Shown: positions 1-64,000 of the stretch, in pieces
Layout of the letters: each line of letters starts with the position of its first letter
Numbering within the stretch: position 1 is the first letter of the stretch
Virus record (IMG/VR): IMGVR_UViG_3300042453_001086
Location: 125,883-189,882 of that record
Origin: a virus
Direction: 5' to 3' (one strand)
DNA: 64,000 nt
Translations under genes and position numbers: made by a program
Notes under the pieces: generated by a model
Told to the model about the DNA's origin: nothing
Databases searched by the model: none
Seen by the model: only the letters and a program-made list of their open reading frames with translations

Positions 1-60
1 TGCTGTGGCATTCTATCTTTCCTTCGTGTCTGTATATTACCACAGCTCTAAGTCCTTCCA

Positions 61-498
61 TCAACAGTCTTCACTACGAACGTCAAAGAAGATAAACAAA
101 CTAACGCTCTTCTTGCGACATTCACGAGGAATAGCACCAGGAGTATTAATCACAGTCGGTGGAACGACCACAGGAGCGCCGCTGGCACCCTGAAAGAACG
201 AGGGGGGTTGATATTGTACAGTACTCTGATATTGTGCAACTTTCTGTTCTTTTTTGTATACACCAATCGAAGACTGCTCAATCCAACTCAGACTAGTCGC
301 TTTACCTGCAGATACTTCGGCATTATAAAGATTACGAAGATATCCTTCACCAGGAGAGATTTTGTATGTACCACCGTTCTTATCGGTGACTACACCTCCT
401 CTCGGTCTGGAGGCTACTTCGTATCCAGGATAGAGACCTGCAGCAAAACTTGCAGATGGCAGAAGCGCCAAACTCAAAAGTACTGGGAGTGTTTTCAT
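61..498 (-). CDS. hypothetical secreted/membrane protein
   Basis: 145-aa ORF with N-terminal signal-peptide-like MKTLPVLLSLALLPSASFA; canonical promoter upstream. Confidence 0.7.
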   Translation of the reverse strand: MKTLPVLLSLALLPSASFAAGLYPGYEVASRPRGGVVTDKNGGTYKISPGEGYLRNLYNAEVSAGKATSLSWIEQSSIGVYKKEQKVAQYQSTVQYQPPSFFQGASGAPVVVPPTVINTPGAIPRECRKKSVSLFIFFDVRSEDC

Positions 499-528
499 GA
501 TTAAATCGGGTTGTCGTTTTCTGGTTGA

Positions 529-557
529 ATCTTAGCACGGGACGTGCGGGTTGTCAA
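529..557 (-). promoter_or_regulatory. sigma70-type promoter
   Basis: TTGACA-17-TAAGAT with extended TGc. Confidence 0.8.
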
Positions 558-797
558 GATCTTAACGAGTTCTTTCAAAGTCATCCAAATGTATGAGAGT
601 TCCTCTGCTTTTGTCGTTTGAGTCGTTAGAGTCCTGTGAGGTTTTTTGAGCATTTTTGTTGGAGAAAAAATTTTAAAATGAAAGCGTAATCACTCTCGCG
701 TTTTCAAAGTTTTGTAGGTTTATAGTATCTATGGGTTTTCGCTCGGCCGCGCCCGTCGCACGGGCGTCGCACCGTTGGACTGTCCTCAGGTGCGACT

Positions 798-1045
798 GTG
801 CTAGGATGGTGGGTCATGCAGTCGCCGCGGCCAGTGCCTTGCGAACCACGGCGGACATGCCAGGGCTGATGGTGCTGCGCCCCTTGCTGCCATGGGTCGG
901 CAAGATCACATCAGTCTGCCAGGCGGGGTGATTCCAGATCTGATGCGATGCTGTCGTGCGCTTGAGCACAGCGCCGCTCGCTCTCAGATCTCGCTCTGCT
1001 TGCTTCCACTTGAGGGGTGATGGCATGGTGCTAGGATGATGGGTC
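798..1045. repeat. 18-bp direct repeat flanking hicA
   Basis: GTGCTAGGATGGTGGGTC at 798-815 and GTGCTAGGATGATGGGTC at 1028-1045 (1 mismatch). Confidence 0.85.
814..1026 (-). CDS. hicA: HicA-family mRNA interferase-like protein (orphan)
   Basis: 70 aa from MPSPLKW: WKQAERDLRASGAVLKRTTASHQIWNHP..VILPTH..ISPGMSAVVRKAL follows the HicA pattern (helix-(G/A)SH-x4-HP-VxVPxH-xxGxLxxI); no HicB adjacent. Confidence 0.7.
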   Translation of the reverse strand: MPSPLKWKQAERDLRASGAVLKRTTASHQIWNHPAWQTDVILPTHGSKGRSTISPGMSAVVRKALAAATA

Positions 1046-1078
1046 GTCTGCAGGGGGTGCCCCCGTAGGGGGGGGGGG

Positions 1079-1276
1079 TCAGTGCTCAAACGTGGGGATC
1101 TTGGCGATTGCCTCATCATGATGGGTCTCGGCGTACTGGGCGGCGAGCACAGAGGCGGGCAGTCCCCAGTGGATGAACTGAGAGGGGCGGCTGCCGTTCT
1201 TCAGTTGATCCGCCCTGCTGATCCATTTGATCTGGCGGGTCTCAAGGTCAGAGCACTGGGCGAGGGGGAAGCGCAT
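1079..1276 (-). CDS. hypothetical early protein
   Basis: 65-aa ORF directly downstream of a promoter repeat. Confidence 0.75.
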   Translation of the reverse strand: MRFPLAQCSDLETRQIKWISRADQLKNGSRPSQFIHWGLPASVLAAQYAETHHDEAIAKIPTFEH

Positions 1277-1322
1277 GGTAGGGGGGGGGTGTTGATTGAT
1301 CTTAGTCTACAGGGTCAGCGCC

Positions 1323-1475
1323 TCAGCGCCCATCCCAGCAGACAGTCGCCCAACCGTCCCGCTCCATACGGCGGCGGTCGAAGTCGTCGGCATCCCAGCG
1401 GTCGTCGAAGTCCATGTCGAAGATCTCGCCAGGGGCGTCTTGAATCTCGGTGAAGCAGGTGTCGAAGTCGGTCAT
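1323..1475 (-). CDS. small acidic early protein
   Basis: Hand-translated 50 aa MTDFDTCFTEIQDAPGEIFDMDFDDRWDADDFDRRRMERDGWATVCWDGR behind a promoter repeat. Confidence 0.75.
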   Translation of the reverse strand: MTDFDTCFTEIQDAPGEIFDMDFDDRWDADDFDRRRMERDGWATVCWDGR

Positions 1476-1518
1476 GGGTCGTTTCGTTTGATTGATCTTA
1501 GTCTACAGGGTCAGGGGG

Positions 1519-1668
1519 TCAGCGGCAGTCAGTCTCGGACACTTGGCACATTGTCACAGCGAGGCGGTCGGCGTGTGCCTTGGTGATCTGCAGACCAGCA
1601 GAGAGGGCGTTGCCACCAACCCAGAGGCAGAGGGCGAGAGTGCCGAGGGGGAAGATCAGGCGGGTCAT
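1519..1668 (-). CDS. small membrane-anchored early protein
   Basis: Hand-translated 49 aa MTRLIFPLGTLALCLWVGGNALSAG..., behind a promoter repeat. Confidence 0.7.
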   Translation of the reverse strand: MTRLIFPLGTLALCLWVGGNALSAGLQITKAHADRLAVTMCQVSETDCR

Positions 1669-1745
1669 GGTCGGTTCGTTTCGATGCTGTTAGTCTACAG
1701 GGTCAGGGGTGGCGTTGACGGTCGCCGCGGCCACCCTGCTGACTG

Positions 1746-1937
1746 TCACATCACATAGAGACCGTGGGCAGCATAGAGAGCGGGATAGTTGGTGCGCCAG
1801 TTGGCGAGGCGAGCCACCAGGGTCTCATCATCGGCACGGTGGTGAAGATCGATCAACCACTGGGGGGTGCTACCATGCTCTGCCTTGAACATGGCGAGCA
1901 GGGAAGCGATGGCACGGATGCGAGCGGTAGCGGTCAT
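1746..1937 (-). CDS. hypothetical early protein
   Basis: 63-aa ORF behind a promoter repeat. Confidence 0.75.
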   Translation of the reverse strand: MTATARIRAIASLLAMFKAEHGSTPQWLIDLHHRADDETLVARLANWRTNYPALYAAHGLYVM

Positions 1938-1978
1938 GGGTCGTTTCGTTTGGTTGATGCTGTTAGTCTACAGGGTGC

Positions 1979-2173
1979 TCAGTTGCACCAGGCGGCAAGG
2001 TGTGCCACTTCGCCAGCCGTCTCCTCTAAGGTCGCCTCGGTCAGACCAGCCAGGCAGGCTTCCAGATCATCGGGGTCGATGCGGTCGATGTCACCATTGA
2101 TCTCCCATGCCTGTGCCTCAGCGAGGGCGAGGCAGCGATCACGAAGCGAGAGGGTGAAGGTTTTGTTTTTCAT
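1979..2173 (-). CDS. hypothetical early protein (probably leaderless)
   Basis: ATG lies 6 nt after the TAGACT -10. Confidence 0.75.
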   Translation of the reverse strand: MKNKTFTLSLRDRCLALAEAQAWEINGDIDRIDPDDLEACLAGLTEATLEETAGEVAHLAAWCN

Positions 2174-2182
2174 GCTGTTAGT

Positions 2183-2407
2183 CTACAGGCAGACGGTCTC
2201 GTGGCGCTGCAGGCAGTGACAGTTCACCCACTGTCCCAGCGAGCGGTCGCTGTTCCACATCAGCGACAGGATGGCACGACGGGACGCCTTGAGGCGATAG
2301 CGCACCCCATAGTAGCGTTGGAAGGTCACCCGAACAGTGCCCGTGATAGGATTGACGCTCATCTCATCGATAGCGGTGCTGCCGAAGGTGTTGATGGGGT
2401 AGCGCAT
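2183..2407 (-). CDS. KTSC-like domain protein
   Basis: STAIDEMSV..VRVTF..Y....SLGQWVN pattern resembles KTSC. Confidence 0.45.
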   Translation of the reverse strand: MRYPINTFGSTAIDEMSVNPITGTVRVTFQRYYGVRYRLKASRRAILSLMWNSDRSLGQWVNCHCLQRHETVCL

Positions 2408-2488
2408 TGCTTGTCTGTGGTTGATGCTGTTAGTCTACAGGGTCGGGATGGGGGATCGGGGGCAGCGTGTGCCACCCCCTCAACTGTC

Positions 2489-2917
2489 CTAGTAGTCGCT
2501 GAAGATGTAGACGTTACGGTAACCCTTCTCACAGGCAGTGAAATCGTAACGCAGGGAAGAATCGTAAGTTGCCTCCCAATCTACAACCAAAGCAGAGGGC
2601 ACATCGTACAGTTCATCATAATACTGCTCAGCGAAGTCTGCAGTCGAATCGTAGTTGCCACGGTAGCGTTCTTCGCAACCCTCAACATAGCAAACGTCGC
2701 CCATCTCTTCGATCAGGGCATCAACGGCATCGTAACCGATTGCCTCACCAGCGGTGCAATAGTCTTCATAATGTGCAACGAAATCGCTCTCGTTGTGGTT
2801 GTCGATGAACTCCAGCATGTCATCCAGAGCATAGTTCTCATCGAGCAATTCGTCGATCTTCTCAACAGTAGCAGCAGCGAGAACTTCTTTGTAGTTGGCA
2901 GTCAAGGTGACGGACAT
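2489..2917 (-). CDS. ardA: ArdA-like antirestriction (DNA-mimic) protein
   Basis: Highly acidic 142 aa; RYRGNYDSTADFAEQYYDELYDVPSALVVDWEATY matches the ArdA C-terminal pattern (YxGxYDSxxDFA..E..xxP..IDWE). Confidence 0.7.
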   Translation of the reverse strand: MSVTLTANYKEVLAAATVEKIDELLDENYALDDMLEFIDNHNESDFVAHYEDYCTAGEAIGYDAVDALIEEMGDVCYVEGCEERYRGNYDSTADFAEQYYDELYDVPSALVVDWEATYDSSLRYDFTACEKGYRNVYIFSDY

Positions 2918-2996
2918 TTGCTTTGTTTGGTTGATGGAATCAGTCTACAGGGTCAGGGTGGGGTCTGTGGCGACCCCTGTGCCACTTGTCAGAGTG

Positions 2997-3161
2997 TCAC
3001 ATGCCGTTCATGAAATCGGCAAGGGCTTCGAGATACTGGGCTTTGGTCTCAAAGGTCCGACCGTAGATAGTACGGGGGTACTCTGCCTCAGGGGCGGGAG
3101 CGTTGCTGGGCTCCTTGCCCTGGGAGAGGATCTGTTGCACGTAGGGGTTGTTTTTGTTCAT
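2997..3161 (-). CDS. hypothetical early protein (probably leaderless)
   Basis: Hand-translated 54 aa MNKNNPYVQQILSQGKEPSNAPAPEAEYPRTIYGRTFETKAQYLEALADFMNGM; ATG 6 nt after TAGACT. Confidence 0.75.
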   Translation of the reverse strand: MNKNNPYVQQILSQGKEPSNAPAPEAEYPRTIYGRTFETKAQYLEALADFMNGM

Positions 3162-3223
3162 GCTGTTAGTCTACAGGGTCAGGGGTCAGGGTGCGAGGCG
3201 GTGTGTGCCACCTTGCCAACTGG

Positions 3224-3460
3224 TCAGGGCAGCATCGCCAGACGCTCAGCGAGTCGCGCCTTCGCTTGGATCTCCTCAAGTGCAGGGATCTGTTCAATCC
3301 AGCGCATCTCACACTTAGAGTAATCGTAACCCTGAGATTCCAATTCTTTCATGTATGCCACAGCAGCGGAGTGATAATCGAACAGGCGCAGGGAATCGAA
3401 ATCCTCACCTTCATAATCCCATCCGCCGATGACAGCGTAGGCGCGGGGAGTGTCGGTCAT
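3224..3460 (-). CDS. hypothetical early protein
   Basis: 78-aa ORF behind a promoter repeat. Confidence 0.75.
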   Translation of the reverse strand: MTDTPRAYAVIGGWDYEGEDFDSLRLFDYHSAAVAYMKELESQGYDYSKCEMRWIEQIPALEEIQAKARLAERLAMLP

Positions 3461-3527
3461 GTCGTTTCGTTTGAACTGAGATCAGTATAGGGTGGAGAGG
3501 GGGCCGCGGCGACCCCCAGTGGACAGT

Positions 3528-3716
3528 TCAGAGATTGCCCATCAGAGCGGATGCTACGATCTCGCCAGCACCTGCCAGGTCATCCCGAACGATCAGGCGG
3601 AGCATCTCAGCACCCTCGGTGGACTGGTGGAGCATACGGACGTGCCCATCAGCAGCGTTTGGGCAGTTGCCGTGAACGATGGCGATAGCGAGGGCGGTTG
3701 CTTCGGTCTTGGTCAT
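3528..3716 (-). CDS. hypothetical early protein
   Basis: 62-aa ORF behind a promoter repeat. Confidence 0.7.
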   Translation of the reverse strand: MTKTEATALAIAIVHGNCPNAADGHVRMLHQSTEGAEMLRLIVRDDLAGAGEIVASALMGNL

Positions 3717-3805
3717 GTGGTTGTCTGAACTGAGATCAGTCTACAGGCAGGGGGTGGCCGCGGCGGGTGCTAGTGTGCCACCTTGGGTACTGGCCGCGGC
3801 CACCT

Positions 3806-3841
3806 AGACAAACGCCCCCTAGGCGATTAACCTAGAGGGCG
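3806..3841 (-). terminator. intrinsic terminator
   Basis: Minus strand CGCCCTCTAGG-TTAATCG-CCTAGGGGGCG followed by TTTGTCT. Confidence 0.65.
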
Positions 3842-3912
3842 GGAGGGGAGGGAAGCACAGGCAGACAGCGAGTAGTATGGGTGAACTACTCGCGGCCGCC
3901 GAGTTTGTGTTA

Positions 3913-4449
3913 CTAACCCTCGATGATGTTAGTGATAGTTTCGATCATAATGTCGCTCATCTCGTCAACACTGAAACCGTCAACTTTACAATGCAGGTTG
4001 TTAACGCCCACCTGAACTTCACCCATCACACCAAACAGTCCCTGGTGTGCAATGTGCAAGATACGATGAATCGGATTGCCAGCAGTTACACCAGTGCCAG
4101 ATGCAAACGTAACGTAAGTTGCAGTGGGATTGATAGCACGAACGATGAAATTGTTTTTGTACCAGCGTTCGATTGCGTTGCCTTTATCGTTTTGTTTCTT
4201 ACTCTCAAAGCAGGCAATCAGTTCACCTTTGTAGAACCAAACCCCACCATCAGGGGCACACGATCCGATGCCACCAGGGATCTGAGATTGATCGAGTTTG
4301 GATTGTACAATCAGATCAGGATAGGTGCTGCTGAGAATGTTTGCCACATGAAACATTGCCGATTTGGCGTTATCATCCATCGCCTTAGACTGCTCATCAA
4401 ATGCAGTCGTGCCAGGTTGAATGCCGCCTTTGAATGTAGTGTGGTGCAT
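3913..4449 (-). CDS. EcoRI-fold type II restriction endonuclease
   Basis: 178 aa from MHHTTF (start chosen because a promoter sits at 4472-4500); PDGG...ESKKQ...GNAIERWYKN parallels EcoRI PDGG...EAKHQG...GNAIERSHKN. Confidence 0.8.
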   Translation of the reverse strand: MHHTTFKGGIQPGTTAFDEQSKAMDDNAKSAMFHVANILSSTYPDLIVQSKLDQSQIPGGIGSCAPDGGVWFYKGELIACFESKKQNDKGNAIERWYKNNFIVRAINPTATYVTFASGTGVTAGNPIHRILHIAHQGLFGVMGEVQVGVNNLHCKVDGFSVDEMSDIMIETITNIIEG

Positions 4450-4518
4450 GTGATTTGTTTGATCTGAGAGTAATGTATCAGGGGTGGGGGAGCATTGCAA
4501 CCCCCCTTGTGCCACTTC

Positions 4519-4704
4519 CTAAACTGTCACATCCTCCAGCAGTTCAGGATAGTATTGTGCTACCTCTTCATTTAGCTCTTCATCATTATACTTATCGTAT
4601 CCCTCCATGAGATAATCGTAGCACAAACATGTCATGGTCTTAAGATCCATGTCATCCAACATTTGCTGGACAAGTTGATCCTGAAGAGTTTTGCGATCCA
4701 TCAT
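4519..4704 (-). CDS. acidic hypothetical protein
   Basis: 61-aa ORF tiling the operon. Confidence 0.7.
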   Translation of the reverse strand: MMDRKTLQDQLVQQMLDDMDLKTMTCLCYDYLMEGYDKYNDEELNEEVAQYYPELLEDVTV

Positions 4705-4829
4705 TTGCGAAGGGGAGAGTTGTAGTAGGAACGAAACACCGAAATCACAATGATAGCGGTGGAGATGACACCAACCAAACCGAGGTAGGTTACAGCGTCA
4801 CCAGTGAAAGTGTAGGAATCAGGCATCAT
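4701..4829 (-). CDS. small single-pass membrane protein
   Basis: Hand-translated 42 aa MMPDSYTFTGDAVTYLGLVGVISTAIIVISVFRSYYNSPLRK; overlaps both neighbours. Confidence 0.65.
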   Translation of the reverse strand: MMPDSYTFTGDAVTYLGLVGVISTAIIVISVFRSYYNSPLRK

Positions 4830-4962
4830 CACGCATCTCAGTTAGGATTTCATGTAGCAGTTCAACATCGGTGCCCATCAGTTCACTCACCTCATCCCAA
4901 TCATCATGGAACTCGATGAGAGAAATCAGACAATCAATTTGCTCGAAAGTGAGAGTTTGCAT
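4819..4962 (-). CDS. acidic hypothetical protein
   Basis: 47 aa from MQTLTFEQ. Confidence 0.65.
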   Translation of the reverse strand: MQTLTFEQIDCLISLIEFHDDWDEVSELMGTDVELLHEILTEMRDDA

Positions 4963-4969
4963 GTCAGAT

Positions 4970-5131
4970 TCAGGCAGCGACGACATCAGCAGGGGTGAGA
5001 TCAATGTATGCTTCAACGCCAGCAATGTGCATAGATTGAACCATAATCCATGCCAGATTCTCGGGCACTTGAATCATACGCTCTTTACCATCTTTGGCGT
5101 CAGTGTAATACAAATCGCGGGTGTCAGTCAT
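4970..5131 (-). CDS. hypothetical early protein
   Basis: 53 aa from MTDTRDL, behind a promoter repeat. Confidence 0.7.
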   Translation of the reverse strand: MTDTRDLYYTDAKDGKERMIQVPENLAWIMVQSMHIAGVEAYIDLTPADVVAA

Positions 5132-5444
5132 TTGCTTTGTTTGTTTGACTCTGTTAGTATTGCACCAAATCAGGGGCAATGGGAGAACACTGTGCCAGTT
5201 CTCAAAGTGGCACAGGGTCACTTGACATCGATATCAGAATGCGATAGCTTCAAGGGTAGGTACATTCTGATCAAGAATCGGCATGTAGTTAGTGTCACTT
5301 TCGACCACAACATCGTCGGTCAAAGTGTCAAGAACTGCCAGCAGTTCGCTACCATTAGCGGCACGATTGAGCAGGGAAAGCATCACAGTTTTGGTCATGA
5401 TTAGAGTGTGGTAGGGTATACTTAGGAGTTAGTATTGAATATGA

Positions 5445-5573
5445 TTAGATATCATATTCAATATTCATTACATCTTCGATAACATAATCATCGATGATAT
5501 AAGCATCTTCATCTAGGAAGATATCAGCCATTTCTTGTTCAACGATTTCAGTATACATTTCAGAAACAGTCAT
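5445..5573 (-). CDS. very acidic 42-aa peptide
   Basis: Hand-translated MTVSEMYTEIVEQEMADIFLDEDAYIIDDYVIEDVMNIEYDI; GGAG Shine-Dalgarno upstream. Confidence 0.6.
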   Translation of the reverse strand: MTVSEMYTEIVEQEMADIFLDEDAYIIDDYVIEDVMNIEYDI

Positions 5574-5599
5574 TAGTTAACTCCTTTGATTGTTAGTAG

Positions 5600-5733
5600 T
5601 TATAACTTTAATTTATATCTTAAAGTTATAAATGTTAAACTTTTTAAACTTTTGAGGTTTCTAAGTTTTTCAAGTTTTCAAAGTTTTCATGTTTTCTGAA
5701 ACTCTACAAAACTTGAAAAACTTAGAAACCTCA
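5600..5733. repeat. two stacked perfect inverted repeats (12 bp and 26 bp arms)
   Basis: TTATAACTTTAA 5600-5611 / TTAAAGTTATAA 5620-5631; TGAGGTTTCTAAGTTTTTCAAGTTTT 5653-5678 / its reverse complement 5708-5733. Confidence 0.9.
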
Positions 5734-5740
5734 GGAATCT

Positions 5741-6055
5741 TCAGTTCAGGCGCATTCCAGAAAAGAAAGGAATCGCGCCACCTTCCTGATTCACAAACCA
5801 CTGAAACTTGTGCTGAAACACACTCTCACCAGGCACACCATGCTCACGCAGGATAGCATTCAGGCGAGACTTGGTGGTGTTAGTTTGCCAACCACCATCA
5901 AAGAGAGTAACAAAGCACTCGCCAATCTCAGCGATCTTGTTACCATGCAGGAACACTTCGCTCACACCATCGTTAGTAACAACTTTGGTGTTGTCTTTCT
6001 GCCAGTTGGTGCCAGCGGTGATGGCGGCGTTCATTTGGCGTTCGATGAGGCGCAT
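5741..6055 (-). CDS. conserved cyanophage hypothetical protein
   Basis: 104 aa (VFLHGNKIAEIG...GGWQTNTTKSRLNA); own promoter. Confidence 0.8.
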   Translation of the reverse strand: MRLIERQMNAAITAGTNWQKDNTKVVTNDGVSEVFLHGNKIAEIGECFVTLFDGGWQTNTTKSRLNAILREHGVPGESVFQHKFQWFVNQEGGAIPFFSGMRLN

Positions 6056-6079
6056 GGGTCGTTTGCTGTTGACTTAGGT

Positions 6080-6108
6080 AGTATGGACGATATCAGGGGG
6101 AATGTCAA
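6080..6108 (-). promoter_or_regulatory. sigma70 promoter with -35 in a stem-loop
   Basis: TTGACA-17-CATACT; TCAGGGGG-TTGACATT-CCCCCTGA hairpin. Confidence 0.85.
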
Positions 6109-6133
6109 CCCCCTGAGTGATTAGTGTTGCTTA

Positions 6134-6304
6134 TCAGACGGTGGCAGGTGCCAAAGAAACTTCAATACGTCTCAGGTTCAGCCCAGCCAGTTGCGAGTTT
6201 ACACGCTTGCTGATAAACTCAGTCGGTTCTTTGAGGCGAGAGACTTCATACCAGATAGTACGGCAACCGTCCCAAGTCTCAACCTGAATCCGAACAGTTT
6301 TCAT
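6134..6304 (-). CDS. hypothetical protein
   Basis: 56 aa from MKTVRIQ, start fixed by the promoter at 6328-6356. Confidence 0.7.
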   Translation of the reverse strand: MKTVRIQVETWDGCRTIWYEVSRLKEPTEFISKRVNSQLAGLNLRRIEVSLAPATV

Positions 6305-6327
6305 GGGGAATTCCCGACGACTCATGT

Positions 6328-6356
6328 AGTATGGATCAGATCGGGGCAAAAGTCAA
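6328..6356 (-). promoter_or_regulatory. sigma70 promoter
   Basis: TTGACT-17-CATACT. Confidence 0.8.
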
Positions 6357-6409
6357 CCCCCCTAACCATTACCCTTGCTTATGAGTCTGATTAGGGGGGC
6401 TTATGAGAG

Positions 6410-6473
6410 TTTTCCACAACCCTGTGGAAAACTATTGAGAGTTTTCCACAGGTTTTAGTATATCTGTGGAAAA
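6410..6473. promoter_or_regulatory. cluster of four DnaA boxes (TTTTCCACA)
   Basis: TTTTCCACA 6410-6418 and 6442-6450; reverse TGTGGAAAA 6423-6431 and 6465-6473. Confidence 0.75.
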
Positions 6474-6482
6474 CTATTTACT

Positions 6483-6647
6483 TCACCATTCTATAGTATC
6501 ACCGTCAAACTTAATCTTTTTCTGTTTCTTCGGCGTTCGACCCTTGTTTTGTACCTTCACACCATATTGCATTTCCAACTCTTGTTCATCGAAGTTATCG
6601 TAGTCGTTATAGAACTGATCTTTGTAGTTGCTTTTCTGCTTAGCCAT
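6483..6647 (-). CDS. hypothetical protein
   Basis: Hand-translated 54 aa MAKQKSNYKDQFYNDYDNFDEQELEMQYGVKVQNKGRTPKKQKKIKFDGDTIEW; late-type GATAAATA at 6735-6742. Confidence 0.65.
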   Translation of the reverse strand: MAKQKSNYKDQFYNDYDNFDEQELEMQYGVKVQNKGRTPKKQKKIKFDGDTIEW

Positions 6648-6752
6648 TGATTTGAAATGTTCTCTGAGAGGTGTCTAGAATCGTCTGTGAGGGATGTTGA
6701 TATCAAGTTAGGTATCTTCACCCCTTGACAAGACTATTTATCTGTGGTAGGG

Positions 6753-7001
6753 TCAGTCAACAAGCAGTTGCAGAGTGCCATTGTTGACACTTTGATTGAT
6801 GAATCGACCAACAGAAGCTTCTTCGTTGTTCTCATCAAACTCTGCCATAAACTGCTGTTGGAATACAGCAGCATCTTCAGTAGAATAAGTATAGTTCTTC
6901 TCAGAAGACTTATACTGAATCACTACTTTATTCTCCTGAGAATCAATAGTAATAGATTCTACAGCAGAACTAGGAAGATTTTGGAAGGTTTCTACAGCCA
7001 T
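6753..7001 (-). CDS. KTSC-like domain protein
   Basis: SSAVESITID..VVIQYK..YTY....SVGRFIN pattern. Confidence 0.55.
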   Translation of the reverse strand: MAVETFQNLPSSAVESITIDSQENKVVIQYKSSEKNYTYSTEDAAVFQQQFMAEFDENNEEASVGRFINQSVNNGTLQLLVD

Positions 7002-7029
7002 TTCAGTTGTTTTGGTTGTTTACTTAGTA

Positions 7030-7058
7030 ATAATACCAGTGTTTTCCTGGTTTGTCAA
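7030..7058 (-). promoter_or_regulatory. sigma70 promoter
   Basis: TTGACA-17-TATTAT. Confidence 0.85.
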
Positions 7059-7086
7059 GGGTTTTGAGATAAGAGATCCTTATAAT

Positions 7087-7257
7087 AGATAAGTTATAAG
7101 ATAAGTTATAATCATAAATCTCAAAAAACATCAGAAATCTCAAAAAGTACAAGTTTTAAGATTTCAAAAAACTCAAAAACCTCGAAAACCCTTGGAATCA
7201 CAGGATTCTCGGATTTGGCGTTTTTGAGATTTTTGAGATTTCTGAGATTTTTGGGTT
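7087..7257. repeat. AT-rich direct and inverted repeat module
   Basis: AGATAAGTTATA x2 (7087-7110); TCAGAAATCTCAAAAA 7131-7146 / TTTTTGAGATTTCTGA 7230-7245; several AAATCTCAAAAA-like units. Confidence 0.85.
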
Positions 7258-7270
7258 TCGTGACAAAGGC

Positions 7271-7300
7271 TTGACAAACGGTACGTCGCGGGCTAAGACT
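7271..7300 (+). promoter_or_regulatory. plus-strand sigma70-like promoter with no downstream ORF
   Basis: TTGACA-17-TAAGAC(T), same style as the promoter at 529-557. Confidence 0.55.
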
Positions 7301-7403
7301 ACAACAACCTCACACATTCTCACACATTCTCAAGCGTTCGCAACCCTTACAGGGTATTCTGTGAACTATTTGTGTGACCCTTATAAATCACCCAAACCTA
7401 TTT

Positions 7404-7461
7404 TTTTACACATTTAAATCTGTGGAAAAACTATACAAGTTTTCCGCAACCCTGTGGAAAA
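7404..7461. promoter_or_regulatory. second DnaA-box cluster
   Basis: TTTTACACA 7404-7412, TGTGGAAAA 7421-7429 and 7453-7461, TTTTCCGCA (1 mismatch) 7440-7448. Confidence 0.65.
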
Positions 7462-7464
7462 CTC

Positions 7465-8196
7465 TTATTTCCATCTTGGACCCATTACCCAACCTACTAA
7501 TGATTTACGTTTACCAGACTTAACCTTTCTTACTCTATGTGCTATTCTACTATCAAATACAGTCAGTAATCCTAGTTCTTTTGGTACAGTAAACATAGAA
7601 GAACATTTGCCTGCTTGTAATGATGATCCTTGTCTTAGTAGTTGTAGTTCTCCACCTTCATAATCATCTGGTGATGACAGTTGTAATGTAAATGATAGTT
7701 TCCTTACTACCTCTCCATTGATTATTGCTTTTTCGTGAGCGAGATTAGTATTCCTATTGTGTTTTACATTGAAACCTAACATACAGTTGATGTCATGATC
7801 CATGTGCCAAGTGTAGAAGTTTCCTTGTGTATATTCAATATAGGATACTGCTTCATTCTCAATGCATGTAATATCATACAGAAAGCTTTCTCTATTGGCT
7901 CTTGCGATATAATGCCACAAGAAACCAGAGAACCAATGAAATGTAGGAAAGGTAGTCAGTTGACAGTTTCTCACTCTAGTATCTTCCCTACCATCAGATA
8001 GCACAGCCTTTTCGAGATCGTGGTATGGGAAAGATTGTGTATCAACCTCTTCCACGAACTGCTGTACGATATTTTCTGGTAAATGTGTCCTATAGTGAAT
8101 AGCTGGACTAAGGGTTCCCAGGTCTTGCATCTTTATGATATGGAATGAATAATACGTTGGAGAGTGTGTGTGAATGTCTGGCATGAAACCAGTCAA
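7465..8196 (-). CDS. 2OG-Fe(II) oxygenase (PKHD/prolyl-hydroxylase-like)
   Basis: YTWHMD (HxD), RKLSFTLQLS..YEGGEL, H-RVRKV..G.RKSLVGW; true start may be later. Confidence 0.9.
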   Translation of the reverse strand: MTGFMPDIHTHSPTYYSFHIIKMQDLGTLSPAIHYRTHLPENIVQQFVEEVDTQSFPYHDLEKAVLSDGREDTRVRNCQLTTFPTFHWFSGFLWHYIARANRESFLYDITCIENEAVSYIEYTQGNFYTWHMDHDINCMLGFNVKHNRNTNLAHEKAIINGEVVRKLSFTLQLSSPDDYEGGELQLLRQGSSLQAGKCSSMFTVPKELGLLTVFDSRIAHRVRKVKSGKRKSLVGWVMGPRWK

Positions 8197-8341
8197 AGTA
8201 TTCTTCTTCTAGTGCTTGTGCGTTACGTCTATGCCTTGCTTTTAATGCTTTGTTTTTACATGCACGAGAACGACTGAGCAGGTAATCAATACGAGTACCC
8301 GCCCAATCGATTAATGTGTTATACTGTTCTTCATTTGACAT
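8108..8341 (-). CDS. hypothetical protein
   Basis: 77-aa ORF tiling the operon. Confidence 0.6.
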   Translation of the reverse strand: MSNEEQYNTLIDWAGTRIDYLLSRSRACKNKALKARHRRNAQALEEEYFDWFHARHSHTLSNVLFIPYHKDARPGNP

Positions 8342-8603
8342 ATAGGGTCATGTTATAGTGATCGTAGGTGTCAAATGATTGATCAGGAGGAAGAAGATCA
8401 ATGAGCATGTGAACAAACTCAGCAGGGAATAGATCACGCTTTCTGAGAAGCTTTGTGCGCTCTTCATCAGTCAGATCTTCGGTTTGAAGAATGACTTTAT
8501 AGGTGGTGGGAGTGATGGGATTAAGTGTAATCATCTTTGGTAAAGAAGCGAACGCAGGAGAGAAACTTTTGATATTCTGCATCAGTGAAGTTATCCGATG
8601 CAT
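8331..8603 (-). CDS. hypothetical protein
   Basis: ORF tiling the operon. Confidence 0.6.
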   Translation of the reverse strand: MHRITSLMQNIKSFSPAFASLPKMITLNPITPTTYKVILQTEDLTDEERTKLLRKRDLFPAEFVHMLIDLLPPDQSFDTYDHYNMTLYVK

Positions 8604-8808
8604 AGGGTATATTATTTACCTCAGCACAGAAACGATTGATTTGTTCTGTTGGTGTGACGCTGAGAGCAGTAGCGAGGAGAATACTAATCATCTTTGTTGC
8701 ATTCGTTCAGACCTTGCACAAACTCTTCAATACGTTTGTTTGCACGATAGTTTTGAATGATGTCAACAACACAATAACCAAAGGCGAAGCCCGCCATAAT
8801 CGTAGTAA

Positions 8809-9009
8809 TCATTTGAGTGTACCGTCGAGATTAAAGATTGCACCACAGTCAGGGCAGTGGTAAGAATGAGTTTTGTCCGCCTCCCAGGATTGTAGAGCGA
8901 TGACTCTAGAATAGAAATAGGGAGGAGAATACTGATCGTGAAGATGCTCAGGAATAGGAATGGTGTGCCACAGAGCGTTGCAAGCAGGGCAGTGAGATAC
9001 TTTTTCCAT
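8809..9009 (-). CDS. zinc-ribbon protein
   Basis: CPAC...CPDCG. Confidence 0.7.
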   Translation of the reverse strand: MEKVSHCPACNALWHTIPIPEHLHDQYSPPYFYSRVIALQSWEADKTHSYHCPDCGAIFNLDGTLK

Positions 9010-9163
9010 TAGGATTGCATTACCTTGTCATACAGATCATTATAGATCTCACGCTCGGTTTCGTCAAGATTGTCTGCAAAGTGTGACTTATCGAGCATCA
9101 ACATGATGTCCTGTAGCATGATTAGCTCTTCATACAGAAGATGCGGAATGGTGAGTGTAGGTG

Positions 9164-9382
9164 TCATGTAAACTCCGCAATGTAATAATCAACCGTGACT
9201 TCATTCTCTGCAGCAAGACGCTCAAGGTCTTCTACATAATAGTCAATCAGTTCCTTTTCACGATACTCATCAATGTCGAGCAGAATGTCATCCATGTTAT
9301 CGTTTTGCATAGCGGCAATCGGGGTGAGGTTGAGGAAGTTCAGCACATGCTTTATCATATGCTTTAAAGAGTTCATGATCAC
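9164..9382 (-). CDS. acidic hypothetical protein
   Basis: Acidic C-terminus ending EVTVDYYIAEFT. Confidence 0.6.
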   Translation of the reverse strand: MIMNSLKHMIKHVLNFLNLTPIAAMQNDNMDDILLDIDEYREKELIDYYVEDLERLAAENEVTVDYYIAEFT

Positions 9383-9582
9383 GTTGAATCAGAAAGACAT
9401 TATACATCAAAATGCCAATAAAGGCAAGAAAGACGTAGGTAGTTTTCATCTCGTAGACTCCAGCACATTAGATACAAAAGAAACTGCTTGCGTTGCTCCT
9501 TGATGTGCAGTATTATAGGTTAAATCCCTGAACGAGGGATTGATAAAGCAACCAAACAGAATAATGAAAAGTACCAACTTCA

Positions 9583-9852
9583 TCAGCAAGCACCATGAAA
9601 AGGATTACCAATCTGAGGCAGGTTAGAGTTATCACGAGTCTCGGTGTATCCGTAAGCAATACGCTCACGAATATCAAGCATCATCTCCACACGATTCAGA
9701 AACTTTTTAGACACTTGACCATGAGGAGCAAAGGTAACAGCACGAAGATACCACTCTTTAGAAATATCACCGTAAGGAGTCTTCACAGGATAGAAGTCAA
9801 CAATCATGTTGCCATCCTTGCTGGTCAGTTGAGGAGTCTGCAGGGTCTGCAT
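9583..9852 (-). CDS. conserved cyanophage hypothetical protein
   Basis: 89 aa; promoter TTGACG-17-TATACT at 9876-9904. Confidence 0.75.
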   Translation of the reverse strand: MQTLQTPQLTSKDGNMIVDFYPVKTPYGDISKEWYLRAVTFAPHGQVSKKFLNRVEMMLDIRERIAYGYTETRDNSNLPQIGNPFHGAC

Positions 9853-9886
9853 CGGTGTGTCTCGATTACCTTAGTAGTATAGGGGT

Positions 9887-10102
9887 TTATGGGGCATCCG
9901 TCAAGGGGAGCTTTGATTTGCTTTGCTTATGGGTCCGTGGGGTGGTCGATTTGATCTGCTTTTGTTTTGCGATTTTTTGCTGTTTTCGGATGTATTCTAC
10001 CGCCTTGGCGGCGGTCGCAACGTCCGTAATCTGCTCTCCATTGTAAAGTATAACATATCTGGTGCCCCATGGCACTGCTGCGTATCCATCTTTAGTGATC
10101 AT
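9887..10102 (-). CDS. hypothetical protein
   Basis: 71 aa, MITKDGYAAVPWG. Confidence 0.65.
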   Translation of the reverse strand: MITKDGYAAVPWGTRYVILYNGEQITDVATAAKAVEYIRKQQKIAKQKQIKSTTPRTHKQSKSKLPLTDAP

Positions 10103-10188
10103 TTGGTCTCCTATGTTATACTTTGGTATTTTTCGGTGATTTGGCTGCGAGGAGAGGGCAACAGGTCATGCTGCTGCCCCCTTGACAC

Positions 10189-11439
10189 TCATGCAATAAT
10201 GCTCGTGGGGGGCACACCCTTCACAAAGATAGCATCAACAACGTTCTGCAGGCGTTTCTGAATCTGTGCGCCATAGTTACCGTAGATAGGCACAGTCACG
10301 AAACCAAACGGTTTGCGATAGTTACCGATGTCACCAGCAGTGAGTTTGCCTTCCGCAATGTCACGCGCATCATCCACATTCATGCGGATTACACGACCAA
10401 TGGTTTGTGCCATCTCCACAATGTTGAGGTTACGAAGCAGGACACAATGCGTCAGACCAGGAACATTGATACCCTCAGACAGAATGCTGTAGTGAAACAC
10501 CACAAACTTACGCGCAGGATCTTTACCCCATGCGGTGAGAGTATCAAAGAATACCTCACGGTTGACCTTCTGTTTGTTGACATAGGCACCGTGCTTAGCA
10601 GTAATGTGCAGCACATCATATCCACGCTCAGACAGTTCCTGAAGCATGGAAGTAGCAGCAACCATATTCCAAATGATTTTGCTGCTGGGTGCTGCTACCA
10701 GCACTTTCTGACCAGACTCAGCATCAAGATTGTCTACAATCTCCAGCACAGTGTTAGCGTCACAGTCAGCAGCGTTAGACTTGGTGCGAGCAACTGCGGG
10801 CTGTTCGTGAATCTGAATCGAAGGAGGAATGATACTACCAGACTCAATCAGTTCCTGTGCAGGAGTGATCTCAATCACATCACCAAACACCAGTTTGTTA
10901 TTCATGCCACGCCCCTTGGGATTCTTGGAGTGACGAGGAGTTGCAGTAAAGAAATAGCAGTTGTTTGCCATCTCAGATACCATAGCAGTCTTAGGAAAGA
11001 ACTGCTTGCTGGTAGCATTATGTGCCTCATCGAAGTAAGCTACATCGATGTCAATACCAGCATCAACAATACGATGCAGAGAATGATAGGTGGTGAAGAT
11101 AAAGCAGGACTCACCAGCAGCACGAGCGGTGTTGTTGAACAGCGCAATCGTATCAGATTTGGTGGTGCTGAAGTGATGAGTTTCACCACTGTGAACGTGC
11201 ATGATGTGAACGTTCTTGGTATCAATAATCTGCAGATATTCGTCACTCAGTTGGTTGCACAAAAGCAACCTAGGTGCTACCACAACAGCAGTCAAACCAC
11301 GCTCAGAGGCATTCAGAAGACCCAGCAGGTGCAGGATTTGCTCAAGAGTCTTGCCAGCACCCGTAGGTTGAATCACAATGCCCTTACAGGCGTTCTGCAT
11401 GGCAGCGATGGTACGCGGTTGGTGGGAGCGAAGTTTCAT
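10189..11439 (-). CDS. superfamily II DEAH helicase (ResIII-like)
   Basis: QPTGAGKT, FDEAH, FTAT, LSEGINVPGL, QTIGRVIR; start MKLRSHQ fixed by the promoter at 11462-11490. Confidence 0.9.
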   Translation of the reverse strand: MKLRSHQPRTIAAMQNACKGIVIQPTGAGKTLEQILHLLGLLNASERGLTAVVVAPRLLLCNQLSDEYLQIIDTKNVHIMHVHSGETHHFSTTKSDTIALFNNTARAAGESCFIFTTYHSLHRIVDAGIDIDVAYFDEAHNATSKQFFPKTAMVSEMANNCYFFTATPRHSKNPKGRGMNNKLVFGDVIEITPAQELIESGSIIPPSIQIHEQPAVARTKSNAADCDANTVLEIVDNLDAESGQKVLVAAPSSKIIWNMVAATSMLQELSERGYDVLHITAKHGAYVNKQKVNREVFFDTLTAWGKDPARKFVVFHYSILSEGINVPGLTHCVLLRNLNIVEMAQTIGRVIRMNVDDARDIAEGKLTAGDIGNYRKPFGFVTVPIYGNYGAQIQKRLQNVVDAIFVKGVPPTSIIA

Positions 11440-11461
11440 GTCGTGTCGTTTCAACAAATAT

Positions 11462-11500
11462 AATATACAGCAAAAGGCGGGAGCCGTCAAGACCCCCGCC
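11462..11500 (-). promoter_or_regulatory. overlapping terminator hairpin and sigma70 promoter
   Basis: GGCGGG-GGTCTTGACGGCT-CCCGCC-TTTT; TTGACG-17-TATATT. Confidence 0.75.
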
Positions 11501-11520
11501 CATTAGCGTTGCTTATGGAA

Positions 11521-12576
11521 TCATTTCATAAGAATAAACTCACCTTCTTGCACACCTTCTTGGTGATGATCTTGTGCAAGGAAAGCATGTTGACACTTAG
11601 GATTTTTCCAAGGATAGCAACCATTAGTAACCTTGTAGATAAACACTTTATCAAGTGCAGCCTCAAGATTAGCAAGTGCTACGGTGTGAACTTTCTCGCG
11701 TTTGACATCAAGAGATTCAATACGAGAGGGGAGAGCAACAGATGCTTGAATGTTCATGTAAGAATCGAGAGGAGTTTTTGCTGCCTCAGTAATCAACGGA
11801 TTAGTACGAGAACCCCAGTTATCCATGTTGATGTAGTAGTTACGCACATCAGGATTGTTGAGTACGTTCTTCACATACTTATCAGTAGAGCGATTTACAA
11901 ACTCTTCATACGTTTTCTCATTATGTGCAGTAAAGCGTTCCAGTTTCACAGTGGTATTACCACTAGTGTGAATGAAACTAATCATTTCTTTCACTAAACG
12001 ACCCTGAACAGTCTTGCTGAGAGAGTTGTTAGCAATCAGACGAATCTCGTCTTCGATTTGCTGCTGGCAGGTGATTTCACCAGCGGAAACACCAAACTTG
12101 ATGTGCTCAATCACTTCATCTTCGTTGTTAAGAGTAGCGTGAAACACACGCTCATTATTCAATGCTTTAGCAAAACGTTTGCGAGCCCATTCGTTTTCAC
12201 AACGAACAAAAACAAACATATAACCAGAGATGCCAAGATAAGAACAAGCATCGTGGCGGTGTCCACCAGTAATGATGTCACCAGTATCAATATCAATATA
12301 AACAGGCGGTTGAGTGCAGTCAATACCGTTTTGTTCGATATCTTCTTTAATCAAACGCACTTTCTCGTGGTCGGTGCCAAGATAACGACCAATGTTGTTT
12401 TGTTTTACAACATCCTTCCAGAGACCAAACTTTTTCTCGATAATCTCAATACCAGGAATACCCTTGTCAGTTACAGGGAATGTCCAGTTTGCAGGATCCA
12501 TCAACTTTTCATCAAAGTATTGACAAACATATTGCAGTGCATCATGAATGTCTTGAATGTCAAAGATTGTTGCCAT
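11521..12576 (-). CDS. ParB/Srx-like N-terminal domain protein
   Basis: IKEDIEQNGI..PPVYID..IITGGHRHDA motif. Confidence 0.65.
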   Translation of the reverse strand: MATIFDIQDIHDALQYVCQYFDEKLMDPANWTFPVTDKGIPGIEIIEKKFGLWKDVVKQNNIGRYLGTDHEKVRLIKEDIEQNGIDCTQPPVYIDIDTGDIITGGHRHDACSYLGISGYMFVFVRCENEWARKRFAKALNNERVFHATLNNEDEVIEHIKFGVSAGEITCQQQIEDEIRLIANNSLSKTVQGRLVKEMISFIHTSGNTTVKLERFTAHNEKTYEEFVNRSTDKYVKNVLNNPDVRNYYINMDNWGSRTNPLITEAAKTPLDSYMNIQASVALPSRIESLDVKREKVHTVALANLEAALDKVFIYKVTNGCYPWKNPKCQHAFLAQDHHQEGVQEGEFILMK

Positions 12577-12654
12577 GTGTCAAATAGATTGAATGAAGTT
12601 ATTGTGCCAGTTTTGAGGGGATCTGGCAACCCCATGTTAACAATCAGTAATATA

Positions 12655-13092
12655 TTACTTATTCATCTGAAGTGTAGGAACAGGCATTCCACCTTCAGTG
12701 GGCACATAGATGGTTACGTTACCATTCTTGCTGCCATCTTCAAGACCAGTGATATACAGATACTGAAGATACTCACGGTTATCTTTGAGACTATTACCGA
12801 TGATTTGGTTTGCTTTAGCAACACCAGTAGCACGAATCACTTCAGCATCAGCCAGTTGCTGTGCAGAATCTTTCTTTGCTTGTGCTTCCAGAACTGCTAC
12901 CTGACGAGTATATTCTGCCTTCTGCAGTTCTGCTTTACCTTGCAGCGATTGTGCCCACACATTGTAGAGCGGACCAACCACAGCATTGATAATCATCAGC
13001 GACAAAAGAAAAGAGACGCCAATGATACTAGCATTGCGAATAGTGTGATCAGGTTTCATAGGTAATCTCCTTGTGGGTGTAACCAAAACCAC
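12655..13092 (-). CDS. membrane protein with SPFH/band-7 C-terminal-like coiled coil
   Basis: One TM helix, then AVLEAQAKKDSA..EVIRATGVAKANQIIGNSL..YLQYLYI. Confidence 0.65.
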   Translation of the reverse strand: MVLVTPTRRLPMKPDHTIRNASIIGVSFLLSLMIINAVVGPLYNVWAQSLQGKAELQKAEYTRQVAVLEAQAKKDSAQQLADAEVIRATGVAKANQIIGNSLKDNREYLQYLYITGLEDGSKNGNVTIYVPTEGGMPVPTLQMNK

Positions 13093-13267
13093 GTTGGGCT
13101 TTGATATTGTTTTGAACTTGATCTTTCAGTTTCTTCAGTTTATATTTCGTTTGTTTGTATTGCTTGTATGCATCAATATATGTCTCAGCAAATACAGGTT
13201 GTTCATCGACAACCTCTTCAACAACCTCTTCAGAGGTTACATCGATTACTTGTTCTTCATTCAACAT
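13049..13267 (-). CDS. hypothetical protein
   Basis: 72-aa ORF tiling the operon. Confidence 0.65.
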   Translation of the reverse strand: MLNEEQVIDVTSEEVVEEVVDEQPVFAETYIDAYKQYKQTKYKLKKLKDQVQNNIKAQRGFGYTHKEITYET

Positions 13268-13650
13268 GCGAGTGCTCCAGAGGGGATTTCAACAACTTCA
13301 GGCATAGTATTTTCTTCATACTTGTGAAGATTATAGCACACCCATTTGCCATAACGGGTGTAAAAATATGCAAACTCTTCGTTATTTTCATTAAGAAGAT
13401 AATCAAAGAGATGATCATCAAGGCGAGGAGGGCAATCTTCACCGCGAGCAGAATAATACTCGGGTTCGTTATTATCATTCCAGCAGGTGCTCATATCACC
13501 GCCATCAATCAGTTCAATAGCTTTTTCTTTGGTGTTGTAATGAGTATTCAGAATGCGACCGAGCCACTCAGGATAACCATCCCAGTGGTGATATACAGAG
13601 AGCACAGATTCATCAGAGAGTTCAATGCCGATGCGAGCGCGAGTTGCCAT
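13261..13650 (-). CDS. conserved phage hypothetical protein
   Basis: MATRARIG..SVYHHWDGYPEWLG motif, common in phages. Confidence 0.8.
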   Translation of the reverse strand: MATRARIGIELSDESVLSVYHHWDGYPEWLGRILNTHYNTKEKAIELIDGGDMSTCWNDNNEPEYYSARGEDCPPRLDDHLFDYLLNENNEEFAYFYTRYGKWVCYNLHKYEENTMPEVVEIPSGALAC

Positions 13651-13741
13651 GATTTTCAGCGGTAGATTGCTTTGAAAAAGAATACGATGCCACCAGTCAA
13701 AAGAATGAAGGTGGCGAGGAGAGAAAGGTCAACGATGTTCA

Positions 13742-13924
13742 TTAGAATCTTACATTCACCCCAACAACCTTTGCCTTAGGATTACGAGCGAGAGCAGTTT
13801 CTCTAGCGTCTTGGGGATTCACTGCTTGAACTTCTTCTTCAAACACTTTACCACCAACGTAGAGTTTAACAACGTAAGTCATTTCAGTTACCTTCAGCGA
13901 TTTGGTTGAGAATGTTGCGAGCAA
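13742..13924 (-). CDS. conserved cyanophage hypothetical protein
   Basis: VKLYVGGKVFEEEVQAVNPQDARETALARNP; start probably MTYVV. Confidence 0.7.
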   Translation of the reverse strand: MLATFSTKSLKVTEMTYVVKLYVGGKVFEEEVQAVNPQDARETALARNPKAKVVGVNVRF

Positions 13925-14165
13925 ACTTCATGAAATCATAGGCAGTCACACCGCCCTTGTGATTGTCAACAGCATAACCATCAAGCATATCAGACTGATT
14001 GTAAGTATTCACAATCAGCAGACAAGCATCATACAATGCTGCGCGATGTGCTGCTTCAGCGTTAAACTGCATGGCGCTGTAAGAAGGAAGCATCGGGTTG
14101 GTTGCGTATGAAAGTATTATAGGGCATTCAGAGGGGTCTGTGCGACCCCCTGTGCCACTTTGCAA
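13884..14165 (-). CDS. hypothetical protein (true start probably ~14093 or later)
   Basis: Promoter TATAAT 14116-14121 with GTGCCA 30 bp upstream lies inside the called ORF. Confidence 0.6.
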   Translation of the reverse strand: MQSGTGGRTDPSECPIILSYATNPMLPSYSAMQFNAEAAHRAALYDACLLIVNTYNQSDMLDGYAVDNHKGGVTAYDFMKFARNILNQIAEGN

Positions 14166-14170
14166 ACTGG

Positions 14171-14560
14171 TCAGCGAGCGTACAGATAAGAACCAGCCCA
14201 GTCTGCATTAGCAAACAACCATTCACGATCTTTGATCAGACGCAGATCATAACGCACACCTTTAGCGGGTGCTTTGAGACTAGCAGGCTTGTAGACTTCA
14301 CCAGTCTTCTTGTCAATGAAAGCATGAATGCTATCACGCTTGCCATTGATGCACATGAAGATTTTGTGATACTTACGACCAGAACTATCAAGTTCGTAAG
14401 AATAGTTAGAGTGAGGAAGACCAGCACGGTAAGCATAGTTACGCTTCTGGAAATCCTGCTGGAGAGCATCACACAGCATCATACCATACTTTACAACATT
14501 CAAATACAGAGTGTTGCGAGCATCTTGCTCTGCTTGAAAGTCAGCGAAGGTGGCAGTCAC
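14171..14560 (-). CDS. conserved cyanophage hypothetical protein
   Basis: IHAFIDKKTGEVYKPAS.KAPAKGVRYDL; promoter TTGACG-17-TATATT at 14586-14614. Confidence 0.8.
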   Translation of the reverse strand: MTATFADFQAEQDARNTLYLNVVKYGMMLCDALQQDFQKRNYAYRAGLPHSNYSYELDSSGRKYHKIFMCINGKRDSIHAFIDKKTGEVYKPASLKAPAKGVRYDLRLIKDREWLFANADWAGSYLYAR

Positions 14561-14618
14561 TTGGCGTTCCGTCGATTACCTATGTAATATACACGGGATC
14601 TGGTGCCGCGTCAACCCC

Positions 14619-14969
14619 TCAACGATAAGTGTCTCTAATACGTGCCTCAAGCACTGATATGCGAGCCTTAACTTCCTCCATATCATTCTTCAGATAGTTA
14701 TGTTGCAGTGATTCATCAACAAACTTATCCCTGTAATAGTTGAGTTCATCATCTGTCTCTACAAATATATTCTGTAGTTCTTCGTATTTGATTTTGAGTT
14801 CTTCAAAGTTATGACGCCATGAATCACGTTCGATACGATATGTGTCACGCTCTTTCTTCATGGCGTCATATTCCATTTTCATCAGAACTTCATCACTGTA
14901 CTGATCCATTTTTCTCATGCTGTTTAATGAACTCTTCCAATGCTTTAGTGAGATAATCTTGCAACTCAT
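14619..14969 (-). CDS. coiled-coil hypothetical protein
   Basis: ORF tiling the operon. Confidence 0.6.
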   Translation of the reverse strand: MSCKIISLKHWKSSLNSMRKMDQYSDEVLMKMEYDAMKKERDTYRIERDSWRHNFEELKIKYEELQNIFVETDDELNYYRDKFVDESLQHNYLKNDMEEVKARISVLEARIRDTYR

Positions 14970-15084
14970 CTTGACTCATTTCATTGAAAATGGCATAACG
15001 AGGATCATTTGGATCCCATTCAATCTCAAGTGTGCCATCAGCATTTTCAGATACTTTTAGCGAATCTTCATTAGTATACGTCAT
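14893..15084 (-). CDS. hypothetical protein
   Basis: 63 aa (EIEWDPNDPRY). Confidence 0.7.
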   Translation of the reverse strand: MTYTNEDSLKVSENADGTLEIEWDPNDPRYAIFNEMSQDELQDYLTKALEEFIKQHEKNGSVQ

Positions 15085-15283
15085 TTGGTTCTGCCCAGTT
15101 TCTTAAGGTGTCCTCGTATTGTTTTATTTTATCACTTTGTTGCATTGTGTAGTTGATTAGAGAATCAATCTGAGATTGCAGACGATTCTCTATCTCATAC
15201 AATGCATTTGTTGTCTCTATGTTTTCTTCCTCAAGTATCTTAACACGATCCTCAAGATATGTCAACAGATCATCCATTTTCAT
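15071..15283 (-). CDS. hypothetical protein
   Basis: ORF tiling the operon. Confidence 0.65.
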   Translation of the reverse strand: MKMDDLLTYLEDRVKILEEENIETTNALYEIENRLQSQIDSLINYTMQQSDKIKQYEDTLRNWAEPNDVY

Positions 15284-15476
15284 CGAAAACTACTCCATTA
15301 CCTTTACCCTGTAGAGATTTAGCCAACAACTGAGCATAAGAATCCATGTATTCAGAATCAAATGCTAGCATACCACTACTTGTTCTGAGACATTCTCTCA
15401 TTTCTACTAGTTGTTTCCATTCTTGGTCGGTCATGGGGTTTTGGCGAATACCACAGTAATTTATCAGCAAATCCAC
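15270..15476 (-). CDS. hypothetical protein
   Basis: ORF tiling the operon. Confidence 0.6.
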   Translation of the reverse strand: MDLLINYCGIRQNPMTDQEWKQLVEMRECLRTSSGMLAFDSEYMDSYAQLLAKSLQGKGNGVVFDENG

Positions 15477-15531
15477 ACAAATGGGGATTTCTTAATATTC
15501 TCTTTTTCTTTGAGAAACAAAACTTTACAGT

Positions 15532-15699
15532 TTAGATGATTCCCATATATTTTAGATACCTACGATATGCGTGATATCTACCAACTGAAGGTTGCCCAGG
15601 AACATCCAACTGATGACAGATTTCACAATACATCAAAAACTCATACCATGGCGTAGTTTCATCTAGCACATGGTATGGGTATTCTTTAGAGTTTTCCAC
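15532..15699 (-). CDS. hypothetical protein (GTG start)
   Basis: Hand-translated 55 aa ENSKEYPYHVLDETTPWYEFLMYCEICHQL...; fills the operon gap. Confidence 0.6.
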   Translation of the reverse strand: MENSKEYPYHVLDETTPWYEFLMYCEICHQLDVPGQPSVGRYHAYRRYLKYMGII

Positions 15700-15922
15700 C
15701 TACTGTTCCCTCGTATGTTGTGGTAGCAGTCCAGCCTTCTTGGCATCCTTTAAGGTAAAATCTGGTTGCATTAATACAAGTGTCTCGCTGTAATGAGGTG
15801 ATGAGTTCTTTACCCTCTTTGGAAAAACTTCTGAAAGTTTTCCAACGAGTTTCTTCCACACGGAATGCATCATCAATCCATTCATGCTCAGCTATTTCGG
15901 GGTGCTCGTTTGGGTGGTTCAT
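15686..15922 (-). CDS. conserved cyanophage hypothetical protein
   Basis: 78 aa ending YEGTVGGKL. Confidence 0.75.
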   Translation of the reverse strand: MNHPNEHPEIAEHEWIDDAFRVEETRWKTFRSFSKEGKELITSLQRDTCINATRFYLKGCQEGWTATTTYEGTVGGKL

Positions 15923-16248
15923 TCAAACTCTCCAGTGCGGTTTTTGATTGTGCCTGAGTAATATACTCCCGTAAGGTTGGTGTCTCCAACCATTCCCAGA
16001 TTGTGCCGTCTTTCTGGGTATAGGATTTCGGAACTGTTTGGATTTTCATAGATTTCTACCTCAACGTTAATGTCTCTGTCATTCCAGTGTCTCACCACAC
16101 CCGCTACAATAAAAGCATTGGTGATGAGATATGTAGCGAAGATAAAGGTGCGAATGACTGCAACTTTATCTGCTTCGTTATCGCAGTCGCTTGCCTTTTG
16201 CCCCAGTGACTTCGCCCACCAGCGCCACATCATTCGTAGTTGCTTCAT
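15919..16248 (-). CDS. membrane hypothetical protein
   Basis: WAKSLGQKA..ADKVAVIRTFIF..VAGVVRHW. Confidence 0.7.
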   Translation of the reverse strand: MKQLRMMWRWWAKSLGQKASDCDNEADKVAVIRTFIFATYLITNAFIVAGVVRHWNDRDINVEVEIYENPNSSEILYPERRHNLGMVGDTNLTGVYYSGTIKNRTGEFE

Positions 16249-16552
16249 ACTGTGTTACTTTGTATCGTGTGATATGTTTGTGAAAGTGGTCGTAGCATTG
16301 AAACCAACAAGTTTTCTTGTCGTTACCGTCTTTGTATTCTAGGCGAATAGGGAATCCAGTGTGAGGAAACTTATCAGGGTCATTGCTAAGTTTAAGACTA
16401 CATCCCTGTTGGGTAACGGTAGGGGTCTTTGTATCCTTCTTCTGTTTTGTTAGTTTCCCCCAGTTTTGATCCGTTTCCGCTTTGACGGTAGAGCGGGTAC
16501 TCTTGGCAGGCTTCGTAGCAGGCGTCATAGAAACTTTTTTCGGCATAACCAC
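16178..16552 (-). CDS. hypothetical protein (start uncertain, probably near 16390)
   Basis: C-terminal FPIRLEYKDG..KTCWFQC; the N-terminal part overlaps the next gene. Confidence 0.5.
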   Translation of the reverse strand: MVMPKKVSMTPATKPAKSTRSTVKAETDQNWGKLTKQKKDTKTPTVTQQGCSLKLSNDPDKFPHTGFPIRLEYKDGNDKKTCWFQCYDHFHKHITRYKVTQYEATTNDVALVGEVTGAKGKRLR

Positions 16553-16700
16553 ATCCTAACATGAAAGATTTAAAAATGTCAAGCAACTCGTGTGCATCAA
16601 GGTCTGAGCAATCAGTTTTGATTGTCAGTGTCTTGGATGGGTAGCGTTCACCCATGCACACCAGTTCATCGCTTTTGTAAGTGAAAGTCGTTGTGCTCAT
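16398..16700 (-). CDS. hypothetical protein
   Basis: 100-aa ORF tiling the operon. Confidence 0.65.
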   Translation of the reverse strand: MSTTTFTYKSDELVCMGERYPSKTLTIKTDCSDLDAHELLDIFKSFMLGCGYAEKSFYDACYEACQEYPLYRQSGNGSKLGETNKTEEGYKDPYRYPTGM

Positions 16701-17092
16701 CGCCCTGTCACATCCTCATAATCTTGTAGTTTACCATACTTGAAGTGCAAACGCAAGCGCGGCCAGTCTTCCCACGCTCCCTTCCATCCTTCGGGATGGA
16801 TTTCAATATACTTTGTCAGATAGTGTGGTTGATACCTACCATGCTCACCAGTTGGCATCCATTCGTGGTTTCCCCATTTAATGTTAGGGTCATATCGTGG
16901 GTCATCCTCTTCAAATACTTCAAATGTATGTGTGCCAACGTAACTTGGATACCACAAAAGACCATTGGGGTCTAACCAATAGTCAGTCATTGTGCCACCA
17001 ATACCATCTTCAATATCTTTGGTTTGGCACACCACATTTGTAAACTGCTCACCCAAATCATACGATGAGCGAAAGTAATCAAACATTCCCAT
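16697..17092 (-). CDS. conserved phage hypothetical protein
   Basis: MGMFDY..QTKDI motif. Confidence 0.75.
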   Translation of the reverse strand: MGMFDYFRSSYDLGEQFTNVVCQTKDIEDGIGGTMTDYWLDPNGLLWYPSYVGTHTFEVFEEDDPRYDPNIKWGNHEWMPTGEHGRYQPHYLTKYIEIHPEGWKGAWEDWPRLRLHFKYGKLQDYEDVTGR

Positions 17093-17354
17093 GTTTCTCT
17101 ACCGTAGCCCTCCAGAAATCAGATGTCATGTTATTCGACCCAGTTACTTTAGCAACGATGATGCCATCAATCAACGCCACAAGCGTTGGTGTAGCTTCAA
17201 CACCACAATCAGTAGCAAATTGTGTCCACTGTTTGCCCTCTTTAGCATTGGTGATGGTGACAACATTCTCCCATCCTTCTACCTTATTCAGTTGTGTTTC
17301 GGCATACATGCAAGGTCTACAACCTTCCTGCACGAATAAATGAATCTCGGTCAT
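17079..17354 (-). CDS. thioredoxin/glutaredoxin-like protein
   Basis: GCRPC motif and cis-Pro TPTLV. Confidence 0.75.
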   Translation of the reverse strand: MTEIHLFVQEGCRPCMYAETQLNKVEGWENVVTITNAKEGKQWTQFATDCGVEATPTLVALIDGIIVAKVTGSNNMTSDFWRATVEKHGNV

Positions 17355-17536
17355 GTCGTTGTCATCCTAAGTTTGTTGAAACTATCTATAAAGGTTTCCC
17401 AACCTTCATCCAGTTGTTTCTCCGCCCAACCCCATGCACCGTGCTCCATACCATCAATCTGAGCACAATCAATCTCACTTTTGATTAGATCGCGCAACAT
17501 TTCTACTTGCTCTTTAGTCATTCTGTTTGCTCCCAA
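17351..17536 (-). CDS. hypothetical protein
   Basis: ORF tiling the operon. Confidence 0.6.
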   Translation of the reverse strand: MGANRMTKEQVEMLRDLIKSEIDCAQIDGMEHGAWGWAEKQLDEGWETFIDSFNKLRMTTT

Positions 17537-17829
17537 AGTTTTTCACGCATCATTCTAACACATTTATCCCACTGCATCGTAGAATATGAAGGTCGTGGGT
17601 CTTCCTTCGGCAACCATCGCTCCACTGCCTCTACAATCTCATCACACATATCAATAGAGAATCCTAGCTCATGTCGCATGACATTCCACAGCGATGGTGG
17701 GCGCTTGAAATGTTTATCAAGTAGTTTATCAAGGTCAAATACACCATCTTCCTTTGCTTGTTTCATAGCATTACGCAGACCTTCATCTACTTGCTCTGGT
17801 GTTTGTGGTGTTGGTTGATATTCAGTCAT
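17518..17829 (-). CDS. hypothetical protein
   Basis: ORF tiling the operon. Confidence 0.65.
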   Translation of the reverse strand: MTEYQPTPQTPEQVDEGLRNAMKQAKEDGVFDLDKLLDKHFKRPPSLWNVMRHELGFSIDMCDEIVEAVERWLPKEDPRPSYSTMQWDKCVRMMREKLWEQTE

Positions 17830-17989
17830 CGGATTCCAGTGTCAAAGAGTTTTTTAAGTTCGTGGTAGACAAGCACTAAATCTCGGTCGGTAGATAGGTG
17901 ACCGCAATCCTTTGCTCCTCGTAAAAACTCATAGAGCTCTTTTGCTTGTTGCTCTGTGAGTGTGAGTTTGTAGTTTTTTTGGATTTCAA

Positions 17990-18217
17990 TCATTTTCTAT
18001 CACCCCATAGTTGTTCAAAATACTTACCATCTCTACCACAATACATCTCAAAATGTCTGGCATCTTTACAACTTTCACTTTTTTTGTCTCCCGTCACCAA
18101 ATCACCAGTTATGATTGGATTATAACATCTATCAAGTGAGTTGTTCCCAAAAAGATGACCCAACCAACTTTTCTTATAATAGAGACAATCTTTACATAGT
18201 TTGCGTTTTTCAGTCAT
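17990..18217 (-). CDS. Cys-rich hypothetical protein
   Basis: CKDC..C..C..CG. Confidence 0.65.
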   Translation of the reverse strand: MTEKRKLCKDCLYYKKSWLGHLFGNNSLDRCYNPIITGDLVTGDKKSESCKDARHFEMYCGRDGKYFEQLWGDRK

Positions 18218-18396
18218 AAAATGTAAGGTTGCTGGGGGTCTTCATACCATGTTTCATTATAGCACAACCACGGCTCTTCTTTGTGCGTCATTTGTGCCAT
18301 CCAATGCTGCCCGTTTTCATCAATCGCATCCAAGTAATGAATGCGCGTCTTAGGGTCAATCGTGCGAGTGATTGAAACAAACTTTACTTTACTCAT
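18214..18396 (-). CDS. hypothetical protein
   Basis: ORF tiling the operon. Confidence 0.65.
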   Translation of the reverse strand: MSKVKFVSITRTIDPKTRIHYLDAIDENGQHWMAQMTHKEEPWLCYNETWYEDPQQPYIL

Positions 18397-18616
18397 GTCT
18401 CACAAACTCCTTGTATTCAGGGATTTTACCACAAATGTTGTCGGCATAGCTGGGAGAGTCGCCTTTCATCATCATCCGACACTCCATGTTTTTAGCATAT
18501 GCTTCTTGGAATACTTGGTTTTGTTTGAGACCAAACAATCCAATCCCACCAAAGAAAAGCAGTGGGAAAACAACAATGGCAATCAGAAAAATCAAACCTT
18601 CTTCACTAAAACGCAT
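18389..18616 (-). CDS. membrane hypothetical protein
   Basis: N-terminal TM helix. Confidence 0.65.
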   Translation of the reverse strand: MRFSEEGLIFLIAIVVFPLLFFGGIGLFGLKQNQVFQEAYAKNMECRMMMKGDSPSYADNICGKIPEYKEFVRHE

Positions 18617-18905
18617 ACTTAGCCTCCGTTTCTTTCATACGCAGCAGGAATCCATCATCACCAATGTCACCACTGTAGAGATAGTCAATGTGCTTCATAA
18701 TCTCTGCCATCTTACGCAGTTTGGGAATCTGCTCCTGTAAAACATCAATCACATCAGGGTCATGGTTGGGATACCATTCATAACCATATGTGCGGTCTTC
18801 ATCCCTAGCCTTACCATTATTCTCAATCTCTACTTCCAACTCATCAGCAAACTGTGATACCTTGTAGTAATCGTAACCACAATCTCCAAAGTGTCCACCG
18901 CTCAT
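18606..18905 (-). CDS. conserved phage hypothetical protein
   Basis: MSGGHF..LYSGDIG motif. Confidence 0.75.
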   Translation of the reverse strand: MSGGHFGDCGYDYYKVSQFADELEVEIENNGKARDEDRTYGYEWYPNHDPDVIDVLQEQIPKLRKMAEIMKHIDYLYSGDIGDDGFLLRMKETEAKYAF

Positions 18906-19114
18906 TTTACTGCCTCCAGTTCATCAAGTTTTTCATTTACAAAACCAGTCATATCAATCGTGCGAGGATCTACACCTTCATCAAGGCAATCAAGGTGAAA
19001 CTCCATCACAGCACCAAGGATCAGACAAGCACGGCGTTTGTCATGCTCAGTGATAGTTGTGTGTGGCATCGCAACATAGTTGACAATGTGCTCGTAGAGT
19101 TGGTCGTAAGTCAT
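18902..19114 (-). CDS. hypothetical protein
   Basis: ORF tiling the operon. Confidence 0.65.
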   Translation of the reverse strand: MTYDQLYEHIVNYVAMPHTTITEHDKRRACLILGAVMEFHLDCLDEGVDPRTIDMTGFVNEKLDELEAVK

Positions 19115-19395
19115 TATTCTTGGGGAGTTTGATTAGGAACTGGAGGTGGTGGTGCTACAGGTGGTAGTGTAACAGGTTGCGGTTGGGGAGCGGGGATTGT
19201 TACAGGAGTTGTAGCCTTCTGCTCCAACTCAGAAATCTTTTTCTGTAAATCAGTGATATGCTGCTCGTATGTATTATTAACTTCTTCTGCTGGTTTTGTT
19301 TGGTTTTCATTTGCCAGTTTCCAACCAGCAGCACCAGCAGCAAAGATACTTGCGAGAGCAGCAAATACAGAAACAGTCTTAGAAAAACTCATCAA
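19114..19395 (-). CDS. membrane-anchored Pro-rich protein
   Basis: TM helix, coiled coil, Pro-rich tail. Confidence 0.7.
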   Translation of the reverse strand: MMSFSKTVSVFAALASIFAAGAAGWKLANENQTKPAEEVNNTYEQHITDLQKKISELEQKATTPVTIPAPQPQPVTLPPVAPPPPVPNQTPQE

Positions 19396-19567
19396 TAATC
19401 TTCCTCGTCAAAGGTAAAGTATTCGTAGATTTGAGACATTACGGCGTCTTCAATCCGCTCTATAATAGCACCTTCACAAGGATTCTCAACGTGTTTGTGT
19501 GCTAATGCATACCCACGACGCACACCTTCTTCGATTGCCATTTCAAGAATCACACGGGTTTTAGGTT

Positions 19568-19828
19568 TCATTCTTCATCCTCCACAGGAAACATTGTAGC
19601 ATACTCTTCATCAGTGACAGTGAGAATCTCTAAGGTGCCATTCTCAGTTGCCTCCGTGATTTCTTCATCATACATCACAAAGTAGCGAGCAAACTCGTGT
19701 AAACTGGTGCTGCCAAACTCAACAACACCATCAATCAGACAAAGGTAGTTCATTTCAGTTCTGGTGTTGTTTAAGGTGAAGTTGGATACATTCCATAACA
19801 TCATCAAGTGTAGAAGCACTACCATCAT
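19568..19828 (-). CDS. hypothetical protein (start probably MNYLCL)
   Basis: ORF tiling the operon. Confidence 0.55.
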   Translation of the reverse strand: MMVVLLHLMMLWNVSNFTLNNTRTEMNYLCLIDGVVEFGSTSLHEFARYFVMYDEEITEATENGTLEILTVTDEEYATMFPVEDEE

Positions 19829-19924
19829 AGTAGTAATCCATATTGATTACATCTGTGACTTTGAGTTTGTAATAAAAATCTCCATCAGATGAATACTGAT
19901 GAATGATGATGTCAGTTTCGTAGC

Positions 19925-20161
19925 TCACAAGATTACATCCTTGATTTCAGTGATAACTTCCCAGTGTGCGTCAGCTTTGTCACCGAAGCGATTGCTACCA
20001 GTGCGAGTGCTGACCCAGAAGAAGTATTTGCGGTTTTCGGCAGCAAGGAATAACTCACCGCCAGTATCCTGCTCTACAACACAAACAGGATTGCCTTCCA
20101 TTGTGTTAGCAAGACGATTCTTTGCCTTGCTACTTTTAGGTTTTACAATAACCTTCCTCAT
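19925..20161 (-). CDS. conserved cyanophage hypothetical protein
   Basis: VKPKSSKAKNRLANTMEGNPVCVVEQ. Confidence 0.75.
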   Translation of the reverse strand: MRKVIVKPKSSKAKNRLANTMEGNPVCVVEQDTGGELFLAAENRKYFFWVSTRTGSNRFGDKADAHWEVITEIKDVIL

Positions 20162-20352
20162 TTACCAGCGATGAGAGCGAGAATGACAAAGATAACAAGG
20201 AAAGCGAGAGCAATCAGGGCACTAATCCACAGCGGCGACAGCACCCACACCCACGTCCAAGTAATATGACCCGTGAGTTTCAGACCGACAAACAGGACGG
20301 TCAGAAGACCAGGAAAACCGATACCGCTGGAGGAAGAAGAGGAGCTAGACAT
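20158..20352 (-). CDS. small phage membrane protein
   Basis: GLLTVLFVGLKLTGHITWTWVWVLSPLWI; promoter TTGACA-17-TATATT at 20377-20405 fixes the start. Confidence 0.75.
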   Translation of the reverse strand: MSSSSSSSSGIGFPGLLTVLFVGLKLTGHITWTWVWVLSPLWISALIALAFLVIFVILALIAGK

Positions 20353-20422
20353 GGCGTGTCTTTCGTTGATGTATGTAATATAACACCCCTCAACGGCGCT
20401 GTCAAGGGGTGATTGATAAGTG

Positions 20423-20971
20423 TTACGGATACTTGCCGACGATACCAATAGTATATCTTATCTGTCCACCAAATCCCGTGAATGATGTGTCAACGTCTGC
20501 TCGAATGTCAGATACTACTGCTCTTCCATTAGCAATATCTTCCAATACTTTGAGGAAATGTTTCTCCATTTCTGTTGTTGGTTTAGGAAAAGCAAAACAT
20601 GTTGATACTGAAGTTTTGTTGATTACTTTATCTGCACTGATGTAGTCGCCATTGATAATCATTTTACCATTCTCTACCTTGCCAGTAGGAATGACAACAT
20701 CATCTATACCATTAGAAATAGAAAGCTCATTGGTAGCAGCATTGAATGTTAGTTGCCCTTGAGGTTGAGCAGCAATAGATGTATAACTAGGTGATAATGT
20801 AATCCCATTGTGGGGATTCATTGTGATAATATCATCTGCCATACCTCCACGCAGACCAGATAAAAAACTATCTCTAAACTCATCAATGGTTGGTTTTTTT
20901 TCTTCTACGACTTCCTCTTCTTTCTTCTCACCGTAGATTTCTTCGTATTTGTCAAGTAATGGATTACTCAT
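20423..20971 (-). CDS. hypothetical protein
   Basis: 182-aa ORF. Confidence 0.7.
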   Translation of the reverse strand: MSNPLLDKYEEIYGEKKEEEVVEEKKPTIDEFRDSFLSGLRGGMADDIITMNPHNGITLSPSYTSIAAQPQGQLTFNAATNELSISNGIDDVVIPTGKVENGKMIINGDYISADKVINKTSVSTCFAFPKPTTEMEKHFLKVLEDIANGRAVVSDIRADVDTSFTGFGGQIRYTIGIVGKYP

Positions 20972-21174
20972 TTCTTTTTCTTCCTGTCAATAACTTCTAC
21001 ATGGGTAACATATCCTGCTGGAACTTGCATCCAACGTGCTGTAACTTCATCATACCATTCGTATGTTTCTACTTTACCACTGGCATAGAATAGTTTGTAT
21101 TTGTGTCTGTCGTATGGTTTATAACAGCTCTGTGAAAAGTATTCTGGTGATGATTTAGGAATCAGTTGTGTCAT
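20968..21174 (-). CDS. hypothetical protein
   Basis: KPYDRHKYKL motif; tiles the operon. Confidence 0.7.
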   Translation of the reverse strand: MTQLIPKSSPEYFSQSCYKPYDRHKYKLFYASGKVETYEWYDEVTARWMQVPAGYVTHVEVIDRKKKK

Positions 21175-21446
21175 AGATATGAATCTCCACGATGGTATCT
21201 ATCAAAGTTGCGTGGCGAGAATGTTAGAAAATCACAGCGAATCTCAAACCACTTCCAGCGGAATGAGAATCCTGTGAGTGAGCGACTACCGAAGCTAATC
21301 AGTAGCATTGGGAATATTTCTGTGGCAGGGTATTCATCCCACTGAATAGTCATATCCAACAGTGCAAAGTGTGGATATGCTGAGAGCAGTTGGAAATACC
21401 ATTCATGCCCGTAATCTTCGTAGTGTGCTGCGTCAAATAGTTTCAT
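21171..21446 (-). CDS. hypothetical protein
   Basis: EDYGHEWYFQ motif; tiles the operon. Confidence 0.7.
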   Translation of the reverse strand: MKLFDAAHYEDYGHEWYFQLLSAYPHFALLDMTIQWDEYPATEIFPMLLISFGSRSLTGFSFRWKWFEIRCDFLTFSPRNFDRYHRGDSYL

Positions 21447-21691
21447 TCTGCTAACCTCAGTTTACGCTCTGGTGAAGGAATGTGTATACGATATGCGTCA
21501 TCGTATGGGTAGACGTATTCATAATACCAACCAACATTAATGGTTTCCCAAAACTCTCCATAACCCCATTCATCGCCAGCATTGTAGGCATCAACGGCAG
21601 AGCAGATATAGTGGAATCCTTCGAGGAAGTCATCCCACTTAGATTCTTTAAACCTCATCCCATTCCTCGTATCTGGTATTGATTTTACCAC
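21443..21691 (-). CDS. hypothetical protein
   Basis: ORF tiling the operon. Confidence 0.65.
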   Translation of the reverse strand: MVKSIPDTRNGMRFKESKWDDFLEGFHYICSAVDAYNAGDEWGYGEFWETINVGWYYEYVYPYDDAYRIHIPSPERKLRLAE

Positions 21692-21875
21692 AGTTGTTGA
21701 AGATATTCAAGTGCCCTGTGCGACCATCCTCAAAATAGAATGCCATCCACACATGCTCGCCTTCATCCATCACCTCATAGTGGTAGGATTTGATATTATC
21801 AAGCAGAAACTCGTCTGGGTTGAATAGTGTTTTGTCGTCCATTATGAATAGTTGAAGTAAAAGTGTGTTTCCCAA
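21648..21875 (-). CDS. hypothetical protein
   Basis: ORF tiling the operon. Confidence 0.6.
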   Translation of the reverse strand: MGNTLLLQLFIMDDKTLFNPDEFLLDNIKSYHYEVMDEGEHVWMAFYFEDGRTGHLNIFNNCGKINTRYEEWDEV

Positions 21876-22252
21876 TCAAGTGCTGGTTGGTCTCTACGCT
21901 CAATCATCTTTACAATATATGATGGAATCAGATTAGCATACTGAGTCATAAATTCTTCTTGTGTAGGCTGTGTTAGACCATAAATGTAATGGTCGGCACC
22001 CTCACCAATAAACTTAACAAACCTCTCAAGGTCGTAATCTTTACCATTATGTAAATCGTAGTTACGACATACTTTCAACCAGAAAGACATACCCTCTCCA
22101 GTGGCAAAGTATTCAATCGCAAAGAAACGATAGAATGGTCGCTCAGTTTTAGCGAGCTTTTCTAGTGCTGGTTTATACTCTTCGATTGCTTCTTTAGCAA
22201 TGTTGATTGCTTCGCGTTTTGCTGCTTCTTCAAGCATTTCTTCGTGTGTCAT
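21842..22252 (-). CDS. hypothetical protein
   Basis: ORF tiling the operon. Confidence 0.65.
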   Translation of the reverse strand: MTHEEMLEEAAKREAINIAKEAIEEYKPALEKLAKTERPFYRFFAIEYFATGEGMSFWLKVCRNYDLHNGKDYDLERFVKFIGEGADHYIYGLTQPTQEEFMTQYANLIPSYIVKMIERRDQPALDWETHFYFNYS

Positions 22253-22529
22253 GTGTCACCTCAAAACATACTGAGTTAAACTTACCTTTGACTCCTCTGA
22301 GTTCTATTTTAGTGTGTTGAGAATGAACGTAAACATGCTCAACGTAGTATTTGTCGCCTACTATTAGGATACCAGTGGGGTCATCGTTAGACCCCCATCT
22401 TACCTGCTCTATAGTGCATCCGAGATACTTTACTGTATTTCCTACTTTGATTCTATCCATTGCTGCCCACCCTAGATTAGGCCAAGTATCTCTATATATT
22501 TGATTGAGACGCTCGTTGTCATAATACAT
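22230..22529 (-). CDS. hypothetical protein
   Basis: QVRWGSNDDP motif; tiles the operon. Confidence 0.7.
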   Translation of the reverse strand: MYYDNERLNQIYRDTWPNLGWAAMDRIKVGNTVKYLGCTIEQVRWGSNDDPTGILIVGDKYYVEHVYVHSQHTKIELRGVKGKFNSVCFEVTHDTRRNA

Positions 22530-22530
22530 G

Positions 22531-23385
22531 TTAGGAATACAACAAAATCTCGGTAGCGGGTTTAGCAGCGTATCCAGTACTGGTTTTCTTACGACGACCA
22601 GCAGTATATGTCACAGGAAATCTAGTAATGTTTAGGTCACCTTTCCTATCATCAAAAAATGTAGATCCATCACAACGGTTGCATAGAAGAACATGACCAT
22701 CAATGCTTTTGGCATGTTCTATCAGTTCTTCAGTCTCTGTATCACCCCAGCTCGTACCATACTTAGTAAAACTATCACGATATGGTGGGTCAAAATAGTT
22801 TAAATCTCCAGTGGGGCAGTCTTTGTAATCACCACAATAGATCTCTACATTTTGCAACAACTCATGCCAAGCATATACCATTGCTTTATCATAGACTACA
22901 TCTTTTTGATTCAATAGTCCTGCAGGAGTACCATATCTACCGTTAGTATTTTTATTGATCTGCCAGATGCCATTGAAACCTGTTTTCATCAGGAAATACA
23001 GTACTCCCGCTTCAAACTCTTTAGACCAAAACTTGTAATCATATGCATGAGTTTGACGAACTTCAAAAAAGTATTTCTTTCTATCTTCTTTAGACATAGG
23101 AATATACTTGCTCTGAAAAACATCTACAACATTGCAAAACTCATCTGGAGATTGTTTTACCGTTCGGTAAATATTTACAACACTTTCGTTGATATCATTG
23201 ATATATGCCCGTTCGGGATTATACTTCTGCATAACGTGCAGAAACATAGCACCACCACCAAAGAACGGTTCAGAATAACTGTTGACCGTTGATGGTAAAT
23301 GTGGTGCATGGTATTTGAGCATTTTGGTTTTGCCACCTGCCCATATGAAAAGTGGTTTTAGTTTAGGCATCTTGACTGTCGCCAT
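22531..23385 (-). CDS. Dam-family (D12 class) N6-adenine DNA methyltransferase with divergent target-recognition residues
   Basis: WAGGK, EPFFGGG, NDIN, GFNGIWQIN, DPPY; promoter TTGACA-18-TATCAT at 23396-23425. Confidence 0.92.
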   Translation of the reverse strand: MATVKMPKLKPLFIWAGGKTKMLKYHAPHLPSTVNSYSEPFFGGGAMFLHVMQKYNPERAYINDINESVVNIYRTVKQSPDEFCNVVDVFQSKYIPMSKEDRKKYFFEVRQTHAYDYKFWSKEFEAGVLYFLMKTGFNGIWQINKNTNGRYGTPAGLLNQKDVVYDKAMVYAWHELLQNVEIYCGDYKDCPTGDLNYFDPPYRDSFTKYGTSWGDTETEELIEHAKSIDGHVLLCNRCDGSTFFDDRKGDLNITRFPVTYTAGRRKKTSTGYAAKPATEILLYS

Positions 23386-23635
23386 AAGTAGGTGGATGAT
23401 ACTTCAAATACTCAAAGAATGTCAACTTCATTTCTTTTTGTGTCATACCGCAATGTTTAGCAGCTGCAGGAAGTGTCATTTTAGACTGAAACAGTCCTTC
23501 GTTTGCTTCTTTTACATTCTCTGGTGTAGTCTTTACAGGGATTTCGTATAAATCTACTTTATTGATTTTTAGAAGACTCATCTTTCCACTTATCAAGGGT
23601 ATCAAAGAGTTGGTCAACAGATTTGAGTTTGTCAA
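23363..23635 (-). CDS. hypothetical protein with HTH-like segment
   Basis: MTLPAAAKHCGMTQKEMKLTFFEYL. Confidence 0.55.
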   Translation of the reverse strand: MTNSNLLTNSLIPLISGKMSLLKINKVDLYEIPVKTTPENVKEANEGLFQSKMTLPAAAKHCGMTQKEMKLTFFEYLKYHPPTYGDSQDA

Positions 23636-23765
23636 TACTACACATTAAATCTGCAATACCTTGGTTTACCATAGGGCGTTCATTTCGCGCTGCATATGCA
23701 AGTGCATTACGCAACGCTGCTTGAGCTTCATCAAGCGATTCTTCTACTTGTTTAGATAATGTCAT
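23559..23765 (-). CDS. hypothetical protein
   Basis: ORF tiling the operon. Confidence 0.7.
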   Translation of the reverse strand: MTLSKQVEESLDEAQAALRNALAYAARNERPMVNQGIADLMCSIDKLKSVDQLFDTLDKWKDESSKNQ

Positions 23766-23950
23766 TAGTCAGTTGCTCTCCATTGTGATACTTTGGTGCG
23801 AACAGTTTGAAACTCTTCTACATGCTGCAGAATACGATGTGCCGCTTCCTTTGCAGTCTCTTGGTCGTCTTCATTCCAACTGGAAACTTCAGTCCACACA
23901 TAGTAGATTTCATCAACGATAGAATCAATCAGTTTGTCATAGTGGGTCAT
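23765..23950 (-). CDS. hypothetical protein
   Basis: ORF tiling the operon. Confidence 0.7.
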   Translation of the reverse strand: MTHYDKLIDSIVDEIYYVWTEVSSWNEDDQETAKEAAHRILQHVEEFQTVRTKVSQWRATD

Positions 23951-24072
23951 TTGATTACCTCCAGTTGACGCTTGAGCGCCTGCTTACGAGCTTTTGCCTG
24001 ACGCAACATCTGAGGTTTCAGAGTGCGTTTGGCATCCTTCTTAGAGTGGTGCTGCCAGTTGGGCGTGGTCAT
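23947..24072 (-). CDS. small basic protein
   Basis: MTTPNWQHHSKKDAKRTLKPQMLRQAKARKQALKRQLEVIK. Confidence 0.7.
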   Translation of the reverse strand: MTTPNWQHHSKKDAKRTLKPQMLRQAKARKQALKRQLEVIK

Positions 24073-24076
24073 TGTT

Positions 24077-24310
24077 CTACTCGAAAGTGGGGCAAGTGAA
24101 ATAAGAAAGATCATCGCCTTGCTCTGCAGTTCCCCATTCTTGGAACTCTTGAACCAGGGCAAAAATATCAGCATCACGACCTCCTTCTTTGTCAAGGATT
24201 TCGAAGCGATTCTCAATATATTCAAGAATGTTTTCGACAACAGTTTCAACGTCATCCGATTCAATCATCGGAACAACGCCGTCGTCGCCGTAGTCTTGGA
24301 TGCCGAGCAT
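24077..24310 (-). CDS. acidic hypothetical protein
   Basis: Start MLGIQDY fixed by promoter TTGACA-17-TACAGT at 24336-24364. Confidence 0.7.
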   Translation of the reverse strand: MLGIQDYGDDGVVPMIESDDVETVVENILEYIENRFEILDKEGGRDADIFALVQEFQEWGTAEQGDDLSYFTCPTFE

Positions 24311-24373
24311 GGGGGGTCTTTTCGAGTACAGAGTCACTGTAGCATCCCCAGCACCCGTTGTCAAGCCCCTATG

Positions 24374-24742
24374 TCAAAGTTCGTTTGTCCAGGCAAGTTT
24401 TCCTTCTTCATCATAAATCATGCAATCAATAATAAATTTTGGATTTATTTCTTTTATTTGCGAATAATAAGGAAAATACATTTCTGCGTGTGCCAGGGCA
24501 AGATCAAAGTTAGGAAACTTCAAAAATCCCCAATCCGAATTTTTTATTAGAGTAAATATTTCTAATGGCATTTTATCTTTATAAAAATCCCAAGCAGCAT
24601 TTATAGTATTTACATCGTTACTATACTTCCAAGTAGGAGTAAACACTAAAATGCATTGTTTAATAGAAGATGCATACTCTTCTAAAACTTCTGCTAAAGT
24701 GAAACAATCATTTTCCATAATCGACTCCCGTAAAATTTCCAA
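24374..24742 (-). CDS. hypothetical protein
   Basis: 122 aa, last gene of the fibre operon. Confidence 0.65.
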   Translation of the reverse strand: MEILRESIMENDCFTLAEVLEEYASSIKQCILVFTPTWKYSNDVNTINAAWDFYKDKMPLEIFTLIKNSDWGFLKFPNFDLALAHAEMYFPYYSQIKEINPKFIIDCMIYDEEGKLAWTNEL

Positions 24743-25394
24743 ACTTTCTCATTAATCGCATTTTAATATTCAAAATATCATTATAAGCATCCGAACCAAT
24801 CTTTTCTAAGATATCTAAAGAATATTTAGACCACATAAAATAATAATCAGCCATCATATTTCGAATATCAATATCAGAAATACAAGATTCCACCCACAAA
24901 ACACAAACTTTTCTAATACCAGATTTAACTGGATTAATTTTGTGCTTGACACCAGTTGGATATATTAAACATTGTCCAGATTTTAACTTGTACGAATATT
25001 CTTGATTTCCTATAGTAAGTTGAAGTTCTCCACCTTCATATTCTTCTGGATCATTTAAAAATATAGTTACACTACAATCGGTTCTACCTCCGTTTTCCAT
25101 ACTATAGTCATCAACATGAGAGTTATAGTACATTCCAGATTCATATTTTGCAAATAAAACACCAGAATATTGTTTTGCTGTTGTAATATTTAAAAATGTT
25201 TCTGATTTATTTAACTTTTTTACTACATACTGCTGAAGTTTAGACCATTCATATCCTTTGGATATTTCTAGATTATTTTTTAGGTCTTTTACAATACCAC
25301 CAGATGTTTTTCCTTCACGAAAATCAGCAGAATCAAATAAATCATTTACATATTTCAAATCTTCACCATCCAAAAGATCAATAACATAAATCAT
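24708..25394 (-). CDS. PKHD-type 2OG-Fe(II) hydroxylase
   Basis: YNSHVD, TIFLNDPEEYEGGEL, IYPTGVKHKINPVKSGIR. Confidence 0.9.
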   Translation of the reverse strand: MIYVIDLLDGEDLKYVNDLFDSADFREGKTSGGIVKDLKNNLEISKGYEWSKLQQYVVKKLNKSETFLNITTAKQYSGVLFAKYESGMYYNSHVDDYSMENGGRTDCSVTIFLNDPEEYEGGELQLTIGNQEYSYKLKSGQCLIYPTGVKHKINPVKSGIRKVCVLWVESCISDIDIRNMMADYYFMWSKYSLDILEKIGSDAYNDILNIKMRLMRKFGNFTGVDYGK

Positions 25395-25402
25395 AATATT
25401 TT

Positions 25403-26326
25403 CTATCCCATTTCTGCTTTTTGTATCATTTCGTCCAAACTAGACACTGGTTCTTTATTGACAACGTTTATTTCTATAGATAATGAAGGATCTATTCTTT
25501 CTAATCTACTATTAATATCATCCAATATTGTTTGATATTGATCAAAAGTCATTTGAGTTACATCAATATCTTTAAGTATTTCAGAATCAATACTGATTGA
25601 TGGCATCTTTAAAGTAGATATTAACGCATTTACTCGGGTATTTATCTCAAGGGTAACATAATAGATAAAGTGTGATGAATCAGTTAAATATTCATCGATT
25701 GTTATTTGTGGTGATTTTTCCAAAACTATTTTTGGATCTGCAGGAAAAAATACTTTAGAAAAGTTAGATTCTTGCCATTCTTTAGTTTCTGGCATATCTC
25801 TCAAATATTGTCTATATTTGATCCACATCATCCTCTCTCTTTCATCCATATTCAAAGAAACATCAGATAGCTGCGTCCAATCTGAATCTATTAAAGCAAC
25901 TCTTCTCTTAGAAAGAAAATCTACAGTTATGTAATCGAACTGATTTTTTATTTGTTGTCTTAAAATATCTTTTTGCTGCCTTAGTTGTTGTATTCTAACT
26001 TCTTCAAAATATTTGGCAATAATTTCATATAGTTCTTTTGCCTGAAGTTTACTTAAAACATTAAACTCATAAACATATTTCATATTTTGTTTATGAGTAT
26101 AACTATAAATATCTTTTTCGCGCTCACAAAAATACGATCCATCCTCAAAGAAGGTAAAGTACACCAATCTATCCTTTTCATTCCACCACACAGAAGGTAG
26201 TGTGGTTGTCAAGTTATTAATGTCTTCTTCAGTTAAGGTTACTATTTGTGTTCTATAGTAAATTTGCGACGAAGACAAAATAAACTGAAGTATTGGTTCT
26301 GGAGCAATGATTTCTGATATTGTCAT
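25403..26326 (-). CDS. tail-fibre assembly chaperone-like protein
   Basis: RRVALIDSDWTQLSDV..WIKYRQYLRDMP motif. Confidence 0.75.
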   Translation of the reverse strand: MTISEIIAPEPILQFILSSSQIYYRTQIVTLTEEDINNLTTTLPSVWWNEKDRLVYFTFFEDGSYFCEREKDIYSYTHKQNMKYVYEFNVLSKLQAKELYEIIAKYFEEVRIQQLRQQKDILRQQIKNQFDYITVDFLSKRRVALIDSDWTQLSDVSLNMDERERMMWIKYRQYLRDMPETKEWQESNFSKVFFPADPKIVLEKSPQITIDEYLTDSSHFIYYVTLEINTRVNALISTLKMPSISIDSEILKDIDVTQMTFDQYQTILDDINSRLERIDPSLSIEINVVNKEPVSSLDEMIQKAEMG

Positions 26327-26330
26327 TGTA

Positions 26331-26996
26331 TTAAAAGATATTTGAATGAATATACCAACCTGTTAAAATATATTTATTTTGACTATATACTGTCAATCCT
26401 CTATGGACATGGGTAAATGACGCTGGCCAGATTATACAAGTACCTACACTAGGTTTGATCCTTAACTTTTGGTGAAAAAACTCTGTTTCTCCTTCGCCAT
26501 CTGGCATATCATTTAGATATATCATCCACGTTAAAACTCTCGAACAATGCATCCACCCAGAATCTTCACTATGCCAAATATGATATCCACCCAAGGGTTC
26601 TGTTTTTTGCATTTTAACATCAGTAGAAATCATTTTATATTGAGTCTTTAACTGCCCATAATGATTTATATAATCTAAAAAACAAGATTGTAAATATTGA
26701 TTACATGTATATGTAAGTTGTCTATCGGAATAGTTTAATAAAATACTGGTATCACTCCTACCCAGGTTACCAAGTGTATTGAACTGCTCGTCCCCTTTCA
26801 TTATAGATGGTTGATCTGTATCAGAAGATTCTCCTTTTATAGAAAAACTATTAGTAGAAGTTTCTAAAATATTTTCAAAATAATCAATGTATTTTTTACA
26901 CAAAGATTTTGGCATATGGTTTTTCCAAACACCAATAAAATCGGTAAACTCACCATTCATTAATTCTAATGGTTTTATGGGTACGATTCCACTCAT
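26331..26996 (-). CDS. 2OG-Fe(II) oxygenase (prolyl-4-hydroxylase-like)
   Basis: GGYHIWHSE, WMIYLND..GEGETEF, WPASFTHVHRG. Confidence 0.9.
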   Translation of the reverse strand: MSGIVPIKPLELMNGEFTDFIGVWKNHMPKSLCKKYIDYFENILETSTNSFSIKGESSDTDQPSIMKGDEQFNTLGNLGRSDTSILLNYSDRQLTYTCNQYLQSCFLDYINHYGQLKTQYKMISTDVKMQKTEPLGGYHIWHSEDSGWMHCSRVLTWMIYLNDMPDGEGETEFFHQKLRIKPSVGTCIIWPASFTHVHRGLTVYSQNKYILTGWYIHSNIF

Positions 26997-27002
26997 AATG
27001 TT

Positions 27003-28883
27003 TCAAAATGCTTTAATAAGGTATTTAGCTCTAAAATATGGAGTAAGTAATGTTATAGGTTCAGCAGCTTGCAATCTAACATCAATGGAGTTATCAAAAA
27101 CTGTTCTGGAAGAATCTGATAAAGTTACAATAGAAGGATTCACATTATTTCCTATGTCAGTAACAACATTTATAGTCTTTGATATTGAGTCACCCACACT
27201 ATTATTTGTAGTAACAGATTCTGTGGCAGCTGCCCCTCTACGCAATCCGTCACCTGTTGCTTGAGTTATGGTTAACGGATTTGTTGTCCAGTTTACATTT
27301 AATCTATTATTTGATCCATTTCCTGTTCCATAAGTAGATAATCCTTCTGGAACAACTTCTCCTATGTTAGGCGTATTCCAGTATACCATATGAGAATGCC
27401 TTTGTAAAGGTACTGCTGAAGTTGCACTGGTATAATCAAAACTATCACCACCACTACCCAATAGACCAACTTTGGCGATTCCAAAACTATCATATACGTT
27501 TTGTGGTGGATTTTGATCACCATCTGTGCCAGCGCCAGAAAGTTCCTGTGCTGGACTTCCATCCCAAAACCCTGTTCCAGTAGAAGGATTCACATTTTGT
27601 GTTAAAGTAACCTGCAAGTTATTTACTCTATTCGCAGCAGGAATCGTAAATGTAAACTCTTTCCATGCAGCAATATATGCATCATAAGATTCAAATCCAT
27701 CATTATTATTAGAAGTTCCAGATTCAGATTTAGTTGGATTATAAAAAACCCAAGAAGATTCTAAAAGAATGGAACTAGCACCACCACCAAATGATATTTT
27801 TAAACTATCGAACTGACTATTTACTCTTTCCCCACCATTTGCATCATTACCTCCTATAGCCAATATAACAAAAGTATCTGCATTTGCAGCATTTAATCTA
27901 AAAGTTGCCGATCTGTTCTGAACAAAAGGTCCAGTATCTCCACCAAATGCCAAATAACTACTTCCAGCATTTCCACCTGGATTCGAAAATCCATTTGTTT
28001 CGCTTGTTCCTGGTCCGTAAGATCTCACAACAGTTCCTGGTCCTAAAGTGAGTGTATTTCCACCCGAAGGCAAAGCATCAACTGGTTGGTAAAAGAAGAA
28101 ATCGCCAAACCCATCTGCATTTCCTGGCCATGGCCTCCTAGTTCTATTGAAACTCAAAACCGATCCTTGCGCTTCTTGCACAAATGGATCTTTAGGATCT
28201 TGAGGAGCTCCGTGAGCTGTGCGATTTCCAACGTCAACGGTTGTAGTATCATGTGTATGTAAAGGAACACCAGATACAGAAGCATCTCTAACAGGACCAA
28301 CACCAAAGCTAACAGTTCCTGTTAATACTGGTTCCGCTACCACAACAACACTAGAAAATCCCTGAGATCTGAATGTACCCAAACTAAATGTATCAACTGC
28401 ATTACCACCAATACTCACTGGACTACTAGGAGTTCCTGAAGTTATTTCACTTCCTTCAGGCAGTTGTCTTACTGTCGAAAGAGTATATAATCCACCAGTA
28501 GATCCAGCTTCATCTGAAGTTCCATTCCCAGTAAGACCTAAAGCATTTCTAGTTGGAGTTAGAGTTAAACTTCCTCCTCTATTTCCATCTAACGCACCAG
28601 TTCCACATACTTTTTTAGATCTATAATCAGGAAGCCTAAACGTAGTAACACCATCCCCACCATAGGTAGTTCCTATAACAGAATATAAAGCTCTATACTC
28701 AGAAATATTTAAAGTTCTTCCGTCACATTCCAACCACCCAGGATAATCTCTAGAGATTTGCCAATTTGATGCTTCTATTGATTCGGTATTGGATGAAGTA
28801 TAATCATCTGGACGAACAACCGTCATTACAGATCCAATGGCGGCTCCATTTTTTGATAGCTGTTTGTTATATTTTACTGGCAT
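27003..28883 (-). CDS. tail-collar domain (short tail fibre-like) protein
   Basis: PGWLECDGRTLNISEYRALYSVIGTTYGG..FRLPDYR; C-terminal YLIKAF. Confidence 0.8.
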   Translation of the reverse strand: MPVKYNKQLSKNGAAIGSVMTVVRPDDYTSSNTESIEASNWQISRDYPGWLECDGRTLNISEYRALYSVIGTTYGGDGVTTFRLPDYRSKKVCGTGALDGNRGGSLTLTPTRNALGLTGNGTSDEAGSTGGLYTLSTVRQLPEGSEITSGTPSSPVSIGGNAVDTFSLGTFRSQGFSSVVVVAEPVLTGTVSFGVGPVRDASVSGVPLHTHDTTTVDVGNRTAHGAPQDPKDPFVQEAQGSVLSFNRTRRPWPGNADGFGDFFFYQPVDALPSGGNTLTLGPGTVVRSYGPGTSETNGFSNPGGNAGSSYLAFGGDTGPFVQNRSATFRLNAANADTFVILAIGGNDANGGERVNSQFDSLKISFGGGASSILLESSWVFYNPTKSESGTSNNNDGFESYDAYIAAWKEFTFTIPAANRVNNLQVTLTQNVNPSTGTGFWDGSPAQELSGAGTDGDQNPPQNVYDSFGIAKVGLLGSGGDSFDYTSATSAVPLQRHSHMVYWNTPNIGEVVPEGLSTYGTGNGSNNRLNVNWTTNPLTITQATGDGLRRGAAATESVTTNNSVGDSISKTINVVTDIGNNVNPSIVTLSDSSRTVFDNSIDVRLQAAEPITLLTPYFRAKYLIKAF

Positions 28884-28885
28884 GA

Positions 28886-29791
28886 TTAATACTTTATTAA
28901 ATATTCTACTAAAATAAAGGCATGATTTATATCATTAAATGCCGTAGTATTTTCAGAAGCTAAATTTACTGTTGTTGTTATTGGTTCTATCGAAATATTA
29001 TTTACTACAGGAATATTCACAGAAATGTCTTTAGTTGGGTTTGTTCTAGACAACGAATGAAAATGTTGAGTACTGGAGACACTGCCCGCAACACCAACAT
29101 TTACAGTCTCAAACTCAACAACATTAACCCATTCTTCTTGTGGTTCAATATCTCCACCTCTCCTACGATTTCCAACTGCTAGATTTTCAAATCTTGGTGT
29201 TTCTTCTTTCAATCTAGCTGCATTCACATAATGTCCGTGAGCTAATATTTGTTCATCAGTAAAAGTTCCTGGAGCACTTATAGACTCCATAGACATTGCA
29301 TAGTTACCAGAAATAGGAATATTTGTCAGTGGTAAAGTAAAATTTCCACTATATGCAACAGAAATAGAGTTACCCTGATTTAAGTTTAAAGATACTCCAA
29401 TACCTACTTTTTCGGTTTCTGTGCCAGGACTATTTGGATTTGCGGATGTTGCGTCTAAAAATAATCCAGTATTCGAAGAAAATGCTGTTATATATTTACT
29501 ACCCAAATCAGGAAGTTGTATTTCTCCACCATTTCCTTGTTCATCTGCTTCATCTAATGTAGTATTAGGTTTTCTGTAAATACAATCACTGCCAACACCA
29601 ATAACTTCCGCTAATCTTCTATATCTATCAGCAGGAAGAATTGAACCATCGCATCTGAGGTATCCAGCTGGAACGAATGTAGTCCAATCTGTTCCCGAAG
29701 GATCTTTCCCAGATAAAGTTCGAGGAAAAGGAAAAATAGTTCCCGTTGCCCCACCATATTTTCCTTTTTCAAAACTGTAATATTTTGGCAT
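28886..29791 (-). CDS. tail-collar domain protein
   Basis: PAGYLRCDGS..YRRLAEVIG..LPDLG; C-terminal YLIKY. Confidence 0.8.
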   Translation of the reverse strand: MPKYYSFEKGKYGGATGTIFPFPRTLSGKDPSGTDWTTFVPAGYLRCDGSILPADRYRRLAEVIGVGSDCIYRKPNTTLDEADEQGNGGEIQLPDLGSKYITAFSSNTGLFLDATSANPNSPGTETEKVGIGVSLNLNQGNSISVAYSGNFTLPLTNIPISGNYAMSMESISAPGTFTDEQILAHGHYVNAARLKEETPRFENLAVGNRRRGGDIEPQEEWVNVVEFETVNVGVAGSVSSTQHFHSLSRTNPTKDISVNIPVVNNISIEPITTTVNLASENTTAFNDINHAFILVEYLIKY

Positions 29792-29799
29792 TTTTAGTA

Positions 29800-30912
29800 T
29801 TAATATGCTTTTATAATGTACATCATTTGAATAGAAGGAGTAGAAACATTTGCTTCTATTGTCATAACTTCAGTGGTATCAGTATTTATAGGTGTTATAG
29901 TAGTCGAAATATTATTTATTGTGACAACCTGTTTTGTAGCTACATTTCCAGTATTTATAGAATATTGCACATCTATATGACCATGACCAGACATAGATCC
30001 GTTGGCAAAATTAGCAATATTTGTAGAGAGAGTAGTGCCATATATTCCCTGAAAACTATTGCCGCATTCATTGGTATTTCTGCAACCAGTACCATTAACA
30101 TTATACAAAACAGTATCATCACTTTCCAACAAGTAGTTTCTGGTTGGAGTATCTACTCTACGCATATTATAACCATTAGTTCCATATGGAACTCTACCAG
30201 CTCCAACATGCGCTCCGCCATCATAACTAGGCACACAAAAATCATCTTCACTATTATCTGCGTTACTTGTACGCCAATATTCAAAATCGGCACATTCATC
30301 ACTACAAAATCCAGGACATTGAAAAAGAGGAGTTCCATTAGTAAGTTCATTCCCCTGGCAATCTTCTTGCCTCATATTTCTAGGTTTAACACTAGTAAGC
30401 ACCGCAGAGTGAGTATGCGATGCTAAATGAGCATCCCCCAATCTTCTTTCAACAAACCCAAAGCTATCGGCATAAGAAGATTGATTAATATTATGTCCAG
30501 TTGCAGTAGCTCTCAATGTAGTAGCATTTGCATTGTTAAATGTAACAAACAAATCAATATTTGATGATTGAGTTACAATATTTTGGTTTGCGATGTCATT
30601 ATTAGTGCCCAAAAAAGAGGAAAAATTACCAGTATATCCCAGTTCTGTAGAATGCGAGGGGTGATAATCTGTTAATGATCTTCCCGTTATAGAAGGCAGA
30701 GTAAAATTTCCATCTGCTTGACTACCACCATATCTATTTCCTATCACATCATATAAATCTGGATATTCTGATATTCTATAAGTTCTTCCTCCCACACAAG
30801 GCAACCATCCCTTTGGTATACCTCCAGAACCACTTATCTGTCCTGACCATGGGATGATAGTTCCCACAGCCATACCTTTCATAGTTCGTAAGGCGTTATA
30901 GTTAACTGTCAT
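29800..30912 (-). CDS. tail-collar domain protein
   Basis: GTIIPWSG..IPKGWLPC..YPDLYDVIGNRYGG; C-terminal YIIKAY. Confidence 0.8.
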   Translation of the reverse strand: MTVNYNALRTMKGMAVGTIIPWSGQISGSGGIPKGWLPCVGGRTYRISEYPDLYDVIGNRYGGSQADGNFTLPSITGRSLTDYHPSHSTELGYTGNFSSFLGTNNDIANQNIVTQSSNIDLFVTFNNANATTLRATATGHNINQSSYADSFGFVERRLGDAHLASHTHSAVLTSVKPRNMRQEDCQGNELTNGTPLFQCPGFCSDECADFEYWRTSNADNSEDDFCVPSYDGGAHVGAGRVPYGTNGYNMRRVDTPTRNYLLESDDTVLYNVNGTGCRNTNECGNSFQGIYGTTLSTNIANFANGSMSGHGHIDVQYSINTGNVATKQVVTINNISTTITPINTDTTEVMTIEANVSTPSIQMMYIIKAY

Positions 30913-30913
30913 T

Positions 30914-33900
30914 TTAGATCTCCATTAACCACCATCCTTGGAATGTGGTGCTAGCACCAGAATCTGGTCCACAATATATTAACCCAAACCCAGCATTTGG
31001 AGTATTAATGATAAGTTCTCCTCCAGATGAATATACCTGGCCAGAAGGCATACCTATATTTGATCCAGTAGAATCACCCATTATTTTAATACTATTTCTA
31101 GCTCTTATAACCAGTTGACAAGTATTACTTATTTTTCCACCTGTATCGACTATTCTAATCATATCACCACTCTTAGCTGCTGGGATACTACCAACCGCAG
31201 AAGTTCCAGGAAGCATCAAAATAAGTTGAGTATTTGGAGAACCAGACGTTTGTACAAAATAATTGCAGTTTGATCTGAGATTTTCCTCTGAAGTGTTATT
31301 AATAGCATTTTGTGTGTTACTATCATTTTGTATAAAGATCCATTTTCTACCACCAGTAGAAGTAAAGTATTCATCAATTCCACCAAGATCAATAGATCCC
31401 GAATCATTTACAGCAAATCGTTTTGTTCCATTAAAATTAACAACAAAATCACCACCATTAACAGTTAAATCACCAGTTACAGTTAAGTTATCAGCAAAAG
31501 TAGCATCATTATTATTTAATGTAAGAACTGTCGTTCCTCCACTTGATTTAATATCATTACCAGTAACTGTTAAATCTCCCTTAACTTCTACATTCGCTCC
31601 ACTTAACTCTAACGCATCTGCAGAACTAGACTTAATAGTATTACCATTAACAGTTAAATCTCCAAAAATATATGTATCACCTGTCGATGCCTTGACATCG
31701 AATCTAGTAGTTCCACCTACTTGCAGATCAATCAGATCAGAAGAAGCGTTGGAAGAAGTATTAGTTACATTTAACTTAATGCCAGTGAAAGTAGTTGCAG
31801 AACTATTCCAAGTAGCAGTAGCACTTAAAGCGGAAACATTAGTTGTTAGGGTTCCTTGTGTAATAGTGGTAGCACCATTACACATATCTACACTGAATGT
31901 TTCTCCAGTGGTGTTGCTTAACTTAAACTTCCTAGCATCTCCAGTGGAAACACATGATCCAACAAAGTTTAATGGACCATAAACTGTCAATCCACCAAGA
32001 GATGTAGCATCGCTAACTACCGTAGCACCAGTCGTGGAATCAACCTCAAACTTGGTAGAACCAGCACCATTGGTAATGATAAGTTTTTGTGCGGTGGCAC
32101 CCGTTGATGTTCCGATCTTAACAGCCTCACCAGAAGTTCCAGTACTGTTTCTATCAACAAAGATATAATCGCCAGATGCTAATGATCCACCAAACTCAGC
32201 GAGACTGAATACATCAGTGGTTCCAGCGCCGTCTGTATTTGCTGTCAACCAAGTTGCATCTAGAGCTACGTTAACTTTTCTGGTAGTTGTATTATCAGGA
32301 TGATTTGTTTTCTGTGGTAAGAAAGTACCATATGGTTGTCTCTCAACAATAATATAATATGGAGCAGTCGTTGTTCTTCTTAATCCACCAACAGCAACCT
32401 TAACGATTTCTGGGTGTACACCAGAAGCAACTGTACTATCAATAAGAATATCATCTCCTTCAGCATATGTTGGAGCAGATACAAGTGGTAAATAATACTC
32501 ATTTCCAGTTAATGCGACCAGGGCACTTCCATCATTTGCGGTGTATGTACCAATGGCATTTTGAAAGAACGTGCCTCCCCATGGACCAGCACCTGCCGTA
32601 TCGACAGTATTATTAAATCCACTTAGAACAGTGACTAGATCAATATTTTTATCTAAAGGAGCGCCAGTTGGGAATCCAGTGTGAGAAGCGATAGTAGAAC
32701 CAAGAGATGCTCTGGTTCCATTGAATGAGAATGCAGCGGTTCCACCGTCTAATGTAATATTGCCTTTACTTAAAATGGACGCATCAACTGTTAAACTATT
32801 TCTAATAGTTGTAGTTCCGCCCTGTCCGCCGATATTAAGTTCAGAAGCATTTAATCCGAAAGAAATAGTGGAAGCGGATCCAGAGGTCGAGAAGAAGTTT
32901 ACAGATCCAGCATTGGTTCCAAGAGTTACGGTATCAGTGATAAGTTTATTAACACCAATCTGCATATCACCCCAGAACTTAGCAGACTTAGTTTTAACTT
33001 CTAAGAAACTGTTGGATTCATTGGCATTGTAAGCACCACCAAGAGTAATCTTGGACGATGTTGCAGAAGCAGATGGATTACCAACGTCAAATGTTAGATT
33101 TGCAGCACCAGCAGCGATGTTAATATCGTGAGTGCCAGTTCCAACATTTCCGATATTGATAGTTTGTGTTACTGCAGCATTACCAATATTGATTGTCTGA
33201 GTAGATGTTGTTGTATTTGCAATATTGAGAGTAGTTGCTCTCGCTGCAAAGTTTACAGTTGAAGCATAACTACCAATATTAAGAGTACCTGTGAAAGTAG
33301 TATCCTCAACAAAGTTGAAAGATCCAGTAGTTACAGTAGTAGTAATATCACCACCATTAACCTCAATATCTGCTTGGAATCTGAAGTTTCCAGTAACTCT
33401 ACCATCACCATCAATAACGAGGGATCTATCAAGTTCTGCATTGGTTACATTGATACCAACTCTATTTGTAGCAGTCGATAATCTAAATGTTGCTTCATTA
33501 CTTGGATTAGCACTATCGCCACCGATTAAGAATGCATTAGAAACACCATTAAATGTTCTGTTTGTTGGATTAGAGTTTGCAAGGAAGTTATTTGGTGTTA
33601 CAGATAAAGTTTTACCACTGAAGAATGCAGTACCAACAAGATCTAGGTTTGCTCTTGGTGTTGTTTCATCAGAAATAAACGCATTATCATATGCAGAATG
33701 ATTAGCTCTTGCAATCGTGTTTACACCTAACTTGTAATCACCTATATTTGAAGTTTCTGTTCTGATTGCTTCAGTTCCAATAATACCCCATTCTTTCCAT
33801 AATGTATTACTTCTAGAAACTTTAATATTTGGTTGAGTTGTAGTGTTGATAGAGTATGTTTGACTCTCTACGGTGATCTGCTGCCCTTCAGATGGGGTTA

Positions 33901-36900
33901 CATCAAGATAAGTAGCAGAAGAACTAAATGGATTTCCAACCGTATTCGCAACTCTCCAAATGCCATTAAGTGCTGCGATTGGAGCTTGAGCACCAGTAAT
34001 CTTGACCTGAGTAGATTCATTAATATTGAGTAAAGTATTTGTCCAAGCTGGAGATCCAGTTGTATTCCAGTTCAATCGAATAACATTGCCTGTGCCAAAT
34101 CCTTGAATACTTGCAATCTGTGGATTAGTAATACCACTATCGCCAGATTTACTTAATACTGTATAAGTATTAGCAAAAATCCAACCAGCACTACCTGTTA
34201 CATCTGTTTGCGAACCCTTGAGTAAAACATCTCCAGAAATAGGGTTGCTAGAACCAAACTTAATAATCTGTGTGGATGGTTGAAGAATATCACCACCAAA
34301 AGGTGACGCTTGATCAGGAGTTTTATTTGTAATATGTGCTCTAAATGTATATCCTTGTTCACCACGAGCATATAGTCTAATCTTAGCTAAATCAATCGTA
34401 TTCTTTTGAATCTTGATATCACCCGTTTTTTGACCCAGAGACGTGACATTTAAATACCCGTCATCATTATTTGGATCAATATTAGTTTTAACTGTGATAG
34501 CAGGATCAACAGGACCACCAAAATCATCAAGAACTCTTACATTAAAGTAAACAGGCGATGTGAATACACTTGGTTTAGTTCCATCAAAACCTTCTACAGT
34601 AATAATATCCTTGAAAGTAACTGGTACTTCGAAGGTAGTTACCAATGTTCCGATATCTTCATCGCTATCCTCAGATTCAACTAGTTCAGCCGACTCTAAG
34701 AAAGTCTCTTCGCCAGTAATAGCGTTGATCTTTCTATTACCAATATAGAGGTCACCATTAGAGTTCAAACCAGTGTAGAAGACGATACCAGCGTCTTCGC
34801 GCTTAGCTTGAGCATAGAAGTCCTGAACGTCAGTTAAAACGATCTCCTGACGCGCAGGGAAACCAGTTGAGTAGTTACCAGGACCGAAACCTAGATATTC
34901 GAATGTGTGGTTACCAGAACGTGCGATAGATGGTCTACGAAGTTCAATGTAAACTTTTCTTTCTGTAGGATACTGAGAATCTCCCGAAATAGAAATCTTT
35001 CTAGTCTCAGAACCAGCAGAAGCAGGTCCAGACTGTGCTTGAATGGTATTATCTCCAGTGAATGAATAGACTCCAGAACCAGAATCTTGCACGAAATCAA
35101 GAACCGTTTCTTTTGTTAAGGAGTTTTTAGAATCGTTTACTGTTACCAATCCATGAATATAGTTATCAGCTGCAGAAATAGTTGCAGGGGGGTCTTTCAA
35201 GGTATCGTCAAGTGCTCTATACCATTCAGGATCGTTCTTGTAAAACTCAGGATACAGTTTAGAGATAGGTTGCGAGAATCTAAAGTTTCTAAAGTTCTCA
35301 CCTACACCAGATCCAACTGGGAATGGTCTAATATCACCACGAACACAAGTTAGGTAGTAAACACCATCTTGCTGATTTGGGATTCTTCTGCGAATCGTAT
35401 CAACCGAGAAGATGTAATAAGTTCCTTCCAGATCTTCAATGTCGGTTACTTCTGCAATAGTATAACTTACGTTGGTAGAATCTTTTACAATATCTCCAGG
35501 TGTTAATGTATATACATTAGCACCTTCAACTGCATACAGATTTCTATTTTTATCTGTTCTACCACCATCAGGTTCGTCCATCATGATTGCAGATACTGAA
35601 CCTTGCTTAAACGTAGTAGTAACAAAAGGATCAAAATCTAGAGTTGAGTTTCCAGTTACACCCTTAAGAATGAGATGATATTCGTTTTCATACTTTAAAT
35701 ATGCATGTACATAAGCAGATCCAGAGCAAGCACCTTCCCACTCAATAAAGTTATCTTCGTCCAAATCTGTTAAACTTGCTTCAAAAGTACCATCTCCACC
35801 TTGAGGAGAAGTAATCTTCACCGTAGTAAAGATAGTTGTCTTATAAGCAGGATCTACATCATGATCAAATACAGTCAACTCAAGATAGTTAACTCCATTG
35901 ATAGTTCTTTGTCTTGCTGACTGAATATTTGCACTAATCTTTGAGTTAGTTTGAATCTTTACAGGATTTAGATATGGATCATAAACTGTATCATCAAATC
36001 CAGCAGCATTTAGTTGAGAATACGTCCACCCAAGTTTTTCGTTGACTTGCTGACCAGCAGAGTTTAAAGCATAGAATGTTGCAAATGGACTTGCGTTACC
36101 AGTTGGCTTTAAAAGAATCTTTTGGGGTAATAGTTTTCTCTTGGAGTCGGTTCTAATCTTAAACACAAATCCATTCAGAGGATCTCTAACTGTAGTACCT
36201 CTATATGCAGGAATGACAAATCTAAATCTATAAACTCTATCTTGCTTAGATCTTAGATCATTTACTCGTTCATAATAAGAATCCGAAGTTTTAGCATTTG
36301 GTCCAACTGCATCGTCACTATAATCAGATTGCTTCAATCTAGTGATAAGATTACCAGTTCCAGCATCAGAAACAGTATTCAAATACCATCTTCCTTTTGG
36401 AGTATCCGCAGTATCAACAGTAGGATTAAACTTCATTGGCGAACGTTTTTTGCTCGCAAACGTATAGAAAGTTGTTCCACTATTTTCAAAGAACTCTACT
36501 GGGTTTTCATTTGCAATAGCATTTTGAGCTGTTAGATAAATCTTGAACTTTTTAGCAGTAGAAGATCCATTAGCGTCATCCAAATATCTAACGTAATACT
36601 CAGTAGTATCATTAAATAAACCAATGTAAGTATTAGCTGGGTTTGGAAGTGTGGAGTTTGCTCCTAAATCACTACCTGTCCTAAAGAACACTTTTTGTAA
36701 CGTTACTCCAGCATCATTAACTGGTATATCAAAAATATGTGGAGATTCTGTCAAGAACGTTGTAGAATCAAACAGTGTTGTTTTATATTGATGTAGATCA
36801 TAGTTAACATCCAGAACATATTGATAAACATCAATGATTACATTTTCATTGATATTTTCAGTTTCTGGTGAATAGATGTAAATACCAGCAGCAGCATTTT

Positions 36901-39900
36901 CTTCACTGGTTGCAAGAAGAATCTTTTGTTGATCAGATGCAGCAAAATCACCAGTTGCATAGTTAAATGGTTGTGTTCTTCTTCCAGGAGCGATTACATA
37001 ATACTTGGTATTTGTGCTAAATCCTTTTGGTAAACGAACTAAACGCTTATCTACATTAGATCCTGGTTTTGCTCTAGGAACAAGTCTTACTGGAGTTCCA
37101 GTTTCTAGATCATGTGGATTAGCAAGTAGATTGCTTCCTTGAATCTCTTGAAGAGTGAAAGCAGTAGCTCTCTGAGAAAGAAGAGTAGTATCTACTTCAG
37201 GTGCAGTTGCTGTAACTGCATTGATACCATTCTGAAGAATGGTCGAAATAATACCAAAATATGTGTTGAGCGCCTGGTAAATAGATGCACACTCACCGTC
37301 ACCACTGTAAACATAATCCTGTATAACCGTATTATCTACAGAAGGACCGATAGATGATGTCCATATTCCTTCTTCTAGTTGGAAGAAGACCTTAATCGCT
37401 GTACCAGCAACAGCAGTTTTTGTAGTTCCATAGTTTAATTTACTTCCCTTCACACCAAGTTCAATCTGTGTTGAGTTGACAATTTTCTTAATGTATGTTC
37501 CTTCAGGAATATAAGTTGTACTAATATTTGTTGATTTTGGAACTACTTTTCCGTCAACTAGTTCTTCATACTGATCATTATAGTTGGTGAGTTCATTTCC
37601 AGTATTGTTTCCTGTTGTAGATGGAATAGTATTGACTCCAACTACCTTCATACCCACAGCAAGTCCTCTAGTGGAAGGAACGGTAACGATAGATGAGTTT
37701 GCTGTATTAACAGTCATGTAGGTATTGTGATTTCTCATTGCAGAAATACACAAATCTCTTACATAGTTGTATGCATCTAAAGTTTCACTTAACTCACTTT
37801 CAATATAATCTAAAGTGTATCCATCATTCACACCATCATTATCTTGCGTAACACCAGTATAATATGCTTTAGCAGCATTTACGGTATTAACATTTCCACC
37901 CAGTCTTAAGTCAGCAACGATTGCTTCTACAATATAACCGATATCTCTCTTACACTTACTGTTGTCAGAAACTCTGGACCACAATCCTGGATTTGGAGTT
38001 GGAACAGATGCAAGACTTGCGGAAGAAATAGCAGTTGTTAAAATAGCACTTAATGTATCAATAGTAGTTCTAACGTTAGCACAATCATATAAACCGTTGT
38101 TTACTGTTGCGAGACCATCTAGATTTCCAGCTTGAAGAGTTGTGGTAACTAATCCAAATAGGTTATCGATTGTGCTCTTAACATCAGCACAAGAGTTTAC
38201 ACTGGTGTTAGAACCTGTTGCTGGGTCTGGTTTGATAGTTAAATCTTTTATATTTAACTGGTTATTGATTGCAAGTTTGCACTGCTCTCTAGCATTGTTA
38301 AACGCTGCAATAGTTTGAGTTACTTCACCTTGTACACCATTTGATAGTAGACTGTTGCCATTAAAATACTCTTTAATAGCAGCAATGGTGTATTCATTAC
38401 CACCAAAGTTTAGATCGTTTGCGACCGCAGAAACAACATAACCAATGTCACGCTTGCATTTAGTACCATTCGTATCTGAAGGAATAGAACTTACATAAGC
38501 AGCATCTACGATTTGTTGCTTGTTTGCAAAGATTAAATCACTTCCATTCTTTAACTTACCTGCAAGTGTTGTTCTGTTTGCTTGATCAATCGTTACCGTA
38601 GAAACATATGCAACACCAGTAGCAGGAGAAGCAGAAGGGGCAGACAGAGCAGTATATTGGAACTGAGTTGCACTGAATCCACTGGAAAGAACAGTAAAGT
38701 TACCATTATATGCGGATTGATTTAATCCAATAACACTGATCTTACCACCAACCGAAAGATTATGAGGAGAAGAACATGTCACAGTTACAGTAGTTCCACT
38801 AGAAGTAATCGTAGAAACTTGTAAAGAACTTGTAGATGAGAGCATGTTAGCGATAGCTAACTTACAAAGATCTCTAACACGATTAAAAGCAAATACCGAT
38901 TGTCTTTCTTCTCCAGACAAACCATTGCTTAATGGTAGACCAGCGCCATCAAAGTATGACTTAGTAGCTTCAACAATGTTAGCATTACCACCATCATATA
39001 AGTCATCAGCAATAGCGTCAACAACATATCCAAGATCTCTTCTGCACTTGGTTTCATTTGGATTCACAAAACCTGGGAATGCACTAACCATCTCACTGTA
39101 AGCAGTGTCGATGATTTCTTGTCTGTTTGCTTTGATTAAGTTAGATGCATCTCTGTATCTACCAGTATCAGCAGTGATATTTGGGTTTACATAAGAGATG
39201 TTTTGAAGGTATGGATACTTCTCAAGAATATATCCAAATGCTTCAGATTGAATAAATGTCTGGTTTGCTTCAATAAGATTAGCGGCATCCTGACGAAGAT
39301 TGTATTCTGTAGTGAAAGAAGCACCAGCAGGATTTAGAGTTGCTAAAGACGCAGCCCATCTCTTAAATCCAGATGGATTTAACACTGCATTCTTTTCTGT
39401 GGGACCAGATTCACCAGTCCCAGCATTAAGTTTTACTTTAATCTGTTCGTTTACTCTAGCACCGATTCTAAAACCGCCAACGCTTGCTGCTGGACGATTT
39501 TCTGGATCTTTGACGCTATCCCCACCAAGATAGATCTTTGTGGTATTTGTAGCATCATTTGTGAGATTAATATTGATAGGATAATATTGCAGTTTATCCT
39601 TATCAGATGTCTTCAACTGCTGTGGTGGAATAATATCAGTGATATATCCACCTTTGTCTTGGTTGAAGGAGAATCCTTTGTAACCAACCGAGTGCATCGA
39701 TGTGTTACCGAAGTTTGAGTTGGAGTTGGTGATAGACATATCACCGCCAGACTCAAGTAGGAAGTGGTCAGCAAAACCTACAGCGAAGATCGAAACGTTC
39801 TGAATGAAGGAGTCATCCGAAGCACGAACGTGGAAGTTTCTCCAATCATCCTTCCAGTATGCATCACCCTTAATGTGATAAGGAGTTGTAGCAAATGCAT

Positions 39901-41401
39901 CCGTTAGAGGTGCCTGGTTCCATGTGTTACTGAACTCATCGTAGCGAATGAACGCACGGTCGTCTCTCTGAAGCGAAACACCAGTGTACTGAGCGATAAC
40001 CATCGACTTGAAACCAGTCGCCTTACGACCATCAGCCCAGATACCACAAATACCCCAAGTCGAACGAATCGAACAGTTGAAGACGTATGGCGAAGCAGAT
40101 TCTACCGAGTCAACTTCTGCTTGAACGGTAGCAGTTTGGTTGAGGGGAAGAGCAGATGTTGAAGTATATGTTTCACCAGAAGTTAGGTTGAGACCTTGTG
40201 CTGTGAATGGAACACGATAGTAGAATATTTTAGGATCGTTGGTGCTGATATTGTATACAGCAAAAACACCATTTAATGCATCATTAAGATTGTTGTTGGT
40301 TACAGCAACGTACTGACCTGGGAAGAATCCATGATTAATCTTAGTTCTAACTTCAAGAGTAAGAATACCCGTGTCAGTCCCGCCTCCATCAATCAACTTA
40401 ATGCTGTCAATGAACACAGCATCAGATAGAGGTCCAACAATTCTGTTTTCTTGTACTCTGTAGTCAAACTCTCTACCACGGATTACAAGTCTAGTCCACT
40501 TGGTATCATCAGATTCTGGATCAATACCAGTGACAACTGCATTAGCAACAAATGCGTTACCGTTATAGATTACTCTGTCACCAGAGTTGTATGTTGTAGT
40601 ATTGCTCCATTGGATAGCGACAGGAACTTCAGATCCTTCTACATATACATCATCAATAGAATCTTGATAGTCACCAAAAGCTTTTGCAATCTTTCTGTAT
40701 AGTAGTCCTAGATCTTCTCTGTCAGCAAAAACAAAGTTGGTAATCTTGTGGTGTGAAAACTCAGGTACTGGACGGTTTGTTGTATCGTTTGGTTGTGTGT
40801 AAACGCGACCTACCGTACCGTCGTATAAAGGAGAGTTTGAAGAAAGATCACCGTCAAGAATAGTGAACTGCCAGAAATAGCAACCACCAGTTACGTTGAA
40901 CAGAGCACAACGAGGAACATCTTTATCAGCAGGATCGGGAACATATAGAGCACGTAGCTGAGTTCTACGAAGGTCTGTACCTACTAGTGAAGTACCTCTA
41001 GGAATAGTCGCACCACCGTCACGACCATTAAACTTGTAAAGAACGTTATCTGGATCTGAAAGATCAAAACTTACATCTTCATTTGTCTCCCACTGCTGTA
41101 GCGTTTCATTATATTGAAATGTAGGAATATCTTCTACGTCTGGAACACCAGGACGGTTATCAATATAGTGATTGCCAGGTGCCAGCATGATTGTAAACTG
41201 GTCAAACCTATCATTATCTACATTAGGTAGATACGAGAATCTAGCTACTTCTAAGAAAGCACGTTGAATGCTTACAAATGGTCTTAAGGGGGTGTTGCCT
41301 CTGTTATCTAGAGCATCTGATGCATTATAATCATCGGGAGAAACATAAAGATATTTACCAGTCTTACTTGAAAGTAGATTATCTAATCTCGTTAATGGCA
41401 T
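30914..41401 (-). CDS. giant (3495 aa) virion structural protein, probable fibre/baseplate appendage
   Basis: N-terminus MPLTRLDNLL..YVSPDD..PFVSIQRAFLE typical of cyanomyovirus structural proteins; helical KCxRDIGY repeats; fibre-like Thr/Gly-rich C-terminal third; late promoter upstream. Confidence 0.85.
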   Translation of the reverse strand: MPLTRLDNLLSSKTGKYLYVSPDDYNASDALDNRGNTPLRPFVSIQRAFLEVARFSYLPNVDNDRFDQFTIMLAPGNHYIDNRPGVPDVEDIPTFQYNETLQQWETNEDVSFDLSDPDNVLYKFNGRDGGATIPRGTSLVGTDLRRTQLRALYVPDPADKDVPRCALFNVTGGCYFWQFTILDGDLSSNSPLYDGTVGRVYTQPNDTTNRPVPEFSHHKITNFVFADREDLGLLYRKIAKAFGDYQDSIDDVYVEGSEVPVAIQWSNTTTYNSGDRVIYNGNAFVANAVVTGIDPESDDTKWTRLVIRGREFDYRVQENRIVGPLSDAVFIDSIKLIDGGGTDTGILTLEVRTKINHGFFPGQYVAVTNNNLNDALNGVFAVYNISTNDPKIFYYRVPFTAQGLNLTSGETYTSTSALPLNQTATVQAEVDSVESASPYVFNCSIRSTWGICGIWADGRKATGFKSMVIAQYTGVSLQRDDRAFIRYDEFSNTWNQAPLTDAFATTPYHIKGDAYWKDDWRNFHVRASDDSFIQNVSIFAVGFADHFLLESGGDMSITNSNSNFGNTSMHSVGYKGFSFNQDKGGYITDIIPPQQLKTSDKDKLQYYPININLTNDATNTTKIYLGGDSVKDPENRPAASVGGFRIGARVNEQIKVKLNAGTGESGPTEKNAVLNPSGFKRWAASLATLNPAGASFTTEYNLRQDAANLIEANQTFIQSEAFGYILEKYPYLQNISYVNPNITADTGRYRDASNLIKANRQEIIDTAYSEMVSAFPGFVNPNETKCRRDLGYVVDAIADDLYDGGNANIVEATKSYFDGAGLPLSNGLSGEERQSVFAFNRVRDLCKLAIANMLSSTSSLQVSTITSSGTTVTVTCSSPHNLSVGGKISVIGLNQSAYNGNFTVLSSGFSATQFQYTALSAPSASPATGVAYVSTVTIDQANRTTLAGKLKNGSDLIFANKQQIVDAAYVSSIPSDTNGTKCKRDIGYVVSAVANDLNFGGNEYTIAAIKEYFNGNSLLSNGVQGEVTQTIAAFNNAREQCKLAINNQLNIKDLTIKPDPATGSNTSVNSCADVKSTIDNLFGLVTTTLQAGNLDGLATVNNGLYDCANVRTTIDTLSAILTTAISSASLASVPTPNPGLWSRVSDNSKCKRDIGYIVEAIVADLRLGGNVNTVNAAKAYYTGVTQDNDGVNDGYTLDYIESELSETLDAYNYVRDLCISAMRNHNTYMTVNTANSSIVTVPSTRGLAVGMKVVGVNTIPSTTGNNTGNELTNYNDQYEELVDGKVVPKSTNISTTYIPEGTYIKKIVNSTQIELGVKGSKLNYGTTKTAVAGTAIKVFFQLEEGIWTSSIGPSVDNTVIQDYVYSGDGECASIYQALNTYFGIISTILQNGINAVTATAPEVDTTLLSQRATAFTLQEIQGSNLLANPHDLETGTPVRLVPRAKPGSNVDKRLVRLPKGFSTNTKYYVIAPGRRTQPFNYATGDFAASDQQKILLATSEENAAAGIYIYSPETENINENVIIDVYQYVLDVNYDLHQYKTTLFDSTTFLTESPHIFDIPVNDAGVTLQKVFFRTGSDLGANSTLPNPANTYIGLFNDTTEYYVRYLDDANGSSTAKKFKIYLTAQNAIANENPVEFFENSGTTFYTFASKKRSPMKFNPTVDTADTPKGRWYLNTVSDAGTGNLITRLKQSDYSDDAVGPNAKTSDSYYERVNDLRSKQDRVYRFRFVIPAYRGTTVRDPLNGFVFKIRTDSKRKLLPQKILLKPTGNASPFATFYALNSAGQQVNEKLGWTYSQLNAAGFDDTVYDPYLNPVKIQTNSKISANIQSARQRTINGVNYLELTVFDHDVDPAYKTTIFTTVKITSPQGGDGTFEASLTDLDEDNFIEWEGACSGSAYVHAYLKYENEYHLILKGVTGNSTLDFDPFVTTTFKQGSVSAIMMDEPDGGRTDKNRNLYAVEGANVYTLTPGDIVKDSTNVSYTIAEVTDIEDLEGTYYIFSVDTIRRRIPNQQDGVYYLTCVRGDIRPFPVGSGVGENFRNFRFSQPISKLYPEFYKNDPEWYRALDDTLKDPPATISAADNYIHGLVTVNDSKNSLTKETVLDFVQDSGSGVYSFTGDNTIQAQSGPASAGSETRKISISGDSQYPTERKVYIELRRPSIARSGNHTFEYLGFGPGNYSTGFPARQEIVLTDVQDFYAQAKREDAGIVFYTGLNSNGDLYIGNRKINAITGEETFLESAELVESEDSDEDIGTLVTTFEVPVTFKDIITVEGFDGTKPSVFTSPVYFNVRVLDDFGGPVDPAITVKTNIDPNNDDGYLNVTSLGQKTGDIKIQKNTIDLAKIRLYARGEQGYTFRAHITNKTPDQASPFGGDILQPSTQIIKFGSSNPISGDVLLKGSQTDVTGSAGWIFANTYTVLSKSGDSGITNPQIASIQGFGTGNVIRLNWNTTGSPAWTNTLLNINESTQVKITGAQAPIAALNGIWRVANTVGNPFSSSATYLDVTPSEGQQITVESQTYSINTTTQPNIKVSRSNTLWKEWGIIGTEAIRTETSNIGDYKLGVNTIARANHSAYDNAFISDETTPRANLDLVGTAFFSGKTLSVTPNNFLANSNPTNRTFNGVSNAFLIGGDSANPSNEATFRLSTATNRVGINVTNAELDRSLVIDGDGRVTGNFRFQADIEVNGGDITTTVTTGSFNFVEDTTFTGTLNIGSYASTVNFAARATTLNIANTTTSTQTINIGNAAVTQTINIGNVGTGTHDINIAAGAANLTFDVGNPSASATSSKITLGGAYNANESNSFLEVKTKSAKFWGDMQIGVNKLITDTVTLGTNAGSVNFFSTSGSASTISFGLNASELNIGGQGGTTTIRNSLTVDASILSKGNITLDGGTAAFSFNGTRASLGSTIASHTGFPTGAPLDKNIDLVTVLSGFNNTVDTAGAGPWGGTFFQNAIGTYTANDGSALVALTGNEYYLPLVSAPTYAEGDDILIDSTVASGVHPEIVKVAVGGLRRTTTAPYYIIVERQPYGTFLPQKTNHPDNTTTRKVNVALDATWLTANTDGAGTTDVFSLAEFGGSLASGDYIFVDRNSTGTSGEAVKIGTSTGATAQKLIITNGAGSTKFEVDSTTGATVVSDATSLGGLTVYGPLNFVGSCVSTGDARKFKLSNTTGETFSVDMCNGATTITQGTLTTNVSALSATATWNSSATTFTGIKLNVTNTSSNASSDLIDLQVGGTTRFDVKASTGDTYIFGDLTVNGNTIKSSSADALELSGANVEVKGDLTVTGNDIKSSGGTTVLTLNNNDATFADNLTVTGDLTVNGGDFVVNFNGTKRFAVNDSGSIDLGGIDEYFTSTGGRKWIFIQNDSNTQNAINNTSEENLRSNCNYFVQTSGSPNTQLILMLPGTSAVGSIPAAKSGDMIRIVDTGGKISNTCQLVIRARNSIKIMGDSTGSNIGMPSGQVYSSGGELIINTPNAGFGLIYCGPDSGASTTFQGWWLMEI

Positions 41402-41439
41402 TACTCAGTTACCTGTAACTATAGTGATTTCTTCTGAGT

Positions 41440-41447
41440 TATTTATA
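41440..41447 (-). promoter_or_regulatory. T4-type late promoter
   Basis: TATAAATA 39 nt upstream of the giant ORF. Confidence 0.8.
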
Positions 41448-41477
41448 AGAAAAAACCTCAAGGGGCACTTGAGGTTT
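41448..41477 (-). terminator. intrinsic terminator after the tRNA cluster
   Basis: AAACCTCAAG-TGCCC-CTTGAGGTTT followed by T run. Confidence 0.75.
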
Positions 41478-41498
41478 GTTGCTCTTCCTTCACACGGA

Positions 41499-41572
41499 AG
41501 CCCAAGGTCGGACTTGAACCGACGACCTACGGTTTACAAAACCGTTGCTCTATCCAGCTGAGCTACTCAGGC
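41499..41572 (-). tRNA. tRNA-Thr(TGT)
   Basis: Cloverleaf; anticodon arm ACGGT-TTTGTAA-ACCGT; GGTTCAAGTCC T-arm; CCA not encoded. Confidence 0.92.
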
Positions 41573-41573
41573 A

Positions 41574-41840
41574 TTATTCGTCTTTAGGAAGTAGTTCTGG
41601 ATTGTCTACTTCTATGTTAAACATTAAAGGGTGCATTTCTTCCATAACAAGATAGTTGCACCAGTTAAACATATCTTCGTCATCGTAATCACGATGAGAA
41701 AGAGCTTCTGATTGAACTGAAGGGTGGTCTTGTACTATTTGAGGAAGTTCATCAAATGTATATGGAAGACCTTGAACGAAATACATACGCACAACTTCGC
41801 CCATATAAAAGACGTATGCTTGCGATAATGTGTATTTCAT
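41574..41840 (-). CDS. conserved cyanophage hypothetical protein
   Basis: MYFVQGLPYTFDELP motif; CTAAATA late-type promoter upstream. Confidence 0.8.
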   Translation of the reverse strand: MKYTLSQAYVFYMGEVVRMYFVQGLPYTFDELPQIVQDHPSVQSEALSHRDYDDEDMFNWCNYLVMEEMHPLMFNIEVDNPELLPKDE

Positions 41841-41871
41841 AACATTCCCACTACAATATATTTAGTGAGAA

Positions 41872-41955
41872 TAGGGCGAGGGAGACTTGAACTCCCACGG
41901 GCATAAGCCCAGCAGATTTTAAGTCTGATGTGTCTACCGATTCCACCACCGCCCC
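41872..41955 (-). tRNA. tRNA-Leu(TAA)
   Basis: 84 nt with long variable arm; loop CT-TAA-AA; CCA not encoded. Confidence 0.92.
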
Positions 41956-41969
41956 GTGGTGATGACAGT

Positions 41970-41998
41970 ATTATAGCAGATGCTCAAGTGACTGTCAA
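41970..41998 (-). promoter_or_regulatory. consensus sigma70 promoter for tRNA-Leu
   Basis: TTGACA-17-TATAAT. Confidence 0.9.
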
Positions 41999-41999
41999 G

Positions 42000-42072
42000 T
42001 GCTGGTTGCGAGGATCGAACTCGCCTGTATCCGATTATGAGTCGGGTGCTTTCACCAGATAGCTAAACCAGC
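42000..42072 (-). tRNA. tRNA(CAT), probably Ile2 (lysidine type)
   Basis: CCCGA-CTCATAA-TCGGA anticodon arm resembles the Ile2 GACTCATAATC signature; CCA not encoded. Confidence 0.85.
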
Positions 42073-42073
42073 A

Positions 42074-42277
42074 TTAACGAACTAAAAAGTGTTTCGTTTT
42101 GAGAAGTTTAGCACATTGCTCTTTTAACTCAACCAACTCATTGATTGTAGCACACTTAAATGTGAGAGAGGTTCCTTCTGACCCAGTGATGAAGACCTTC
42201 TTATTATACAGGTCTATCGAGATGGTGTCAAGAGCTGTTTCTAAAGGATTTTGGAGATTCATAAGACCAGACCTCAA
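42074..42277 (-). CDS. hypothetical protein
   Basis: Promoter TTGACA-17-TATACT at 42292-42320 with an embedded CTAAATA. Confidence 0.65.
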   Translation of the reverse strand: MRSGLMNLQNPLETALDTISIDLYNKKVFITGSEGTSLTFKCATINELVELKEQCAKLLKTKHFLVR

Positions 42278-42325
42278 AGCGCCACATTGCTAGTATAGCG
42301 GTATTTAGGGGGTCTGTCAAGAGGG

Positions 42326-43870
42326 TCAGTTCAAGAAAATACCAGTTATATTTTTGATTGTTGTCTTATCTAAACCTATCTTGATATATTTGTCGATTGG
42401 TGGTACAGTAGGTGTTGGAGTAATAGACATTGTTACACCAGTTGCACTGAATACTGTAGTATCACCTTTTATAGAACCCACATATGTTCCAGGAAGTGTT
42501 AATCCTTTTATCAAAGCTGGTGTTGTTAAATCTGCTTTAATCGAAGCAGTATCTATAACAGATGCCAACATTGATTCATTGGTTGCCATTACAATGTTTC
42601 CAAGATTGGTAGTTAAGTCGATGTTTCCAGATGTTGCTCTAACTTTTAAACCTCCACCAACTGCGGTTGCTGGACTATGAATGTATACAACAGGTGGTGT
42701 TGCTTCAACGCTTTTAGCACCTAAAGCAGGTTTTACCAGATTTTTGTTTACAATGTAATATCCAGCACTCACGCCATTGATAATAGGTGCTGGACCGAGT
42801 GGTGGTGGCAATGGAACTAAGGATCTCATAACTTCGGTCATCTTTCTGCCACCAATCTCCTCAAGCATGTCCCCTTCAACTTTGATAGTCATGCTTCCCG
42901 CAGATTCTATGGCAAAGTTACCTTGTGGGTCATTCATAGCAATAATCTGTTCACCATCTACTCTTGCGTAGTTGGCTGCTTCTATTCCTTGTTTACTGAC
43001 ATATGTTTGTTTAAATGTGCCAGATTTCATTTCAATACTTCCACCCTGTTCATCTGGTGGTGCTTGTCCTTCTTTCGCTGCTTCTCCAGTTCCAGAACCA
43101 GCAAGAATCTTAATGTCAGAACCTTTCATTTCTAAAGAATCAGAAGCATCAATCAATATATTTTTTCCGCCCAGTCTCAAATCACCATTAGCACACTTGA
43201 TGTCCGCATTACCATTAATATACAGAGAGAATGCTGGACCAGCAGTTCCAGAAGTCCCACCCTTTCCATCTAATACTTTATTGTTATTACCAACTTCAAT
43301 AACCATGTACTCGCCAACTTTTATCTGACTTCCTCCATCGGCAAGTACATGAAACCCACCTGTCTGTGGATCATCTGATGGATTTTTTGTTCCTCTGATA
43401 TAAAAGCTTCCATCAGTATCAATCGTGAAACCAGCGCCAGAACTTGTCAAAACTTGATAAAAACTATCGCCCGTTTGACTATCATGCCCTTCTGTCTTTA
43501 CTATATTTCCGCCTTGACTTACTTCTGATTGAACTTTATCGACCGCAGCAAATGCTTTTCCCGCTTGAAAGTTTGCCTGTGCGGCGCTTTCTTCTGAAGA
43601 TGAACCACTACCCTGTAGTTCTGGTGGTATCCATGCCCCAATATCTTGAAGCACCCCCATAACTTCAGAACCAAAAGCATCAATACTAGATTGAATGTCT
43701 GATAAAGTTTCGCTTATTCCAGCAGTGAGATCTGCTGGATCGCCCAAATCAATAATATTAGAAGATGAGGAAGAAGTAGTACTACCACATCCATCATCTT
43801 GTACTGGAACCGCCAGACTAGACGCACCTGATTTTAGTTCTTCCTGTAACTCTAACCAACTTTTTGCCAT
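42326..43870 (-). CDS. gp5 C-terminal-like baseplate spike protein
   Basis: Follows gp5-N; beta-helix-like repetitive strands (IAMNDPQGNFAIESAGSMTIKVEGDM). Confidence 0.6.
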   Translation of the reverse strand: MAKSWLELQEELKSGASSLAVPVQDDGCGSTTSSSSSNIIDLGDPADLTAGISETLSDIQSSIDAFGSEVMGVLQDIGAWIPPELQGSGSSSEESAAQANFQAGKAFAAVDKVQSEVSQGGNIVKTEGHDSQTGDSFYQVLTSSGAGFTIDTDGSFYIRGTKNPSDDPQTGGFHVLADGGSQIKVGEYMVIEVGNNNKVLDGKGGTSGTAGPAFSLYINGNADIKCANGDLRLGGKNILIDASDSLEMKGSDIKILAGSGTGEAAKEGQAPPDEQGGSIEMKSGTFKQTYVSKQGIEAANYARVDGEQIIAMNDPQGNFAIESAGSMTIKVEGDMLEEIGGRKMTEVMRSLVPLPPPLGPAPIINGVSAGYYIVNKNLVKPALGAKSVEATPPVVYIHSPATAVGGGLKVRATSGNIDLTTNLGNIVMATNESMLASVIDTASIKADLTTPALIKGLTLPGTYVGSIKGDTTVFSATGVTMSITPTPTVPPIDKYIKIGLDKTTIKNITGIFLN

Positions 43871-43881
43871 TATAGTTTACC

Positions 43882-46542
43882 TTATGGACAATCAACAACT
43901 TCAGCAACCCCAGAAGGAGCAACTTCATTAACAAGTGAAACAAAGTTTTTATTATCTAGGCAAGATAGCGATGGGATTACTTTTGCACCCATCCCAGAAC
44001 CTTCGATAACAACAGTTGGGAAAGTATCAAATGTTTTTGTTTTGTTAATAACTTGAACATCTACCAAATAACCGTTGCTATCAACAATAGCCTTTGCGAT
44101 AGTGGCATCACCATTTACATATATGGTAGGTTCTTTTGTATATCCGATTCCAGGTCTAATGATAACAAATCCATCTATAACACATTGCTTGTTAGAACTT
44201 CTGTTTGGAACGTATCCTCTGCCAGGTCTTTGAACTAAAATCTTTGTTAACTTTCCACTATCATCAAGAACAGCCTTGGCGGAAGCTCCTACACCTTCGC
44301 CATATATTTTAATAAATGGTGGAAAAATATATGGATCTCCAGGATCTTCAATCGGAATGTCAATAATCTTACCATCATCATCAACTTCTGGTTCGCCAAT
44401 AACAGGTGGTCTAAATGTTGGTGGTTGTGGCGTAGATGGTTGATCGACCAAATTTTGAATAGTGAATAACTTTGTTCTAGAAGCAACATTATAAGTTACT
44501 GATCTAGACCCAGTAAAACTAACTGTATCAGAAATTTGAATAGTTTTAACTGCTACACCCTTATTCATAGTGACTTTACCAATAATAGTACCACCAACAA
44601 AATCACCCGATTGAACCAATCCAAATAAAACATAATCAAAAACAGTACCGTCTTCCACAGTACCAGACAAATCTTTCAACGTAAATGTTATTTTTTCTCC
44701 AGGTGTAACCACTGTTTTATCTGATGATAATGAATATGAAACAAAAGGTGATGTAGTAGGAACGTCTGAAGATGGAGTATACGTTACTGTATTTCCAGAC
44801 CCAGCGACAATCGACAGCAATCCTAAGGTTTCGGTTTCAACTTCAATAACATCTATATTTGCTACTGTAGCACGGAATGCAGAAAACGAGAATATTCCTG
44901 ATCCATTTACAGACGCCACCATAGGTAGCGATGTTGGTGTATCTCCATCTCCGTCATCATCACCATCACCAGGCAAATCATCGTCATCTGGATTGAAAGG
45001 ATCTGGGAAATCATCAAAGAAATCATCTCCAAATGGATCATCTGGCGGATCCAATGAATCTTCTGGATCTCCTGTAAACTCATCTGGGTTTGGTTCACCT
45101 CCAGATACATCAGCCTCAGTCAAAGATGGGCAAGGAATAGCAGTTGATTCTTCACATGATGTTTGTAATGGAGCGGGTGAAACATCATCTTGTATATCAG
45201 CAATAAGTTTATCTAATGCTGCAAAATCATCCTCTCCTGGTTTTTTCTTCGGTCCTGTACAGTTTTGTTGCTGTTCTGCATCTCTACATTTATTTCCATT
45301 TCCTGTACAAGTTATCCCCAAAAGTTCAAAGATGTATGCAAGAGCTTCACCCAAAATGTTCAAAGGACTTGCAATAATACCCAGCAGTGCTTGCAATGGA
45401 CCCAATATCGCATCTACTAATCCTGTTAAAAAAGACTCTATCTCAGATAAAACTTCTGATACAATAGATTCTATTACGCAAGTAGCACCATTAACAACAC
45501 TCGTTAAAAGATCTGTGATTAGATTAGTAAGAAAATCTAGAAGTTTTTGTTCTAAGTCTGCTATAGAACAGTTGATTAAACCCAGTTGCTCATTCAACCA
45601 TTTAATAATAGAACCAAGCACACCAGTCTTTTTGGTTTTTATTGCTTCCCCTGTTTTTGGATCTATAGTTGGTGCTGGTATCCCCATGCAGAACTTTATG
45701 ACTGCGCTAACTCCTTGCTTGATCAGTGCCAACAACTGACCTTTTGCTCTTTCTATATAAGATCTAACAACCCCAAAAGCTCTATTGATATATCCTTTTG
45801 CAGCATTTGCATAATCAACTAAAGTGCCCGTTGCACTACTCAACAACTGCGTTCCAACTTGCCCACCACTACTGGAAATAGCACCAAATAACTCAGTCAA
45901 TACGTTTTGTAATCCAGTCTTAGATTGTTCTGTATCTTTACATGCTACATCAGCAACCGTAGCACACGAAAATCTAGTTGACGTTGCAGTAGGACTATAT
46001 GGTACTCCAGATTGAGCTACTGCTGGCGGTGGACCTGGATTATTAGTTCCCTTTCCTTCCACATCTCCAGTATTTCCTGGTCTAGCAGCCGCATTTTTAG
46101 GATCACCGACAGGTTGTGCAAGATATGGATTGGTTGGTGGAATATATCTAGAGAATGCTAGACATTCTGTAGCAGCATTACTAGAACTCAAATCATTTTT
46201 ATCTGTTGAGTTGGTAACTTTCTGCAAACTGCCCATAATGATTGGTTGTTGCCCAACTGCTCCATCCATAAAAAATCCAACAACCCAATCTCCTTTTTGT
46301 AACTTAGCAGGAGAATAGTTGCTGTTTCCTTCGCTAGAAGGTGCTGTAACGGGCAGCATTACTACAGCCCAAGGCAAATCTTCAACAGGAACAGCAGTGC
46401 AACTTTTTACATGCTGCCCGACAATGCGAACTTTATACCTGTTAGAATTTTTTACACCATCTTCCGTCTCTACTTGCCCTATCCACCAGTAGAAACCATC
46501 TTTTCCAGCAAAGTTAACAGGTAAGTTAAGTTCGGGTAACAT
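43882..46542 (-). CDS. gp5: baseplate hub subunit gp5 (N-terminal OB fold)
   Basis: FYWWIGQVE..RYKVRIVG.H..DLPWA..GDWVVGFFMDG..QQPIIMGSL. Confidence 0.85.
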   Translation of the reverse strand: MLPELNLPVNFAGKDGFYWWIGQVETEDGVKNSNRYKVRIVGQHVKSCTAVPVEDLPWAVVMLPVTAPSSEGNSNYSPAKLQKGDWVVGFFMDGAVGQQPIIMGSLQKVTNSTDKNDLSSSNAATECLAFSRYIPPTNPYLAQPVGDPKNAAARPGNTGDVEGKGTNNPGPPPAVAQSGVPYSPTATSTRFSCATVADVACKDTEQSKTGLQNVLTELFGAISSSGGQVGTQLLSSATGTLVDYANAAKGYINRAFGVVRSYIERAKGQLLALIKQGVSAVIKFCMGIPAPTIDPKTGEAIKTKKTGVLGSIIKWLNEQLGLINCSIADLEQKLLDFLTNLITDLLTSVVNGATCVIESIVSEVLSEIESFLTGLVDAILGPLQALLGIIASPLNILGEALAYIFELLGITCTGNGNKCRDAEQQQNCTGPKKKPGEDDFAALDKLIADIQDDVSPAPLQTSCEESTAIPCPSLTEADVSGGEPNPDEFTGDPEDSLDPPDDPFGDDFFDDFPDPFNPDDDDLPGDGDDDGDGDTPTSLPMVASVNGSGIFSFSAFRATVANIDVIEVETETLGLLSIVAGSGNTVTYTPSSDVPTTSPFVSYSLSSDKTVVTPGEKITFTLKDLSGTVEDGTVFDYVLFGLVQSGDFVGGTIIGKVTMNKGVAVKTIQISDTVSFTGSRSVTYNVASRTKLFTIQNLVDQPSTPQPPTFRPPVIGEPEVDDDGKIIDIPIEDPGDPYIFPPFIKIYGEGVGASAKAVLDDSGKLTKILVQRPGRGYVPNRSSNKQCVIDGFVIIRPGIGYTKEPTIYVNGDATIAKAIVDSNGYLVDVQVINKTKTFDTFPTVVIEGSGMGAKVIPSLSCLDNKNFVSLVNEVAPSGVAEVVDCP

Positions 46543-46760
46543 CAGACCTCATATACTCTACATTCTAATGCTTCTGGATTATCATTACAATATAAATCCA
46601 GTGCGGTTGGATCTGCATCTTTATCAGGATGCTTTTGGTGGTATCTTTCTAGTTGCTCAAGTTCTTCTTCGGCATGTCTTCTGGATTGAGAAGATGCCAT
46701 AGGATCTCCAACAATCTTACGATCACGCTCAATGTGATCATGTATAGTTTTGTCTGTCAT
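46542..46760 (-). CDS. cp12: CP12 Calvin-cycle inhibitor (auxiliary metabolic gene)
   Basis: RRHAEEELEQL..PTALDLYCNDNPEALECRVYEV, the cyanophage CP12 signature. Confidence 0.9.
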   Translation of the reverse strand: MTDKTIHDHIERDRKIVGDPMASSQSRRHAEEELEQLERYHQKHPDKDADPTALDLYCNDNPEALECRVYEV

Positions 46761-46765
46761 ATAGT

Positions 46766-48199
46766 TTAACTCCCTAAGTTATCTCGGATTAGTTCTAGAT
46801 TACAAACCGCAATCAACCCTTTATCATTATCTCTCAACACTTCATATGATATTTTTTTGATTAGATATAATCCACTGTTAGCTTTGTCGAATCTTTCTTC
46901 TTCTCGCTTGGACTGTACCGATTGATTGGGTAGTTTTACGTTTAGTTTATCCCCTGCCCTCAGATTAAAATTGATGGGTATAGTAATATTTAGCACCTGA
47001 TTGTTCAGTATCATACCTCTACTGATCGATTGTGCTAACCACTGTTTCTTGAAATCAGGGAACTCTGCTTTCCCTCCTAAATCTGGATTAGCAATATCAG
47101 AAGTATCATGGAAAGTTTCATGATCAAAACACTGCAACATAATACGTGTTGGGTATTCTGATAATGTTTTGATCGTATCAGGAATCTTTTCGTCTGTTCC
47201 TAAATGCACCATTTGTGGATATTCTTTACTTAAATCAAAGAAATACTCTTCGTATTCGCAACTTGATGGATTGAAGAAAGTTATCATTGAGGAATACACG
47301 CCATAACGCATTTTCCTGAGAATATTTTCCTGACTTGAGAAAGAATAGTTTAATATCTTGTATGAGTTTTCTTCTGCTGTGTCTTGATCTCCTTGAGCAA
47401 AAGCATAAGTATAATCTCTGTGCTTTACTCCTGCTTGAATCATTGCGTCTATAGATTTGAATACATAACCATCATATCTCTCGAAAAACATATAACCAGC
47501 ACTACCAGAAACTACAGCAGCAGATTTAGCAGTAGCTGAGTTAGTGACTCCATTTTCTCCAGATGTTGATCCACTGCCAGAAGTAGATGATTTTGCATTT
47601 GTTACAGTAGGATTTGCTGAACTAGAAACACATTCTGGAAGAATAGATGTGATTACGTCAAAAGGTCTTTTTAAAGATGGGATTAACTTTATCTTATACT
47701 TACACGTCTCTGTGTCAACTATTTTTTTGTCAGATTTAACAAAATTATTGATTAAATCAGATGCTATTGCATCTCCAGTTCCTTTCAATACTTTACCCAC
47801 TCTAAGAGTTTCATTACGCAACGCTTCCTCTGAAAACAAATCAAGTATGTAAAGTTGTTTACTGGTCGATACTATGCGGTTTCGGATACCATAAACAACA
47901 AACTTCCACTTATAAGTCTCTTCTGATATATTTGGTGCCTGTAGTTCAATATTAACGGTTTCTGTGCCAACAATAGGAACAGAACCAACCAAGTTAATAG
48001 CAGTATCAAATATCATTAACTCTGCCATCATAGTGTAACTTTCAACATTTTCGTATATTTTAATACCAACTATCTGTGCTTCTGGATTTTTTCCAGTAAG
48101 CATATGTTCCTTCCCTTTAGTATCAGTTATGCTAACTTTTTTAACTACTGCGTTTAAATCTAATCCCATTACATTGACCCCCAAGGTGATGATAAGCAA
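46766..48199 (-). CDS. baseplate hub protein (gp27/GpD-like)
   Basis: IYENVES..LMIFDTAINL..G.E; GYMFFERYDGYVFKSID; ITIP.NF.LRAGD..SGLYLIKKISY. Confidence 0.65.
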   Translation of the reverse strand: MLIITLGVNVMGLDLNAVVKKVSITDTKGKEHMLTGKNPEAQIVGIKIYENVESYTMMAELMIFDTAINLVGSVPIVGTETVNIELQAPNISEETYKWKFVVYGIRNRIVSTSKQLYILDLFSEEALRNETLRVGKVLKGTGDAIASDLINNFVKSDKKIVDTETCKYKIKLIPSLKRPFDVITSILPECVSSSANPTVTNAKSSTSGSGSTSGENGVTNSATAKSAAVVSGSAGYMFFERYDGYVFKSIDAMIQAGVKHRDYTYAFAQGDQDTAEENSYKILNYSFSSQENILRKMRYGVYSSMITFFNPSSCEYEEYFFDLSKEYPQMVHLGTDEKIPDTIKTLSEYPTRIMLQCFDHETFHDTSDIANPDLGGKAEFPDFKKQWLAQSISRGMILNNQVLNITIPINFNLRAGDKLNVKLPNQSVQSKREEERFDKANSGLYLIKKISYEVLRDNDKGLIAVCNLELIRDNLGS

Positions 48200-50991
48200 A
48201 GAACTGATGCGAGACCATTACATGTAGGGTCACTAGCATATTCTGCAGTATTTTGTGTAGATCCTTGTGGTTTTTGGATAGTTGGAGAAGACCCACCAGA
48301 TTGAATGACATTAATAACAGCCATCTCTGACATACCATCAGCAACTTGATTTGTTGCCGTTGGAGCTGGAGATGACGGCACAGATTTTGGCGGGGATGCT
48401 GATTTAGTTGGAGATCCTACAGAACCAGAAGTACTAACACCAACAACAGAAGCTAACATTTTTGTCATCTTCTCTATTTCATCAACTCTCTGCTCAATAG
48501 TGATCTTATTTACTTGAGTCATTCCAAACATAGATCCGCCTTTTTCGTGACCAAGCATTTCTTTAATAGCAGCATCAGTTGCCGCTCTCCTATTACTGAG
48601 ACCTTGTGCAGTGCTTCCCATATTTCCAGCACTAGCAGATCTTTGTAGTGAAGAAACTGCCTTATCAGAAGCACCTTGACCCATAGGTGTTGTCATCCAT
48701 CTAGTAAGACGTTGGAACCATCCACCGTCTTCAAATGATGTCAAAGAACTTTGTTTTGGTATTGCTATTTCTGGTCCGTGCAATCCACCCAAATCTTGTT
48801 TCTCAGTTTGTCTGGACCACACTGGAGTTGCATTCCTATTATCAACCAACTTATCATTTGCTCTATAACTGTATTCACCATTTTTGATGACATTTGCATT
48901 ATTAAATGGATTCCAGTCTTTTTGAGTACTTACTCTCCTCACCACACCACTACTCATATCTCGGACTAAATCAAAACTATCTGCTTTTCCTTGCTTTTGT
49001 ATCTCATCCAAATACATTTGAACAACTTGTTCTCCTGGTCTCCACTTGTATATTTGACCTTTGTTATCATACCAGTATTTTCCATTGCTTCCAACAACAG
49101 GGTTTAAATCTGCACTAGGCACCGTAAGTTTATCACCTGTGCCTAAAGCAACTTGTGTTCCCTTGACCTTTTCCGTGGTCATCATTGCCTGTTCACCCTC
49201 TGCCTTATTGATTCCTTTTGGATCTGGTCTTTCCATTGCCGCGCCAGCACCAGGAATATTTTCGAGGGTTTGTTTTGTATCTTCCTGTCTTTCTTGAGAT
49301 CTTCCCGCATTAGCATCTCCAGTTGGAGCAGGTGTGTCAGTTTGAGCACCAGCACCAGTGTCTTTTTTCTTTGCTCCCAGTGCTTCTAAAGACCCAGAAA
49401 TAAGAGTTTCCAAAAACTTATTCTTTTCTCTCTTTGATTTACCATCATCTTTAAACTTGGCACCACCAATCTTTAAGTTTGGTAAGACTTGCGACATTCC
49501 AAACTGCCTGGCAAGATTTTGAACATCTGGACCTAATGCTTGTGCTACTGGCGCTCCCAGTGGACCCATACCTTTCACAAACTGATCGACAACTGCAAGC
49601 ATCGAACCACCAGAGGCTTTTATTCCAGGATCTTCAGATTCTTTTGAAATAGCAGCATCTGCAGTAGAACTGTTCAAATCAACTACACTTTCTTTTCCCG
49701 CCTCTCCTATCATCACACCACCTGATGACATCTTAGACATTGGATTAAACGCATTAATAATATCCCAACCAAGTAATCCTAAGTCAGCAACCATTGAAGT
49801 TCCTTCTGCAGCAGCAGGAACAACAGCACCAGCTCCAGTTAAAGCAGCAGCAGAAGTAACCGTCGCTGTGCCACCAGCCGCGCCTCCGAGACCCGCCAAC
49901 CATGCTCCCACTGCATCGCCCTTCTTCGCTCTATCCACAGCTTCTGCTGCACTAAAACCAGTTCCTGCAACAGGAAGCATTCTTCCACCGAACTTAGCGC
50001 CAGCAGCACCAAGTCTGCGAGTTATTGGATTATTTACAAGACCTTCACCGACTCCCTTTGCTTTTCCTAGTAATCCAGATCCAAAATCAGCGATACCTTG
50101 AACTTTTCCTTTCCCCCATCCAATAGCATCACTAGTTTTTCCTTTGATACTATCGCCAATATTTCTTAGTTGACCACCCAACCCCTGCTGGGCATTTATA
50201 TTTCTAGCATTTGCTCTGGAAGTTTTTGCTGCATCGTCATAATATCCTTTAGGACCAGATGGACCTTTGGGAACATCTGTCTTTGGTTTGAATGGATTTA
50301 ATCTGGATAATCTAGAAGTAATAAATCTACCAATACCCTTCTCGATTGCTGCATTGATCATTGCTTCGGTAAGTGTTTTACCGCCTGTTTTCACTGATCC
50401 AGACATCCCAAACATACCAGAAGATCCAGATGCTCCAGATCCACCAGAAGGTCTCTCTCCACCCATCAACTCAATCATCTCACCTTGAGCTTCAAGTTGA
50501 TCTGCTAAAATCGCTTGGATACCAGATATACCATTAGAAGTAAAACTACTTGACTGCAACTGTGAGTTTAACAGTTGAGTGATAGCAGTTAATCCACCTT
50601 GAATAGCAGTTGTGTCTGCAACTAAAGATCCAAATCCTCCTGTAAGGATTTTTGCCAGTCCCGCTCCAGTTCCACCAGAAGACCTCGTTCCACCACCCCC
50701 AGAACCACTAGATTTGCTAGAAGGATTTGGTTTTGGTGGCATTTTATAGTTGAAATGTTCACTAAAAGATTTTTTTCCGCTAAAAAATCCCCCACCCAAG
50801 TTATGCGCTAACGCTTTTCTATATAATCCTTTTTTATCCTTTTCGTCTACCTGTCCACCTTTTTCTTCTACTTTTTTTTGTCTTTCTTTCTCTTTCCTGG
50901 CATCATCCCTGGATTTCATAGCTTTTTCCGCTATGAATCCACCTAACGTTCGACCGCCAGCAGCCTGAGATTGTTCTACGCCAAAAGACAT
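48169..50991 (-). CDS. large tail/baseplate protein (tape-measure/gp29-like)
   Basis: Low-complexity helical and Gly-zipper segments; position in the baseplate operon. Confidence 0.55.
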   Translation of the reverse strand: MSFGVEQSQAAGGRTLGGFIAEKAMKSRDDARKEKERQKKVEEKGGQVDEKDKKGLYRKALAHNLGGGFFSGKKSFSEHFNYKMPPKPNPSSKSSGSGGGGTRSSGGTGAGLAKILTGGFGSLVADTTAIQGGLTAITQLLNSQLQSSSFTSNGISGIQAILADQLEAQGEMIELMGGERPSGGSGASGSSGMFGMSGSVKTGGKTLTEAMINAAIEKGIGRFITSRLSRLNPFKPKTDVPKGPSGPKGYYDDAAKTSRANARNINAQQGLGGQLRNIGDSIKGKTSDAIGWGKGKVQGIADFGSGLLGKAKGVGEGLVNNPITRRLGAAGAKFGGRMLPVAGTGFSAAEAVDRAKKGDAVGAWLAGLGGAAGGTATVTSAAALTGAGAVVPAAAEGTSMVADLGLLGWDIINAFNPMSKMSSGGVMIGEAGKESVVDLNSSTADAAISKESEDPGIKASGGSMLAVVDQFVKGMGPLGAPVAQALGPDVQNLARQFGMSQVLPNLKIGGAKFKDDGKSKREKNKFLETLISGSLEALGAKKKDTGAGAQTDTPAPTGDANAGRSQERQEDTKQTLENIPGAGAAMERPDPKGINKAEGEQAMMTTEKVKGTQVALGTGDKLTVPSADLNPVVGSNGKYWYDNKGQIYKWRPGEQVVQMYLDEIQKQGKADSFDLVRDMSSGVVRRVSTQKDWNPFNNANVIKNGEYSYRANDKLVDNRNATPVWSRQTEKQDLGGLHGPEIAIPKQSSLTSFEDGGWFQRLTRWMTTPMGQGASDKAVSSLQRSASAGNMGSTAQGLSNRRAATDAAIKEMLGHEKGGSMFGMTQVNKITIEQRVDEIEKMTKMLASVVGVSTSGSVGSPTKSASPPKSVPSSPAPTATNQVADGMSEMAVINVIQSGGSSPTIQKPQGSTQNTAEYASDPTCNGLASVLCLSSPWGSM

Positions 50992-51017
50992 GTATCGACC
51001 CTATTTTATATTAATAT

Positions 51018-53432
51018 TTATCGAGTGCGTTGCATAGTCAACTCTCTCAAGAATCTAAGAGGATTGAACGAATATGAAGTAGATTGCGTAGGTTTGCTAG
51101 AAGATCTAGTCACTGACGGGGAAGATCCTCCTCCACCCACATTATTCACAACTACTTTTTTATCTGGTTTTGATGCCGTTGCTGTATTTAGATTTCGTGG
51201 ACCAGAAAGAACCAACGCCTTTTCATTTTTTTCTCTTGCTGGCAATCCTCTATCAATATTAGCAGCAACAGCATTCATATCCCCTCTACTCAGAGCAGCA
51301 TACATCTTAGGAGCTCCAGTTCCTAACAAATGCGCTGGTTGATTATACCCATAAGCAAGTAATCCTGCTTGCTGCTTTGATGACATTTTATTCCAATATT
51401 TCTGATACCATTTTTGACCGCTCAATGTTTTGACATAGTTATTGACCAATCCCGTCAGCAACGAATCTGCTTTTGCTTTAGTTATAGTATCTCCTGGTTT
51501 AACTGCTTTTCTACCCGCAGTAATAGAATCATAATACGTCATACCCCACCCAATCGTAGTTCTATCTCCAGAAACTCCAGTTTCATAAGCGTGTAAAGGG
51601 GTGGATGTAGATATTTTAGACCAAGGAGTAGATGAAACTATACTTTTTCCATTCTTCACGATATAATCATTCTTTCCTCTAGATAAAGAAGACAATGCCT
51701 CATCATGTTGTATCGCTTTTACTCCTTCAGAGACTCCACCTGATGCAAAAAGTGACGCAACTTTTGCTTCTAATCCAGATGCGATTTCTGACCACCTTTC
51801 CATCACACCCATAGGATCTTCTTTTATGCTATATTCTTTATTTTCCAAGGGATAAACTTCAAATCCACCGTCAAACACGCGAACGATTTCTTTACCGTGT
51901 AGAGTAACTGGTAATCCTTGAATATTTGAATCAAAACCACTTTCAGGACCATCCACAATATAAGTATTCAATATTTTTTTTGAGTTTCCGACAGAAGTAC
52001 CTCTTGCTGCTGATATTTTAGCAAGAACTGCTTTTGAATCTGCGATTCTTTCTGCCTGTTCTCTCGGACCTTGATCTGCTGGTCTTTCATATTGCATCAA
52101 CACCCAGTTACTCGCTTGTTCTATTGTAGTTGATGCTTTAAATCTTCCACCAGAATCATATTTTGGAAATTCTTGTTTTAACATAGCGTAGTTCACAGCA
52201 TCAGTTAAAGGTTGTTTTTCGGGATCAACTCCCATGCTTTTAGCAAGATTATACAACTCTTGCTGCCTTCCTGGATCTGTCCATTGTGCCCATCCATATC
52301 CAATACCTTTTTTCATTGCTGTGGGTAGCAATCCTTTTTTAGATCCTTCTAATAAATCTGGTATCAAATTTGTATTTTCTTGTGTTAAGTTACCTACAAT
52401 AGCTGCTGCTTGGAAATCTTTGTATCCTAAATCTTTCATTAGCATTTTAGCTATTTTTGCTGCCTTTTCGGTGGCATTTCCAGTAAAATCTCCTGGATCA
52501 ACTACTTCACCATCAGTACCACCAGTAAGTGTTCTATCAATAAACTTTAAAATAAAGTTTTCATCACCCAAGAAAGAACGCCACGTCTTAGCAAAATCTT
52601 TCTGCGATGCATTCATTTCTAAAGTTGCTGCCCTAGCAGATCCACCAAGCAAACTACTTATTACACTTTCTCCAACACCCATTGCTACAGCAAATGGAGT
52701 AACCAAAGATTTAATATAAGGAACAAAAAATCCACCTAAAGGACCAGATTTTCTCAATAACTCAGAAACAAGATTTACCGATGCAATACCAGCTGCTTGC
52801 ATAGGTAGTTGCATTACATCTGCGTAAGGTGCTAAAGATTGAACTTTAGTCTTTTTGGATTTTCCTGGTGCTACCCCTCCCTCTGCTTTTTTGTCTGGGG
52901 ATTGGGGAGTATTTAATAAAGGTGGGGGAGTAATATTGTTGTCAGGCGATTCTTCAACAGATGTATTAGTATCTTCAGTTGGATTAATCGATGGTTCTTT
53001 ATATTCTGGTATTTCTTTTGGGAAGTCAGAATACTTATGGGCAACCGAAAGAAAAACTTGCTTTTCTAGCTCTGCTCTCTGAGTAAAAAGATCAGAAAGA
53101 ATAGAAATATTTTCAGAAAATATCGTTTCTTGTTCTGTTTGCTCTTCGAGAAGTTTAACTTGAGTATGCACTAAAGATTTTATCTTTTCTGTTTTTCTCG
53201 AAAGAGTCGTAAAAGATTGATTTAGACTTTCAGCAAAAGAAATCTGCGATTGCTGTTTATTTTTATTTTTCGATTTTTCTTTATCAGATTTTCTTCTATT
53301 AAGCAAAAACTCTGTTAAAGTTCCTGATTTTGCTTTTCTCGTACTTCTTGTTTTTTTGCCATCTGTCTTCTTAGCATCATCTCTCTTTTGTGATGCTTTT
53401 TCTATAATATATTCTGTTAGTGTTTTTGCCAT
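51018..53432 (-). CDS. virion protein with phage-tail-lysozyme and GH24-like lysozyme domains
   Basis: AAAIVGNLTQEN..GYGWAQWT..R..ERP; AYETGVSGDRTTIGWGMT..DTITKAKADSLL. Confidence 0.75.
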   Translation of the reverse strand: MAKTLTEYIIEKASQKRDDAKKTDGKKTRSTRKAKSGTLTEFLLNRRKSDKEKSKNKNKQQSQISFAESLNQSFTTLSRKTEKIKSLVHTQVKLLEEQTEQETIFSENISILSDLFTQRAELEKQVFLSVAHKYSDFPKEIPEYKEPSINPTEDTNTSVEESPDNNITPPPLLNTPQSPDKKAEGGVAPGKSKKTKVQSLAPYADVMQLPMQAAGIASVNLVSELLRKSGPLGGFFVPYIKSLVTPFAVAMGVGESVISSLLGGSARAATLEMNASQKDFAKTWRSFLGDENFILKFIDRTLTGGTDGEVVDPGDFTGNATEKAAKIAKMLMKDLGYKDFQAAAIVGNLTQENTNLIPDLLEGSKKGLLPTAMKKGIGYGWAQWTDPGRQQELYNLAKSMGVDPEKQPLTDAVNYAMLKQEFPKYDSGGRFKASTTIEQASNWVLMQYERPADQGPREQAERIADSKAVLAKISAARGTSVGNSKKILNTYIVDGPESGFDSNIQGLPVTLHGKEIVRVFDGGFEVYPLENKEYSIKEDPMGVMERWSEIASGLEAKVASLFASGGVSEGVKAIQHDEALSSLSRGKNDYIVKNGKSIVSSTPWSKISTSTPLHAYETGVSGDRTTIGWGMTYYDSITAGRKAVKPGDTITKAKADSLLTGLVNNYVKTLSGQKWYQKYWNKMSSKQQAGLLAYGYNQPAHLLGTGAPKMYAALSRGDMNAVAANIDRGLPAREKNEKALVLSGPRNLNTATASKPDKKVVVNNVGGGGSSPSVTRSSSKPTQSTSYSFNPLRFLRELTMQRTR

Positions 53433-53533
53433 AATCGACCTACTTAGCTAAAATATTTAGAAAAACCTTTTTAACCAAAAATTTGCCGCGATTTTTTTTG
53501 GACCAATTTGGTATTTGAGTGTCATTTTTGAAA

Positions 53534-56161
53534 TCACTGTATGCGACGAAGTTTCATCAGTTCCTTTACATAGTTTGTGTCCATGTCAAGTTGAACAAAA
53601 GAAACTTGTGATTTTTCTCCCGATGTAACAACGTTTGGAGTAGAAGGAGCTGATGGCATTTGAATAGTTGTTTCTTTTGGCGGTGCTTTCGATTCTGTCG
53701 CAACTGCCGTTGTTGTGGATGTTACGGGTGGCATTGATGCACTTTTTGGTATCAAAATCTTTTGTATTTCTTCATATCCAGACTGCCCAGGTTTTACTTT
53801 TTTGGCAAGTTCTGGAAATAACTTTGCCCAGTTTTGTAGTGGTGTTAAATCTGGATCTATCTTCGGAACTTGTGGTTCTGATTGTTTTACTCTCGTAGAA
53901 TCTTTAGGTCTACTGATACTACCAGACTGTTGAGGTCTGACTCTTTGATTCCCTCTAATATCAGCAAGTCCACTACCACCAGAAGCCTTCGCTGAAAGTA
54001 TCAACTCCTGCCTCTTGTAATCTTCTCCAAAGTTTCTTTTTGATTGTTTAGGTTTCATCAAACCCTTCACTAAATCAATAGGTGATGGCAATAAAGTAGG
54101 TAAAGAAGGTAGTCGCCAACCGCCACCTTTAGCGAAACTTGGTTTGTTTTGGTGTGTCCATTCCACTGGATCAACTTGCCCCCCATTTTTTTCTTTTCTA
54201 ACTTCCCAGTGTAAATGAGCACCGAAAGAATGCCCTGTATTACCAACTGTTCCAATAACTTCACCTGCTTTAACTTCAGTCCCAACTTCTAATCGAGAAG
54301 CAACATCTTTCAAGTGCCCATAGAAAGTAAATATTTTTGGTTGCTTGTGTTCAATACCAACTAGATTTCCATATCCACCACCGCCATCAGTAGGCCAGTT
54401 TCTGTTGATATCATATATCTTTCCAGCAAAAGGAGAAATAATCTTAATCCCAGGATCTCCATCTAAATCAATACCACTGTGTTGTTTCCCCCAGCGAAAA
54501 CCAAATCCAGAAACATATCCAATCTTTTTTGTATCAGATTTAGCAAATGGTATCCATGCAGGTAGTTTACCGACGTTAGTTCCACCAACATATCTAAGAT
54601 CCGCAGCAGAAGAAATAACACCAATATCTTTTGCTATTTCACCTGAGGTAATAGATGGTTCTTCTCCATCAGATCCTTGTGTTCCACCTTCAAATATCAA
54701 TCTATTATTATCGAAGTAAATCTTCCACGACTTATAAAACTTTCGTTCTTCTAGTTCATTTGGCATTGTACCAGCATACCCTGGACCGCCAAGCATATCC
54801 AAAACTAGATTAACAGGTATACCTAAAATATTAGATGCACCTTGGACTATACCAGGCAAAGAAGAGTTGAAAAATCCTGCCAACGGTCCAAGACTAGAAA
54901 GTATATCACCATAAACAGAGAGGACAGAACCTAGCAATCCTCTCATTGGTAGCATCATTGTATCACCAAGAGCATTTAAGTATTCAATCTCATCATAGTT
55001 ACCAAACATATCTTTACCATAGTTTCTATTCAATGGTATGATAGCTGTTCCTGGTGCTAAGTTTCCTACTGTGGGATTATCATATATTCCTGGTTTTAAA
55101 ATATTTTTATCACCAGTGCCTAAAGATATGCCACCCTTAGACATTGCTGGCATTGATGTTGACATCAAACCAGCAGAAGCTTTTGTAGGTGATTTATTTG
55201 AATCTTGTTTCCAAAACTCCCACCATTGTTTCTGAGGTTTATTCTCTGCAGTTTGAACTGGAAGTGGAGATGTTTCCTCTGGTTGTTTAACAACTGTAGA
55301 TGTTACCTTATCATCTTTATTCTCAATCTCATCCTCTCTAGATCTAGTTTCGATGTCGTTCAAAAACTCAGAGTAGTTTTCTATCTGTTGCCCAAGTAAA
55401 AACTTAACTAAATCTAGATTAGCATTACTAGTTTTTAGAATAGAAGTTCTTCTTTTTATTAAAACATTATGCGCTGACAGTTCGGATGCAATATTGTCTA
55501 GTGCATTAGAAAACTCTGATATATTTTGTGATAACTTGTTTGGAATCTTCGTTGGTATGAGATCAGGTATTATAGGTTTTTTTGGTGTCTCATCCGTAGT
55601 TGGAACTTCCGATTCAGTTTCTGGAGGTGGTGTCTCTACTACAGGTTCTGGTTCAGGTTCTATTACTGGTTCTGGTGTTTTTATTTCGGATGAGTTTACA
55701 TAACTACCTTCCCATGGATCGGGAATAGGTTCCATTGGTTTAACCAATGGTTCTTGTGGTTGAATATTTTCCGAACGTCTTTTATTAACTACTCTTTCTA
55801 TCTCTGCTTCTTCAATCTTAGCATCAACTTGTTTTCTGAATGGTTTTTCTAGATACTCTTCTACCAACCACTCTTGATATATCCTTTGTCTTTCTAACCA
55901 TTGAGAAGGAGTGCCGCTAGATTGATCCAGTTGAGGATATCCTCGCGGATCTTTCTTCATGTTAGCAATCAGTCTATCCGCATCCGCTTCTGTAATATTT
56001 ACATACGAAGAGTAGTTTCCATACTCATTAGGTCTACCAGTTAGACGCGCCTTAAGAGTTCCCCAAAGACCAGGAGACTTTGGCATTGGTAGGTGCCAAG
56101 GTCTCTGTGGATCTAATATCCCTTCTGGTGGTTGTGGTAAGCCTAAGTCTTCGGGATTCAT
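53534..56161 (-). CDS. virion protein with M23 peptidase domain
   Basis: HSGIDL (HxxxD), YGNLV.I.H, FYGHL, GNTGHSFGAHLHWEV (HxH). Confidence 0.85.
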   Translation of the reverse strand: MNPEDLGLPQPPEGILDPQRPWHLPMPKSPGLWGTLKARLTGRPNEYGNYSSYVNITEADADRLIANMKKDPRGYPQLDQSSGTPSQWLERQRIYQEWLVEEYLEKPFRKQVDAKIEEAEIERVVNKRRSENIQPQEPLVKPMEPIPDPWEGSYVNSSEIKTPEPVIEPEPEPVVETPPPETESEVPTTDETPKKPIIPDLIPTKIPNKLSQNISEFSNALDNIASELSAHNVLIKRRTSILKTSNANLDLVKFLLGQQIENYSEFLNDIETRSREDEIENKDDKVTSTVVKQPEETSPLPVQTAENKPQKQWWEFWKQDSNKSPTKASAGLMSTSMPAMSKGGISLGTGDKNILKPGIYDNPTVGNLAPGTAIIPLNRNYGKDMFGNYDEIEYLNALGDTMMLPMRGLLGSVLSVYGDILSSLGPLAGFFNSSLPGIVQGASNILGIPVNLVLDMLGGPGYAGTMPNELEERKFYKSWKIYFDNNRLIFEGGTQGSDGEEPSITSGEIAKDIGVISSAADLRYVGGTNVGKLPAWIPFAKSDTKKIGYVSGFGFRWGKQHSGIDLDGDPGIKIISPFAGKIYDINRNWPTDGGGGYGNLVGIEHKQPKIFTFYGHLKDVASRLEVGTEVKAGEVIGTVGNTGHSFGAHLHWEVRKEKNGGQVDPVEWTHQNKPSFAKGGGWRLPSLPTLLPSPIDLVKGLMKPKQSKRNFGEDYKRQELILSAKASGGSGLADIRGNQRVRPQQSGSISRPKDSTRVKQSEPQVPKIDPDLTPLQNWAKLFPELAKKVKPGQSGYEEIQKILIPKSASMPPVTSTTTAVATESKAPPKETTIQMPSAPSTPNVVTSGEKSQVSFVQLDMDTNYVKELMKLRRIQ

Positions 56162-56337
56162 CGCATTGATCTTTGTCTTGCTTTGTCGTTCTGCTCTTCG
56201 ATATATGCATTAAGCATACTAACATAAACGATTCTTTCCCAAGGAAGCATGTTCTCTAACTCAGTTAATGAAAACTTGTGATGATACATTAGGTTGAAGT
56301 TAGATTGGTAATGATTCACCAAAGTTTCGTGGAACAT
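56158..56337 (-). CDS. gp51: baseplate hub assembly catalyst gp51
   Basis: Hand-translated 59 aa ..NFNLMYHHKFSLTELENMLPWERIVYVSML; follows gp26. Confidence 0.8.
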   Translation of the reverse strand: MFHETLVNHYQSNFNLMYHHKFSLTELENMLPWERIVYVSMLNAYIEEQNDKARQRSMR

Positions 56338-56339
56338 GC

Positions 56340-57056
56340 TTACCCGAAAAAATTTACCAGACCCTCAATAGTATATTCAGATTCAACGTCTGTGTTTGGG
56401 TTTGTTATTTTAAAACTGTGTGATAGTTTTGGCATTGTAGCGAAGAAATCTTTCACTTTCTCGAACTGTTTAGAAGTCATGCCACCAATCCATTCTTCGA
56501 TCTCTTTTTTTGAGGTCGTTTTTGCTTCATACACATCTTCACCAACAAAGATTTGATCTACAGAATCTACAATAATATCAAAAACTTCTTCAGCATTCAA
56601 ACTCTTCATCATGATTTGCGTTTGAATAAACTGCTCCATACCAGGATACTTCATGATCAAACCAGAATCATCTGACAACATGATTTTATTATTATGAGAT
56701 GGATCTTTGATTACTTTCACGTTATTGATATCTAAACTATAATCGACCTGAGTTTGTCCATCATCTTCACAAGTAATCTTCATTTGAACCACTTCACCAA
56801 CTGATTTGGCACGAATATTTAAAAACAAATATTCAATGTCAAATGAAGCAAGTTCCGTTACTTTGATTCCTCTAGTAAGAACACAGTCTTTAACAATGTT
56901 AACTACCGCATCCGTGATTTGTTTTTCCTCTTGCGATTCCATTGCCATAAGAAGAATCTTTTCTTCTTTCACAAGAAATGGTCTGTACTTAATAGTCTTA
57001 CCTGTTGATGGTAGTTCCAACTCATAGGTAGGCACTGGGGGTTTTGGTAAAGTCAT
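56340..57056 (-). CDS. gp26: baseplate hub subunit gp26
   Basis: PTYELELPSTGKTIKYRPFLVKEEKILL..DIEYLFLNIRAKSVGE. Confidence 0.9.
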   Translation of the reverse strand: MTLPKPPVPTYELELPSTGKTIKYRPFLVKEEKILLMAMESQEEKQITDAVVNIVKDCVLTRGIKVTELASFDIEYLFLNIRAKSVGEVVQMKITCEDDGQTQVDYSLDINNVKVIKDPSHNNKIMLSDDSGLIMKYPGMEQFIQTQIMMKSLNAEEVFDIIVDSVDQIFVGEDVYEAKTTSKKEIEEWIGGMTSKQFEKVKDFFATMPKLSHSFKITNPNTDVESEYTIEGLVNFFG

Positions 57057-57093
57057 GATTACTCCAAAAATTATGATGTCGTGAAGATATTTA

Positions 57094-57738
57094 TTAGCGT
57101 CCTTGTAATGTATCCTTACCCAACTTCCATCTTCTATAGTAAAAGTTAGCAGTGACTTTGACTAACTGCGAAGAACCATATGATAATGGAACTGAGTCTA
57201 CACTATAAGGCCATATGTCATACAAATAGTAAGAAGATGATATGGCACCACTATCACTTCCTTTCGATCTCTCTGTTTTAAATAATCTCATTTCTGCTTG
57301 ATATTCGTCTGGGTATCTTAATCTTCTACCATTTTCTTGACTACTTTTATAATCATCTTCTGCGCCATTATCATCAGAGTCCACGTAAATATATTTCATC
57401 CATCTATTTAATAGATGTAATGGAGTCATTTTAGCATCACACATAAAAGAAAGTTGAATATCATTATAAATCGGTGTAGTAGGATAGTAGAGTGGAGCAG
57501 CACCTGCATATCTTGTTACGTTACCAGTAGCAACTTGATATCCAGGTAAAGTAGCTTCATCACAAAAGACCATCATTCTTGTGTCGTCTTCCGATCCACT
57601 ACCTTTGTATGTCCAAGTTCTTTTGCCAACTACCTCTGGGTTTGGAAATGTTATTTCAACCGCAAAGTTGTTACTAGTGGCCATGCCCTTGCCACTAGAA
57701 ATCATACTCAATAATGATTGAATACCTGTTGATGCCAT
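57094..57738 (-). CDS. gp19/gp54-like tail tube initiator
   Basis: CDEATLPG..YNDIQLSF..YPDEY..IWPYSV..LSYG..KVTANFYY. Confidence 0.75.
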   Translation of the reverse strand: MASTGIQSLLSMISSGKGMATSNNFAVEITFPNPEVVGKRTWTYKGSGSEDDTRMMVFCDEATLPGYQVATGNVTRYAGAAPLYYPTTPIYNDIQLSFMCDAKMTPLHLLNRWMKYIYVDSDDNGAEDDYKSSQENGRRLRYPDEYQAEMRLFKTERSKGSDSGAISSSYYLYDIWPYSVDSVPLSYGSSQLVKVTANFYYRRWKLGKDTLQGR

Positions 57739-57739
57739 C

Positions 57740-57768
57740 TATAAATATTTGGGGAAGATGTATTTATA
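57740..57768. promoter_or_regulatory. face-to-face pair of T4 late promoters
   Basis: TATAAATA on + at 57740-57747 (for gp4) and on - at 57761-57768 (for the tube gene). Confidence 0.8.
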
Positions 57769-57771
57769 TTT

Positions 57772-58206
57772 ATGGCATACTCTGGATTCTTTAAACCAAC
57801 CAATCCTAAAAAATACAGAGGTAACCCGACAAATATCATCTACCGCTCGTTATGGGAAAGAAAGTTTATGATGTTCTGTGACAGAAATCAGAATGTTATT
57901 GAGTGGGGAAGTGAAGAAGTTGTGATACCTTATCGTTCTCCATTAGACGGTAGAGTTCATCGCTATTATGTTGACTTCTATATTAAAGTTCGTACTAAAT
58001 CAAATGAAATCAAAAAGTATCTCATTGAAATCAAACCAAAGAATCAAACAACTCCTCCACCCCCAGCAAAGAAACAAACTAAACTATACAAAGATAAAGT
58101 CCTGACGTTTCTAAAGAACCAAGCGAAATGGGAAGCCGCAAGTGACTGGTGTGAGGATAGACAGATGCAGTTCCTTATTCTCACCGAAGATCACTTGGGG
58201 ATATAA
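57772..58206 (+). CDS. gp4: head completion nuclease gp4
   Basis: MAYSG.FKPTNPKKYRGNPTNIIYRSLWE..HRYYVDF..IEIKP. Confidence 0.92.
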   Translation: MAYSGFFKPTNPKKYRGNPTNIIYRSLWERKFMMFCDRNQNVIEWGSEEVVIPYRSPLDGRVHRYYVDFYIKVRTKSNEIKKYLIEIKPKNQTTPPPPAKKQTKLYKDKVLTFLKNQAKWEAASDWCEDRQMQFLILTEDHLGI

Positions 58207-58209
58207 GAC

Positions 58210-58890
58210 ATGGCAAAAGGATTTAAAAAAGAAACGAAGAAAGAAGTAAAAGGTTACAATACTTTATTTGAACGTGTAAAAGAAAAAACGGATGGTGAAG
58301 AACAACCATGGAGTTGGTATAGAAAAACTGTTCGCTCTATGGCGCTGGAATACAAACAAAATCCAGAAAAAACTATACGTGATGAGCGAAGAGACAGAGT
58401 AGATGATTCCGACAATCAAGACTCAAATCAACTAAGAAGATATGCAAAACAAGGTAGATTATTTCTCTTTGAATACAAAGCAAAGATGAAGTACCTACCA
58501 TACTACGATACATTTCCTCTTGTATATGTGATCAAAGGAAACACAGATCATTTTTTTGGATTCAATCTACACTATCTAGAACCAAGAAAAAGAATGCTTG
58601 CCATAGAAAAGTTGAAAGACAATCGCATTGACTTACCTCGCTCATGTCTTCATAAATATATTTTAGACCATGTAGATGGATTCTTATTGGACCTTGCCAT
58701 TGCTGAATGGGACACTGCTATTGCTTTGCCCGTAGAACATTTTGTTAGAGAAAGAGGCAACACTTTAGTTCCGTACAAGTCATCTGATGTATGGAAAGAG
58801 ACTAACGAAAAATATAATGATCGCATTAAAGCAAAGAGAATCATTAAAGGTTATGGTAAACCAGAAGACATCGAGGTAGTAAGAAACTAA
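58210..58890 (+). CDS. gp2: DNA end protector gp2
   Basis: YKAKMKYLPYYDTFPLV..GFNLHYL. Confidence 0.85.
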   Translation: MAKGFKKETKKEVKGYNTLFERVKEKTDGEEQPWSWYRKTVRSMALEYKQNPEKTIRDERRDRVDDSDNQDSNQLRRYAKQGRLFLFEYKAKMKYLPYYDTFPLVYVIKGNTDHFFGFNLHYLEPRKRMLAIEKLKDNRIDLPRSCLHKYILDHVDGFLLDLAIAEWDTAIALPVEHFVRERGNTLVPYKSSDVWKETNEKYNDRIKAKRIIKGYGKPEDIEVVRN

Positions 58891-59774
58891 TGACACTCAG
58901 ATATCCAGAGCAAATAGCTAGTTCAAAAGATTATATTAAATTTGAGTTTGGGGAATATAAATCTCCTTTCAGATCTCCTCCATCTGGCACAAATCCGTTA
59001 GCATATGGATCAACCCTCTCATTTACTAGTTCTGGAAGTAGTATCTATTTACCAATGCCTAATGATATACAATCTTCATTTGGTGGCAACTGGGGAGGAA
59101 AAGATGTTACTGGATTAGCTCAAGCTGCCCTAGGAACTGCTGGCGTTACGGTTGGAAATTTTATAACAAATAATATAGGTCAAAAGATCACTGGATTTGG
59201 CAATCTATTGTCTCCCGATGGGTTTAAAAACGCTGGTGGTGCTTTGGCAGCTGATGTAGTCAATTCATTAAGTACTGCATTTGCAAATCTTCCAGGTTTG
59301 GGAGCAAATCTAACTGCCACAGATGTTTTACAGCTAACAACAGAATCTATCGTAAATCCCAATACAGAACTATTATACTCTGGGACTGGATTAAGAACGC
59401 ATGGATATACATTCAAACTGATTCCACAATCAAAAAAAGAAGCAAATGATGTAATGGAGATTGTTGAAAGATTTAAAATCGCATGTGCTCCCAAACAAAA
59501 ATCAGCTGCATTTGGAAACACTTTCAAAAACTTCATTGGCATTCCAGATCTCTGTCAAGTAAGTTTCATTGGTAGTGGGGGTGGAGAAAATCCATACCTA
59601 CCAAAGTACAAGGTGTCTGGTATAACATCAGTCAATGTAAACTATGTAACTGACGGTCAATTTGTAGCATACGAAGAAGGGCATCCATTGGGAGTAGTCC
59701 TAACAGTTGCATTAACCGAAACAAAACTCATATTCAGCGAAGAAATCGGATCAGGAGCAGGGAAGTATAGATAA
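58890..59774 (+). CDS. gp48: baseplate tail tube cap gp48
   Basis: IYLPMP..VNPNTELLYSG..RTHGYTFKLIP.S..EA. Confidence 0.85.
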   Translation: MTLRYPEQIASSKDYIKFEFGEYKSPFRSPPSGTNPLAYGSTLSFTSSGSSIYLPMPNDIQSSFGGNWGGKDVTGLAQAALGTAGVTVGNFITNNIGQKITGFGNLLSPDGFKNAGGALAADVVNSLSTAFANLPGLGANLTATDVLQLTTESIVNPNTELLYSGTGLRTHGYTFKLIPQSKKEANDVMEIVERFKIACAPKQKSAAFGNTFKNFIGIPDLCQVSFIGSGGGENPYLPKYKVSGITSVNVNYVTDGQFVAYEEGHPLGVVLTVALTETKLIFSEEIGSGAGKYR

Positions 59775-59776
59775 CC

Positions 59777-60466
59777 ATGGCATTCTTTAATCGCTTACCA
59801 AACGTAGAATACGATCAAAAACCATTAACCTTTCCATACTCGGAAAAGGAATATGTTTTAGTCAAAAACTTTTTCCGTCGCCACAAGTTAACTGAGCAGT
59901 CATACAACTATATCAATCTATTCAATGAGTATGTGCTGACAGATGAAGACCGTATCGACTACCTAGCATACAAAACATATGGTCAATCAGAACTAGATTG
60001 GGTGATTTTGATAACAAACAATGTAATCAATACATACTTTGATCTACCAGTAAAAGAATCTGATCTATATGAAATGGTTGATAATGCATATCGTTACGAA
60101 CCATTTGAAACTGGAGAAGAGAACACGCTACCAGCTGACAGAACACATCATTACGAAACATACGAAATAAAAAACTCTTCTGGTAACGTTGTATTGAAAG
60201 GTGGGTTGAAAGTAGAACGTTCTTTCTACACGACGCCATTCAAATACAACAATGGTAACGGAACTATTGTAACTAAATCTGGCAATCAAGTTTGCAAAAT
60301 AGTTACTAACTATGAATACGAAAAAACTCTGAACGATGAGAAGAGAAAAATCTATCTCTTACGTCCAGAGTTTGTACAAGATTTTATTGATCAGTATGAA
60401 AAAGAAATGGAATACTCCAAGTCTTCCTCATACATTGACAGATTCACTAAGAAATCAGGAATCTAA
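59777..60466 (+). CDS. gp53: baseplate wedge gp53
   Basis: KNFFRR..DRID.LAY..YG.SELDWVILITN..EYE..LND.KR.I.LLRP. Confidence 0.88.
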   Translation: MAFFNRLPNVEYDQKPLTFPYSEKEYVLVKNFFRRHKLTEQSYNYINLFNEYVLTDEDRIDYLAYKTYGQSELDWVILITNNVINTYFDLPVKESDLYEMVDNAYRYEPFETGEENTLPADRTHHYETYEIKNSSGNVVLKGGLKVERSFYTTPFKYNNGNGTIVTKSGNQVCKIVTNYEYEKTLNDEKRKIYLLRPEFVQDFIDQYEKEMEYSKSSSYIDRFTKKSGI

Positions 60467-61387
60467 TCAGTCTTCCTCAGCAAGGCGAGCGAAGTAACTG
60501 AGAGCATCATCTTCATCCTCATCTACACCAGCAGCGACTGCAACCTTAGGCAGGGCAGGTTCACGGCGAGCAACGGGAGCGGGAGCAGAGAACTCTTCAT
60601 CCTCTTCCTCATCCATCACACGGGTTGCCTGAGCAGCGCGAGCAGAGGCAGGGGTCTGAGTGATACCCAGCACCAGATTCAGACGGTCTTCAAGTTCTTC
60701 ATAGCTCTTGAAGTTATCAGGAGACACGAATGCTTGGAGAGAGTGTGCCTGACGCCAGATGTTTTCCAGTTTGGAATCATCAGCAGCGAGTGCAGAAGGA
60801 GCAGCGAACTCAGACTTGTCGTAGTTCCAGTAACCAGCAACGTTGGTGATTTTCAGTTTGAAGTTAGCACCTTCCCACAGATCGAAAGGATTCACGGGAG
60901 TCTCGTCTTCAAACTCAGGTTGCATAGCGGCAGTAATCTTGTCAAAGATTTTCTTACCGAACTTATACAGGAACACTTTGCCTTCATTCTCAGGGTTTGC
61001 TTTGTCGCTCACCACATAGATGTTGGCGTAGTAAGTCAGTTTACGCTTCTGCTTACGGGCAGTTTCTTTATCAGCATCACGACCACTATTCCACAGGCGG
61101 CGATTCACCTCACCCACAGGATCTTTCTGACCCAGAGTGGTGAGAGAGTTCTCGATATACCAACCACCATCACCTTGGAAGGCATGGGAATAGAGTTTCA
61201 CAAAAGGGATTTCCTCACCATCAGGCGCAGGGAGGAAACGGATCACGGCAAATCCATTACCAGCGGCGTCAACGCTGGGCTTCCAGAAGCGGTCATCGCT
61301 ATTGGAAGTAGAGTTTGCTTTCTCCAGTTCCTTAGTCAAGGAAGAGAAAGAGTTTTGGGATTTGCGCTTGAGATCAGCAAAAGACAT
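60467..61387 (-). CDS. gp32: single-stranded DNA-binding protein gp32
   Basis: DDRFWKP..GNGFAVIRFLP..HAFQG.GGWYIENSLTT; acidic tail; promoter TTGACG-17-TATGAT at 61443-61471. Confidence 0.95.
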   Translation of the reverse strand: MSFADLKRKSQNSFSSLTKELEKANSTSNSDDRFWKPSVDAAGNGFAVIRFLPAPDGEEIPFVKLYSHAFQGDGGWYIENSLTTLGQKDPVGEVNRRLWNSGRDADKETARKQKRKLTYYANIYVVSDKANPENEGKVFLYKFGKKIFDKITAAMQPEFEDETPVNPFDLWEGANFKLKITNVAGYWNYDKSEFAAPSALAADDSKLENIWRQAHSLQAFVSPDNFKSYEELEDRLNLVLGITQTPASARAAQATRVMDEEEDEEFSAPAPVARREPALPKVAVAAGVDEDEDDALSYFARLAEED

Positions 61388-61467
61388 AGGATTACCTCGG
61401 ATTGTTTTAGATTTGGTTTGTGTGACGCCTCATCACCTGTTCATCATACCACGGGCAGGGGGCGGCG

Positions 61468-61812
61468 TCAACCCTCTGCCTCGATTTCCTTTTCAAACTC
61501 GTCGAGCTTGTCAAGCATGTTACGCATAAGGGTCTGAACGTTTTCAGTTTCCCACCATCCGTAAAGCATCTTAGCACCTTCTTCAATCTGCTCACACATT
61601 TCTACTGCGCGAGGGTCATCAGAAAGCTTCAAACGCATGTAAAACACTTGCTGCTTTTCAACGAGGGCACGAACAGTATTAATATATTCAAGTTGATCTT
61701 CCTTGGTGCCCCTCATAGGAGCAGCAAGAGTAAGTTCCATCGCTTTCATTTGCAGGAACTCCATTTCTTTCGCCTCGTTACGGACGATTTCAGAATCAAA
61801 GAAGTCGCTCAT
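61468..61812 (-). CDS. conserved cyanophage protein (DUF1825-like)
   Basis: FFDSEIV..EKQQVFYMRLKLSDDPRA. Confidence 0.75.
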   Translation of the reverse strand: MSDFFDSEIVRNEAKEMEFLQMKAMELTLAAPMRGTKEDQLEYINTVRALVEKQQVFYMRLKLSDDPRAVEMCEQIEEGAKMLYGWWETENVQTLMRNMLDKLDEFEKEIEAEG

Positions 61813-62063
61813 ACTAACATTAGTTTTGCACGGGATGTTTTTTTGATGAAGTTCAGTTGTTGAGCTTCATGTTTTAGTTTTTCTTTTAATGGTTTTGATA
61901 TTAACTTTGGAACTATTTCCAGTTCAATCTCATTACTGTCACAGTAATGAATAATAGCATCAATGTAACTCATGTCATCATTATTTACAAGAGTTTCTAC
62001 TTCTGCAGAAAACTTCGCAACGGTCATAAATCTATCCTCAAGTAGTTTGTTTTTATCCTCCAT
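61809..62063 (-). CDS. gp33: late transcription coactivator gp33
   Basis: MSYIDAIIHYC..KLISKPLKEKLKHEAQQLNF. Confidence 0.88.
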   Translation of the reverse strand: MEDKNKLLEDRFMTVAKFSAEVETLVNNDDMSYIDAIIHYCDSNEIELEIVPKLISKPLKEKLKHEAQQLNFIKKTSRAKLMLV

Positions 62064-62727
62064 ACATTTCCTGGTAGAGTGCGCGTAGTTCGATTAATCT
62101 GTCGAGATATTCTTTTTTAGGTTGCTTAATAACGACTTGTGTATTGCCATCCTCACAGGCAACGATAGTCACAAGTTGTTTAATGCGTGTATTATATAGT
62201 TCATAAAACATACACCCATAAGCAGTCTCTTGAATATAATAGTCTTCCATCCAGTCTTCACGCTTCTCTTCCTTTGAGGTTTTGAAGTCAATGATAGATG
62301 GAACACCATCAAACTCACCGATACAATCGACTCGCCCAGCTACTTCCAAGTGGTCAGAATATAATGCTGCTTCTTGTAAATAGACCTGAGTGATTCTATT
62401 GAGAGTTGGAACAGCATTTTTAAACATCATAAGGGGGAGGGGTTGCCCTTTGAAGTTGTTCTCATTATAGCAGTTATTGAGCAAATCTTCAACCATCTTA
62501 TGAAAGTTTGTGCCACGGGTAGCAGCACGAGTTGAGATTGCTTGCGCTTTATCATGCCCAACACGCTGTTTCCATTCGTTCAGTTTCTTTTTCTTCTTCG
62601 GGCACACCCCGAGAACAGTTGTGATAGATGGATACTTACCACCCGAAGGTGTTGGATAGAGCCTACGACCATCTACCATAACAGGTTCAAGTTCAATAGG
62701 GATGAATAACGAAGAATGAATAAACAT
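62053..62727 (-). CDS. PD-(D/E)xK exonuclease
   Basis: YPSITTVL, RGT.FH, AGRVDCI, IIDFKTS, Y.IQETAY. Confidence 0.88.
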   Translation of the reverse strand: MFIHSSLFIPIELEPVMVDGRRLYPTPSGGKYPSITTVLGVCPKKKKKLNEWKQRVGHDKAQAISTRAATRGTNFHKMVEDLLNNCYNENNFKGQPLPLMMFKNAVPTLNRITQVYLQEAALYSDHLEVAGRVDCIGEFDGVPSIIDFKTSKEEKREDWMEDYYIQETAYGCMFYELYNTRIKQLVTIVACEDGNTQVVIKQPKKEYLDRLIELRALYQEMYGG

Positions 62728-63485
62728 CAGAGACCTAGATTGATTTTACTAATGATATAAGAACGAACAAGACCAGAACGAACGATGTCTTGCACACCAA
62801 ACTCAATGGAGGAGAACTCTTCCATGGTATTGATAATCTTTTGGAAGTCAAGAATACCATTACGTTCGTTAGTGCGAACGAGGTCAGTCTGTTGAACATC
62901 TCCAGAGAAGATAATCTTACAATCCTGACCGACACGAGTGATAATGGAATCAAGTTCATGGAAGTTCAGGTTCTGCATTTCATCTACGACAATGATGCAG
63001 TTATCCATGGTAGTGCCACGAAGAAATGAAGTAGACCAGAAGCTAATCGTTCCTTGGTTCTTTAGATTGCCATAGAGTAGTTCAAACTCTTCATCAGTTG
63101 GGAGTTCGAACATATACTTTACCATATTCTTATATGGAATCTGGTAGAGCGATGACTTATCTTCATGGTCGCCAGGGAGGAAACCAATCTCGCGTGTCGC
63201 TACAAGTGAACGAACAATATATACTTTTTCGTATGGAGTGTTCTCGTTAAGAACATCTTTGAGAGCGAGGTAAAGTGCTACGAATGTTTTACCAGTTCCA
63301 GCAGCACCATAAGCAAACAAATGCTTATCGTTTTCCCACTCTTCAAACATCTTACGTTGTGATTCCGTAAGAGGTTCGATGTCTTTAGCGAAGTAGTCAG
63401 CATTTAGTGGCTTCTTGCGCTTCATTTGTTTCACGCTCATTCCCGTTGGAACGGCTTGCTTAGTCTTACGATTTCTTACAGGCAT
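62727..63485 (-). CDS. phoH: PhoH-family protein
   Basis: GAAGTGKT, IGFLPG, FLRGTT, DEMQN, GDVQQTD, DIVRSGLV. Confidence 0.95.
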   Translation of the reverse strand: MPVRNRKTKQAVPTGMSVKQMKRKKPLNADYFAKDIEPLTESQRKMFEEWENDKHLFAYGAAGTGKTFVALYLALKDVLNENTPYEKVYIVRSLVATREIGFLPGDHEDKSSLYQIPYKNMVKYMFELPTDEEFELLYGNLKNQGTISFWSTSFLRGTTMDNCIIVVDEMQNLNFHELDSIITRVGQDCKIIFSGDVQQTDLVRTNERNGILDFQKIINTMEEFSSIEFGVQDIVRSGLVRSYIISKINLGL

Positions 63486-63486
63486 A

Positions 63487-63717
63487 TTAGAGACGATTAA
63501 TGTTAGAACCAGGAGTATCTGCGGCGCGATTGATAACGTGTTTCCAATCGCTATCTGTTTTGTTCTGCCAGTTTCCTACTTCAGAGACTGCATGTAGTAG
63601 TGTAGGCATCTGAGTGATATGAGGATTAGCTTCTAGATACGGTTCTCTTTCTGCCATGTACATCCACTTCTCAAACTCTTCACCAGTATTATTATCCTTG
63701 AACTTGTAAGTTGGCAT
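63487..63717 (-). CDS. conserved T4-like cyanophage protein (MPTYKF..)
   Basis: MPTYKFKDNNTGEEFEKWM..YLEANPHI; the called ORF start at 63936 is too far upstream. Confidence 0.7.
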   Translation of the reverse strand: MPTYKFKDNNTGEEFEKWMYMAEREPYLEANPHITQMPTLLHAVSEVGNWQNKTDSDWKHVINRAADTPGSNINRL

Positions 63718-64000
63718 CTTCAATAAACCATAATGGGGGTGTAGATGGAGACTTCCAAGTAGCAAAAGCAACCTTGTCTCCGATATAATAGTTACGGTAT
63801 GACTGGATAGAATCTCCAGGCACTTTGTATTTATCGGGCATTGCAGGGGGCGGATCCTGCCATCCATTGTCACGACTATTCTGCGGTGCTCGCCATAGAT
63901 AACTGACCATACTTTCACTGGCGTGATACTTACCATAGCGTCGAGTATATTCTACACAGCAATGCTGGAACAACTCAAACAACCAGCGATAGTGAGAGGA
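63692..64000 (-). CDS. pyrimidine-dimer glycosylase (DenV/Pyr_excise)-like protein, 5' end outside the window
   Basis: WLFELF..EYTRRYGKYH..PPAMPDKYK..SIQSYRNYY..K. Confidence 0.7.
   Translation of the reverse strand, partial: SSHYRWLFELFQHCCVEYTRRYGKYHASESMVSYLWRAPQNSRDNGWQDPPPAMPDKYKVPGDSIQSYRNYYIGDKVAFATWKSPSTPPLWFIEDANLQVQG

Follow-up and report, generated by a model that had tools for sequence, protein, structure and literature searches.

The nuclease locus and its setting

The window analysed here is the terminal 64 kb of a virus record 189,882 bp long. By sequence likeness the source virus is placed among the T4-like, Kyanoviridae-like cyanophages, because it encodes a gp32-like protein (60-70% identical to counterparts in Synechococcus myoviruses) and an array of small promoter-led genes. 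The features discussed below are the following.

1-64000, no strand: loss of AATT, 45 sites versus 370 expected in the window (O/E 0.12)
3813-3841, minus strand: strong intrinsic terminator-like hairpin with a 12-bp stem, past the nuclease gene
3913-4449, minus strand: predicted 178-aa minimal EcoRI-fold, Type IIP-like restriction endonuclease (PHROG 2400, function unknown)
4472-4514, minus strand: sigma70-type promoter, TTGCAA-17-TACATT, with TG before the -10 and an upstream TGGCAC, read directly from the sequence
10189-11439, minus strand: SF2 helicase, a context marker because an exchangeable restriction-modification (R-M) pair lies directly beside it in related phages
22531-23385, minus strand: 284-aa D12-class N6-adenine methyltransferase (PF02086, TIGR00571), the predicted cognate AATT methylase

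The nuclease gene translates into 178 residues plus a stop codon and carries PDGG (residues 66-69), ESKKQ (82-86) and GNAIERWYKN (90-99) in the EcoRI order, as a preliminary description of this DNA had reported. We place its start at the ATG at 4449, because a start at the upstream in-frame GTG at 4515 would put the promoter inside the reading frame, and because close homologues have 176-183 residues. A 196-aa open reading frame on the plus strand of the locus was rejected.

The preliminary description had also assigned the gene its own promoter, and all of its parts can be read from the letters: TGGCAC at 4514-4509 (the reverse complement of the GTGCCA element), TTGCAA at 4500-4495, a 17-nt spacer and TACATT at 4477-4472. 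TGGCAC lies 31 nt above the -10 and is common to the neighbouring small-gene cassettes. The promoter scores 8 of 12, which is below the threshold of the promoter scanner. The pattern of element plus -10 occurs nine times in the window, always on the minus strand and seven times within 2007-4514; genome-wide it occurs 12 times versus 3.2 in shuffles. Similar architecture precedes the nuclease homologues of S-BM1, S-RIM2 and the metagenomic loci L002, L005 and L012. The hairpin at 3841-3813 on the minus strand makes the gene a one-gene unit. Early expression is inferred from general knowledge and the clustering of the motif; its timing was not observed. Contigs of one metatranscriptome, whose share of words was small, did not cover the gene, a result that counts neither for nor against.

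Small genes at 6134-6349, in the 9164-9382 region and at 2000-5200 each have their own promoter, most with a CCCTGTAGACT extended -10 and TGGCAC 30-31 nt upstream. The same array includes an ArdA-like antirestriction protein (2489-2917, minus strand), 1 kb from the nuclease, whose match to PF07275 (E 5e-5) falls just under the cut-off.

Predicted structure and relatives of the nuclease

The structure model of the nuclease has a pLDDT of 88.5, and its best five Foldseek matches are all EcoRI (E 1e-6 to 2e-5). A comparison with EcoRI and MunI had been proposed to check the claimed EcoRI fold. In a VIA comparison EcoRI gave a strong match (Z 14.3, rmsd 2.4 Å over 151 residues), with the second-best entry at Z 9.8, whereas MunI was far weaker (Z 7.8). 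A 96-sequence profile of the nuclease family also reaches EcoRI (E 2.6e-12), and the fold assignment holds up.

The profile alignment matches PDGG, EAKxQ and GNAIER to EcoRI residue for residue; the nuclease lacks the 21-residue inner arm of EcoRI (residues 117-137) as well as a stretch of some 15 residues ahead of PDGG. D67, E82, K84, Q86, G90, N91, A92, E94 and R95 are invariant in 69 of 69 homologues and at least 90% retained in the 96 distant ones. In EcoRI, D91, E111 and K113 are catalytic and GNAIER reads the inner bases. By this correspondence we predict, without an enzyme assay, that D67, E82 and K84 are the catalytic residues and G90-R95 the reading motif. The core fold, the PD...ExK residues and the GNAIER motif all agree with membership of the EcoRI-like PD-(D/E)xK group.

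A homodimer model scored 0.77 against 0.00 for the best control, with contact agreement of at least 88%, pLDDT of at least 82 and a predicted interface formed by helices 94-105 and 126-136. Of 30 solved homodimers 20 reached the mark applied, as did 1 of 23 single chains; the model may pass it through likeness to solved EcoRI.

EcoRI was reached by profiles and the fold search alone. With the single nuclease sequence as query, Pfam, PDB, NCBIfam and PADLOC returned nothing useful, and neither the PADLOC Type II REase models nor a plasmid search gave a match. Under strict settings the Pfam EcoRI family PF02963 does not match the nuclease (P0002); it matches 6 of 96 relatives, the best at E 1.6e-4 and 21.3 bits, under the cut-off of 22.

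The nuclease has 215 near relatives, and the family forms 325 clusters at 50% identity. The gene occurs in 65 cultured records, compared with 474 that have a close gp32, and is therefore dispensable. A GTDB scan with the nuclease profile found none, yet it missed a true homologue on an Aquirufa MAG contig, so absence from bacteria is not shown. That 2.9-kb contig (L256), found by the methylase scan, carries a nuclease and methylase pair followed by phage-like genes, and may be a phage fragment placed in a bacterial bin.

A probable partner methylase 18 kb away

As had been noted, no methylase gene adjoins the nuclease; the partner lies 18 kb away, at 22531-23385. The protein encoded there matches PF02086 and TIGR00571 above cut-off and contains the FxGxG and DPPY motifs. 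At the position of the Dam/DpnM arginine it has Gln142, which is invariant in 21 family members. A GATC-specific Dam requires an arginine for the outer G:C pair, a part played by R124 in EcoDam, and the window protein does not have it. The 'K9' position, where I, M, T and K all occur, is weaker evidence on specificity because the residue varies. No early-type element was found upstream of the gene. It is one of two D12 methylase genes in the study genome, the other being at genome 40543-41433 (27% identical).

The preliminary description had linked the nuclease to this methylase, and the relatives bear the link out: a homologue of the methylase, mostly 42-67% identical, accompanies the nuclease at 65 of 80 viral loci, usually tens of bases to 1.5 kb downstream. 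The two genes overlap by 4 bp in S-BM1 and are separated by a single 351-aa gene in S-RIM2. Among cultured phages, a close methylase (55-56%) occurs only in these two, both nuclease carriers; no close homologue from cyanobacteria was found among the best 80 GTDB matches. The term 'orphan' therefore does not suit the nuclease, whose partner family is present in the study genome and usually adjacent in relatives. Of the features that define a Type IIP system, the study genome has both a nuclease and, as a separate protein, its cognate methylase, with cognacy taken from the gene neighbourhood of relatives; it does not have the two genes side by side. For Mg-dependent double-strand cleavage of a palindrome, blocked by cognate methylation, the only pointer is the indirect one that AATT is scarce where the gene is present.

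The trees of the two proteins disagree: the study nuclease groups with L002-L010 and the study methylase with L025, and alternative groupings were rejected by AU tests (p about 1e-6 and lower), although the groups were named only after the trees had been inspected. Because of this disagreement, two cassettes that shared one specificity may each have contributed a gene, as opposed to a single cassette having been split; this is an inference from phylogeny. The 'split' system of the earlier description may be a re-assorted one.

Beside the helicase, the window contains a 351-aa open reading frame (11521-12576, minus strand) without a Pfam match, 83% identical to an S-H9-1 gene in the same position. 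Genes of about this size lie near R-M pairs in S-RIM2, S-IOM18 and S-CAM22. The frame was rejected as a homologue of the S-RIM2 gene between nuclease and methylase, to which it has no tblastn match.

Depletion of AATT

The avoidance of AATT claimed for this DNA extends beyond the window. In the genome there are 186 sites versus 1156 expected (O/E 0.16), which makes AATT the most depleted tetramer by z-score (z -39), and the scarcity is even along the genome. Base composition was rejected as the cause, with TTAA at 0.94 and ATAT at 1.00. Aligned DNA also argues against it: the study genome has 1 private AATT versus 44 in the close relative L095 (gp32 93% identical), and 3 versus 33 in another relative.

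The loss accompanies the nuclease gene. Across 82 nuclease loci the median AATT O/E is 0.40, as against 0.93 across 78 gp32 control loci (p 6e-26), a p value that overstates the case because the loci are related and come from different genome regions. Cultured phages, compared over whole genomes or large parts of them, remove the regional bias: S-RIM2 (0.31) and S-BM1 (0.25) stand against 0.72-1.01 in nine cultured cyanophages confirmed to be free of the nuclease.

In the study genome, flanking bases (NAATTN) deepen the depletion of the tetramer in no case but a weak one, TAATTA. No flanking hexamer stands out, and a hexamer target for the nuclease was rejected. The 'AATT-core' target first proposed is thus retained as to AATT itself; it looks like the bare tetramer and not the core of a hexamer. 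The 'three independent signals' said to point to this word are not fully independent, since the loss of sites would follow from the R-M pair.

All seven long nuclease carriers with a methylase retain some AATT (O/E 0.13-0.64). In G001 the nuclease adjoins the helicase, and there are 0 AATT sites in 112 kb versus 340 expected; tblastn, profile and motif searches of these 112 kb, which include gp32 and the usual neighbourhood, found no methylase. G002 and G003 likewise have the nuclease, no detected methylase and no AATT in 57 and 74 kb (188 and 232 expected). The three are probably one lineage. Total loss of AATT is what an unprotected cutter demands; the absence of a methylase is unproven, because the records are 41-63% complete and the gene may lie in the missing part.

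A weak counter-example is S-CREM2, which has an intact-looking nuclease homologue and, two genes away, a divergent (30%) methylase. Its AATT O/E of 0.64 resembles that of its other palindromes, the lowest being TATA (0.41; L178-L186). Some other nuclease loci are barely depleted (L059 0.86, L062 0.79, L065 0.95, L078 0.84). Such carriers may have gained the gene recently, have every site methylated, or have changed in specificity.

A proposed exchangeable slot beside the helicase

The place beside the SF2 helicase that holds the AATT pair in S-RIM2 and S-BM1 is occupied in relatives by other pairs of a nuclease-like gene and a methylase:

L188:12243-13728 (S-RIM8)
L204
L227
L208:12881-14226 (S-CAM22)
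L212:18248-19610 (Syn33)

S-RIM8, S-IOM18 and WH25-B have a D12 methylase and a 200-aa protein, annotated MutH in WH25-B; S-CAM22 has a 208-aa open reading frame and an N6/N4 methylase; and Syn33 has a gene annotated 'restriction endonuclease' and an N6/N4 methylase. These phages, which lack the AATT nuclease, are short of other words. GATC is depleted in S-RIM8 (O/E 0.15), WH25-B (0.17) and S-IOM18 (0.34), and ACGT in Syn33 (0.42) and S-CAM22 (0.54). Since MutH-family proteins act at GATC, a MutH-like protein in the slot fits the loss of GATC. The assignment of ACGT to the Syn33 and S-CAM22 pairs rests on co-occurrence only. Over 119 kb of aligned DNA the losses in S-RIM2 and S-RIM8 are reciprocal, with 96 versus 657 AATT and 398 versus 41 GATC.

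CTAG is depleted in S-CAM3 (0.14; L228-L231) and TTAA in S-BM3 (0.13; L232-L235); nucleases behind these two depletions were not found. An N6/N4 methylase is present in S-BM3 at L234:5532-6284. S-H9-1 and DSL-LC03 have no depleted word of their own.

On balance, and without great assurance, we are inclined to see an exchangeable four-base 'cutter slot' in T4-like cyanophages, in which unrelated pairs replace one another. Every lineage would clear its own word from its DNA, and some would discard the methylase and clear the word entirely. The lytic phage would then be the main user of restriction, for breakdown of host DNA and for competition between phages, and a missing tetramer would predict a nuclease. 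The contents of the slot, to be read with the same reserve, would be EcoRI-like for AATT, MutH-like for GATC, and others matching ACGT and perhaps CTAG and TTAA.

Proposed role and alternative explanations

This phage probably encodes its own Type IIP R-M system for AATT, the most likely use of which is to fragment the host chromosome early. We are confident, by inference and in the absence of an enzyme assay, that the nuclease dimer makes double-strand cuts at unmethylated AATT, and we consider it very likely, although no methylome is available, that the enzyme at 22531-23385 methylates that site. As for the role, we lean, with some hesitation and by analogy with chloroviruses, towards early fragmentation of the unmethylated host chromosome, giving host shut-off and a supply of nucleotides. 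The nuclease would be made first, from its own promoter read by the host polymerase, and would cut unmethylated AATT soon after injection. Phage DNA would be spared, the virion DNA having been methylated in the previous host and new copies being hemimethylated; hemimethylated sites resist Type II cleavage, as is established for EcoRI. The methylase would be needed only during replication, so a separation of 18 kb would be tolerable. Loss of AATT would lower the cost of incomplete methylation, and any cutting of co-infecting phages that hold another cassette would come as a by-product or a second role. The host chromosome is the obvious substrate: cyanophages commonly degrade it, and host R-M is uncommon in marine picocyanobacteria (PMC6708340). 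On the other side stand the dispensability of the gene and the fact that other cyanophages combine host DNA breakdown with phage replication (PMC6708340).

The same enzyme could instead serve mainly in competition between phages, cutting mobile elements and other phages, whether co-infecting or superinfecting, with a different cassette, which would drive turnover of specificity at one slot. In its favour, close relatives on the same host, WH7803, hold different pairs beside the helicase, with matching depletion (AATT in S-RIM2 and S-BM1; GATC in S-RIM8, S-IOM18 and WH25-B), and host DNA breakdown alone needs no change of specificity. In addition, the Marseillevirus R-M system does not degrade host DNA (10.1101/2019.12.21.884833). 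However, the abundant unmethylated substrate in every infection is host DNA, turnover could equally track host methylation patterns, and the chlorovirus enzymes that have been tested cause no mutual exclusion (PMC7019647). We regard competition as the main job as possible but doubtful. It is unlikely that the pair is merely a selfish module that spreads by cutting unmethylated alleles in mixed infections, in a homing-like manner, with no benefit to the phage. Its patchy distribution, single exchangeable slot and incongruent nuclease and methylase trees would suit such a module; the nuclease, however, has moved away from the methylase and has its own promoter and terminator, and one lineage retains it, apparently without a methylase, with every AATT purged, which argues for selection on the nuclease itself. 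Our weighting of host breakdown, competition and selfish spread takes into account that Marseillevirus spares its host, that most cyanophages lack the gene and that specificity turnover fits competition.

Two further readings dispute the activity or the site of the nuclease. Restriction-site avoidance is a common phage trait, and CCGG, GGCC, AGCC/GGCT and AGCT are depleted independently of the nuclease gene, so that avoidance of AATT and the methylase could be a defence against host restriction at AATT, the EcoRI-like gene being a bystander, decayed or a binder that does not cut. This is very improbable given that S-RIM2, S-BM1, S-IOM18, Syn33, WH25-B and S-BM3 share WH7803 as a recorded host and only the carriers lose AATT, that the catalytic residues are invariant, and that cyanobacteria lack a close methylase homologue among the best 80 GTDB matches. 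It is also quite improbable that the nuclease reads some other site or a longer one (GAATTC, RAATTY), with AATT lost through the methylase alone. EcoRI does read GAATTC, and S-CREM2 has no specific loss of AATT, but the flanks (weak TAATTA aside) are not depleted beyond the tetramer, and the lineage without a detected methylase has no AATT in any context.

Comparison with known systems

EcoRI (Type IIP, GAATTC; PF02963; PDB 1ERI, 1CKQ, 2OXV) shares with the phage nuclease its fold, PD..ExK-Q active site, GNAIER motif and predicted dimer through two helices. The phage protein differs in size (178 versus 277 aa), in having about 20% identity and no inner arm, in its Dam-like D12 partner methylase, in its inferred 4-bp site and in its occurrence on phages. 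MunI (CAATTG; PDB 1D02) likewise has a short EcoRI-branch fold around an AATT core, but reads a hexamer and has no sequence-level match to the nuclease. The bacterial enzymes MluCI, Tsp509I and Sse9I cut the site predicted here, and Sse9I is an EcoRI-related nuclease paired with a D12-class methylase. T4 EndoII (DenA), a nuclease of a lytic phage, cuts the DNA of the host while modification shields that of the phage, and so resembles the proposed role; it differs in being a GIY-YIG nicking enzyme and in that protection comes from global hydroxymethylcytosine, not from a cognate site methylase.

The R-M systems of chloroviruses, like the phage pair, consist of a virus-encoded short-site nuclease plus methylase and are thought to degrade host DNA early; they differ in their eukaryotic host, in packaging the enzymes in the virion and in always having the two genes adjacent (PMC7019647). 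Within cyanophages, S-CREM2 gp11 (OR473000.1), with the GenBank note 'restriction endonuclease EcoRI', is a member of the nuclease family (45% identical), which the S-CREM2 paper does not discuss (PMC10665884). Syn33, S-RIM12 and ACG-2014a carry a 'restriction endonuclease' and a methylase, the Syn33 pair in the same helicase slot. For these genes and for gp11 there is annotation only, with no site, activity or avoidance reported.

Our literature search, which left out most subscription papers, turned up no publication that deals with an AATT system or with exchangeable cutter cassettes in cyanophages, and within the same scope no site-specific nuclease named for host DNA degradation in T4-like cyanophages. 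The identity of the enzyme and its AATT site are strongly supported by comparative genomics, and have not been assayed. The system works like a Type IIP system with an EcoRI-fold nuclease, yet stands outside the Pfam EcoRI family and has non-adjacent nuclease and methylase genes. The usual interpretation of phage methylases is protection from restriction by the host (PMC12801897); here, restriction-site avoidance gains a phage-driven explanation. The analysis also names a candidate host-DNA nuclease, its site and its methylase in cyanophages, testable in cultured phages on one host (WH7803). An EcoRI of 178 residues that recognizes no more than the four inner bases would also lend itself naturally to asking how the arms of EcoRI set specificity.

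Other methylases and depleted words

A second Dam-like methylase region (genome 40543-41942, minus strand; L379:544-1943) lies between two clamp-loader-like genes. The methylase gene is overlapped by a 170-aa open reading frame for which neither Pfam nor cultured phages gave a match. GATC has an O/E of 0.57 in the study genome. The methylase and the 170-aa frame are a possible second R-M pair.

CCGG is wholly absent from the study genome, G000 (0 versus 146 expected), and from 10 of 11 cultured cyanophages sampled, S-CREM2 being the exception; G013 has normal CCGG. GGCC, AGCC/GGCT and AGCT are also low in these genomes, whether or not the AATT nuclease is present. A search of G000 for the C5 methylase motif found none. 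By analogy with G001, the absence of CCGG could reflect a conserved unprotected CCGG cutter, or else a host system.

In L066-L079, CCGG is not depleted as it typically is in cyanophages, yet the AATT pair is present, with AATT at 0.23-0.56 in most; to judge by such sequences, the nuclease family reaches other phage groups. L047 is also short of TGCA (0.09), and G019 also loses GTAC (0.30).

Follow-up and report, generated by a model that had tools for sequence, protein, structure and literature searches.

Automated pipelines name the methylase encoded on the minus strand at 22531-23385 of the stretch of DNA analysed here (64,000 nucleotides, hereafter the window), together with hundreds of its marine relatives, "DNA adenine methylase (Dam)", a name that implies GATC as the target. 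The question raised by this locus is whether the name describes what the enzyme reads. An original prediction, made from the sequence, held that the readers of both outer bases of GATC have been exchanged, and it took AATT as the target and the enzyme as the unlinked cognate partner of a nuclease encoded at 3913-4449; the evidence assembled below likewise points to a target other than GATC. The features to which the argument refers are the following:

22531..23385, minus strand: Dam-family (D12) N6-adenine DNA methylase, 284 aa (PF02086, TIGR00571, model superposition on EcoDam)
23396..23425, minus strand: match to a sigma-70-like promoter (TTGACA-18-TATCAT), just ahead of the methylase gene (11/12 matches; a consensus match only)
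23344..23346, minus strand: codon of Ile14, equivalent to EcoDam K9 (three alignments and superposition)
23251..23265, minus strand: AdoMet-binding motif FxGxG (FFGGG, residues 41-45), with F41, G43 and G45 invariant in alignments
22915..22983, minus strand: target-recognition β-hairpin TGFNGIWQINKNTNGRYGTPAGL (residues 135-157, from alignments), holding Ile140, Gln142 and Pro154
22960-22962, minus strand: codon of Gln142, equivalent to EcoDam R124 (translation and alignments)
22780..22791, minus strand: catalytic motif IV, DPPY (residues 199-202), invariant in alignments
3913..4449, minus strand: partner gene about 18 kb off the methylase, encoding a 178-aa EcoRI-fold PD-(D/E)xK nuclease (model, Foldseek, profile)
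4198-4254, minus strand: PD..ExK of the nuclease (invariant residues)
4165-4182, minus strand: GNAIER of the nuclease (invariant residues, aligned to EcoRI)

The methylase and its place in the Dam family

The translation of the open reading frame contains LFIWAGGK and GFNGIWQINKNTNGRYGTPAG. It matches the Pfam profile PF02086 (MethyltransfD12) at 3e-29 (102.9 bits, cut-off 22) and the NCBIfam profile TIGR00571, that of the "dam" subfamily, with 145.4 bits (cut-off 114.85); with NF008152, the NCBIfam equivalog model of E. coli-type Dam, it reaches 61.7 bits, under the cut-off of 441. By sequence (HMMER against PDB chains) the closest solved relatives are DpnM (2e-26), EcoDam (3e-15) and T4 Dam. 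An AlphaFold model (32 relatives as input; pLDDT 92.4) superposes on EcoDam (2g1p) with a Z of 26.6 and an rmsd of 2.2 Å over 236 residues, on DpnM with Z 26.3 and on T4 Dam with Z of about 22, the next matches being unrelated methyltransferases at Z 12. FxGxG precedes DPPY, which is the motif order of the alpha class. Judged from sequence and model, the protein looks like a Dam-fold m6A enzyme that is apparently active, and translation may in fact begin with the ATG at 23370 (MPKLKPLF), as the homologues start with MKPLF or MKPIF. It has in common with EcoDam, DpnM (M.DpnIIA) and T4 Dam the fold, the FxGxG and DPPY motifs, the architecture of the hairpin and the readers of the third base, whereas it is just 25-27% identical to them, carries Gln and Ile in place of Arg124 and Lys9, and has a recognition hairpin two residues longer than that of the GATC enzymes.

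The residues that read the bases were placed by HMMER to PDB chains, by MAFFT with E. coli K-12 Dam and by a 274-sequence family alignment, and the three agree that EcoDam K9 corresponds to Ile14, L122 to Ile140, R124 to Gln142 and P134 to Pro154. The superposition sets residues 8-284 of the model on EcoDam 3-268, and this N-terminal offset of 5 again places Ile14 on K9. Both hallmarks of GATC Dam, Lys at position 9 and Arg at position 124, are absent from the methylase. The two substitutions named in the original prediction were thus recovered by every alignment and by the structure, and its statement that the readers of T3 are retained, L122 as Ile and P134 unchanged, holds as well. In EcoDam, R124 is the reader of the guanine in base pair four, where the R124A variant no longer prefers C:G; L122 and P134 contact the pair next to it; and the first-base contact is reported to be non-conserved in the Dam family, for which an ATC-reading ancestor has been proposed (PMC4417163).

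A family alignment of the best 150 representatives of a 1.8-billion-protein library and 120 closer homologues places these substitutions in a wider setting. The GATC type is recognized by F[LVI]KWAGGK and FNGLYR.N, with a short loop ending in G.FNVP, and Lys9 accompanies Arg124 in 46 of the 50 sequences bearing the Arg. The Gln type has L[FY][IM]WAGGK and FNGIWQ and a loop two residues longer (NKNTNGRFGTP); of its roughly 166 sequences, 144 have Ile or Met at the K9 position, the remainder having Lys, Thr, Arg or Val. A third, smaller type carries Lys at the R124 position. The clusters behind representatives of the Lys/Gln type include members from Enterobacter and Klebsiella among others, and Dam proteins of Firmicutes came up when homologues were sought for P0347, an AT-rich protein of the Gln type. 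Orphan Gln-type methylases, with no nuclease within 4 kb, are found in genomes of Klebsiella, Gleimia and Actinomyces, and a scan of genome contigs with a narrow peptide pattern gave eight loci, none of them in Campylobacter. All public homologues carry the label "DNA adenine methylase".

The only close relatives in a curated phage collection are, at about 56-57% identity, the methylases of S-RIM2 and S-BM1, two phages grown on Synechococcus WH7803, the hits that follow having at most 32%, and the 23-residue hairpin is 100% identical in the window methylase, S-RIM2 and S-BM1 despite an overall identity of about 57%. As far as the alignments can tell, the K9 and R124 substitutions are not due to chance, because they define a large subfamily with a longer hairpin, and the word "allele" in the original prediction gives way to that of a deep clade.

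The EcoRI-like nuclease and its association with the methylase

Direct searches with the nuclease against Pfam and NCBIfam, and of a three-sequence profile against the PDB, returned nothing, and EcoRI was reached by a 34-sequence profile and by the fold search alone. The 34-sequence profile matched EcoRI with an E of 7e-4 and with GNAIER aligned, and the top five PDB matches of the nuclease model (pLDDT 88.7) in Foldseek were all EcoRI (E 1.6e-6 to 1e-5, TM 0.65-0.71), the next having an E of 0.04. Residues G90-N91-A92-I93-E94-R95-W-x-K98-N99 align to EcoRI G140-N141-A142-I143-E144-R145-S-H-K148-N149, and D67, E82 and K84 (PD67...E82-x-K84), as well as G90-N91-A92-x-E94-R95, are invariant in the alignment of nuclease homologues; nothing in the phage nuclease aligns to the EcoRI stretch with Arg200, in a part where the alignment is weak. 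The Pfam EcoRI family PF02963 gives no match to the window nuclease at E ≤ 1, weak matches to 8 of the 34 relatives (best 1.6e-4) and a precomputed match on five database relatives. Since the Pfam model misses it, the nuclease is best described, by its predicted fold and its motif, as EcoRI-like and no clean member of the EcoRI family, in agreement with an earlier, separate prediction made for this gene. In EcoRI, main-chain atoms of Asn141 and Ala142, together with Arg145 and Glu144, read the inner AATT, residues of the motif also hold the phosphates adjacent to it, and Arg200 reads the outer G (PMC4081073, PMC3806743). By analogy, the phage nuclease most likely reads AATT.

Homologues of the nuclease occur in exactly 65 phage records, which are those of S-RIM2 isolates, S-BM1 and S-CREM2. 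In S-BM1 the stop of the nuclease overlaps the start of the methylase by 4 bp, in S-RIM2 a 351-aa open reading frame separates the two genes, and in S-CREM2 two small genes do so. The GenBank product name of the S-CREM2 protein, "restriction endonuclease EcoRI", is the sole GenBank mention found of such a nuclease in T4-like cyanophages, and the S-CREM2 paper does not discuss it. Among 80 IMG/VR loci, retrieved via the nuclease, there are about 60 in which the nuclease is followed, on its own strand, by a D12 methylase, the two genes overlapping or lying within about 50 bp in about 42 pairs and being 1-1.5 kb apart in about 17; a contig of an Aquirufa MAG shows the same gene order with a gap of about 10 bp. 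Among relatives of the window methylase whose context is available, the closest (78% and 70% identity) have a nuclease gene that overlaps the methylase start.

The position of R124 is Gln in all 62 nuclease-associated methylases, which are 33-78% identical to the window protein, and the position of K9 is Ile in 29, Met in 25, Val in two, Lys in two (those of S-CREM2 and L082) and Thr in one, three being unaligned; the loci compared are phylogenetically related, so that the counts overstate their independence. Pairwise distances between nucleases and between methylases of the same loci are correlated (r = 0.73), a value reached by none of 2000 permutations in a Mantel test. A complementary case is ACG-2014f, in which the nuclease is absent and the methylase, 72% identical to that of S-CREM2, has Leu in place of the Gln. 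Linkage in relatives and co-variation of the two sequences support the proposal that the methylase and the nuclease at 3913-4449 belong together as cognate partners.

In the genome under study the two genes are on one strand, 18 kb apart, with the methylase upstream. The genome contains no second copy of the nuclease, and no nuclease remnant lies beside the window methylase. The nearest relative of the methylase (78%) sits with a nuclease just 48% identical to that of the window, and the nearest relative of the nuclease (72%) sits with a methylase just 56% identical, a discordance suggestive of reassortment here among modules of one specificity. Elsewhere in the genome, between clamp-loader genes, lies the gene of another D12 methylase, whose type (YPGGK) differs, and a profile search of the genome for methylases of PF01555 and PF00145 found none.

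Avoidance of AATT in nuclease-bearing phages

The phage genome (189,882 bp) has 186 AATT sites where a second-order Markov model predicts 1156 (O/E 0.16, z about -39), as an earlier, separate prediction on the composition of this genome had indicated. Depletion extends to all ten NAATTN classes (0.007-0.27), and GATT, CATT and TATT, each one mismatch away, are more frequent than expected (1.26-1.35). Since no NAATTN context escapes, a four-base site fits better than a longer one of the RAATTY or GAATTC kind. The O/E of AATT is also low in the other carriers of the nuclease, S-RIM2 (0.23), S-BM1 (0.33) and S-CREM2 (0.54), whereas it ranges over 0.85-1.00 (single values 0.93, 1.00, 0.92, 0.97 and 0.85) in the five cyanomyoviruses in which a profile search found no nuclease, namely S-PM2, Syn9, P-SSM2, S-RSM4 and S-CREM1. 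The depletion follows the nuclease, not the cyanomyoviruses in general. As for the co-occurrence that had been proposed as a check, the methylases found beside the nuclease have the Gln in 62 of 62 cases, and AATT depletion accompanies the nuclease in the cyanomyoviruses compared. The exception is ACG-2014f, with an AATT O/E of 0.51 and without the nuclease, which one might speculate to be a lineage after nuclease loss. Absence of CCGG and depletion of GGCC are common to all compared cyanomyoviruses and are a separate matter.

The pooled IMG/VR loci give the same result, AATT being the tetramer with the strongest differential depletion (log2 -0.97, the next -0.30), and the median O/E per locus is 0.39 with the nuclease versus 0.94 (Mann-Whitney p = 1e-9, for loci that are not independent). 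The extreme is a nuclease-bearing contig of 111,864 bp with no AATT at all against 340 expected, on which the nuclease is followed by a 2OG-Fe(II) oxygenase and the D12 methylase is absent. Loci with an adjacent methylase still avoid AATT (median about 0.4), from which it follows that methylation alone leaves selection against the site. Several contigs with an adjacent gene pair have near-normal AATT (O/E 0.8-0.95), as fits a classical system with protective methylation. These contigs would be destroyed if the nuclease were of the methylation-dependent kind, cutting A(m6A)TT in host DNA marked by the methylase, and this candidate was rejected, also because inner-adenine methylation blocks the adenine readers of EcoRI, which are of the same type (PMC4081073).

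As for GATC, it is neither specially avoided nor enriched in the phage genome, with a zero-order O/E of 0.90. The Markov model makes it look depleted (0.57), but this is an artefact at least in part, as the loss of AATT inflates the GAT and ATC counts (AATC and GATT, 1.30).

Target, rival readings and meaning of the system

Taken together, the comparative evidence makes it probable that the methylase produces A(m6A)TT and serves as cognate partner to an AATT endonuclease. The AATT target of the original prediction gains comparative support from the EcoRI fold, from GNAIER and from the depletion of AATT in nuclease-bearing phages. We infer as follows which sequence is recognized, which base is methylated and what role the enzyme plays. 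On the model of EcoDam, AdoMet would be bound through FFGGG and the enzyme would flip the inner adenine of AATT into the DPPY pocket, while the β-hairpin would read the flanking bases in the major groove. Ile140 and Pro154 would contact the T:A pair 3' of the target, like L122 and P134 of EcoDam, and Gln142 would read the adenine of the fourth T:A pair, replacing the contact between Arg and guanine; Ile14 in place of K9 would be unable to hydrogen-bond with guanine in position 1, where A:T would be tolerated or favoured. The methylase would represent the modification half, and the 178-aa EcoRI-fold nuclease the restriction half, of a Type II-like pair, in which methylation and AATT avoidance would shield the phage DNA and the nuclease would cut unmethylated AATT in the DNA of the host or of competing phages.

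The first base is the weakest link of the AATT reading. Of the argument that the original prediction built on K9, the substitution stands and the deduction from it is weak, the equivalent residue being I, M, V, T or K in enzymes linked to the nuclease, and this variability of residue 14 leaves room for an NATT specificity. The enzyme might then read NATT (or WATT), that is, just the two bases 3' of the target adenine, in which case AATT would be covered on both strands and GATT, CATT and TATT would be hemimethylated. Such a relaxed enzyme would be in keeping with the non-conserved first-base contact and the ATC-reading ancestor mentioned above (PMC4417163), and Ile and Met are incapable of a hydrogen bond to a base edge; on the other hand, a hydrophobic residue is strongly preferred (54 of the 59 scored) and co-varies with the Gln, which suggests a real contact, for example with the thymine methyl of A:T, and a wider specificity is needless for a cognate methylase. 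We consider relaxed specificity unlikely, although it is the most probable of the rivals.

A smaller share of probability goes to a methylase that is specific for AATT and functions here as an orphan, guarding against an AATT-type restriction system of the host or serving another role, its link with the nuclease being historical. The genes are unlinked and of discordant ancestry in this genome, the methylase has a promoter-like site of its own (a consensus match), and the bacterial Gln-type methylases of Klebsiella, Gleimia and Actinomyces also lack a nuclease within 4 kb, but an intact nuclease with all its catalytic and recognition residues is encoded in the same genome, where no alternative protecting enzyme of a matching type was found (PF01555 and PF00145 are absent) and where about 186 remaining AATT sites would need protection; this makes the orphan role improbable. 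An ordinary GATC Dam, or an enzyme with an unrelated target whose association with AATT avoidance is coincidental, appears less credible still. Its score above the TIGR00571 cut-off and the annotation of every public homologue would agree with a Dam, but the equivalents of Arg124 and Lys9 are both missing, EcoDam itself loses its GATC preference in the R124A variant (PMC4417163), and the zero-order frequency of GATC is close to expectation. That the methylase is no GATC Dam is supported at the level of sequence, since all 62 nuclease-linked relatives have the Gln and the Dam equivalog model is failed.

The reading of the methylase as an A(m6A)TT enzyme has several precedents. The phage nuclease has in common with the EcoRI system (GAATTC) the fold, PD..ExK and GNAIER..KN, and m6A at the inner adenine is the protecting mark of EcoRI as well, whereas the phage protein has 178 aa versus 277 and the region of Arg200, which reads the G, is unaligned. 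To our knowledge, M.EcoRI is not a D12 enzyme. The GATC counterpart of the pairing of a Dam-fold methylase with a nuclease is of the DpnII/MboI type, the nuclease here having the EcoRI fold instead. The Tsp509I and MluCI type II systems have the same four-base AATT target as that predicted here, and they are bacterial, while the window pair is phage-borne. M.Tsp509I makes A(m6A)TT (PMC3287169). MluCI reportedly has elements in common with EcoRI and MunI, and methylation of the inner adenine, GA(m6A)TTC, blocks EcoRI (PMC4081073). The RAATTY methylase of C. jejuni (M.CjeIAI, CJSA_0199) is an m6A enzyme of the D12 class with a site that contains AATT (PMC4294202), so that the Dam fold can read this tetranucleotide; it differs in having a six-base site and in being an orphan used for DNA discrimination.

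AATT restriction-modification systems and Dam-family enzymes that do not read GATC are already known, and the phage setting is the interesting part. We take M.CjeIAI/CJSA_0199 to be the CtsM/Cj0208 of the literature. A marine metaepigenome paper reportedly describes AATT methylation in MAGs of Acidimicrobiia. Restriction-modification encoded by viruses has precedents in the R-M pairs of chloroviruses and in EcoP1I of phage P1, where the virus likewise bears a site-specific nuclease and a methylase. A search of the accessible literature (REBASE being outside its scope) turned up no description of a nuclease-methylase pair in T4-like cyanophages, of AATT avoidance in them or of the specificity of the clade.

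A broader proposal is tentative, and we would sooner doubt than accept it as a whole, namely that T4-like cyanophages carry a mobile AATT R-M module as an offensive weapon against host DNA or co-infecting phages. Carriers would be protected by A(m6A)TT methylation and by purging of AATT, down to zero sites where the methylase has seemingly been dropped; lineages could swap nuclease and methylase genes with one another, since the specificity is fixed; and the exchange of Arg for Gln would follow a family-wide rule for position 4, in which Arg stands for C:G and Gln for T:A. For annotation, Gln in place of Arg in the FNG-x-x-R hairpin offers a simple sequence rule separating the clade from true Dam, and the finding bears on the evolution of specificity within the Dam fold. 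For the phages, it would mean that abundant marine cyanophages have a complete nuclease and methylase system with a very strong footprint in genome composition, which bears on the reading of restriction digests and methylomes obtained from marine viral DNA and on how cyanophages handle the DNA of their hosts and of rival phages.

Linkage and ancestry of the nuclease and methylase

In S-RIM2 and about 17 IMG/VR loci, the genes for the EcoRI-like nuclease and the methylase lie 1-1.5 kb apart, separated by an insert, which in S-RIM2 carries the following open reading frame:

L002 (S-RIM2), 2937-3992: 351-aa ORF, with a weak, below-cut-off match to DUF6551 (E 2.7e-4)

The S-CREM2 gene adjoining that for the EcoRI-like nuclease (L006, 7704-10313) bears the GenBank label "CRISPR-associated endonuclease Cas9/Csn1 (virion protein)".

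The nearest relative of the window methylase (78% identity) is accompanied by a nuclease only 48% identical to that of the window, and the nearest relative of the window nuclease (72%) by a methylase only 56% identical to the window enzyme; these discordant relationships suggest that the two genes are modules that have been reassorted.

Other depleted tetramers and a second D12 methylase

Tetramer frequencies were compared across the whole genome of the window phage (G000, 189,882 bp) and five control cyanomyoviruses (loci L102-L121). G000 contains no CCGG (0 sites vs 145 expected), and the controls have 0-3 sites; GGCC is depleted about five-fold in G000 and likewise in four controls (the fifth, S-CREM1, stands at 1.08), and AGCT is depleted four- to six-fold in S-RIM2, S-BM1, S-CREM1 and the contig G001. 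None of these depletions is tied to the AATT system.

Outside the window, G000 encodes a second D12 methylase with the motifs LRYPGGK...SFSG...DPPY, flanked by the clamp-loader genes gp44 and gp62, and the same enzyme is also found between gp44 and gp62 in S-BM1:

G000:C1, ~40543-41433 (L008, 1372-2262), minus strand: second D12 methylase, 296 aa (PF02086, 1e-28)
L008, 2259-2771: neighbouring ORF, 170 aa, overlapping the start of the methylase gene by 4 bp; no Pfam family found

Nuclease and methylase found apart

On the phage contig G001 (IMGVR_UViG_3300021960_000030, locus L062; 111,864 bp, estimated completeness 63%), a full-length homologue of the nuclease precedes a 2OG-Fe(II) oxygenase; the contig has no D12 methylase and contains no AATT site vs 340 expected. 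A methylase in a genome from which the nuclease is absent occurs in Synechococcus phage ACG-2014f:

NC_026927 (L134), 2498-3379: methylase, 72% identical to that of S-CREM2

This enzyme has Leu, not Gln, at the position of EcoDam R124, and the observed/expected ratio of AATT in ACG-2014f is 0.51 despite the absence of the nuclease; ACG-2014f may represent a decaying system. The bacterial chromosomes of Klebsiella pneumoniae ATCC 13883 (L011) and of Gleimia and Actinomyces (L012-L015) also encode Dam-family methylases of the Gln type, which share 40-42% identity with the window enzyme. No homologue of the nuclease lies within 4 kb of these genes, and the enzymes may be orphan AATT methylases.
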